Part shown: piece after piece, positions 1 to 29,643 of the stretch
Numbering within the stretch: the stretch's first letter is position 1
Layout: each line of letters starts with the position of its first letter
Origin: a candidate division WOR-3 bacterium
GTDB lineage: Bacteria; Hydrothermota; Hydrothermia; JBDRYB01
NCBI GenBank assembly: GCA_049969615.1
Contig: JBMFOM010000012.1
Location: 1 to 29,643, forward strand
Length of the DNA: 29,643 bases
Direction of reading: 5' to 3'
Translations under genes and position numbers: made by a program
Notes under the pieces: generated by a model
Database searches by the model: none
Told to the model about the DNA's origin: nothing
Seen by the model: only the letters and a program-made list of their open reading frames with translations

Positions 1-325
1 CCGTAATACCAACGGGCAAGGGAAGGGCAATACCAGTCTCTGCGGATGTCCTGACATCCAGGGACATAGGATGGACCCTGGTTCATAGCTACTAACCTCG
101 CCTTTCCCTCGGAGACCATAGCTTACTACCATTGGTATAGCCATAGACCCGGTTGTATCCTTTATCCTGCCCAGCCTCAGAGGCTATGAGAACAGGTATA
201 GCGTCTTCACCGAGGCCTTGCTCTGCCTTGACCGATTGCGAGGAGAATACGCTAAGCTCTTGTGCCCCAAGAATTTACAGGCTATCCTAAATCAGACCTT
301 ACCTCTGGGAGGTGGGAATATGTGA
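1..325 (+). pseudogene. Possible degenerate IS4-like transposase remnant (C-terminal part)
   Basis: Broken frames: one reads ...DGPWFIATNLAFPSETIAYY (PW-x-x-x-TNL resembles an IS4-family DDE motif); another reads ...RYSVFTEALLCLDRL...NM* ending at 325. Multiple stops and frameshifts. Confidence 0.3.
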
Positions 326-372
326 GAGCTCGGAATGCAATGATTTCCCTGCCAGCTTTATCTTATGAGCCT

Positions 373-1098
373 ATGAATTGGCAAGAACTATCAACCCATG
401 AACATAGCAGAAGGCGCTTTGAAGCCGCACTTCTTCCTGTTGGCACGCTTGAGGCTCACGATGGCGGGCCGGTCGGTACTGATAACTTGATACCGGATGC
501 CCTGTGCGACAGACTCTCGGAAAAGCTCAGTATTCCGAAACTGCCCCTGATGCCCTACGGCGTAACCAATTCACTGCTGGTATATCCGGGGAGCTGCTCC
601 CTGACCGATGAGGTACTTGAGGGTTTTATCTACGAGCTGGGAAAAACGTTGGCGAGGAACGGACTAAAATACCTGTTCGTGGTCAACGGACACGGCGGTA
701 ACACCGAACCCCTGAGAGCCGGAGCGCGCAGGCTTTTCAGGGACACGGGCCTTTTCGTCGCTATAATTGACTGGTGGGTTGAAACCCGAAAGGACGCGGA
801 GGAGATATTCGGCAAAGGGGGCATGGGCCACTCAGCCATAGATGAGATGGCCGCCCTGTTGGGGTTTTGTCCGGAGTTCAGGGATTCGATGCCGGGCGCT
901 GAGGTTCCGGCGCATTATTACTGGCAAGGTGTAAGGGTCTATCCTGTTCCCAGGCCGGTTATAGTCTATGAAAACCCGGATGAAAGGGTTGATTTCTCAA
1001 GGCTTACGCCGGAGAAGTGCGCGGGGTTCGCCGATCGTATAACCGATGTAATGGAAAGGATGATCCTTGGCATCCTTGAGGGGTGGAGGGAGATATGA
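373..1098 (+). CDS. Creatininase / amidohydrolase family protein
   Basis: MNWQEL start; motifs LPVGTLEAHDG, GTD, VNGHGGN, GHSAIDE. Start moved from 262 to ATG 373. Confidence 0.85.
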   Translation: MNWQELSTHEHSRRRFEAALLPVGTLEAHDGGPVGTDNLIPDALCDRLSEKLSIPKLPLMPYGVTNSLLVYPGSCSLTDEVLEGFIYELGKTLARNGLKYLFVVNGHGGNTEPLRAGARRLFRDTGLFVAIIDWWVETRKDAEEIFGKGGMGHSAIDEMAALLGFCPEFRDSMPGAEVPAHYYWQGVRVYPVPRPVIVYENPDERVDFSRLTPEKCAGFADRITDVMERMILGILEGWREI

Positions 1099-2210
1099 GG
1101 GTTGAGTTCTTCAGGCATTCCCTTGGAGACGAGGAGAAGCGCGCTCTCATTGAGGCGCTTGACAGCGTCTTCCTGACCACTGGCCCCGCGAACGCGGAGT
1201 TTGAGAGGCTTTTCTCGGAATATCTCGGCGTCCCTTATGCCATAACGGTCAACTCCTGCACGGGCGCGCTCCACATTGCCCTGCTTGCTCTGGGCCTGAA
1301 ACCGGGCGATGAGGTCATAACGACCCCGATGAGCTTTATCGCCACATCAAACGCGGTCATTCACGCTGGCGGGATTCCTCGTTTCGTTGATGTTGAACCG
1401 GACACAGGCCTGATTGATCCCGACCTCATAGAATCCGCTATAACTCCAAGGACAAGAGGCATAATCCCAGTTCATTTATATGGCCAGATGGCCGACATGA
1501 AGGCCATAAGGGATATAGCGGACAGACATGGCCTCTTTGTCCTTGAGGACTCAGCGCACGCTATTGAGGCGGAAAGGGACGGGATAAAGCCAGGCCAAAA
1601 GGGGGACATGGCCGCGTTCAGCTTTTACGCGACAAAGGTCATAACCTGCGGAGAGGGCGGAGCCATAACCGCGCACACGCCAGAGCACGATGACCTTCTC
1701 CGAAAGCTCAGGCTCCACGGAATGAGCGCGGGTGCGGCGGACAGATATTCAGGGCTTTACAGACACTGGGATATGGATCTTCTTGGCTGGAAATACAACA
1801 TGACCAACTTCCAGGCCGCGATGCTCATTCCACAACTACCCAAGATGGAGGACTGGTGCGCGAGGCGGGAGGAGATATGTCTCAGATACGAGCAGGTGTT
1901 TTCTGCGGCCGGGATAGGTTTCCCAAAAGTGGTTCCGGGTTCAAAGTCATCCCGGCACCTTTTTACCATATGGGTTGCCGAGCGCGACCGGGTCCTTGCG
2001 GAGCTGGGAAAGCGCGGAGTCGGAGTAGCTGTTAATTACAGGGCAATTCACCTGAGGAAATACTATGTGGAGCGCTTTGGCTACAAACCCGGAACCTTTC
2101 CCATAGCTGAGAGGATAGGGGATATGACAATAAGTCTTCCGCTTTATCCGGGCCTCAGGGACGAGGAGGTTGATTATGTGATTGATTGTGTGAAGGAGGT
2201 GGTGGGATGA
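1095..2210 (+). CDS. DegT/DnrJ/EryC1/StrS family PLP-dependent sugar aminotransferase
   Basis: NSCTGALH, PVHLYG, EDSAHA, FSFYATKVITCGEGG, SLPLYP; ATGA overlap with upstream stop, GGAGG SD. Confidence 0.93.
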   Translation: MRVEFFRHSLGDEEKRALIEALDSVFLTTGPANAEFERLFSEYLGVPYAITVNSCTGALHIALLALGLKPGDEVITTPMSFIATSNAVIHAGGIPRFVDVEPDTGLIDPDLIESAITPRTRGIIPVHLYGQMADMKAIRDIADRHGLFVLEDSAHAIEAERDGIKPGQKGDMAAFSFYATKVITCGEGGAITAHTPEHDDLLRKLRLHGMSAGAADRYSGLYRHWDMDLLGWKYNMTNFQAAMLIPQLPKMEDWCARREEICLRYEQVFSAAGIGFPKVVPGSKSSRHLFTIWVAERDRVLAELGKRGVGVAVNYRAIHLRKYYVERFGYKPGTFPIAERIGDMTISLPLYPGLRDEEVDYVIDCVKEVVG

Positions 2211-2329
2211 TCCTTTGAAAACCGGGGCGCAAACCCCGTGCACTTTTGCCCGTGAGTGATGGCGGGCTTACCGTAACAACAAGTCTATGACTCAACCCTG
2301 ACACCAAAACCCTCATTTTAACTCAACTC

Positions 2330-2421
2330 TCGCAACAATGGCATTTACTCAGGGTTCTCTTCCGGCTATGATGAAGCTCCCGGACGAGATGAGGGGCGAA
2401 CCGGGATTTTTCGGGGATTTC
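2330..2421 (-). mobile_element. Partial MITE family 1 copy
   Basis: cgcaacaatggcatttactcagggttctcttc...ccgggatttttcgggg matches the copy at 12779-12853. Confidence 0.75.
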
Positions 2422-3692
2422 TATTCATATCTAAGGGCTTCTATCGGATCAAGGCAGGATGCCTTGTATGCCGGATATATCCCGAAGAAAAGTCCGACCC
2501 CGGCCGCAAACGCAAGGCCAAGCAATATGCTCCAGAGAGGTGCTGATGAAGGCAAGGGGGTCAGGATGTCAACCAGCTTGCCGAGACCGAGACCCAAAAG
2601 TATGCCTATTATTCCGCCGGTAAGCGTTAGGGTAACGGATTCAAAGAGGAACTGTAGGAGGATGTTCCACCTTGTTGCGCCTATAGCCATCCTTATGCCT
2701 ATCTCCTTGGTTCGCTCCGTGACCGAAACAAGCATTATGTTCATTATGCCTATTCCGCCAACCAATAAGGCGAGGGAGGCTATGCCGATCATAGCGAGGA
2801 ATATGCCCATGGTGAACTGTTTGTATATGTCAACCAGCATCTTCTGGCTGTTTATCTCAAAGTTGTCGGGTTGATCAAACCTGATCCCTCTCCTCATGCG
2901 CATCTCATCCCTGACCATTTCGCTGGCTTCTTCTATTGTCCAGCCCTCTTTTACCTGAGCGGCAATGTATGGTGAACCGTAGAGCTGGCGCCAAGGGCCG
3001 CGCGCGGGAAGTTCAAAGTATCTCTGCGCGGTTGTCATTGGCATTACCACGAAATCGTCCATGTCATTGCCGAGCATCTTTCCCTTCTCACCGAGAACAC
3101 CAATTACCATGAATGTTTTTCCTGCTATCTGAATCTCCTTTTCAAGCGGATCCTCATCACCGAAAAGCTTTTCCGCCGGTGTTTTGCCCAGGATGACAAC
3201 CTGGCGGCGATAATTTATGTCGTCGCTGGTAAAGTTCCTGCCCTGTTCTATCTGGTATCCCAGGAGCGGAATACCATATTCGTCAACCCCGTTTATGCTT
3301 CTTACGTCATGGCTCTTGGTCTTGTAGGTGAGCTTGAAACTCTCCCCGAATGACAAGAATTTTTGCAGGACCCCAACGGATTTGAGGCAGGGCAATTCGC
3401 GAAGGGCCTCCGCGTCCTCAGGGGTAAGGTTCGGCCTTTTTGAAAGCTCGCGAACCTCCTCCCTGGACGGCCCCCCTATGTTGACATCCCACTTGAACTT
3501 CTGGACATATAAGGTGGTTGAACCAACTGAACCGAGGACATTATAGACAAATCCGTTTATCCCCTCTATTATGGACACCATAGCTATCACAGTGGTCACG
3601 CCAATTATGACGCCCAGTGTGGTCAGGAACGAGCGCATCTTATTGGCAATCAGACCGCCCAAGGCAGTCTTAAACAGGGTCAGGATGTCCAT
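2421..3692 (-). CDS. ABC transporter permease, MacB/FtsX family
   Basis: RSFLTTLGVIIGV, GGIGIMNIMLVSVTERTKEIGIRMAIGA, DPIEALRYE. Confidence 0.93.
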   Translation of the reverse strand: MDILTLFKTALGGLIANKMRSFLTTLGVIIGVTTVIAMVSIIEGINGFVYNVLGSVGSTTLYVQKFKWDVNIGGPSREEVRELSKRPNLTPEDAEALRELPCLKSVGVLQKFLSFGESFKLTYKTKSHDVRSINGVDEYGIPLLGYQIEQGRNFTSDDINYRRQVVILGKTPAEKLFGDEDPLEKEIQIAGKTFMVIGVLGEKGKMLGNDMDDFVVMPMTTAQRYFELPARGPWRQLYGSPYIAAQVKEGWTIEEASEMVRDEMRMRRGIRFDQPDNFEINSQKMLVDIYKQFTMGIFLAMIGIASLALLVGGIGIMNIMLVSVTERTKEIGIRMAIGATRWNILLQFLFESVTLTLTGGIIGILLGLGLGKLVDILTPLPSSAPLWSILLGLAFAAGVGLFFGIYPAYKASCLDPIEALRYE

Positions 3693-3702
3693 ATTTCTAT
3701 AA

Positions 3703-3731
3703 ATTATAACTCACTACTCGCACAGGATCAA
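3703..3731 (-). promoter_or_regulatory. sigma70-type promoter TTGATC-N17-TATAAT (repeat family 2 terminus)
   Basis: Minus strand ttgatc ctgtgcgagtagtgagt tataat, 10 nt before the ATG at 3692. Confidence 0.7.
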
Positions 3732-3759
3732 GCATTTGCGAGAACTCATAATTAAAGCT

Positions 3760-3890
3760 GAAACCCCTGAAAAATCCCGCAACGAGGGACAAACCGGGAT
3801 TTTTCAGGGGGTCCCCATTAAACCCTGTCTTCTTGGACAAAGTACTCCTGGCTCAAACCGGTAAGTTATTACTCCTTTATCAGAGGTCCC
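3760..3890 (+). mobile_element. MITE family 1, short copy with possible AGCT target-site duplication
   Basis: Ends GAAACCCCTGAAAAA / TTTATCAGAGGTCCC; AGCT at 3756-3759 and 3891-3894; internal 16-bp inverted repeat at 3764-3779 and 3795-3810. Confidence 0.8.
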
Positions 3891-3920
3891 AGCTTTGTAT
3901 TTTGAGCTTAGCTATCCTTT

Positions 3921-4358
3921 TTATTTGACCTCTATCTCTATCTCGCGAGGTTTTGCCCTTTCGGACTTAGGCAGTTCCACGGTGAGGATGCCGTTCTCGT
4001 ATTTCGCTTTGGCCTTCTGCGGGTCTATCTCATTTGGAAGGGTGATGGTCCTCTGGAATTTTCCGCAGAATATCTCCGCCCTGTGAACGGTCGCGGATTC
4101 ATCCTTCTTCTCCCATCTGCGCTCGCCCGAAAGGGAAAGAGTCCTCTCGGTGAGAGAGAGGTTTATGTCCTTCTTGTCCATCCCGGGGAGCTCGGCCCTG
4201 AGAATGTAGGCATCCTTTGTCTCCTCAAGGTTTATCATGGGAGACCAGACTGCCTCCTCGGTCCAGGGCCTCATCCACCTGTCCTCAAAGAGCCTGTTTA
4301 GCCTCTCCGAAAGCTCTGCCATCTCTCTGAACGGGTCCCATCTCGCTATCTCACGCAT
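3921..4358 (-). CDS. Hsp20 / alpha-crystallin small heat-shock protein
   Basis: WDPFRE, AELPG, GKFQRTITLP, AKYENGILTVELPK; AAGGAGGTGA SD. Confidence 0.95.
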   Translation of the reverse strand: MREIARWDPFREMAELSERLNRLFEDRWMRPWTEEAVWSPMINLEETKDAYILRAELPGMDKKDINLSLTERTLSLSGERRWEKKDESATVHRAEIFCGKFQRTITLPNEIDPQKAKAKYENGILTVELPKSERAKPREIEIEVK

Positions 4359-4399
4359 GATTTCACCTCCTTTTGGTGGGTTTCTTCGTAAGGGTATAA

Positions 4400-4428
4400 T
4401 ATATACGGGTTTTTGCTTGGACTGTCAA
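4400..4428 (-). promoter_or_regulatory. sigma70-type promoter of hsp20 (TTGACA-N17-TATATA)
   Basis: Minus strand ttgaca gtccaagcaaaaacccg tatata. Confidence 0.65.
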
Positions 4429-4499
4429 GGCCCCCCTGGCCGGCATTCTACCGAGCACAGGGAAATTATCGGGATTGCATCAGATTGGGTGTTCTCCTT

Positions 4500-5630
4500 A
4501 TGCTTTTAGACATGTTCAGACCGATAACCGCGTTCGTACTACTCGGGCCCCAACCTACCCAGGCACAGGCCGACTCCGCGCTAAAACTAGCCAGCTCTCT
4601 GCCCGTTGAGATCAAGGCTGGGCAGATATTGTTCTCGTTTCCGCCTCACCCCACATATGCCGCCAAATACTGGGTTGGTGGTGTGGTTATGAACAACAAG
4701 CACCACATAAAGTCAACCGAATATACCATAAAACTGACCTCGGATTTCATTGACGCGATGGAGATACCGCCCTTGCTGTCATGCGACCAGGAGTGTGGAA
4801 AGGTCAACCGGCTTAGGAACATTCCAGGCTACGAGACAACGCCCTCACCCGTTGAAATGGGCAAGTGGCCGAAGGATTCAGTTTATAGGTTCACCCTCAA
4901 ACTCGGCAAGGATATGCGCGCGCTCGGCTTGAACACAAACCTCGCGCCCTGCCTGGATGTCTCGGCCGGAGAAAACGCTCTCCAACGCAGGATGCTCAGA
5001 GTATTTTCTGGGAACCCTGATACGGTTGTAGAAAAAGGCGCTGAGTTTGCGAGGGGTTGCCAGGAAGGAGGTGTCCTGGTTATAGCGAAGCATTTCCCCG
5101 GATACGGTGAGGAGAAGTGGAATTCAGATGTTTCGCTAGTGAGATATAATGTTAGTGGGAAGCGATTTGCCGATGACCTCATGGTTTTTGCCCGCGTAGC
5201 TCCCTGGCTGGACGGAGTGATGATGTCAAGCCTCGTTTATCCTGATTATGATTCTGTCCCAGCGTGCCTCTCGCGCAGGATAGTGGGCTACGCGCACGCC
5301 ATCCTGCCTTGGGGAATAGTTATGACGGATGACCTTTGGGCCCCCGCCCTGCGTGAATTTATAAGAAAGGACTACGAGACCGAGTTCACGAAGGAGGATT
5401 TCGCCAAGATAACGAGGGCCGCTTTTGACGCCGGCAATGATATGCTCCTCATTCTGGATGACAGGCGCGTTCCAGAGATGATAGAGACGATAACCCAGAT
5501 GTGCAGGAAAGACAAGGCTAGGGAAGAGCAGTTGAACCTCTCGGTTGCGAGGATACTCATGGCAAAGGAAAGGCTTTACCCGGGCCTCATTGCCAGACTG
5601 TATGGCAAATATGTGGAGACAACCAAGTGA
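4500..5630 (+). CDS. Glycoside hydrolase family 3 N-terminal-domain protein (NagZ-like)
   Basis: DQECGKVNRL, NLAPCLDV, KHFPGYG, VMTDDL, AGNDMLL. Start uncertain (4500 or 4512). Confidence 0.85.
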   Translation: MLLDMFRPITAFVLLGPQPTQAQADSALKLASSLPVEIKAGQILFSFPPHPTYAAKYWVGGVVMNNKHHIKSTEYTIKLTSDFIDAMEIPPLLSCDQECGKVNRLRNIPGYETTPSPVEMGKWPKDSVYRFTLKLGKDMRALGLNTNLAPCLDVSAGENALQRRMLRVFSGNPDTVVEKGAEFARGCQEGGVLVIAKHFPGYGEEKWNSDVSLVRYNVSGKRFADDLMVFARVAPWLDGVMMSSLVYPDYDSVPACLSRRIVGYAHAILPWGIVMTDDLWAPALREFIRKDYETEFTKEDFAKITRAAFDAGNDMLLILDDRRVPEMIETITQMCRKDKAREEQLNLSVARILMAKERLYPGLIARLYGKYVETTK

Positions 5631-7345
5631 TCCTTCTCCTCATGACCTTTGGTGGTTTTCATAGGGGTATGTGGGTGAGGGCTTCCTCGGCCGCTTCCCC
5701 GGATTCAATCCCTCAGATAATATCAATGGCCGAGGAACTGGGCATAACCGATATATATTACCAAGCTGTTGTTGGAGGATATGCCTACTATGATTCCAAA
5801 ATATTACCCAGGAGCCAGTATTTATCAAGGGTTTCTGGCTCCGAATATGATCCCCTAGATTCACTGACAAAGGAAGCCCACCTCAAGGGTATGAGGGTCC
5901 ACGCGTGGGTTAACTCACTCCTGATATGGTCGGGTGAGGAACCCCCGGAGTCAACATCCCATGTGTTTTATACTCATCCGGATTGGTCAGTTAGGGATGT
6001 CTTGGGCAGACCAGTATTCGCTTATTCTCCGAAGACTTGGGCGTTTTACGGCCTGGATGGAATTGCCATTGATCCGGCAGTTCCAGATGTCAGGGATTGG
6101 TTGGCCGCGACCTGTGTGGAAATAGCGGAGAATTATCCTGTTGATGGTGTTCACCTGGATTTCATAAGGTATCCTGGGACATGGTGGGGGCTTCCGGAAT
6201 GCGATGAATCAGCCATGTTCTCCCTTCTGGAGGCCGAGAACCTTCGCTGGATGGAACTGGTGCGCTACCCGAGGTTGCCCTTCCGGGAGCGCTGGATGTC
6301 CTGGCACTTTTGGCGTCTGAGTCGCGAGAGGGAAACTGCCGTGTATGAGGCAGTCAGGAGAGTCTCCGATACACTGAGAGCCTGTGTCAGGAATAAGCCA
6401 TGCCTTCTCAGCGCCGCGGTCTGGGCAAACCCAGGAGCGGCTGGTTACCGGGCCGCACAGACATGGTGGAGGTGGGGGGATATTGTGGATTATCTCATCG
6501 TCATGTCCTATACCAACGATACTGGCCTTTTCTCGGATTACTTGGATTTTGCCCTTTCGGTGAGGCCTGACGCGGTTTTTGGCATAGGGTTCCTCTGGCC
6601 ATCAATGGAGGCTGAGGCCAGATGGGAGGAGCAGGCCGTGAACTCAAGGCTTGGTGCGGGCGTTTCTTACTTTGATTACACGAGGCTCAGAAACGAGGTT
6701 GACAGGGATAAGCTCCTCGGCAAAACCGAAACCTCCAGGCCGAGCAAGGGAAAGACCGGCTCCGGTTCCATCGGGGGAACGTTTTCCGATGCGGCGCCGC
6801 AATCTTTCGTTAAAGAGGGAAGGGGTCTCCTGGTGAGCCGTGAGGACAGGGAATTCGCGGATTACCTTCTGTCATTGTCAACAGACCATATCCGCGACCT
6901 AGTCAGGATGGGTCTGACCCGCGATGGTTTTTACGCGAAGATTACCGAGGATGTCTCCGCGTTCAAGGCAATTGACATGAGGGTCTTCCCGGTTGGGGAT
7001 GAGCTATCCGAACCGCCGCGGAGGGAAATATCTTTCGCCTTTCTCGCCTACGGGGGGAATGACCCCGAGGCAGTAAAAGGACGGGCAAAGGAAACTAGGG
7101 GCTTGCCGAACGACACGACCGTGTATCCGCGGCTCCTTGATCCGTTGGCAAAAGGTGTTTTCTCCGCCAGGAAATCCAGGAGGGAAATATGCCCAGTTCC
7201 CGATGGCATTTATGTGTTTGAGGTTAAAGATGAAGCGAAACCCAGGAGTAGGGTGAGGAGGGAGAATGTTCCGGCAGATCTCCTGCCCCTCTATATTGGC
7301 TGGACTGTGAAAAAGCGAATGGAAGAGGTGTTGAAAACCCAATAA
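5627..7345 (+). CDS. Glycosyl hydrolase-like family 10 (GHL10, YddW/DigH-like) protein with C-terminal extension
   Basis: RGMWV, YDPL...EAHLKGMRVHAWVN, HPDW, YPVDGVHLDFIRYP; GTGA overlap with the GH3 gene. Confidence 0.8.
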   Translation: MILLLMTFGGFHRGMWVRASSAASPDSIPQIISMAEELGITDIYYQAVVGGYAYYDSKILPRSQYLSRVSGSEYDPLDSLTKEAHLKGMRVHAWVNSLLIWSGEEPPESTSHVFYTHPDWSVRDVLGRPVFAYSPKTWAFYGLDGIAIDPAVPDVRDWLAATCVEIAENYPVDGVHLDFIRYPGTWWGLPECDESAMFSLLEAENLRWMELVRYPRLPFRERWMSWHFWRLSRERETAVYEAVRRVSDTLRACVRNKPCLLSAAVWANPGAAGYRAAQTWWRWGDIVDYLIVMSYTNDTGLFSDYLDFALSVRPDAVFGIGFLWPSMEAEARWEEQAVNSRLGAGVSYFDYTRLRNEVDRDKLLGKTETSRPSKGKTGSGSIGGTFSDAAPQSFVKEGRGLLVSREDREFADYLLSLSTDHIRDLVRMGLTRDGFYAKITEDVSAFKAIDMRVFPVGDELSEPPRREISFAFLAYGGNDPEAVKGRAKETRGLPNDTTVYPRLLDPLAKGVFSARKSRREICPVPDGIYVFEVKDEAKPRSRVRRENVPADLLPLYIGWTVKKRMEEVLKTQ

Positions 7346-7357
7346 ACCTTGTCCAAG

Positions 7358-7396
7358 GACAGATTCCGACATTATGATCCAGATTTTGCGGCAGGC
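7358..7396 (-). repeat. Repeat family 2 fragment
   Basis: Reverse complement gcctgccgcaaaatctgg matches the 10068 region and the 20777-20793 region. Confidence 0.55.
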
Positions 7397-7442
7397 TTTA
7401 AGCTTTGAATTACCGATGGATCAGCCCACATAACATTGTTCA

Positions 7443-7473
7443 GAAACCCCTGAAAAATCCCGGCTTGTCCTTG
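7443..7473 (+). mobile_element. MITE family 1 left-end fragment
   Basis: gaaacccctgaaaaatcccggcttgtccttg is 30/31 identical to 9856-9886. Confidence 0.75.
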
Positions 7474-7485
7474 ATACGCGAATGT

Positions 7486-7514
7486 TTGATCCTGCGCGGG
7501 AAGTGGGTTATAAT
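7486..7514 (+). promoter_or_regulatory. sigma70-type promoter TTGATC-N17-TATAAT; probable leaderless start at GTG 7521
   Basis: ttgatc ctgcgcgggaagtgggt tataat ctcccc GTG; 7481-7514 is 31/34 identical to the promoter upstream of tRNA-Thr. Confidence 0.7.
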
Positions 7515-7520
7515 CTCCCC

Positions 7521-9059
7521 GTGAACAAAATAGGCGTCTTGATTGGCGAGACAAGGCCTCTGTCCGCCGTGATGGTTTCCAAGGTCGCACCCAGGGTTGG
7601 TCAATATGTCTTCGTTACCTACCGAGAGGGGAGACAGGATCAGAAGTGCCTGGCTTTGGTCCAGAGAGTATGGCGCGCGAACCCGTTCCTTGAGGAGGGT
7701 CTCACTGATCCGGAGCATGCCATTCGCATAATGGAGCTGGAGCAATGGGACTCCTTTTTCAAGGCCGAACTAAGCATAGTTGGCCAGGTTGATGCTGGAA
7801 AGCTCTCGTTCCCCAAATCTCCGCCCCTGCCGGGTGCAGATGTGTCCGAGGCGGACGAGGATGGCCTTAAGGAGGTTCTCGGTGCAGAGGACGAAACCAA
7901 GTGGGCGAGAATAGGAACGCTCATAGGCTCTGAGGCACCGGTCTACATGAACATCGATCAGGTGGTTCTCAGGCATCTGGCGGTCCTGGCGGTTACCGGT
8001 GGCGGAAAATCAAACGCAGTCGGCGTCATACTGGACGAAATGGTCAAGAGAAACGGTACTGCTGTGGTCATGGACCCCCACGGAGAATACGGATCAATGG
8101 GCCGAGAGATAAGGCCCGTAATAAACCCAATGAGGCTCAGCGTGGACGAACTCAGTGGCTTGCTGGGGGTGGACATGGACAGGTCAAGCATACAGTATTA
8201 CCTGCTCCACGAGGCCCGCAAGAAGATGGGGGAGGACCTGAGGAGGAGCAACCTTGGCGATGGGGATGATTTTGACAGGGCCATAGTTGCCAGGATGGAT
8301 TTCTTTGTCACATTGACCGAAACCATAGAATCCTTTACTGCTAGGGAACAAGAGGGCCTGATGAAAGACCTGGGCAAGAAACACGATTCTGTCGTGGGAC
8401 TTCTCATCCGAATTGAGAACCTGAAGAACAATATGGGGGAGCTTTTCAATCCCTCTGCCAGGCCGTTAGTGGAAAGGATAGAACCGGGCAAGATAAACGC
8501 GATTAATCTTTCTGAGCTCGATCAGGATGCCGGCGAGGTAGTTGTAAGCCACCTCCTAAGGCACATCCTCATTGAGAGAAAGAAGGCTTTAATGCATCAG
8601 GAGACCTGCCTGCCCCAACCTCTGTTCGTTGTCCTGGAGGAGGCCCACCTCTTCTGCCCCGACAGGCAATTCACCCGGACAAAGACAATAGCGTCCCGCA
8701 TAGCAAGGGAGGGCCGAAAGTTCGGTCTGGGCCTCTGTTTGGTTTCCCAGAGGCCGAAACGGCTTGACCCAGATGTTCTCTCTCAAATGAACAACATGAT
8801 AGTTTTGCGCATAGTTGAACCGGCTGATCAGCGCCACATTGCCGAGGCCTCGGAGAACATATCCGGCGACCTTTTGGGGTATCTCCCATCCCTGAACCCA
8901 GGTGAGGCGGTCTGCACGGGGCCAGCGTTCCGGGTCCCCCTTCTCGTGAAAATAGCAGAGGTAAAGAACAAGCCAACCGGAAGGGACATTCCCGTGACCG
9001 CTTCCTGGAAGAAACCAGAGAGACTAAGTCCGGAGGATGCACAGGAGCTATACGGATGA
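7521..9059 (+). CDS. HerA/FtsK-superfamily ATPase (HAS barrel plus DUF87)
   Basis: N-terminal HAS-like region, RHLAVLAVTGGGKS (Walker A), DPHGEY, VVLEEAH (Walker B), IAREGRKFG, SQRP. Confidence 0.9.
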   Translation: MNKIGVLIGETRPLSAVMVSKVAPRVGQYVFVTYREGRQDQKCLALVQRVWRANPFLEEGLTDPEHAIRIMELEQWDSFFKAELSIVGQVDAGKLSFPKSPPLPGADVSEADEDGLKEVLGAEDETKWARIGTLIGSEAPVYMNIDQVVLRHLAVLAVTGGGKSNAVGVILDEMVKRNGTAVVMDPHGEYGSMGREIRPVINPMRLSVDELSGLLGVDMDRSSIQYYLLHEARKKMGEDLRRSNLGDGDDFDRAIVARMDFFVTLTETIESFTAREQEGLMKDLGKKHDSVVGLLIRIENLKNNMGELFNPSARPLVERIEPGKINAINLSELDQDAGEVVVSHLLRHILIERKKALMHQETCLPQPLFVVLEEAHLFCPDRQFTRTKTIASRIAREGRKFGLGLCLVSQRPKRLDPDVLSQMNNMIVLRIVEPADQRHIAEASENISGDLLGYLPSLNPGEAVCTGPAFRVPLLVKIAEVKNKPTGRDIPVTASWKKPERLSPEDAQELYG

Positions 9060-9766
9060 GGGCGGTAAAAGGATTATTGGCGTGGGCTGGTCTGGACACA
9101 TCGGAGGCCACCGTGTTCGGCTTGGGCTTTGGTTTCGCTATTTCGTTGGAGAAAGGGAAATTATCGGATTGTCTGCCAGAACATCTAATAATAATGAACG
9201 CGGCCAAGGCGCTCGGGATTGAGTGTCAGGAATTCGGGACGGTCTCGCGAGAGAAAGCGCTTGAACACCTAAGGGATCACCTGGGCCGGGGGACGCCGGT
9301 CGCTGGAAGATTGGGGGGCGAGATATCGCTTTTTGTTGATGCCAGTGCTGATGGTGTGATCACCGCTGATACAACGATCCCCTGGGCCGAACTGGAGTAT
9401 AAGCTTTTCACGGGCGAGGGGCCGGTCAAGACGTTTCTCTACACATACAAGAAGACCAGACACATTCCTCCCCTTGGTATAGCCACAAAGAAAGCCCTTG
9501 CGGAGATGGCGAGGCGATTCCTTTTTCCGGATAAGCCGACCAGGGGCCTGAAGGCCGCCGGTATGCTCTCTGGCTTAGGGAAGCCCAATTGGGCCCATGA
9601 GCCCGCACGGGGCCACAGCTTCATGGCCGCTTTCCTGGAGGAGATAGGCCGGATAGAGGAATCAAGGCTTTTCATGGAAATATCAGAAAACCTGTGTTCC
9701 GCGTCCGCGGATCAAGCAGGGGCGTTCATTTCCATGGATAGGGAGATCTTCTCAAGGTTTTTATAA
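9056..9766 (+). CDS. Hypothetical protein, BtrH_N/DUF4872-like, probably catalytically degenerate
   Basis: LLAWAGLDTSEATVFGLGFGF resembles the BtrH_N SE-x-x-x-FGLG motif; ATGA coupling to the HerA-like gene. Confidence 0.55.
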   Translation: MRAVKGLLAWAGLDTSEATVFGLGFGFAISLEKGKLSDCLPEHLIIMNAAKALGIECQEFGTVSREKALEHLRDHLGRGTPVAGRLGGEISLFVDASADGVITADTTIPWAELEYKLFTGEGPVKTFLYTYKKTRHIPPLGIATKKALAEMARRFLFPDKPTRGLKAAGMLSGLGKPNWAHEPARGHSFMAAFLEEIGRIEESRLFMEISENLCSASADQAGAFISMDREIFSRFL

Positions 9767-9855
9767 CCTGAGCCCATCCAGTTCCAGAGGTCCACACTCC
9801 ATGATTTGTTCGGCCCTGTTAACCTAGACCGCTTTGACCGGCAAGTTTCCAAATT

Positions 9856-10041
9856 GAAACCCCTGAAAAATCCCGGTTTGTCCTTGGTCCCCGTCCGGGA
9901 GCCTCATAATAGATGGAAGAGAATCCTTAGGAAATGCCCCCGTGGCGGGATTTTTCAGGGGCCACTCTTAGAAACCCGTTCTCTTAGACAAAGTGCTCCT
10001 GGCTCAAGCCATTAAGTTATTACTACTTTATCAGGGGTCTC
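9856..10041 (+). mobile_element. MITE family 1, full-length copy (186 bp)
   Basis: TIRs GAAACCCCTGAAAAA / TTTATCAGGGGTCTC (13/15); internal perfect IR CCCCTGAAAAATCCCG at 9860-9875 and 9946-9961; non-coding. Confidence 0.85.
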
Positions 10042-10042
10042 G

Positions 10043-10157
10043 CTTAGTTTATCTCTGAAACCCATGCGCCGCAAAATCTGGGGTTATTGCCCGGATCCGT
10101 TCGGTCTTCCCGGATGCTCAAATACATGATTCTGCGCAGAAAATGGGTTATAATTTA
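10043..10157 (+). repeat. Repeat family 2 (promoter-ending element) upstream of pdxT
   Basis: Aligns with the reverse complement of 20691-20805; ends in ATGATT-N17-TATAAT (10126-10154). Confidence 0.7.
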
Positions 10158-10175
10158 TGACTTTATTTATAATCA

Positions 10176-10739
10176 ATGAAAATTGGAATCCTCGCCCTGC
10201 AAGGCGCATATGAGGCTCACGCCAGGATGATTGCTCGGCTGGGGCACGAGCCGGTTTTCGTCCGCTACCCGGAACAAATACCGGACATCAGTGGTCTAAT
10301 TATTCCCGGCGGAGAATCAACGGCTATGGTTACAATTGGCAAAAACCTGGGGATGAGAGAGGCCATCGCGGAACGTGCGGGCCAAGGACTGGCGCTGTTC
10401 GGAACCTGTGCCGGAATGATCCTCCTTGCCCGCGAGGTTGAGGGCGAGGCTAAGGATTTCTCAACCGGACTCTTGCCCATAACGGTCGCTAGGAACGCTT
10501 TTGGCCGCCAGACCGAGAGCTTTGAGGCAGAGCTCAGGCTCTCCTTTGACCCAGTCCCGTTCCGTGGGGTCTTCATAAGGGCGCCGCGAATAAAGAACAT
10601 GGGTGATGCTGAACCCATAGCCTGGCTGAACGGCGAACCCGTTGGTGCCGTGAGGGGAAGGGTGATGGCAACGAGCTTTCACCCTGAGCTCACGGATGAC
10701 ACGCGCTTGCACGGGTTTTTCATTAGTCTAGTTTCATAG
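10176..10739 (+). CDS. pdxT: Pyridoxal 5'-phosphate synthase glutaminase subunit
   Basis: GILALQG, PGGEST, FGTCAGMILL, RNAFGRQ, FIRAP, FHPELT. Confidence 0.95.
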   Translation: MKIGILALQGAYEAHARMIARLGHEPVFVRYPEQIPDISGLIIPGGESTAMVTIGKNLGMREAIAERAGQGLALFGTCAGMILLAREVEGEAKDFSTGLLPITVARNAFGRQTESFEAELRLSFDPVPFRGVFIRAPRIKNMGDAEPIAWLNGEPVGAVRGRVMATSFHPELTDDTRLHGFFISLVS

Positions 10740-10781
10740 GTCAGGCTTTAGCCCGACGGCAGGTTGAAACCTGCCCTGGGA
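10737..10781. repeat. REP-like doublet of short palindromes
   Basis: gtcaggc-ttta-gcccgac followed by ggcaggt-tgaa-acctgcc; aaacctgccctggga is shared with 14707-14721. Confidence 0.45.
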
Positions 10782-10815
10782 CAGGAAAGATAGAGAATCA
10801 ACGGAGGTTTTTGAG

Positions 10816-12264
10816 ATGAAGGGACAAACACTGAGCTGGATGAGGACAGCAGGGTTGATAGGGCTTGGCCTTGCGGCAGGCCTCATACTCTCCGCGAGGC
10901 TCGGATGCGCTTCCGAAACCAGAGCCCAGACAACGGGAACCTATGAGCCGGACACAGGGATATATTCAAACCCGTTTTCAAGGGTTGTGGCTGAACTTGA
11001 GCCAAGCGTTGTGAAAATAATGGTTGAGAAAGAGGTTTCCGGTGTCCCGGAAGTGCCTTTCGGGAAGTTCTTTGGGCCGTTTGAGTTTGAGTTCAGGTTC
11101 CCTGAAACGCCAATGCCGGCCGAAGGCCTCGGTTCGGGCTTTGTATACGAGAAGGTCAAGGATGGATACCTAGTGATGACCAACAACCATGTTATAGACG
11201 GAGCAACAAAGACAGTTGTTCAACTTTATGATGGGAGCGAGATCAAGGATGTTGAGGTTGTTGGCGCGGACAAAGCCACGGACATAGCGGTCCTTAAGAT
11301 CAAGACCCGTAAGGAGCTCAAGCTCGCCAAACTAGGCAACTCCGACGATATACATGTCGGCGACTGGGCCATAGCTATAGGTTCACCCTTCGGCCTTTCT
11401 GCTACTGTGACCGTTGGCGTCATAAGCGCCCTCCACAGGACAGGGGTTTCCGCTTCCGAGGGGCCTGATTTCCAGGACTTCATCCAGACCGACGCGGCCA
11501 TAAACCACGGCAACTCAGGGGGGCCGCTCGCTAACATAAAAGGTGAGGTTATAGGCGTCAACACGATGATAGCTTCCCTGACGGGCACATACAATGGCAT
11601 AGGCTTTTCTGTCCCGATAAATCTCGCCAAGTCTGTTGCGGATCAGTTGGTTGCAAAGGGCAAGGTGGAGCGCGGCTTCATGGGCGTCAGGATACAACCC
11701 GTTACATCCGATATAGCAGAGGCCTATGGCCTGGACAAGCCCCGCGGCGCACTGGTCAATTCGGTTGAGAAGGGAACCCCAGCGGACAAGGCAGGCATGA
11801 AGGAAGGCGACCTCATCGTTTCCTTCAACGGACAGGAGGTCAGGGATGTCCAGCATCTCAGGTCAATGGTGGCTCACGAGGGGCCCGGCAAGAAGGTCAA
11901 GATAAAGGTCATCAGGGATGGCAGGGAGAAGGAATTCACCCTGACCCTTGGAGGTATGCCGGAGAAGCTCTCGTCCGCCGGTAAATCACCAGAAAAACCC
12001 GCTGTTCCGGAAAAGGCTGGCTGGCTAGGATTGTCGGTGGAGGAGAAGGACGGAGGCGTCGTGGTCTCTGGCGTTGAGCCCGAATCAAAGGCATCTGCCT
12101 CCGGCATAGTGAAGGGCGACAAGATACTGAAGATAGGGGATATTGAGATCAAAAGCCTAGCAGACCTTCAGAAAGCCGCTGACAAGTATAAGAATAGCGA
12201 GAAGCCCGTTCTATTCTATCTGGAAAACGGAGGAACCAAGAGGTTCGTGGCGGTGAAGCCCTAA
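10816..12264 (+). CDS. DegP/HtrA (Do family) serine endoprotease with two PDZ domains
   Basis: TNNHV, DIAVLK, QTDAAINHGNSGGPL, two PDZ regions, N-terminal signal or anchor. Confidence 0.95.
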   Translation: MKGQTLSWMRTAGLIGLGLAAGLILSARLGCASETRAQTTGTYEPDTGIYSNPFSRVVAELEPSVVKIMVEKEVSGVPEVPFGKFFGPFEFEFRFPETPMPAEGLGSGFVYEKVKDGYLVMTNNHVIDGATKTVVQLYDGSEIKDVEVVGADKATDIAVLKIKTRKELKLAKLGNSDDIHVGDWAIAIGSPFGLSATVTVGVISALHRTGVSASEGPDFQDFIQTDAAINHGNSGGPLANIKGEVIGVNTMIASLTGTYNGIGFSVPINLAKSVADQLVAKGKVERGFMGVRIQPVTSDIAEAYGLDKPRGALVNSVEKGTPADKAGMKEGDLIVSFNGQEVRDVQHLRSMVAHEGPGKKVKIKVIRDGREKEFTLTLGGMPEKLSSAGKSPEKPAVPEKAGWLGLSVEEKDGGVVVSGVEPESKASASGIVKGDKILKIGDIEIKSLADLQKAADKYKNSEKPVLFYLENGGTKRFVAVKP

Positions 12265-12442
12265 GAAACTCCTGGAAAATCCCGGTTTGTCCTTGGCCAC
12301 TATCCAAAAGCCTCATCATAGCCAGAAGAGCACCCTGAGGAAATGCCCTCGTGGCGGGATTTTGCAAGGGTCCCTCTTAGAAACCTGTTCTCTTGGACAA
12401 AGTGTTCCTGGCTCAAACGAATAGGTTATTACTACTTTATCA

Positions 12443-12575
12443 ACCCTCCAACGGGCAAAGGGCCATGGAGCCGGGTGAGGTGGCAGTTGATCTAAGGGGC
12501 AACATGGCCACAGAGGTCTCAGCCAAAGGCTCACCCGGTTCTCCGACCACATATTTCTATGTGCTTTCTTAGGGG
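12443..12575 (-). ncRNA. Putative (partial) IS110 bridge RNA: 5' hairpin plus target-binding loop
   Basis: Lies downstream of TATAAT (12581-12586, minus); CACATA-GAAA-TATGTG hairpin at 12548-12563; long stem 12530-12544 pairing with 12467-12479, enclosing TGAGACCTCTG (target left flank plus core) and GATCA (complement of core plus right flank). Confidence 0.65.
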
Positions 12576-12607
12576 AAGAAATTATAGAGGCCGGGTAAAG
12601 TGATATA
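12443..12607 (-). mobile_element. Non-autonomous IS110-like mini-element (165 bp plus CA core)
   Basis: Flanked by duplicated CA (12441-12442 and 12608-12609), no TIR; end sequence CAACCCTCCAA is identical to the end of the IS110 transposase element at 29519-29529. Confidence 0.8.
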
Positions 12608-12678
12608 CAGAGGTCTCATCTAAGAACCGCTCCGGACTGTATTTTTAGAACTGGAAGGCCTCAAAAAAATCGTATTGT

Positions 12679-12853
12679 GAGACCCCTGATAAAGTAGCGA
12701 TAACTTACTGGTTTGGGGGGAGGAGCACTTTGTCCAAGAGAACAGGTTCTAAGGAGGGTCCTCCTGAAAGAAAAATCCCGCAACAATGGCATTTACTCAG
12801 GGTTCTCTTCTATCTATGATGAGGCTGACAAACCGGGATTTTTCGGGGGTTTC
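12679..12853 (-). mobile_element. MITE family 1 copy, inverted relative to the 12265 copy
   Basis: gagacccctgataaagtag...gggatttttcgggggtttc is a reverse-complement homologue of 9856-10041. Confidence 0.85.
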
Positions 12854-12877
12854 AATGGATCAATCCACATAACATCA

Positions 12878-12957
12878 CTTAGTTTATCTTTGGAACCCAG
12901 CCTCCACAGGTTCCGGCAACCCCCAGAGTCATTGCCGCAAATTCGTTCAATTTCCCT
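12878..12957 (+). repeat. Divergent repeat family 2 copy
   Basis: cttagtttatctttggaaccc versus cttagtttatctctgaaaccc at 10043; attgccg motif downstream. Confidence 0.5.
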
Positions 12958-13014
12958 CAGCGCACGATCCTCCCCATGATGTTGATTGCGATGGACATTT
13001 GGCCCTGGTGTTTC

Positions 13015-13043
13015 TTGATCCCTAACAGTATATCCGATATAAT
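13015..13043 (+). promoter_or_regulatory. sigma70-type promoter TTGATC-N17-TATAAT, 6 nt before ATG 13050
   Basis: ttgatc cctaacagtatatccga tataat ttgctt ATG; no SD. Confidence 0.65.
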
Positions 13044-13049
13044 TTGCTT

Positions 13050-14648
13050 ATGATCCTCTTTTTGCTGGCAACTTGGATATATCTTCCACGGCTGGCAAAC
13101 GCTCGCCTCGTTGTTCCCGGGGATTCCCTGGTTGTCCTCTACGGCTCTGGCCAGCCCAATCCTGTCTCTGTCAGGCTTGAGGGCCGGTTCGTGCAGTATG
13201 ATCTTGGCCCCATGACCGGAACACCCCTTGATACTCTCTGGCGGGCGATTTTCGCTCTTCCGGCCATGATTGAACCGGGAATCTATAACATCATCCTCTC
13301 AACCCCGGAGGGCGCTGATACCCAACCGAACGCGCTGATGGTCTATCCGGCCTGGCGGGACACAGTTGTCTTTCTGCAGTTTTCTGACATCCATATCGGC
13401 AACACCGCGCAGGAGCTCTTGAGGTTTCAACAGGCTGTTATTGAGGCAAACACGATATACCCTGATTTTATTGTGATAACAGGGGACATAGTTGAGGCTG
13501 GCGAAATAGCGGGGTCCCCAACCTGGTATGGCCAGTTTTTGGCCGCAGCGGAAAATCTCATGGTTCCGGTATTCACGGTCAACGGCAATCACGATTATTC
13601 TCCGGCCACGCGAATGACAAATTATCCGGCGCTGATCAATCCGGAGCTGAATTATTTATTCACCTACTCGGACTGGCTCCTGATGCTCTGCCTGGACACG
13701 GGGCCGATTGATCCGGATTCTTCAAATGCCCGGTGCTGGGGCCTCAGCCGGGAGCAGATAGCCTGGGCGGATAGCGTTCTGGATGCCCATCCTGGTTTCA
13801 CCCAGAAGCTCGCGATGATGCACGGCCCCTTAATTGACTACGACGGCTCGGACAGGTCAAACACCCACGGGAGGGATGAGTTCATAGGTCTCTCGCTGAG
13901 CCATGGGCTAAGCCTCATTCTTCACGGCCACACCCACCACAACAGGTTTTTCCTTTCTGATAGCACCTGGGTTCAGGGGGATGTTCCGGTTTATCCCGCG
14001 ACTCCCTATTTCCTTCAGGAATTGAGCACATGCAAGAACAGCAAGGACACCATGGGCTACAAGAGGATAGAATTATCAAGGGACACGGTCATATCGTTCC
14101 TGGAGGACCAGGACAGGAGCGGATTGCCCGATGGCCTGGGTTCCTTGCTCCTCTGGAACCTGCGGGTTGACTACGCCTATAACCTGGACAGCACGAATTG
14201 CGTCGTGGCCATTGACAACAACAGCCCCAGGACTTTTTACGGTGGAAGGGTCTGGCCAACCATGAACCCGGCATACGAATACGAGGTTCTCGGGCCGGCG
14301 AGGATAATCCGTATGGCTCCGGGAGGTTTCATGGAAGTCGCGGTGGACAGCATTCCTTCCGATGACACGACCATAATTTACATATTCCCGAGGGTATCCG
14401 TTCCCGAGGATAAGAGGGAGGTTCCTGGCCTGCAATTCACAGGTAAAACCCTACGGGCGTTCCCCGGCAGGGGCACGAGCGCGAGGCTCTCGGTCTATGA
14501 TGCCACTGGTAGGCTGATCTCGGTTCTGAAAGAGGGGCCATGGGAGGGGCCGCGCGAGTTCGGCCTCGGTTTCTTGAAGCCCGGAGCATACGTGGCAATC
14601 ATGGACGCGGGGAATTTCGGACAGAGACTCGTCTTCGTGAGAAGGTAG
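13050..14648 (+). CDS. Secreted metallophosphoesterase (calcineurin-like) with C-terminal T9SS/FlgD-like sorting domain
   Basis: SDIH, TGD, GNHD, MHGP, GHTH; hydrophobic N-terminus; C-terminal RLSVYDATGRLI...PGAYV. Confidence 0.85.
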   Translation: MILFLLATWIYLPRLANARLVVPGDSLVVLYGSGQPNPVSVRLEGRFVQYDLGPMTGTPLDTLWRAIFALPAMIEPGIYNIILSTPEGADTQPNALMVYPAWRDTVVFLQFSDIHIGNTAQELLRFQQAVIEANTIYPDFIVITGDIVEAGEIAGSPTWYGQFLAAAENLMVPVFTVNGNHDYSPATRMTNYPALINPELNYLFTYSDWLLMLCLDTGPIDPDSSNARCWGLSREQIAWADSVLDAHPGFTQKLAMMHGPLIDYDGSDRSNTHGRDEFIGLSLSHGLSLILHGHTHHNRFFLSDSTWVQGDVPVYPATPYFLQELSTCKNSKDTMGYKRIELSRDTVISFLEDQDRSGLPDGLGSLLLWNLRVDYAYNLDSTNCVVAIDNNSPRTFYGGRVWPTMNPAYEYEVLGPARIIRMAPGGFMEVAVDSIPSDDTTIIYIFPRVSVPEDKREVPGLQFTGKTLRAFPGRGTSARLSVYDATGRLISVLKEGPWEGPREFGLGFLKPGAYVAIMDAGNFGQRLVFVRR

Positions 14649-14666
14649 GCTCCTGGGCGGAGCTTT

Positions 14667-14721
14667 GTAGGGGCAGGCCTATGTATCTGTTCAAATGCGG
14701 ATTGGCAAACCTGCCCTGGGA
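14667..14721. repeat. GTAG-REP-like palindromic element
   Basis: gtaggggcaggcctatgtatctgttc...cctgccctg; related motifs at 15300-15326 and 23935-23960 (minus). Confidence 0.4.
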
Positions 14722-14789
14722 AGGCCAAAAATGGTGGTGCCCCGAAGACCTCCAGCCTTATAATTTAACTACTAAAAAGGAAGGTTATC

Positions 14790-15302
14790 ATGGCTTACGA
14801 CCTGAAAAGTGTGCTTGAGCACGCAATTGAGATTGAGAAGGGAGGCATGAAGGCATATATGGACTTCGCGCTTAGGACTTCCTCGGGCGATGGCAAGGAC
14901 ATGTTCATCTGGCTCGCGAGGGAGGAGTTCGCCCACATGAGGCTCTTTGAGAGCATGTTGGCCGCGGCCGCAGGGGTCGGCTCCCGGTCCTTTGAGACAC
15001 CTGCCTCGGACATCCAGCGGTTCATGCCGCAGGTCAAGAAGATGGAGAGGGCAGAGGGCGGCAAGGCAGAGGCCTCCGATGCTGACGCTCTCCGTGCGGC
15101 CCTGAAGATGGAAATAGAGACCAGGGATTTCTATCTGGATCAGTCCGGCAAGGCGGATGACCCGAAGGTCAGGGAGGTCTTCAGGCAGTTGGCCGAGGTT
15201 GAGGAGGGCCACCGAGAGCTCATCCAGGCGCAGTTGGATTTCGTCTCCCAGACAGGTTTCTGGTTCGGCATGATGGAATTTGATGTTGAAGGAAGGGCAT
15301 AG
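14790..15302 (+). CDS. Rubrerythrin / ferritin-like diiron protein
   Basis: AIEIEKGG...LAREEFAH and ALKMEIET...LAEVEEGH (paired ExxH motifs). Confidence 0.9.
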   Translation: MAYDLKSVLEHAIEIEKGGMKAYMDFALRTSSGDGKDMFIWLAREEFAHMRLFESMLAAAAGVGSRSFETPASDIQRFMPQVKKMERAEGGKAEASDADALRAALKMEIETRDFYLDQSGKADDPKVREVFRQLAEVEEGHRELIQAQLDFVSQTGFWFGMMEFDVEGRA

Positions 15303-15344
15303 GGGCAAGGTCCCCGCGTCTGTCCTCATATAAAAGGGAACCCA

Positions 15345-16049
15345 ATGAATAAATCCGCCTTCCACAAGATAAGCTATGGCGTTTTCGTCGTGGCTTCAAG
15401 GAGAGGGGACCGGCTCAACGGCCAGATAGCTAATGTGGCCGTCCAGGTCACCGCGGAGCCGCCGAAGCTTGCCGTTGCCCTCAACCAAGAGAACTTAACC
15501 TGCGAGTTCGTCAAGGAATCTGGCGTCTTCTCGGTCTCAGTCCTGTCCCAGGAAACCCCCATGCCTTTTATCGGCAAGTTCGGGTTCAGGTCCGGCAGAG
15601 ACACAGACAAGTTCTCGGACACACAGCACCTCATTGGCAAGACAGGCACTCCTATTGTGACCGAGAACACGGTTGCCTGGTTTGAGTGTAGGGTCACGGA
15701 CTACCTGGATGTTGGAACTCACACGATATTCGTTGGAGAGGTCCTGGACGCGGATGTTCTTCTGGATGTGGAACCTATGACCTATGCTTATTATCACCAG
15801 GTCAAGAAGGGCTACTCGCCCCCCAAAGCCCCGACATATCAAGGAGAAGAAACGATGACAAAGGAACCATCGGAAGAAAAGGCCCTTTTGAAAAAATACC
15901 GTTGTTCGGTTTGCGGCTACATATATGATCCTGAGAAGGGCGACCCCGACGGCAAGATACCGCCAGGAACCCCGTTTGAGAGCCTCCCGGACGATTGGAC
16001 ATGCCCTGTCTGCGGTGTGACAAAGGACATGTTCAGGCCTTTGGATTAG
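15345..16049 (+). CDS. Flavin reductase-rubredoxin fusion (high-molecular-weight rubredoxin)
   Basis: [30 protein letters not shown]-terminal [10 protein letters not shown]...WTCPVCG. Confidence 0.92.
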
Positions 16050-16050
16050 A

Positions 16051-16509
16051 TTGGATATTCGGGACAGCATCCTAGATTGTATTGGCAATACGCCATTGGT
16101 GGCGCTTGACCGGTTCGCTCCTGTGGGTGAGGGACGCGCTCGTGTCCTGGCGAAGATGGAGCTCCTGAACCCTTATAGCGTAAAGGACCGGCCCGCGCTG
16201 TGGATGGTAACCGAGTCAGAGAAAAGAGGCCTGATAACCCCTGGAAAAACCACGATAATAGAAGGCAAATCAGGCAACACAGGGATAGGCCTCGCGATGG
16301 TCTGCGCGATAAGGGGATACAGGCTTATCCTCTGTATGAGCGAGGGGATGTTGGATGAGAGAAAGAGGGTTCTAATAGCTCTGGGAGCGGAGCTCGTGCT
16401 CACCCCCTCCGAGGAGCACACGGTCGGTCCCAGAAAAATGGTGCAGGAGCTCGCGAGGGAGATACCGGATTCCTATCAGCGTTATCTTTCCGTGGAAGGG
16501 ATGTGGTAG
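16051..16509 (+). pseudogene. cysK: Truncated cysteine synthase (N-terminal half)
   Basis: IGNTPLV, SVKDR, SGNTGIGLA; only 152 aa, homology is lost where NQFxNPxN is expected; TTG start. Confidence 0.75.
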
Positions 16510-16547
16510 GAGCGCCGGAGCCGACCCGTATTAGATTCGCATCCTGC

Positions 16548-17702
16548 CTAAAGCCCGCCCTTTCTGATCAGGTGCGCGGCAAGGAGCAGGCGTTGGATCT
16601 GGTTGGTTCCTTCGTAGATCTGGGTTATCTTGGCGTCCCGCATGTATTTTTCAACGATATATTCGGTGGTATAGCCATATCCACCGAAGATCTGAACCGC
16701 GTCCACCGTGACCTCCATGGCCACATCCGCTGGGAAGTATTTCGCCATAGCCGAAAGGTGGCCAACCTCCTTTGCGCCGGAGTCAATGTATCTCGCCACA
16801 GAGTAGAGGAGTGCCCTTGAGGCTTCTATCTTGGTAGCCATGTCCGCGAGCATGACCTGTATGGCCTGGAACGATGCTATGGGCTGACCGAACTGTTTGC
16901 GTTCCCTAGCGTATTTGAGCGCCTCCTCAAACGCGCCCTGGGCTATGCCGAGTGCCTGCGCGCCCACAGCGGGTCTCGTTCTGTCAAATGTCCTGGCTAC
17001 ATGTATAAACCCCATACCCTCCTTTCCGCCGAGCAGATTCTCGGCTGGGACCTCACAGTCCTCAAAGTAAATTTCCCTTTTTGTTGAGGCTCTTATACCC
17101 AGGGTCTCCTCAATCTTTCCGAAGGAGACGCCAGGATAGTCCTTCTCAACGATGAAGATGGAAAGGCCCCTCGCGCCGCGCTCCGGATCGGTTGATGCAA
17201 CGACTGTCATGATGTCCGCCTCGCCAGCGTTGGTGATGAACCTCTTTGTCCCGTTCAGGATATACCTTTCTCCCTTCTTAACCGCCCTAGTTTTAACTGA
17301 GCCAGCGTCAGAACCGGCGTCGGGTTCTGTCAGGGCGAACGCCGCGTATTTTTCGCCCCGAGCAACCGGGGGCAGGTATTTCTTTTTTTGTTCCTCGGTT
17401 CCGGCAACGATTATGGGTGTTGTCCCGAGGCCGTTCGCGCCAAAGGCTATTGCGGTTCCAGCCTCCGCGCGAGACAGCTCCTCAATTACCAGAACCGTAT
17501 ACATTATTTTGTCTCCGAAGCCCTCATACTCTTCTGGAATGAGTATTCTGAAGAAGTCCAGCTTTGCCATTTCCTCCAGAAGGTCGCGAGGATACTCGTG
17601 CCGTTCATCCAGCTCCCGGCGCCGGGGCATCAGGTAACGCTCCGTAAAATCCCTCGCTAGGGCCTTTATCTCCTTTTCATCGTCCGAGAGAAAGTAATCC
17701 AT
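16548..17702 (-). CDS. Acyl-CoA dehydrogenase
   Basis: FALTEPDAGSDA, NGTKRFITN, RKQFGQPI, GGYGY, IYEGTNQIQR. Confidence 0.95.
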   Translation of the reverse strand: MDYFLSDDEKEIKALARDFTERYLMPRRRELDERHEYPRDLLEEMAKLDFFRILIPEEYEGFGDKIMYTVLVIEELSRAEAGTAIAFGANGLGTTPIIVAGTEEQKKKYLPPVARGEKYAAFALTEPDAGSDAGSVKTRAVKKGERYILNGTKRFITNAGEADIMTVVASTDPERGARGLSIFIVEKDYPGVSFGKIEETLGIRASTKREIYFEDCEVPAENLLGGKEGMGFIHVARTFDRTRPAVGAQALGIAQGAFEEALKYARERKQFGQPIASFQAIQVMLADMATKIEASRALLYSVARYIDSGAKEVGHLSAMAKYFPADVAMEVTVDAVQIFGGYGYTTEYIVEKYMRDAKITQIYEGTNQIQRLLLAAHLIRKGGL

Positions 17703-17839
17703 AAGGGAGAAATGTTAAAGATTTTCGTCATCCCAAGGCAACATCAACAACAATTCCTCCCTTTTTTCCAATTCGTCCATAAGCTCAGGCGTTTTGACTA
17801 TTTTGCCAATCCTGACCGCCTGCTTTAAATTTCTAAGAT

Positions 17840-18460
17840 TCACTCTCCCTTGGTTTTTTCCCGAAATGAGACCCTGTTCTCTTTTCCCTCCAGTAATCTC
17901 TTTATGTTTGAGCGGTGTGTGAACCAGACTGTGATGGCTACTACCCCTGAGAGGATTGAAAGGGGAAGGGAACCCTGAACAAAGGTTATGAAGAGGAAAA
18001 CCGAGAGCGCGGCTATTATTGAAGCCAGCGAGACATATCTGCCTGCGAGGAATACTATGAGCCATATCCCTATCCCCACGGCCATTGCTATGGGATCAAG
18101 CGCGAGGAAAGCACCCAGGCCTGTAGCAATACCCTTGCCGCCCCTGAACCTGAGCCAAGGGGTAAAGATATGGCCCAAGAACGAACCGCAGAAGGCCGCG
18201 ATGCCTGGGTATATCCCAAACAAGAGCAGTGCGGCCCCGGTTGGCAGGAATCCCTTGAGGGCATCAAGAAAGAGGACCAGCGCGAACCCCCATTTCCCCA
18301 AAACCCTCCCCACATTCGTCGCACCGATGTTGCCACTGCCGGTTTTTCGGATGTCAATTCCCTTGGTTGCTCTGACTATAAGGAAACCGGTTGGAGTGCT
18401 ACCCAGAAGAAACGCGACAACGAAGGCAGAGGCTATTCCAATCACCGTAGGCCAAACCAT
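17840..18460 (-). CDS. plsY: Glycerol-3-phosphate acyltransferase PlsY
   Basis: GSGNIGATNVGR, DALKG, GHIF...FRGGKGIAT, HRSNIKRL. Confidence 0.93.
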   Translation of the reverse strand: MVWPTVIGIASAFVVAFLLGSTPTGFLIVRATKGIDIRKTGSGNIGATNVGRVLGKWGFALVLFLDALKGFLPTGAALLLFGIYPGIAAFCGSFLGHIFTPWLRFRGGKGIATGLGAFLALDPIAMAVGIGIWLIVFLAGRYVSLASIIAALSVFLFITFVQGSLPLSILSGVVAITVWFTHRSNIKRLLEGKENRVSFREKTKGE

Positions 18461-18571
18461 TCCAGCAACTCCTACCCTTCTTCAGACTCATTAGCATAAA
18501 GACAACCCTCATGAGAGGTCAAACCCTTACCCTTGAGTCCGGACAGGCATAAACCAGTAACGGACAGCTAT

Positions 18572-19033
18572 CTAAGCATATCCTTCTGGAGGGCCCTCAT
18601 CGGGTTCCTCCTCCGCTGGTAGGTCGTCAATGTCAACCCCGGCCTTGTCCATGACATGAGCACCCACGAATATCGGGCATCCCCAAAGAGTCGCTATACA
18701 TATGGAATCTGAGGGCCTGGCGTCCAGGGACAAAAGCTCACCGTTTTTCTTTATTATGAGCCTAGCGTAAAAGACATTTTCCCTGAGATCATTTATTATG
18801 ACCTTCTCAAGGGTCCCGCCCATCTCCTTTATCAGGTTTTTTATGAGGTCGTGGGTTAGGGGTCTCTCAAAGGTTATTCCGTGTAGCGCGCGCGCTATTG
18901 CCTCAGCCTCAAAGATGCCTATGGATACAGGGAGAAAACGCTGTCCATCTATCTCCTTGAGGAGAACGAGGTTGCTTTTGGTGTTGGGTTCGTAGAGAAC
19001 CCGAAAGATCTCAACCTGTATGAGGTTCTTCAA
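18572..19033 (-). CDS. Bifunctional nuclease family protein (DUF151)
   Basis: LPVSIGIFEAEAI, RPLTHDL, DARPSD; TTG start. Confidence 0.9.
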   Translation of the reverse strand: MKNLIQVEIFRVLYEPNTKSNLVLLKEIDGQRFLPVSIGIFEAEAIARALHGITFERPLTHDLIKNLIKEMGGTLEKVIINDLRENVFYARLIIKKNGELLSLDARPSDSICIATLWGCPIFVGAHVMDKAGVDIDDLPAEEEPDEGPPEGYA

Positions 19034-19034
19034 A

Positions 19035-19490
19035 TCACTCCTTGGGGACCACCCGGACCTTCAGGGGTGCGGTGAAGTCTGGGCCCAACCTGACCTCCAC
19101 GGTGTATTCTCCGAGGGCTTTTATCGGTTTTTCAAGGTGCAGGGCACCCTTCTCAATGTCAATGCCGGCCTCCGCTAGTTTCTCAAGGATGTCTGAGGCC
19201 TTCACTGAGCCAAAGGCTTTCCCCTCCTCTCCCACGAGGAGGCTCACCTCAACCGTAAGCTCGGAAAGCCTAGCCGCGATGGCCTCCGCGGTCTCCCGTA
19301 GCCTTTGGGCCTTGAGCTGGTGTATTTTTTTGAGTTCCTCATATCTCTTGAGGTTCTCTGGAGTGGCAATAACCGCAAGGCCCCTGGGCAGAAGAAAATT
19401 TCTGGCATAACCGCCATTAACGCTCCTGGTCTCGCCGGCCGCGCCGAGGCCCTTTACATCCCTTATGAGTATGACCTTCACCGTGCTCAT
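19035..19490 (-). CDS. rplI: 50S ribosomal protein L9
   Basis: KVILIRDVKGLG, GYARNFLLPRGLA, FGSV. Confidence 0.96.
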   Translation of the reverse strand: MSTVKVILIRDVKGLGAAGETRSVNGGYARNFLLPRGLAVIATPENLKRYEELKKIHQLKAQRLRETAEAIAARLSELTVEVSLLVGEEGKAFGSVKASDILEKLAEAGIDIEKGALHLEKPIKALGEYTVEVRLGPDFTAPLKVRVVPKE

Positions 19491-19497
19491 GCTAACC

Positions 19498-19719
19498 TCA
19501 CGAGTAGTATGATTGCAGGAATGGCAGGAGAGCCATGATCCTCGCCCTCTTTATGGCCTTCGCGAGGCGCCTCTGGTGATACGCGCAAACGCCACTTGAG
19601 CGACTGGAGAACATTTTTCCCCTCTGGGTTATGTAGCGTTTCAGGGTCTCGGTGTCTTTGTAATCTATAGACCTGAGATCAGCCTTACAGAACTCGCATG
19701 TTCTTTTTTTTCTGGGCAT
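19498..19719 (-). CDS. rpsR: 30S ribosomal protein S18
   Basis: [29 protein letters not shown]. Confidence 0.96.
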
Positions 19720-19728
19720 CTTGCTACC

Positions 19729-20160
19729 TCAAAATGGAAGCTCTTCCTCTGGTATACCCTCGTCAAAATCGGGCATGACATCGGGGGTTGCGGGCACCTC
19801 TGTCTCGGTAGAATCAGCGGCCGCTTTGTCCAGGGACTGGACACGTATGGCCTGTATCTCTATGATGCTCCTTTTCTGTCCCTCAGACTCCCACTGTCGG
19901 TAAGCCAGGCGCCCTTCCACCACAACCGCAGAGCCTTTGACGAGCTTTCCGCCCATCCGTTCCGCGTTGGGGCCCCAGACGGTTACCCTTATGAACAGGG
20001 TATCATCCTTCCACTCATCGCCGACCAGATAGCGTCTGTTGGAGGCCAATTGCATGTTTAGGACTGGCCTTCCGGTGGGGGTATATCTCAGTTCCGGGTC
20101 ATGGGTGAGCCGCCCGGAGAGTATCACATAGTTTATGCTCGGCAAACGGAGCTCTGCCAT
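19729..20160 (-). CDS. ssb: Single-stranded DNA-binding protein
   Basis: GRLTHDPELRYT, VEGRL, acidic tail EEELPF. Confidence 0.96.
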   Translation of the reverse strand: MAELRLPSINYVILSGRLTHDPELRYTPTGRPVLNMQLASNRRYLVGDEWKDDTLFIRVTVWGPNAERMGGKLVKGSAVVVEGRLAYRQWESEGQKRSIIEIQAIRVQSLDKAAADSTETEVPATPDVMPDFDEGIPEEELPF

Positions 20161-20161
20161 G

Positions 20162-20443
20162 TCAATCCTCCTTTATGACGATGCCACGAATTATGTCCGG
20201 GTTCATCCTGAACTCCTGGTAAAGATCACCCGGGACATCTGGCGGCGCGGAGAACTGAATCACCAGATAGAAGCCCTCCCTGTGGCCTTTTATCTCGTAG
20301 GCCATCTCGCGCCTTCCCCATTCGTCCACGCTTACCACTTCACCTTTCTTTGATATTATGCTCTTTATCCTTTCGCCCAGCCTGGCTATTGCCTCGTCCT
20401 CAAGGGCCGGGTTCAGGATAACCATGGTCTCGTATTTCTTCAT
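20162..20443 (-). CDS. rpsF: 30S ribosomal protein S6
   Basis: YETMVILNP, WGRREMAYEI; rpsF-ssb-rpsR-rplI context. Confidence 0.96.
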   Translation of the reverse strand: MKKYETMVILNPALEDEAIARLGERIKSIISKKGEVVSVDEWGRREMAYEIKGHREGFYLVIQFSAPPDVPGDLYQEFRMNPDIIRGIVIKED

Positions 20444-20472
20444 GCTATCTCCTCGGACCCGCAGAGCGGGGG
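20444..20472 (-). promoter_or_regulatory. Putative S6:S18 autoregulatory leader
   Basis: Hairpin CCCGC-TCT-GCGGG followed by CCG directly before the AGGAG SD of rpsF. Confidence 0.45.
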
Positions 20473-20495
20473 TCGGTTTTTCCGACCGGTTTTTA

Positions 20496-20578
20496 TGGAG
20501 GGAGGAGGATTTGAACCTCCGTAGGCGTCAGCCAGCGGGTTTACAGCCCGCCCCCTTTGGCCGCTTGGGTATCCCTCC
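20496..20578 (-). tRNA. tRNA-Tyr (GTA)
   Basis: GGAGGGA/TCCCTCC acceptor stem, GCGGG-CTGTAAA-CCCGC anticodon arm, long variable arm, GGTTCAAATCC; CCA not encoded. Confidence 0.95.
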
Positions 20579-20610
20579 GGGGTTTTCCTAAAGGAGTCCT
20601 CTTATTCAAG

Positions 20611-20684
20611 AGCTGGTGGTGGGACTTGAACCCACAACCTGCTGATTACAAATCAGCTGCTCTGCCGGGTTGAGCTACACCAGC
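20611..20684 (-). tRNA. tRNA-Thr (TGT)
   Basis: GCTGGTG/CACCAGC acceptor stem, CTGAT-TTGTAA-TCAG anticodon region, GGTTCAAGTCC; CCA not encoded. Confidence 0.95.
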
Positions 20685-20690
20685 AGAGCG

Positions 20691-20805
20691 AAATTATAAC
20701 CCATTCCCCACGCAGGATCAAACATTTGTTTATGTGGGAAGGCCAACAGATCGGCAATAATCCTGAGTTTTTAACCCCAGATTTGCGGCAGGCCAGGTTC
20801 CAAAG
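20691..20805 (-). repeat. Repeat family 2 copy supplying the TTGATC-N17-TATAAT promoter (20693-20721) of the tRNA/rpsF operon
   Basis: Aligns with 10052-10157; the -10 ends 8 nt before the tRNA-Thr 5' end. Confidence 0.7.
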
Positions 20806-20904
20806 GGCGGATGAGCAACCTCAAATGGGTTGACTTTCTTAGTAATTCAAAGCTTACAGCTTGCCATAAAATCCGAGTCATGGCCATTTGTTTTTCGCCG
20901 AGGC

Positions 20905-21894
20905 CTACACCGCCCTCGCGTATATCCCCCAGGTCATTATAGCGACGAAAACCGCACTTCCAACAGGCAAGGAAAGCCAGGGCCAGCAGGCTGTCATCAC
21001 GCCCAGGATGCAGGCTATAACGCTGGCACCCAGCAGGATAAATACAGTAGTCCGAATACTCCTTGTGGCCGCGAATATCTTGTGATGAAAGTGATCCCTG
21101 TCCGCGCCGAATAGATGGGCCCTGTGCCGCAGTCTGCGGATTATCGCGAAGAAGGTATCCATTATAGGAAAAACCGCCAGGAGTATTGCGGGGATTACCA
21201 GAAACCCGGAGTCCGTGTTCATGACATTTATTGCCATCAGCGCGACGATGTAGCCGATAAAATGACTGCCCATGTCTCCCATAAAAACCTGGGCGGGAGG
21301 TGAGTTGAGGAAGAGGAACCCAGCCACAACCCCGGCCATCATCAGCGCACCCCACCAGACGATCTGGTGGCCCGCAACCTGGCCCAAGAATGCTATGGCA
21401 ACGAAAGCGGCAATCGCGAGTGAACCAGCGAGGCCATCCAGGCCATCAGCAAAGTTGAAGGCGTTCATCATGCCCACCAGGAAGAAAACGGTAAATATGG
21501 CGCCAAGAGGCTCTGGAAGCGGGATAGAGAAAAACCCAAAGGAGAGCGCGGCGACCTTGAAACCCAGAAACCAGGTTATCGCGGCTATGGCTGTTTGGAC
21601 TATGAGCTTTATCCAGGCCTTCATGCCCCAGAGGTCATCAGCAATTCCGAGCGCAAGGAGCATAGTTCCGGGTATGAGTAGCCACCTGTGACCGTTGTTA
21701 TCCAAGAAGGCCCACATTAAAAACGGGATGTAAAAGACAATTCCTGCGCCGCGCGGTATCTTTCCGTTGTGGAGTTTGCGCTTGGCAGTCCCGTCCATGA
21801 AGAGGCCGGTTTTTCTGGAGAATAACAGGAAACCCCAGGTTCCCGAAAGACCCAAGAGGAATGATAGGACTACTAATCCATAAAATATCCACAT
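20905..21894 (-). CDS. MraY/WecA/TagO-family polyprenyl-phosphate GlcNAc-1-phosphate transferase
   Basis: IPRGAG, GIADD, NAFNFADGLDGLA, FMGDMGS, ADRDHFHH. Confidence 0.92.
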   Translation of the reverse strand: MWIFYGLVVLSFLLGLSGTWGFLLFSRKTGLFMDGTAKRKLHNGKIPRGAGIVFYIPFLMWAFLDNNGHRWLLIPGTMLLALGIADDLWGMKAWIKLIVQTAIAAITWFLGFKVAALSFGFFSIPLPEPLGAIFTVFFLVGMMNAFNFADGLDGLAGSLAIAAFVAIAFLGQVAGHQIVWWGALMMAGVVAGFLFLNSPPAQVFMGDMGSHFIGYIVALMAINVMNTDSGFLVIPAILLAVFPIMDTFFAIIRRLRHRAHLFGADRDHFHHKIFAATRSIRTTVFILLGASVIACILGVMTACWPWLSLPVGSAVFVAIMTWGIYARAV

Positions 21895-21908
21895 TGTGCC
21901 AGTAATAA

Positions 21909-21937
21909 ATTATAACCGATCCGGCGTGTATGATCAA
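21909..21937 (-). promoter_or_regulatory. sigma70-type promoter TTGATC-N17-TATAAT
   Basis: Minus strand ttgatc atacacgccggatcggt tataat, overlapping the gatA stop codon. Confidence 0.6.
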
Positions 21938-23361
21938 TTGAGAAGTTCTTCCAGCCTCAGCGCGGCGACAAAGAGCGTTTCTTCGTGTATTCGCGGAGCC
22001 GCAAGATGGATTCCGGGCCTGAAACCAGAGGTATCGGGATGTCCGGGAACGCTTATGCCAGGAACGCCAACCAGATTCGCGGCCGCGGTCAGGGTGTCCA
22101 TCAGATATACTGCCAGCGGATCAGAGAGTTTCTCACCTTTCTTGGCCGGAGGAACCGGGAAGGTCGGCGAGAGAATCACATCAACCTCACGGAAGGCTTC
22201 CTGGTAGTCCCTTGCTATGAGGGCTCTCACCTTTTGTGCCCTTCCGAAATACTGCTCCTGGTATCCCGCGGAGAGCACGAACGCGCCCGCGGCTATCCTG
22301 CGTTGAACCTCTGGCCCAAAACCGGCTGATCTTGTGGCGACATACATCTCCTCAAGGCTGGTGAACTCCTCGGCCCTGAACCCATATCTGATACCATCAA
22401 ATCTGGCGAGGTTGGAGGAACACTCTGCCGCGACTATTATCTGGTAGCAAGGGATAACATAGCGGGTGTGGGGCAACGAGATTTCCTTTAGGAAAAACCC
22501 GTCCCTCTCAAGGAGCCTCGCCGCGTTCTCCACTGCCGACGCAACGCTGGGGTCAGTTCCTTCGCCGAAGTATTCTTTCGGTAGCCCGACCCTGAGCTTC
22601 GCTTTTGGATAGGCCTCAAGTATATCCTGGGCTAATGGGAGCGGTTCCGTTGATGTGGTTGAGTCCATTGGGTCGTGGCCAGCCATTATCAAGAATACCT
22701 TGAGACTATCCCTGACAGAGTGCGAGATGACGCCTATCTGGTCAAGAGAGGAGGCGAAGGCTATGAGGCCATAACGGGAAACCCTGCCGTAAGAGGGTTT
22801 GAACCCAACAACGCCGCACCACGCCGCAGGCTGACGAATGGAACCGCCGGTGTCAGTCCCGAGCGCAACCGGGACCATGCCGGCGCCTACCGCGGCCGCG
22901 GAGCCGGAGGATGTACCTCCAGGAACATGCTCAGGGTTTATCGGATTTGATGTGGGGCCGAAGTATGAATATTCCCCGGTTGAACCCATGGCGAACTCGT
23001 CCATGTTGGTTTTACCGACAACTATACAGCCGGCTTCTAGCAGTCGGGATAGGGCTGTCGCGTTGTACGGAGGTCTATATCCGAGGAGCATTCGGGAAGC
23101 GCATGTTGTCTCGTGATCCTTGTAACAGATGTTGTCCTTGACCGCGATGGGGATTCCCCAGAGAGGGGGAAGGGGATCAGGGGGATTCCCTAGAGCAAAT
23201 GCCTGAGCCTTAGCCTCCTCTAGAAACAGGCTCGTAAAAGCGTTGATGATCGGTTCCTTTTCCTCTATTACCGAGGCCACGCGCGCCATGACATCCGGCG
23301 GACCCAGCTCACCCCGGCCATAGAGCTCGTGTATCTCATCTATAGTATTCAAGGAACTCAT
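21934..23361 (-). CDS. gatA: Asp-tRNA(Asn)/Glu-tRNA(Gln) amidotransferase subunit A
   Basis: KDNI, GKTNMDEFAMGS, GGTSSGSAA, GTDTGGSIRQPA, SNLARFDGIRYG, GFGPEVQRRI; start moved to ATG 23361. Confidence 0.92.
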   Translation of the reverse strand: MSSLNTIDEIHELYGRGELGPPDVMARVASVIEEKEPIINAFTSLFLEEAKAQAFALGNPPDPLPPLWGIPIAVKDNICYKDHETTCASRMLLGYRPPYNATALSRLLEAGCIVVGKTNMDEFAMGSTGEYSYFGPTSNPINPEHVPGGTSSGSAAAVGAGMVPVALGTDTGGSIRQPAAWCGVVGFKPSYGRVSRYGLIAFASSLDQIGVISHSVRDSLKVFLIMAGHDPMDSTTSTEPLPLAQDILEAYPKAKLRVGLPKEYFGEGTDPSVASAVENAARLLERDGFFLKEISLPHTRYVIPCYQIIVAAECSSNLARFDGIRYGFRAEEFTSLEEMYVATRSAGFGPEVQRRIAAGAFVLSAGYQEQYFGRAQKVRALIARDYQEAFREVDVILSPTFPVPPAKKGEKLSDPLAVYLMDTLTAAANLVGVPGISVPGHPDTSGFRPGIHLAAPRIHEETLFVAALRLEELLN

Positions 23362-23884
23362 GGCTTCTCTCGTATCCCATCCTAAAGGCCTCGGAGTTGC
23401 CCTCAAGGAACCTCGGAGACACATCCTCGGAAAGGGCTCTGTCCGCGTGCTCTGGATCGGTTGCCCCTGTTAGTCCAGCGATGAAACCTATGGCAATCAT
23501 GTTCGCCATCATGGGGTTACCTATCTCGTCAGATGCCAGGAGGGTGAATGGAAACCGCAGGACCCTGGCCATGTGCTTTTTCTTCAGTTGCACGAATTCC
23601 CCGTCCAAAAGCAGGAGCTTGGTTGGCTCGTGGGGTAGAACATACTTATCGTAGGAGCTCTGGTCAAACGCGAAGGAGATGGCCGTGGCCTCCGGAAAGG
23701 GAAAATCTATTGGTTCGTCTGAGATCACTATCTCGGCCGCCGTGAGGCCCCCGCGAACCTCGGCTCCGTATATTGCTCCATAGGAGGCGAACCTGCCTGA
23801 TTTGGCCGCGGCCTTGGCCAGAACAGCGCCCGCCAGCACGACCCCTCGGCCGCCAGAACCAGCCATAAGTATTTCCGTTCTCAT
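23336..23884 (-). CDS. 2-oxoacid:ferredoxin oxidoreductase gamma subunit
   Basis: AGSGGRGVVLAG, YGAEVRGG, NMIAIG; start at ATG 23884. Confidence 0.88.
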   Translation of the reverse strand: MRTEILMAGSGGRGVVLAGAVLAKAAAKSGRFASYGAIYGAEVRGGLTAAEIVISDEPIDFPFPEATAISFAFDQSSYDKYVLPHEPTKLLLLDGEFVQLKKKHMARVLRFPFTLLASDEIGNPMMANMIAIGFIAGLTGATDPEHADRALSEDVSPRFLEGNSEAFRMGYERSHEFLEYYR

Positions 23885-23956
23885 ATCGTATCCTTCAAGC
23901 TCGTTTCCAGCTCGGGTTTTTTGACCCGTTGTATGGACAGGCACAAAGGCCCGCCA

Positions 23957-24409
23957 CTACTTCTCCACTGAAACCCTAAAACCTTTCTCCCACCATTCAG
24001 ATGGCCCATCAGACTTGTTGACCCTTAACATCAGGACGGGATGGGAGATCATCTGTGCAGCTACCTCCTTAGGGGGCGTCTCTTTGACCCTCATGACCAG
24101 CATCGGATTTTTCCCCTTCACGAGAGAAAGCCCCTTGACCTCAAACTTGTAGCCGAGGGTAGGCCTGGTTCCGGGGAAATAGGCCAAGACCAGTTGGGTT
24201 TCAAAGTCCACCCGTGGTATCGCCGCGGGCTTGTCCATCATGTAACCCATAACTTGGCCCCAAAGACCGGCAAAGGACTCCTCGTCAGCTACAACAATGA
24301 GGGTCTCTCGGTCAAACCCGCCCATAGAAACGTTGTAGAACTCCTCAAATCCGAGGACATACTCGTGAGTTCCGGAACCGCACAATAGAAACATGAAGAT
24401 TGCGTTCAT
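23957..24409 (-). CDS. PrcB C-terminal-domain (protease complex subunit PrcB family) protein
   Basis: PRVDFETQLVLAYFPGTRPTLGY...AAQMISHP; N-terminal hydrophobic stretch. Confidence 0.75.
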   Translation of the reverse strand: MNAIFMFLLCGSGTHEYVLGFEEFYNVSMGGFDRETLIVVADEESFAGLWGQVMGYMMDKPAAIPRVDFETQLVLAYFPGTRPTLGYKFEVKGLSLVKGKNPMLVMRVKETPPKEVAAQMISHPVLMLRVNKSDGPSEWWEKGFRVSVEK

Positions 24410-24621
24410 GGTTTTATCTCAACTGCAACTTTTGTTTTCGTCCACCACAGCTTAGGAAGATAGCTTATGCTCTTCTTTATAGAGATGAGGTAGATAGGCC
24501 TTATCATCGTTCCTTCGCTCAATCCTCCCGAATCCGAGGCATATATTACCTTATAATCACCCGGGTTCAGGCCACAATCGGCTGGCATCACGCTCATTAC
24601 GGATAGAATTATTTCTTGCAT
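24406..24621 (-). CDS. Short PrcB-like paralog lacking the central region
   Basis: GGLSEGT resembles GGFDRET and MIRPIYLISIKKS...WW...VAVE resembles MISHPVLMLRVNKS...WW...VSVE of 23957-24409. Confidence 0.5.
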   Translation of the reverse strand: MQEIILSVMSVMPADCGLNPGDYKVIYASDSGGLSEGTMIRPIYLISIKKSISYLPKLWWTKTKVAVEIKP

Positions 24622-25172
24622 TTGATCAAAGAGAGCCCTATAGTCCTTACCTTATCCCTAGGCACCTCTATTATCACATAGGGGCTGGTTATAACCTGCG
24701 CGAGCATGGAACCTTTGGGCGGGCACTTTTCCCTCGCGACCAAGACGGCATCGCCATTATCCTTTATAGGATAAACCGAAACAGCGGCCGAATCAAGTCC
24801 ATCCTGCGCGAGCAATGGCTTTACCTCCCAATCCCAGATGCTATTTCCGTCAACCCCAGCCTCGTTGTAGAAGACCGAGTAGATGGCAATAGGCTCTATG
24901 GCGTAGCCAGCGGTTGGTCTCTTCCCTAGGAAGGCCATGACCAGTATGACATCCGGAAAATCCGGCATGATGTTCATCTTCTCAGATATGCCGAAGTCGG
25001 AAATGGCCTTTATCAACTCATCGTTGTTCCGGCAAACAATAACGGTTTCCCTCTCGGCCTTGCATGTGGGGCCAGCCAGAACAACGCTGAAACTCACCTT
25101 CTCAACGCCGGGCGGGCCAGCGTTGGAGAAAACGAAAAGGGTAAGGAATGATGTCATAGTCATTGCGAGCAC
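24609..25172 (-). CDS. PrcB-family protein
   Basis: PDFPDVILVMAFLGKRPTAGYAI...LAQVITSPYVII. Confidence 0.75.
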   Translation of the reverse strand: MLAMTMTSFLTLFVFSNAGPPGVEKVSFSVVLAGPTCKAERETVIVCRNNDELIKAISDFGISEKMNIMPDFPDVILVMAFLGKRPTAGYAIEPIAIYSVFYNEAGVDGNSIWDWEVKPLLAQDGLDSAAVSVYPIKDNGDAVLVAREKCPPKGSMLAQVITSPYVIIEVPRDKVRTIGLSLIKCKK

Positions 25173-25384
25173 CTCACGAACCTAACATGGACCTGCATTA
25201 GCTTGTGGTTAGGAACCGCCAGGATCACATATGGGCTGGTTATCAACTCCTTATCGTTCCTGCAGAAACAGAGGGTTTCGGAGAGGGCAGAGGAGATACT
25301 GCCTCCGCCTATGACCGAGAAACCTATCTTCTCAGCGTGCGGTGGGCCAGGGTTTGCCAATAACAAGGCCAGCATAATGGCCAT
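25160..25384 (-). CDS. Short PrcB-like paralog with in-frame internal deletion
   Basis: NPGPPHAEKIGFSV...CRNDKEL joined directly to ITSPYVI, versus NAGPPGVEKVSFSV...CRNNDELI [about 115 aa] ITSPYVI in 24609-25172; GAGGTG SD. Confidence 0.6.
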   Translation of the reverse strand: MAIMLALLLANPGPPHAEKIGFSVIGGGSISSALSETLCFCRNDKELITSPYVILAVPNHKLMQVHVRFVRCSQ

Positions 25385-25470
25385 ATCTCACCTCTTTATG
25401 TTTGACCCTTTTCGGCGGCATTTGTTCCCCGATGTTCTTACGGAATCCTGCTCGCCCAGGTTTGTCCTCA

Positions 25471-26232
25471 TCAGAACTCCCCAATGATTATCTTGCCCTC
25501 AAGCTCCTCCGGAGACATCTCCGCGGCGCGCTTTATGTTCACGGAGACCTCCCTGTACCATCTCAGGATGTCAGCGGCTGAGCCCTCAAGGTTATGCCTA
25601 CCATAGTGAATCGGGCAGTTGCTTATGGCGTGAACAAAACCCATTCCCCCTACGGATATCGCTTTCTTGATAGCATTGACCAGGTGTCTGTAGTGATATG
25701 TCGTGAACCTGGCAACATAGGCCGCGCCCGCGGCCTTCACCAGTCGGGCAACATCAAAACATGGCCACGGGTTGCCCTTTGGGGTTGTTGATGTTATAGC
25801 GCCTTCGGGTGTTGTCGGCGAGACCTGACCACCTGTCATGGAGTAATTCATGTTGTCGGCCATGATTATGGCCATGTTCAGGTTTCTCCGCGCCGCGTGA
25901 ATGAGATGATTGCCACCTATGGAAGCGATGTCGCCGTCACCGCCTATGGCTATAACAGTCAGATCGGGCCTCGTGAGCGCCAAGCCTGTCGCGAAGGCAA
26001 CTGGCCTGCCGTGGGTTGTGTGCAGGGTGTCCGAGTTTATCATTGGGGAGGATATCCATCCGGAACAGCCGATTCCGGAGACAAAAACGGTTTTCTTTCT
26101 GTCAAGGCCAAGCTCTGAGCACGCGGTTATTATTGCCCTGAGGACTATTCCGTGTCCGCAACCCGGACAAAACGGTGTCGGAAGTGCCTCTGCTCTTATC
26201 CATTCCCGGACAACCGGATCGTTCACCTGCAT
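25471..26232 (-). CDS. 2-oxoacid:ferredoxin oxidoreductase beta subunit (TPP-binding)
   Basis: FCPGCGHG, VSGIGCS, HTTHGR, GGDGD, NYSMTGGQ; start at 26232 favoured because TTGAAC-N18-GATAAT lies 6 nt upstream. Confidence 0.9.
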   Translation of the reverse strand: MQVNDPVVREWIRAEALPTPFCPGCGHGIVLRAIITACSELGLDRKKTVFVSGIGCSGWISSPMINSDTLHTTHGRPVAFATGLALTRPDLTVIAIGGDGDIASIGGNHLIHAARRNLNMAIIMADNMNYSMTGGQVSPTTPEGAITSTTPKGNPWPCFDVARLVKAAGAAYVARFTTYHYRHLVNAIKKAISVGGMGFVHAISNCPIHYGRHNLEGSAADILRWYREVSVNIKRAAEMSPEELEGKIIIGEF

Positions 26233-26323
26233 ATAGAGATTATCCGGCCCCGGTTCGTTTCGGTTCAAGACGCGCGATAGGTCGTTGTGTCCCATGGCGC
26301 AGGGGTTATTTTTGCAACAGGGG

Positions 26324-26371
26324 TTGATCCGCCGCGGCCATTTGTGTTATAATTTTCAAACTTTGTAACAC
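26324..26371 (+). promoter_or_regulatory. Promoter (TTGATC-N18-TATAAT) overlapped by a NikR-type operator GTGTTAT-N14-GTAACAC
   Basis: Palindrome at 26344-26371 covers the -10 at 26348-26353, upstream of the ECF metal transporter. Confidence 0.7.
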
Positions 26372-26392
26372 CAAAAGAAAAGGAGCGAGCTG

Positions 26393-26980
26393 ATGATAAC
26401 GCTACTCTCATTGGCAATTCTTGGCACGAGGCCTCTCTATACTGACGATCCCTGGCCGGTTGATGCTGGAGTCTTTGAGCTAGAAGGAGGTCAGGGTTTC
26501 TTCGGTGGCAGAGAGGGCTATTTCCAGTGGAAATACGGCTGGGGCAGGTTTGAGCTAGACATGGGTTTCCCTTGGAGCGTGAGCGAACCACGCGAGCTGG
26601 GCGATATTGGTTTTTCAACCAAATGGGGCTTCCTGTCCGAGAAAAATTATGTTCCGGACATAGGGCTGATAGCCTCTTGGGTGCCCGCAGACGGTTCCTA
26701 TAGCCTCTGTGGAATCCTCGCGAAAGAGCTCGGCCCCACCGAACTCATGGCGAACCTGATCTATGAATACGGAAACCCGAAGCTGTCATTTGGGACCGCG
26801 GGGGTATATTATCCCCACGAGAGGCTGGGGCTTTGTGCAGAGGTTTTCTCCCAGGAGGAGATGTTTCTTGGTGGCGGCCTCAGGATTTTCCCGGTGAGCA
26901 ACCTGCTTCTTGATCTCAGTTATCACTGGGCGCGTGAGGCCGGCCAAGACCTGAGCGCTGGTTTCACCTTTGACTTCTAA
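26393..26980 (+). CDS. Putative outer-membrane beta-barrel / transporter-family protein
   Basis: Signal-like N-terminus, RPLYTDDP...GVFELE motif, alternating hydrophobic strands, C-terminal Phe (FTFDF). Confidence 0.6.
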   Translation: MITLLSLAILGTRPLYTDDPWPVDAGVFELEGGQGFFGGREGYFQWKYGWGRFELDMGFPWSVSEPRELGDIGFSTKWGFLSEKNYVPDIGLIASWVPADGSYSLCGILAKELGPTELMANLIYEYGNPKLSFGTAGVYYPHERLGLCAEVFSQEEMFLGGGLRIFPVSNLLLDLSYHWAREAGQDLSAGFTFDF

Positions 26981-26990
26981 GGAGGATAAA

Positions 26991-27671
26991 ATGCACATAC
27001 CTGACGGATACCTGAGCCCCTCAACATGCGCTGTTCTCGCTGGGGGGTCAATCCCCTTCCTCGTAAGGGCCTTTGTCTGGATCAGAAAGAGACTCGCGTC
27101 AAAGACCGTCCCCATACTCGCGCTGACCACGGCCCTCAGCTTCGTGATCCAGATGTTCAATATTCCATTGCCGGGAGGCACAACCGGCCACGCGGTAGGA
27201 GGGACACTGATAGCCGCTCTCGTTGGGCCATGGCCCACAGTGATGGCGGTTTCCATTGTTCTCATAATACAGGCACTGATCTTCGGAGATGGCGGAATCC
27301 TTGCCCTGGGTGCAAACATCATTAACATGGCGGTAATTTTGCCCCTCTCGGGCTACTGGCTTTACAGGCTCATGGCCGGAGGATCCGGAATTGCTTCCCC
27401 AAGGAGGGTCATCTCGGCCGCCATTGCCTCATATATAGCCATAAACCTGGCCGCCCTTGCCGCGGCCGTAGAGTTCGGGATTCAACCAGCTCTTTTCAAG
27501 GATGCGACAGGCGCGCCATTATACTGTCCATATGGCCTTGGCGTGGCCATACCAGCAATGATGATCGGCCATCTCGCCATAGCTGGCCTGGCCGAGGCGC
27601 TCATAACCGGAGTCGTGTTCTGGTTTGTGGCGAAGAACTTTCCCGAAAGGATACGGAGGGACGAGAAATGA
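26991..27671 (+). CDS. Ni/Co ECF transporter substrate-binding component (NikM/CbiM)
   Basis: N-terminal MHIPDGYL, GGTTGHAVGG, QALIFGDGG; AAGGAGG SD. Confidence 0.92.
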   Translation: MHIPDGYLSPSTCAVLAGGSIPFLVRAFVWIRKRLASKTVPILALTTALSFVIQMFNIPLPGGTTGHAVGGTLIAALVGPWPTVMAVSIVLIIQALIFGDGGILALGANIINMAVILPLSGYWLYRLMAGGSGIASPRRVISAAIASYIAINLAALAAAVEFGIQPALFKDATGAPLYCPYGLGVAIPAMMIGHLAIAGLAEALITGVVFWFVAKNFPERIRRDEK

Positions 27672-27979
27672 AAAAGCTCTGGATAGCGCTCGGAATCCTT
27701 GCAGTGCTTGCCCCAATAGGGATGCTCGCGCCGGGTACTGCCTGGGGAGAGTGGGGAATAGAGGAACTTGAGGAAATGGGCATATCGGTTCCCGCTGGGC
27801 TACAAAGGTTATCGGATATTCATCCCTGTGTGCTCATCCCGGATTATTCCTTGCCCAATCTCGGCGAAAACTTCTGGGTTCAGGCTCTTGTTTATATCCT
27901 GTCTGGGTTCATAGGCATCGGGATATGCGCTGGTTTGGTTTGGCTGATCGCGTTCAGAAAAAAGGAGGCGGGCGCTTAG
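27668..27979 (+). CDS. NikN / PDGLE-domain auxiliary component
   Basis: APGTAWGEWG...PDYSLP, two TM segments. Confidence 0.8.
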   Translation: MKKLWIALGILAVLAPIGMLAPGTAWGEWGIEELEEMGISVPAGLQRLSDIHPCVLIPDYSLPNLGENFWVQALVYILSGFIGIGICAGLVWLIAFRKKEAGA

Positions 27980-27980
27980 A

Positions 27981-28745
27981 TTGAGCTTCGCTAGAAAAAA
28001 CCTGAAGATCATAGGTCGCCTGGCCTTCCCTGGACCCATAAACCGGGGAGGGCCTTCTCCTTTCTTCAAGATTCTCATGGTTTTGACCGGAGTTTTGGTC
28101 TCCACCCTAGTCCACGACAGGTTGGCCCTGGCGCTCCTTTTGCTCATGGCGCTAGCCTTTGCCCTAGCCTGGAAAGCCAGGCCATCATCGCTTCTAAAAC
28201 GTCTCGGCCCTTTGATCCTCTTTTTCGCCGTGATCTTGCCTCTGCCGGCAATTTTTATCCCTGTGGGTTCACACGAGCCAGTGCGCCTCTGGATTCTTCC
28301 CATTTACGCCAACGGACTTTCGGCCGCTATTACGCTCTGTCTCAGAACATCGTCGGCAATATGCTGGGCCGGGGCCGGATTCCTGACCGAGGAACCCCAC
28401 AAACTGCTTTCAGCCCTGCCACTGCCCTCAGTGCTAGCCGACATAATCCTGGGTGCCCACAGATACATTTCGCTCCTGGCGCGGGAGGCCTGGGAAATGT
28501 TTCTGGGAAAACTGGCCAGGGATCCCGTAGGTGGTTTTCGGAGCAACCTTTTGTTTATGGGATCAAGGGTGGGATTACTTTTCGTGCGCTCGGCCGATAC
28601 GGGTGAAAAGGTATATCTAGCGATGAGAGCCAGGGGTTATCCGGGAACCCCGCACAGGACAATAATAAGATCCCCCCCAATCAGAGATATTGCTTGGATT
28701 GCTGGTTTCGTCATGGCAATTTCCCTTATCATCTGGGTTGCCTGA
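27981..28745 (+). CDS. ECF transporter T component (NikQ/CbiQ)
   Basis: TM helices, RYISLL, VYLAMRARGY. Confidence 0.85.
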   Translation: MSFARKNLKIIGRLAFPGPINRGGPSPFFKILMVLTGVLVSTLVHDRLALALLLLMALAFALAWKARPSSLLKRLGPLILFFAVILPLPAIFIPVGSHEPVRLWILPIYANGLSAAITLCLRTSSAICWAGAGFLTEEPHKLLSALPLPSVLADIILGAHRYISLLAREAWEMFLGKLARDPVGGFRSNLLFMGSRVGLLFVRSADTGEKVYLAMRARGYPGTPHRTIIRSPPIRDIAWIAGFVMAISLIIWVA

Positions 28746-28748
28746 GAC

Positions 28749-29414
28749 ATGGAGGTTTTTCGCCTTACTGGCATATCCTTTTCCTATCTGAACGGAATTG
28801 AGCCAATTAGGGATTTCTCCCTTGTGGTTGGCAAGGGAGAGTTCCTTATGGTTTCCGGCGAGAACGGCTCCGGGAAAACAACCCTGCTATGGATCATGGC
28901 CGGGCTTCTTTTTCCCCAGAAGGGAAAGGTTTTCTTTGAGGGAAAACCCCTGACGGAGAAGACCGCTGAAGACAGAAAGTTCTCTCTCTGGTTCAGGCGT
29001 AGGGTTGGCCTGCTTTTTCAGGAACCGGATGTTCAGTTGTTTTCTCCGACCGTTGGAGAGGACATAGCGTTCGGGCCAAGAAACCTTGGGCTGGAGGATG
29101 TGTCTCTGAGAGTTGCGAGGGCCGCGGCTCTTATGGGCCTTGAAAGACTGCTGGGAAGGCCACCCCATACCCTGAGCTGGGGCCAGAAGAAAAGGGCCGC
29201 CATAGCAACTGTTCTGGCCGGGAACCACGATATCCTTCTTCTAGATGAACCAGCGGCCGGATTGGATTCTCGCTGGCGGGATAGGTTGATGGCTGTCTTG
29301 AGTGATCTGATCGCCAGCGGGAAAACCATTGTTGTCGTCGCGCACGATGATCCAGAGATGAGGGCCATGGCCGCCAAGGTTGTGGTTATGCCCGGGCCAG
29401 ACGAATCAGTTTGA
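28749..29414 (+). CDS. ECF transporter ATPase (NikO/CbiO)
   Basis: GENGSGKT, LFQEPDVQLFSPTV, LSWGQKKR, LLLDEP. Confidence 0.92.
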   Translation: MEVFRLTGISFSYLNGIEPIRDFSLVVGKGEFLMVSGENGSGKTTLLWIMAGLLFPQKGKVFFEGKPLTEKTAEDRKFSLWFRRRVGLLFQEPDVQLFSPTVGEDIAFGPRNLGLEDVSLRVARAAALMGLERLLGRPPHTLSWGQKKRAAIATVLAGNHDILLLDEPAAGLDSRWRDRLMAVLSDLIASGKTIVVVAHDDPEMRAMAAKVVVMPGPDESV

Positions 29415-29466
29415 TCGCACTGAGTTTCCAAAATTCCGAATAAAGGTTGTTTAGTCGCCCCTTGGG

Positions 29467-29520
29467 GCCTGGCCGCCACAAAATCCGGTCTCAGAGGATT
29501 AGAGCCATTATCCCGGATCA
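29467..29520 (+). repeat. Divergent repeat family 2 fragment adjoining the IS110 end
   Basis: cctggccgccacaaaatccgg...attatcccggatc resembles cctggcctgccgcaaatctgg (20691 copy) and attgcccggatc (10086). Confidence 0.45.
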
Positions 29521-29643
29521 ACCCTCCAATATTTTATTCATAATAGACCCCCGTAGTGAGGACTGTGAAGACGAGGTCAACCAGTTTCCTGGCGAGGGCC
29601 GCCTTGGCTTCAAGGGGGCTTTTGCCTTCAGCGAGTTTTCGTC
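29521..29643 (-). mobile_element. IS110-family element, right end (truncated by the window)
   Basis: 13-bp non-coding end followed by the CA core at 29519-29520; end shared with the 12443 mini-element. Confidence 0.8.
29534..29641 (-). CDS. IS110-family transposase, C-terminal 35 aa (partial; not in the ORF track)
   Basis: RKLAEGKSPLEAKAALARKLVDLVFTVLTTGVYYE* matches the IS110/IS116 C-terminal GK...ALARKL...Y pattern. Confidence 0.8.
   Translation of the reverse strand, partial: RKLAEGKSPLEAKAALARKLVDLVFTVLTTGVYYE

Follow-up and report, generated by a model that had tools for sequence, protein, structure and literature searches.

A probable cut-down, gene-less copy of an IS110-type element in the terminal repeat of a MITE

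In the first internal loop of bridge RNAs, the 5′ side carries the top strand of the left target plus the core, and it pairs with the bottom strand over 8–9 nt including the core; the 3′ side of the same loop pairs with the top strand over 4–7 nt, again including the core (PMC11208160). The element ends can be served from a distance: a 22-bp donor of IS621 is functional with the bridge RNA in trans (PMC11208160), and cargo placed between IS ends is mobilised by transposase and RNA in trans (PMC11187229). Mobilisation in trans by the parent's transposase has also been proposed for MITEPpu9 of Pseudomonas putida (PMC12288879). In CazIS110-1, an RNA with only the target-binding loop (TBL-only RNA) reportedly exceeds the full bridge RNA ≈10-fold in abundance and can support the first strand-transfer step (10.1101/2025.10.25.684509).

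Here, we describe a 165-bp insert in a stretch of 29,643 nucleotides (the window) from an uncultured bacterium. The insert appears to derive from an RNA-guided element of the IS110 type that is present in many copies, and to be a shortened version of it that has no gene. It is probably an internally deleted, non-autonomous copy of an IS110-family (IS110-group) element whose parent inserts site-specifically in the right terminal inverted repeat (TIR) of a MITE, a reading in which we have good confidence.

The insert, its parent and their target sites

The mini-element interrupts the right TIR of an ≈180-bp MITE at window positions 12443–12607. The features of this region, together with a parent copy at the end of the window, are the following.

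12265–12442, plus strand: MITE copy A, its body, with the left TIR GAAACTCCTGGAAAAT at one end and ...ACTTTATCA at the other; the final CA (12441–12442) is one copy of the core.
12443–12607, minus strand (sense strand): the mini-element, 165 bp, made up of 156 nt of the parent left end (LE) and the last 9 nt of the parent right end (RE).
12443–12451, minus strand: TTGGAGGGT, the last 9 nt of the parent RE (left donor), identical in ten full-length RE copies.
12608–12617, plus strand: remainder of the right TIR of MITE A, CAGAGGTCTC, with the second core copy as its leading CA.
12613–12683, no strand assigned: small repeat of ≈71 bp with GTCTCA...TGAGAC ends, between MITE copies A and B.
12678–12856, minus strand: MITE copy B, inverted, its right TIR TGAGACCCCTGATAAAGT intact and unoccupied.
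29521–29643, minus strand: RE of a full-length copy of the parent, truncated where the contig stops; the 35 final codons (29641–29537) are followed by the stop (29536–29534) and 13 nt.

An earlier note, made from the letters of the window, had described an IS110-like mini-element guided to a MITE end, and this description is borne out both by the target sites and by the homology of the element ends. As the note had it, the right TIR is split into the halves ACTTTATCA (12434–12442) and CAGAGGTCTC (12608–12617) with 165 bp between them, and the CA core is doubled, at 12441–12442 and 12608–12609. Both MITE ends were set by the consensus of 60 near-full-length copies plus their flanks. The right end of this consensus reads ...ACTTTATCAG[A/G]GGTCTC(A), with conservation falling immediately beyond it, and its reverse complement GAGACCYCTGATAAAG matches the left TIR GAAACCCCTGAAAAAT at 13 of 15 positions (by eye). 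The family gave 152 BLAST hits in the genome, of which 61 were near full length (≈180 bp). The host repeat is small, gene-less, present in many copies and bounded by TIRs, as expected of a MITE. The ≈71-bp repeat that lies next to it has ≈20 matches elsewhere in the genome, at 74–87% identity.

The ends of the insert recur throughout the genome. There are 15 LE junctions, consisting of two minis and 13 contig ends, which are 97–100% identical over 65–165 nt. These 15 loci are all distinct, and the sole similarity between their flanks is that of contigs C156 and C29 (82% over 180 nt). The earlier note had staked its reading on the left end of the full-length element being homologous to that of the insert; 12494–12607 is indeed homologous to the 13 contig-end copies, with 97–100% identity over 65–114 nt. 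The RE junctions number 12, two of the mini type and ten, on further contig ends, of the full-length type. The full-length RE differs from the mini except in the last 9 nt, TTGGAGGGT, and the base preceding these is already different. No contig was found in which the RE runs on past 123 nt, or the LE past 114 nt. The genome holds at least about 13 copies of the parent IS.

We considered the possibility of a chance likeness, or of an artefact in the assembly of a repeat-rich metagenome bin. The genome is a bin of 203 contigs rich in repeats, and many of the element copies lie at contig ends. However, two complete minis sit inside long contigs, the same junctions were found 15 + 12 times, contigs from two independent studies contain the mini junction, and the 11-nt match between insert and flank described in the next section was reached by none of 2000 shuffles. 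Such an origin is therefore hardly credible.

The other copies also occupy the kind of site that the note had predicted for them. The left junctions read GAGACCYCTG in 12 of 15 cases and are one base off in two more; the remaining junction, that of the mini on contig C3, does not match. The right junctions start with TGAT in 12 of 12. The target of the parent is GAGACCYC-TG-AT, in the right TIR of the MITE, and it is used in a single orientation. Unoccupied GAGACCYCTGAT sites left in the genome number 65. Sites resembling the left TIR (GAAACCYCTGAA) differ from the target by two bases (the left-TIR variant is GAAACCCCTGAA), and the IS occupies 0 of 85 of them. Within the window, CAGRGGTCTC occurs four times against 0.14 expected, two of the four being MITE ends. 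The RE copy at 29521–29643 is flanked by ...GGATCA (sense TGATCCGG), which is not MITE body, and the second complete mini, at G000:C3:23285–23449, has the left flank GGCCTCCTG, in which ≈5 of 9 guide positions match.

Outside this genome, the LE had no match among 40 related genomes, and nothing was found of the element in exact-pattern scans of metagenome contigs or in a scan of viral contigs. Two matches in a scan of genome contigs were rejected as chance, the common sequence being limited to a 21-mer.

Predicted guide RNA region of the insert

The minus strand of the insert contains a series of elements arranged as in the 5′ part of a bridge RNA, given here in their order on that strand.

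12581–12586, minus strand: TATAAT, the candidate −10 box of a putative promoter, read from the sequence.
12548–12563, minus strand: 5′ hairpin CACAUA-GAAA-UAUGUG, in the MFE and centroid folds.
12467–12544, minus strand: target-binding stem-loop with the outer stem GGAGAACCGGGUGAG / CUCACCCGGCUCC and the inner stem UGGC / GCCA, enclosing an internal loop.
12511–12521, minus strand: left target guide UGAGACCUCUG, the whole 5′ side of the internal loop, equal to the left target plus the TG core.
12498–12509, minus strand: capping hairpin GGC-CAUGUU-GCC, in the MFE and centroid folds.
12488–12493, minus strand: candidate right target guide (AG)AUCA, recognised from its letters, in which AUCA complements TGAT, i.e., the core plus 2 nt.
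12452–12466, minus strand: 15-nt tail AUGGCCCUUUGCCCG, 3′ of the target-binding stem.

The internal copy of the flank proposed in the earlier note is exact, CAGAGGTCTCA at 12511–12521 being identical to 12608–12618. The longest string common to the element interior and the 20-nt left flank is 11 nt, a length that 0 of 2000 shuffles reached. The guide matches 11 of 11 nt at the window's own site and 8–11 of 11 at 14 of the 15 junctions. At target variants with a C at the Y position, the U of the guide would pair as a G-U wobble.

The remainder of the proposed fold (TATAAT, the GAAA-tetraloop hairpin, a long stem with an internal loop, and the GGC-CATGTT-GCC cap) was recovered on the minus strand in both the MFE and centroid structures, in which the long stem pairs 12544–12530 with 12479–12467. 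The fold beats those of shuffled sequences modestly, with z = −1.70, and 8 of 200 shuffles fold equally well. The element copies are 97–100% identical, hence covariation is absent and the evidence for the fold is thermodynamic.

The hexamer AGATCA is present on the 3′ side of the loop (12493–12488, minus strand), as claimed, but against the MITE target TGAT only AUCA pairs; at two sites outside the MITEs, the longer GAUCA is complementary to TGATC. Pairing of AUCA with TGAT is predicted for 12 of 12 junctions, yet a 4-nt match arises somewhere in 1987 of 2000 shuffles. The chance of such a match landing in the 13-nt side of the loop is ≈4% by our estimate. Taken together, the candidate guide layout matches the published rule for bridge RNAs (PMC11208160), with predicted pairing of the two loop sides to opposite strands of the target.

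A transcript starting ≈7 nt past TATAAT would reach the end of the target-binding stem after ≈108 nt, and the predicted fold of the minus strand of the insert resembles that of a bridge RNA over its initial ≈105 nt, with a 5′ hairpin followed by a target-binding loop. We did not find a donor-binding loop in the mini, where the longest match of the left-donor-guide type was 6 nt (equalled in 340 of 2000 shuffles) and the longest of the right-donor-guide type was 4 nt. The mini corresponds at most to the target-binding half of a bridge RNA, and the 15-nt tail AUGGCCCUUUGCCCG may, from its position, be the 5′ strand of a lost donor-binding stem. Rfam 15 had no match for the element; it gave only tRNAs at the gathering score, and noise up to E 10. 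In a control, six loci with genuine genes for PF02371 transposases were equally without a match, and its silence here therefore says nothing.

The hexamer located 18 nt upstream of TATAAT is CTGTAT when the element is integrated, and a consensus scan of the minus strand in this state found no full sigma-70 promoter. Joining RE, core and LE in a circle would give TTGTAT-18 nt-TATAAT (by eye). No contig with an RE–LE circle junction was seen among the Logan contigs placed on the window, to which run X3 contributed none.

Family of the parent element

The parent ends, TATATCAC... and ...TTGGAGGGT, have no inverted repeats and are bounded by the TG core on both sides; there is no target duplication beyond this 2-nt core, and there are no subterminal hairpins at both ends. 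The element thus combines an absence of TIRs with sequence- and orientation-specific insertion and a short core on both sides, as IS110 elements do. Its non-coding LE is long (at least 114 nt in a full-length copy, 156 nt in the mini), and the stop of the parent gene lies 13 nt before the tip of the RE. This arrangement of a long upstream and a short downstream non-coding end is likewise that of IS110.

The interior of the IS is missing from the assembly, so the family assignment rests on the 35 C-terminal residues encoded in the RE, with a predicted end ...ALARKLVDLVFTVLTTGVYYE. Among 18,950 NCBIfam models, this 35-residue fragment had a single match, the IS110 RNA-guided transposase model NF033542 (E 0.0039), with residues 1–31 aligned to profile positions 311–341 of 343. 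PHROG 2199 (“transposase”) matched it with E 0.0024. A tblastn search of plasmids gave 383 records; among the best 30 of these 383, 20 were annotated at the match, and all 20 were IS110 transposases, the IS110 matches having 45–57% identity. Compared with four PF02371 transposases from genomes of the same class, the RE peptide came first of 2.1 million six-frame genomic 21-mers against the C-terminal helix of two, and it was the rank 1 phmmer match for two of four. When the whole genome was scanned with NF033542, the RE fragment came second (E 0.039); the top match, on contig C15, was discarded as a coiled-coil frame that is not a transposase.

Several other searches were silent. PF01548 (DEDD) and PF02371 (C-terminal serine) had no match in the assembly, which is 98% complete and lacks the IS interior. 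Pfam gave no match for the 21- or 35-residue fragment, PDB none for the 21-residue one, and NCBIfam none for the 21-residue one. The fragment falls past the end of the Pfam PF02371 model, and the same is true in L023, a transposase of the same class. Against 1.84 billion representative proteins, the 35-residue fragment found one spurious repeat protein only, which was set aside.

As far as it is visible, the parent appears to belong to the IS110 family, an assignment based on 35 C-terminal residues with individually weak scores. The parent could instead be a site-specific element of another family (e.g., of the IS200/IS605 type, or one using a tyrosine or serine recombinase) in which the 11-mer is a captured copy of the target. 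Such an element would be in keeping with the lack of a visible catalytic transposase domain, with the blank Rfam result, and with the statistical weakness of the right guide and of the fold. Rfam is, however, uninformative on this point, having been equally blank at six real PF02371 loci, and the C-terminal fragment has its family matches solely among IS110 transposases, with the C-termini in register. The absence of TIRs and of paired subterminal hairpins, and a duplication limited to the 2-nt core, also speak against another family, and we consider this explanation very improbable.

Two further elements were examined for comparison. A five-copy IS in the relative G028 was dropped as a structural comparison; it has subterminal inverted repeats and is of the IS1111 type. 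In an IS110 element of Arsenophonus, inspected by eye, the LE contains TAAAATCGCT, which equals the left flank plus CT, and TACAAG complements CTTGTA at the start of the LE. This is a partial control, in which the 3′ end and the left donor guide were not placed.

Mobility, origin and relation to known systems

In our preferred reading, of a non-autonomous IS110-family copy, the mini would retain the first 156 nt of the parent, with the −10 box, the 5′ hairpin and the complete target-binding stem-loop, and would have lost the donor-binding loop and the transposase gene. Any reading of its target would follow the manner of IS621. The mini would also keep the left donor (9 nt), the core and the right donor, and since these are intact, the recombinase and bridge RNA of the full-length copies should be able to move it in trans. 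We count in favour of such mobility that the two minis are 97.0% identical and the MITE bodies flanking them 81.1%. In addition, the RE side specific to the mini is linked in Logan contigs from two studies (X1, X2) to a third flank, which corresponds to an empty GAGACCTCTGAT site in the present genome (C48). The X1 contig joins the flanks of two different loci of this genome and is possibly chimeric, and the third-site flank lacks 6 nt found in C48. The mini has parent-like ends, no transposase and more than one site, as does MITEPpu9, and in these respects it is a non-autonomous derivative.

Alternatively, the minis could be immobile scars that never transposed as such, left where resident full-length copies underwent the same recurrent deletion through repeats shared by the left donor guide and the 3′ end. 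The RE remnant of exactly 9 nt plus core has the same length as the left target guide of 9 nt plus core, and it starts 15 nt past the target-binding stem, where the 5′ side of the donor-binding loop is expected (PMC11208160). Half-match (donor-only) recombination is reported for IS621 (10.64898/2026.08.31.748434). However, the direct repeat is putative, the full-length LE having been recovered to nt 114 only. The C3 mini has a T at LE nt 21, as do four full-length copies, and the C12 mini has the C of the others, but a single common SNP is weak evidence. Furthermore, the donor half-sites that the minis have kept would permit mobilisation in trans, and published assays show that similar mini donors move. 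We therefore regard immobile scars as unlikely.

It is conceivable, and we suggest it tentatively as somewhat short of an even chance, that the guide system itself gave rise to the mini: recombination between repeats would yield a mobilisable, recurrent by-product that constitutively encodes a TBL-only RNA and could tune the transposition of the parent. By the published rule, the 3′ tip of the element (TTGGAGGGT + TG) would be directly repeated in the DNA that specifies the left donor guide. A single event, through either the recombinase acting on a donor half-match or slippage between the repeats, would then remove the whole transposase gene together with the remainder of the donor-binding loop, and the TTGGAGGGT of the mini may double as the left donor guide where this deletion happened. 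Such a deletion predicts TTGGAGGGTTG at approximately nt 157–167 of the full-length LE, with the 5′ side of the second loop, UUGGAGGGUUG, starting exactly where the RE remnant of the mini starts. If true, every IS110 element could be expected to give rise to minis of this kind repeatedly, and the minis could tune parent transposition by supplying a TBL-only pathway or by competing for the recombinase.

The RNA-guided mechanism is already known, and the insert, read as a non-autonomous IS110-family copy, is a tidy natural example of it. The bridge-RNA rule can be read directly from the genome, in which, for one guide, ≈15 sites are occupied, 65 are free and 85 others, nearly identical, are never used, and the end of one mobile element serves another as a landing pad. 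After MITEPpu9, it offers a second example of a gene-less IS110 derivative; all that it preserves is the RNA's target-binding half and, from the other end, a remnant as long as a guide, and the remnant suggests a route by which minis arise. We know of no IS110 biology described so far in the phylum of the host. The host of the parent is a hot-spring bacterium, its core is TG and its left guide spans 10–11 nt; the parent recombinase, when recovered, could be a heat-tolerant bridge-recombinase tool.

Among the known systems closest to the element is IS621 of Escherichia coli (PMC11208160, PMC11208158). Both lack TIRs, have a 2-nt core on both sides and use a repeated intergenic target. In both, the RNA is encoded (here, by prediction) in the 5′ non-coding end and has a 5′ stem-loop, after which comes another that includes an internal loop. 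The left target plus core is repeated on the 5′ side of this loop, and the 3′ side contains a 4-nt complement of the core plus 2 nt (here, a candidate guide); the target-binding loop ends ≈105 nt after the start of the RNA. The core, however, is TG here and CT in IS621, the left guide has 10–11 nt rather than 9, and the target is a MITE TIR rather than a REP. There is no sequence similarity between the two, the present host is an uncultured hot-spring bacterium, and the mini studied here has the donor-binding loop and the recombinase gene deleted.

The ISPpu9-associated MITEPpu9 (PMC12288879) is similarly gene-less, has ends like those of its IS110-family parent and is found at several sites. 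Its cargo is the gene of the small RNA Ssr9, taken from downstream of tnp, whereas the present mini contains, of the putative bridge RNA, the half that binds the target and lies next to the promoter, and only 9 nt of the other end. Some elements of the IS1111 group are also DEDD-family IS that use the TIR of another transposable element as a specific target, in one orientation. They have subterminal inverted repeats and an RNA downstream of tnp, whereas the present element has no such repeats and its RNA region is upstream. Finally, the TBL-only RNA of CazIS110-1 and the seekRNA of ISEc21/ISEc11 (PMC11187229) are truncated transcripts of an intact element. In the present case, by contrast, the RNA is predicted, and its shortening is fixed in the DNA itself, namely in a separate mini-element.

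The insert and its host repeat

The insert occupies part of a 779-bp intergenic stretch (12265-13043), flanked by an HtrA-type protease gene on one side and a metallophosphoesterase gene on the other, in a bin of 2.06 Mb (203 contigs, 98% complete) whose best-matching public runs are labelled hot-springs metagenomes. The following features are found here:

12265-12442 (+12608-12617): ~180-bp repeat, copy 1, inverted relative to copy 2
12678-12856: ~180-bp repeat, copy 2, inverted relative to copy 1
12443-12607, sense on the minus strand: 165-bp gene-less insert (the mini-element)

The ~180-bp repeat has 152 BLAST matches in the genome, including 61 close to full length. A consensus built from 60 copies and their flanks begins with GAAACCCCTGAAAAAT and ends with ACTTTATCAGRGGTCTC(A), and conservation falls sharply beyond both ends. 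Since the termini match as imperfect inverted repeats at 13 of 15 positions, "MITE" is a fair name for it. Between the two copies is a small repeat of ~71 bp (12613-12683) whose short ends are inverted (GTCTCA...TGAGAC) and which has ~20 copies elsewhere in the genome at 74-87% identity (BLAST). A further, unrelated repeat, ...GGGGAATTGCCTTATTTTATCAGCGAAATGCGGAACCCGG..., also breaks the assembly, at no fewer than eight contig ends (at least one each in C20, C23, C34, C66, C88, C98, C107 and C166), and could represent another multi-copy element. At 20496-20684, Rfam detects a pair of neighbouring tRNA genes on the minus strand (58 and 71 bits).

As the earlier note had described, the right end of the MITE is broken after ACTTTATCA by the 165 bp, with CA on either side, and CAGAGGTCTCA at 12511-12521 reproduces the flank at 12608-12618 without a mismatch; an 11-nt match occurred in none of 2000 shuffles. 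Fold prediction also reproduced the minus-strand layout of TATAAT, a GAAA-capped hairpin and a long stem enclosing an internal loop, in which UGAGACCUCUG forms the entire 5' side and CCUUAGAUCAACU the 3' side, capped by a small GGC/GCC hairpin. The fold energy was only modestly better than that of shuffled sequences (z = -1.70; 8/200 as good).

A larger parent element and its family

A second complete mini-element, 97.0% identical to that in the window, was found at C3:23285-23449 on another contig of the bin. The part of the insert adjoining 12607 is also held by 13 contig ends, over 65 to 114 nt at 97-100% identity, each of which breaks off within the insert sequence, as is typical of a multi-copy repeat that has collapsed. 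Full-length copies are thus homologous to this end of the mini-element, a check proposed by the earlier note, and none of the contig-end copies in this genome extends past nt 114 of the parent's 5' non-coding end (LE). The opposite side of the repeat appears at 10 further contig ends, the window's own 3' end (29521-29643) among them, which read MITE body ...ACTTTATCA, then ACCCTCCAATATTTTATTCATAATAG... Because the mini-element reads ACCCTCCAACGGGC... at this position, its identity with the full-length 3' end (RE) is limited to 9 nt (sense TTGGAGGGT). The mini-element is therefore built from the two ends of a larger element, 156 nt from one and 9 nt from the other; the interior of this larger element was absent from the bin. 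The RE at 29521-29643 (minus strand) occupies a site without a MITE body (flank sense TGATCCGGG). In C63:1-220, the RE of a full-length copy is itself interrupted, between ...GAATAAAATA and AATATTGGAGGGT, by ~110 bp resembling the small GTCTCA...TGAGAC repeat, a nested insertion within the IS.

On the minus strand, the RE closes an open frame (...RKLAEGKSPLEAKAALARKLVDLVFTVLTTGVYYE), with the stop codon followed by 13 nt to the tip; of the sequence available for the transposase gene, the window's 3' end supplied the most, 35 codons. The sole NCBIfam match of this C-terminal fragment was NF033542, "IS110 family RNA-guided transposase", with residues 1-31 aligned to positions 311-341 of the 343-position profile (E 0.0039), and it matched PHROG 2199, "transposase", with an E of 0.0024. 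A tblastn search of 72,556 plasmids matched 383 records; among the best 30, an annotated feature lay beneath the match in 20, all 20 being IS110-family transposases, and 10 were unannotated there. Four PF02371-bearing transposases from same-class genomes served for comparison of the C-terminal helix. For two of the four, the fragment was the top 21-mer among 2.1 million, and phmmer ranked it first for two and second or third for the other two. The scores are individually weak and the queries related; all converge on one place in one family, pointing to an IS110 transposase. Profile searches of the assembly with PF01548 and PF02371 gave no match, the catalytic part of the parent transposase being absent from it, and searches of related genomes, metagenomes, species genomes and viral contigs did not recover the parent.

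The fragment matches are joined by traits of the IS110 group: the element lacks terminal inverted repeats, is flanked by TG on both sides, and has a non-coding end that is long upstream of the gene and short downstream. The observation in the earlier note is confirmed, and its interpretation, an RNA-guided IS110 aimed at a resident MITE terminus, is supported. In a same-class relative (G028; loci L027/L030), an IS1111-type element of ~1.78 kb is present five times; it encodes a PF02371 transposase and has subterminal inverted repeats (ATAATGTTTGTTG / ACAAACATTAT).

Target sites and guide

Mapping the copies to their flanks, also proposed previously, recovered the target at most left and all right junctions.

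Left junctions in element sense (slash, junction)
nGAGACCYCTG/TATATCAC: 12 of 15 cases
AAGACCCCTG: 1 of 15 (contig C93)
GAGACCTCTT: 1 of 15 (contig C156), core mismatch
GGCCTCCTG: 1 of 15 (C3 mini-element), unrelated to GAGACCYCTG

Because the flanks past the 10-nt left target are mutually unrelated, with the one exception of C156/C29 (82% over 180 nt), the 15 junctions represent separate loci. The right junctions read GGAGGGT/TGAT in 12 of 12, continuing with AAAG (MITE body) in 10, AAAC in one and CCGG in one (the window's end, not MITE). The genome holds 65 unoccupied GAGACCYCTGAT sites. At its left TIR, the same MITE carries GAAACCYCTGAA, which departs from the target by a single base either side of the core; none of the 85 such sites is occupied, which amounts to a natural specificity test. 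The C3 mini-element (flank C3:23450-23470) adjoins the MITE body at one end and has GGCCTCCTG at the other, in place of the TIR tip GAGACCYC; this could reflect loss of adjacent sequence, rearrangement between IS copies, or insertion off target (half-match).

According to the published bridge-RNA rule, based on IS621 and 5,511 target-RNA pairs, the 5' side of the first internal loop equals the top strand of the left target plus core, while the 3' side complements the core and right target (PMC11208160). By this rule, the 5' loop side of the mini-element, 11 nt of top-strand left target plus TG, would be the left guide. In nine of the 15 left targets a C stands at the position where the guide has U; that U would then face a bottom-strand G in a wobble pair. 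On the 3' side, AUCA, the complement of TG+AT, is a candidate right guide. Of the AGATCA proposed earlier, only AUCA pairs with the MITE target TGAT, and GAUCA fits the two TGATC sites (the window's end and contig C48); the right guide is not significant alone. The sigma-70 promoter in the integrated state is not a full consensus match; both right guide and promoter are putative. Counted from ~7 nt beyond TATAAT, the stem-loop is complete after about 108 nt. The mini-element therefore carries the target-binding half only. The bridge-RNA-like guide of the earlier note stands for that half; for donor-type guides, a match search against shuffles found nothing above chance inside the mini-element. 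Rfam gave no bridge-RNA match at the mini-element, a silence that is uninformative because six control loci were missed too.

Origin, mobility and comparison with known systems

By the IS621 rule, the left donor guide would repeat the element's own 3' tip together with the core, so that a direct repeat of the tip would be expected inside the 5' end of every full-length copy. A deletion between the tip and this guide-encoding repeat would give exactly this mini-element. Its RE remnant is guide-sized (9 nt plus core, the same as the left target guide) and starts 15 nt past the target-binding stem, where the 5' side of the donor loop is expected. The bolder reading is that the mini-element arose by deletion between donor-guide DNA and 3' tip; a random deletion sparing just the minimum would be a coincidence.

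The two mini-elements are 97.0% identical, versus 81.1% for the adjoining MITE bodies. Logan contigs from two studies link the mini-specific side (12439-12498 onward) to a non-MITE flank; all 30 nt of it that were compared occur in C48 beside an empty GAGACCTCTGAT site. This target-like site (GAGACCTCTGATCATATACCCC, about 14239-14256), outside any MITE and empty in this genome, appears mini-occupied in contigs of two public hot-spring runs that lack 6 nt present beside the C48 site; the contig from run X1 continues into the flank of a different locus, C60. The junction is support for, not proof of, a third insertion site. The mini-element retains left donor (9 nt), core and right donor. In IS621, a 22-bp donor recombines with RNA given in trans (PMC11208160, section 8), and cargo between ISEc11 ends is mobilised by transposase and RNA in trans (PMC11187229, section 11). 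Given the identity, the third-site junction, the retained donor half-sites and core and this published precedent, the simplest reading is that full-length copies mobilise the mini-element in trans.

A preference of IS110 elements for repeats, including REP elements, is established. IS4321/IS5075 reportedly use the TIRs of other transposons as targets. RNA-guided IS110 elements are likewise established (PMC11208160, PMC11208158, PMC11187229). The papers retrieved by full-text searches on bridge RNAs with MITEs, or on non-autonomous IS110 elements with bridge RNAs, describe no natural mini-element with the target-binding half hard-wired. One gene-less IS110 derivative in print, MITEPpu9, appears in the Discussion of PMC12288879 and resembles the present mini-element in being gene-less. 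Section 8 of a preprint (10.1101/2025.10.25.684509) describes abundant RNAs with only the target-binding loop; those are truncated transcripts, whereas in the present mini-element the target-binding half would be hard-wired in the DNA.

Follow-up and report, generated by a model that had tools for sequence, protein, structure and literature searches.

The window analysed here, a stretch of 29,643 nucleotides from a candidate division WOR-3 bacterium, is the entire contig C12 of an assembly with 203 contigs and 2.06 Mb. Three parts of it matter for this analysis: the right edge, where a probable transposase gene is cut off by the end of the contig; a mini-element of 167 nt in the interior (12441-12609, minus strand); and the REP-like intergenic repeats into which such DNA has been inserted. 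The gene at the edge is represented by its final 35 codons (29537-29641, minus strand; peptide RKLAEGKSPLEAKAALARKLVDLVFTVLTTGVYYE), with a stop codon at 29534-29536 and a reading frame that leaves the contig end. Beyond the stop codon lies a non-coding right end of 13 nt (29521-29533, minus strand), the same sequence being present at 10 contig ends, and its tip is a 9-nt left donor half-site, TTGGAGGGT (29521-29529, minus strand). Next comes CA at 29519-29520 (TG on the transposase strand), the core dinucleotide, of which an unoccupied target has a single copy and an inserted element one at each junction. The right-target flank of this window-edge copy, CCCGGAT (ATCCGGG on the transposase strand; 29512-29518), is non-canonical and is unique sequence. 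The window also contains two tRNA genes (20496-20578 and 20611-20684, minus strand, Rfam). In the same-genus genome G002, the cbiQ/cbiO-like ABC transporter genes (window 27981-29414) lie next to the region homologous to the tRNA region of the window (19375-20699), and therefore gene order has changed between the species.

The initial annotation of this DNA had proposed that an IS110-type transposase C-terminus stops at 29534 and that only 13 bp separate it from a CA core, and both proposals hold, since the minus-strand frame at 29537-29641 with its stop codon at 29534-29536 weakly matches the IS110 family profile described below and 29521-29533 is all that lies between the stop codon and the CA at 29519-29520. 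It had also noted that the edge shares a 13-mer, ATCAACCCTCCAA, with the mini-element, and that the flank at the edge matches a proposed right guide over 5 nt. The 13-mer has exactly two sites in the window (12439-12451 and 29517-29529), with none expected in 100 shuffles, and occurs 11 times genome-wide; GGATCA (29515-29520) and AGATCA (minus strand, 12488-12493) indeed have GATCA in common. The description of the window-edge flank as a different repeat had to be abandoned, because a blastn-short search with 29415-29520 against the whole assembly matched the query itself alone.

The 35-residue peptide aligned with positions 311-341 of the 343 positions of NCBIfam NF033542 (IS110 family RNA-guided transposase) with E=0.0039; its score of 16.4 bits is far beneath the curated cut-off of 140 bits for this profile. 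A Pfam search with the same 35 residues gave 0 matches, the residues seen falling downstream of the Tnp domain PF02371. When the peptide was compared with plasmids by tblastn, 383 records were obtained, and the peptide was covered to at least 80% in 381 of them; the matches had 46-57% identity with E values of 0.02-0.4 and lay on the C-termini of annotated IS110 family transposases, most of the 25 plasmid matches listed carrying the IS110 family transposase annotation. The closest named cluster in the ESM Atlas was an IS116/IS110/IS902 fragment at 0.88, which serves as a lead only. A phmmer search of 1.84 billion representatives returned a single match, which was rejected as a spurious repetitive protein. 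The profile alignment and the tblastn matches are each weak and agree on the placement, which suggests that the peptide is the extreme C-terminus of an IS110 recombinase.

The last 127 nt of the window (29517-29643) form a repeat that was found on 10 of the 203 contigs, each time at a contig end, and the copies on the nine contigs other than C12 are 98.6-100% identical. C12 thus terminates at 29643 because it enters a collapsed multi-copy repeat. Another copy of this right end, in the last ~200 nt of contig C63 (reverse strand), contains a 109-nt MITE-like repeat between CCAATATT and TATTTTATTC, with imperfect 12-nt inverted ends (GAGCCTGTCCCA / GAGGCTGTCTCA) and a TATT duplication at its flanks; at least 21 near-full-length copies of this repeat occur in other parts of the genome at 77-96% identity.

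The mini-element, of which copies are found in C12 and C3, begins with a CA core at its right-end-like junction (12441-12442), followed by a right end of 9 nt, TTGGAGGGT (12443-12451, minus strand), which has the same sequence as the final 9 nt of the full-element right end. Its left-end portion of 156 nt (12452-12607, minus strand) contains a -10-like box, a small 5' hairpin and a complete predicted target-binding stem-loop, and is closed by a second CA core at the left-end junction (12608-12609); both cores were located by sequence and junction comparison. The left-target flank, GAGGTCTCAT (ATGAGACCTC on the transposase strand), occupies 12610-12619. A search for open reading frames within the mini-element found none. 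It has both donor half-sites and the target loop, and it contains nothing fit for the 3' half of a donor loop, the only candidate donor-loop sequence being the 11-nt left-donor-like string at its end. The stretch 12377-12760 places the mini-element within a palindromic composite made of a REP arm, a central module of ~75 nt (GAGGTCTCA...TGAGACCCC) and a reversed REP arm, so that the composite amounts to two mirror-image insertion-sequence targets, one occupied and one free (12679-12693).

The second mini-element, on contig C3 at ~23282-23451, carries 5 private substitutions. The joint between right end and left end is the same in C12 and C3, and the flanks differ. In C3 the left flank, GGAGGCCAG, matches the left target guide described below at only 5 of 11 positions, a poor match, and this copy could be an off-target or half-match insertion or the product of a later rearrangement.

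The left-end portion of the mini-element is itself repeated. A repeat corresponding to window 12494-12609 was found at 13 further contig ends with 97-100% identity over 67-116 nt, and within the element (12494-12607) these contig-end copies have 0-2 mismatches to the window mini-element; the left ends of the assembly consist of these 13 contig ends and the two mini-elements in C12 and C3. The initial annotation had expected the element at the edge to have a left end nearly identical to the mini-element, and had described IS110-group elements as having a left end that is long and a right end that is short. The expectation is borne out indirectly, by the 13 contig ends, which agree at 97-100% inward to 12494, and the description agrees with a right end of 13 nt from stop codon to core and a left end of at least 116 nt at the contig ends and 156 nt in the mini-element. 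The stretch 12452-12493 was seen in the two mini-elements only; since the 3' strand of the predicted target stem lies at 12471-12479 and its 5' strand is contained in the contig-end copies, the full copies would share this sequence to at least ~12471. A polymorphism in the left end, ATAGAGG/ATAAAGG, is common to C3, C42, C93, C156 and C186, and suggests that the element may have two sublineages, while the near-identical left flanks of C29 and C156 suggest that strain variants may be present in the bin.

The junctions of both kinds of ends are highly regular. The right-end junctions read TTTAT-CA-ACCCTCCAA in 11 of 12 cases, the exception being the window edge itself (CCGGAT-CA), and the left-end junctions read GATATA-CA-G(G/A)GGTCTC in 13 of 15, the exceptions being C93 (GGGGTCTT) and C3 (GGAGGCC). 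The plus-strand flank that the initial annotation had foreseen at the left end of the edge element is accordingly seen, again indirectly, as CAG(G/A)GGTCTC at these 13 of 15 left-end junctions. The core CA is present at 14 of the 15 left-end and all 12 right-end junctions, and unoccupied sites have a single CA. Junction matches on C136, C39 and C113 were dropped as chance regular-expression matches within unrelated sequence. The right flanks correspond to the body of an intergenic, REP-like repeat, the 3' module of which has ~123 copies in the genome, and the left flanks past GGTCTC are unique sequence. The unoccupied target, TTTATCAG(G/A)GGTCTC, has 55 exact copies genome-wide, two of which are in the window: TTTATCAGGGGTCTC at 12679-12693 (minus strand), in the mirror-image REP arm beside the mini-element, and an exact match at 10027-10041 (plus strand). 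Joined together, the right-end flank and the left-end flank rebuild TTTAT-CA-G(G/A)GGTCTC, which is the 3' end of the REP-like repeat. Because the two types of flank match the two parts of the unoccupied REP site, they are two halves of one site. Insertion into it takes place at the single CA and in one orientation, with the right end always beside the REP body and without target duplication; the element ends are dissimilar and form no terminal inverted repeats. The left flanks of C18, C42, C60 and C93 carry a GGTTATAATTT-type motif 25-50 nt past the insertion site, a placement indicating that the REP-like target often lies just upstream of promoter-like sequences.

The left end also encodes a candidate bridge RNA that fits this target. 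Researchers have found that, in the IS621/IS110 subgroup, the left target guide consists of the left target and core sequence and occupies the 5' side of an internal loop, and that the 3' side of the loop is occupied by the right target guide, which is reverse-complementary to the core and right target (PMC11208160); in inserted copies, the left-end junction is described as LT|RD and the right-end junction as LD|RT (bioRxiv 10.64898/2026.08.14.744561). On the transposase strand, which is the minus strand of the window, the target reads GAGACC(C/T)C-TG-ATAAAG. Both the MFE and the centroid folds predict a target-binding stem-loop at 12471-12538 (minus strand), the basal stem of which pairs CCGGGUGAG (12530-12538) with CUCACCCGG (12471-12479) and encloses UGGC - UGAGACCUCUGU - GGC(CAUGUU)GCC - CCUUAGAUCAAC - UGCC(A). 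The 124-nt fold has z = -2.4, and an equally good fold was found in 5 of 200 shuffles. The predicted left target guide, UGAGACCUCUG (12511-12521, minus strand), is on the 5' side of the loop and is identical to the left target plus core; when the left end was shuffled 5000 times, a match of 11 nt arose in 2 cases, and the single difference between the guide and the G variant of the target would form a G-U pair. The predicted right target guide, AGAUCA (12488-12493, minus strand), is on the 3' side of the same loop and complements 4 nt, TGAT, of the REP-type targets and 5 nt, TGATC, in the window-edge copy. Since the left guide pairs over 11 nt and the right guide over only 4-5 nt, target choice is predicted to depend mainly on the left half-site, which fits the invariant left flanks and the single non-REP right flank at the window edge. 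All left-end copies are near-identical. A -10-like box, TATAAT, is located upstream of the predicted RNA (12581-12586, minus strand), and a strict scan of 12350-12800 for sigma-70 promoters and terminators found nothing. Rfam gave no family match to the bridge RNA and nothing credible at 12300-12800, the window yielding its two tRNAs at gathering score.

The body of the element was sought both in this genome and elsewhere. The profiles PF01548 (DEDD), PF02371 (Tnp) and NF033542 had no match in the whole assembly. Among the sequences searched, no read or contig joins the right end to the left end through a gene, and only the mini-elements join the two ends. Attempts to pair right-end with left-end contigs, or to detect empty sites, by means of two same-genus genomes were unsuccessful, as gene order differs and the junctions are mosaic repeats. 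Among the genomes searched, the element looks confined to this species, because right-end DNA was not found in 40 relatives, DNA of the left end or mini-element was not found in 20 relatives (the two same-genus genomes being included in both sets), and no close relative of the peptide is present in 272 genomes of the phylum, where the best identity was 50% and the left ends of the genes concerned were unlike that of the window. In 60 relatives, NF033542 detected distant IS110 genes only, with a peptide identity of at most 42%. Exact 25-28-mers had 0 matches in metagenome_contigs and viral_contigs, collections that may leave out sequences close to this genome, and degenerate peptide motifs had 0 and then 8 matches in genome_contigs, none of which was related beyond the motif.

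Further copies came from other samples. Four sequencing runs (X1-X4) carry small parts of the stretch as contigs, which are informative for the parts covered and allow neither depth nor copy number to be derived. In X1, a 639-nt contig matches 29517-29643 with 0 differences and extends 508 nt past the window end, and thus the element is longer than the part of it held by the window. A 282-nt contig of the same run carries 12439-12617 with 1 difference and has flanks that do not fit the window, and a contig of X2 connects 29517 with a sequence resembling the REP copy at 10029. Runs labelled hot springs metagenome contain this right end and mini-element as well. As the copies in C12, C3 and X1 have unlike flanks, the mini-element appears to have moved after its formation.

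We consider it probable that 29517-29643 is the right end of a multi-copy IS110-subgroup element whose other end is a left end of the 12494-12609 type, and that the mini-element is its gene-less derivative. The main argument for assigning both repeat ends to one element is the two-halves-of-one-site pattern. An alternative would be two repeat families, namely an IS110 element whose own left end is unseen and a separate, non-autonomous family of the left-end type that uses the same target. This would account for the mini-elements alone joining the ends, for the unequal counts of 10 right ends and 13 left ends, and for 12452-12493 being seen only in the mini-elements, but the REP body with TTTAT-CA and the G(G/A)GGTCTC flanks are exact halves of the unoccupied site, the loop of the left end itself encodes the REP-like site, and the mini-element fuses the last 9 nt of the window-edge right end to the left end. 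Moreover, all 23 of 23 ends are located at contig ends, as one collapsed repeat would give, and we regard two families as improbable.

It is still less probable, indeed very unlikely, that the edge repeat is other mobile or repeated DNA whose 35-residue likeness to IS110 transposases arose by chance. The low significance of the peptide matches (E=0.0039 for the profile and 0.02-0.4 for tblastn) and the one spurious repetitive protein that phmmer found in 1.84 billion representatives would be expected in such a case, but the match sits at the extreme end of both the profile and annotated IS110 genes, insertion is specific in site and orientation, with a shared core dinucleotide and without target duplication or terminal inverted repeats, and the left end has target-matching guides at the loop positions expected of a bridge RNA in the predicted fold. 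We give similarly little credence to the idea that the mini-element is an independent or ancestral RNA-gene module that an insertion sequence captured as its left end: near-identical sequences give no direction of descent and one IS110 member is known to have modular sub-elements (MITEPpu9; PMC12288879), but the window mini-element is only 0-2 bases off the contig-end left ends while the C3 mini-element has 5 changes of its own, full left ends (at least 13) outnumber mini copies (2), and the mini-element ends are exactly the two donor half-sites of the element.

If both ends do belong to one IS110-type element, this element would be roughly 1.3-1.5 kb long, and its body is probably missing from the binned assembly because the collapsed repeat formed a high-coverage contig that was not binned. 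By analogy with known IS110 elements, the bridge RNA encoded by the left end would pair through its target loop with the REP-like site and through its donor loop with the junction of right end, core and left end, and the DEDD/serine recombinase would then swap strands at the core. The mini-element appears to be a cut-down copy of the full IS110-type element; it has no gene, and is therefore dependent on a full copy. For IS621, a 22-bp donor suffices when bridge RNA is provided in trans (PMC11208160), so the mini-element, by analogy, should be mobilisable by a full copy. Lacking both donor loop and gene, it would move only with the recombinase and the full bridge RNA of such a copy. The initial annotation had proposed that the window-edge element is autonomous and supplies the recombinase; this may be so, and the helper of the mini-element could be any of at least 10-13 copies and not specifically the one at the window edge. 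Both this copy and the mini-element in C3 occupy half-sites that match poorly, a point against the overall reading.

One possibility for the origin of the mini-element, which we put forward tentatively and think somewhat doubtful, is that it arose by excision at the DNA coding for the left donor guide, which acted as a pseudo-right-end. By the pairing rule, the left donor guide should have the sequence TTGGAGGGT-TG, and thus the mini-element could stem from guide-coding DNA; 12443-12451, read above as the left donor half-site, is possibly the coding copy of the left donor guide instead. The 11-mer TTGGAGGGT-TG lies 20 nt past the target stem-loop, at the place expected for the donor loop's 5' side, and has the same length as the left target guide. 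Excision guided by a donor half-match would then recombine the real left junction with the pseudo-end and release a circle of the left end up to the guide, and reinsertion of this circle would give the observed 167-nt element, with its target loop intact and its donor loop cut at the 5' side. If this reading is true, every IS110-subgroup element would have a built-in pseudo-right-end within its left end, and the full-length left end here would run ...GGCCCTTTGCCCG-TTGGAGGGTTG, with a distal stem and then a right donor guide resembling GATATACA beyond it.

These observations have several consequences. The fragmentation of the assembly is explained, as 23 contig ends (10 right and 13 left) stop in one element. 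The pairing of a predicted bridge-RNA target loop with its genomic target can be read in a natural setting, in which 55 sites are still free, and one repeat family serves as the landing pad for another mobile element. Given the hot springs metagenome label, the recombinase may be a heat-tolerant bridge recombinase. The mini-element would be a natural guide-only derivative, that is, one with the target loop only, which bears on the origin of partial IS110 fragments and on whether such fragments add guide RNA or compete for it.

As judged from its DNA, the window element agrees with the IS110 subgroup in every feature that could be tested. The core of IS621 is CT, compared with TG in the window element. 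Like the IS621/IS110 subgroup (PMC11208160), the window element combines a long left end with a short right end, has a core dinucleotide common to donor and target, shows neither terminal inverted repeats nor target duplication, is inserted into repeated intergenic elements, and carries a left-end loop in which the 5' side corresponds to the left target and core and the 3' side complements the core and right target. Compared with IS621, its left guide matches over 10-11 nt and its right guide over only 4-5 nt, it targets a REP-like repeat that is lineage-specific and belongs to a bacterium from runs with the label hot springs metagenome, and it is known here from 35 C-terminal residues and its ends rather than from its recombinase or donor loop. 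The left end has no detectable sequence similarity to any relative found.

Precedents are known for the individual features of this system: IS110 members that target REP sequences, a companion MITE, reintegrated partial fragments, and natural RNAs with the target loop only. ISPpu9 and ISPpu10 of Pseudomonas putida are IS110-family elements that sit in REP sequences (PMC12288879; bioRxiv 10.64898/2026.03.19.712850). MITEPpu9, as described in PMC12288879, resembles the window mini-element in being a small, non-autonomous companion that is bounded by the end sequences of its parent and occupies independent sites, but it contains the gene for the Ssr9 sRNA, derived from the region downstream of the transposase gene, whereas the window mini-element is a left end, with its target loop, fused to a 9-nt piece of the right end. 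Partial IS110 circles and reintegrated fragments have been reported mainly from expanded, cargo-carrying loci and often have one donor match (bioRxiv 10.64898/2026.08.14.744561), whereas both donor half-sites of the window mini-element are exact. The TBL-only RNA of CazIS110-1/IS621 is a truncated RNA made from a full element (bioRxiv 10.1101/2025.10.25.684509); the mini-element is similar in that it could encode only the target-binding-loop part of a bridge RNA, and different in that this RNA would come from a separate DNA copy.
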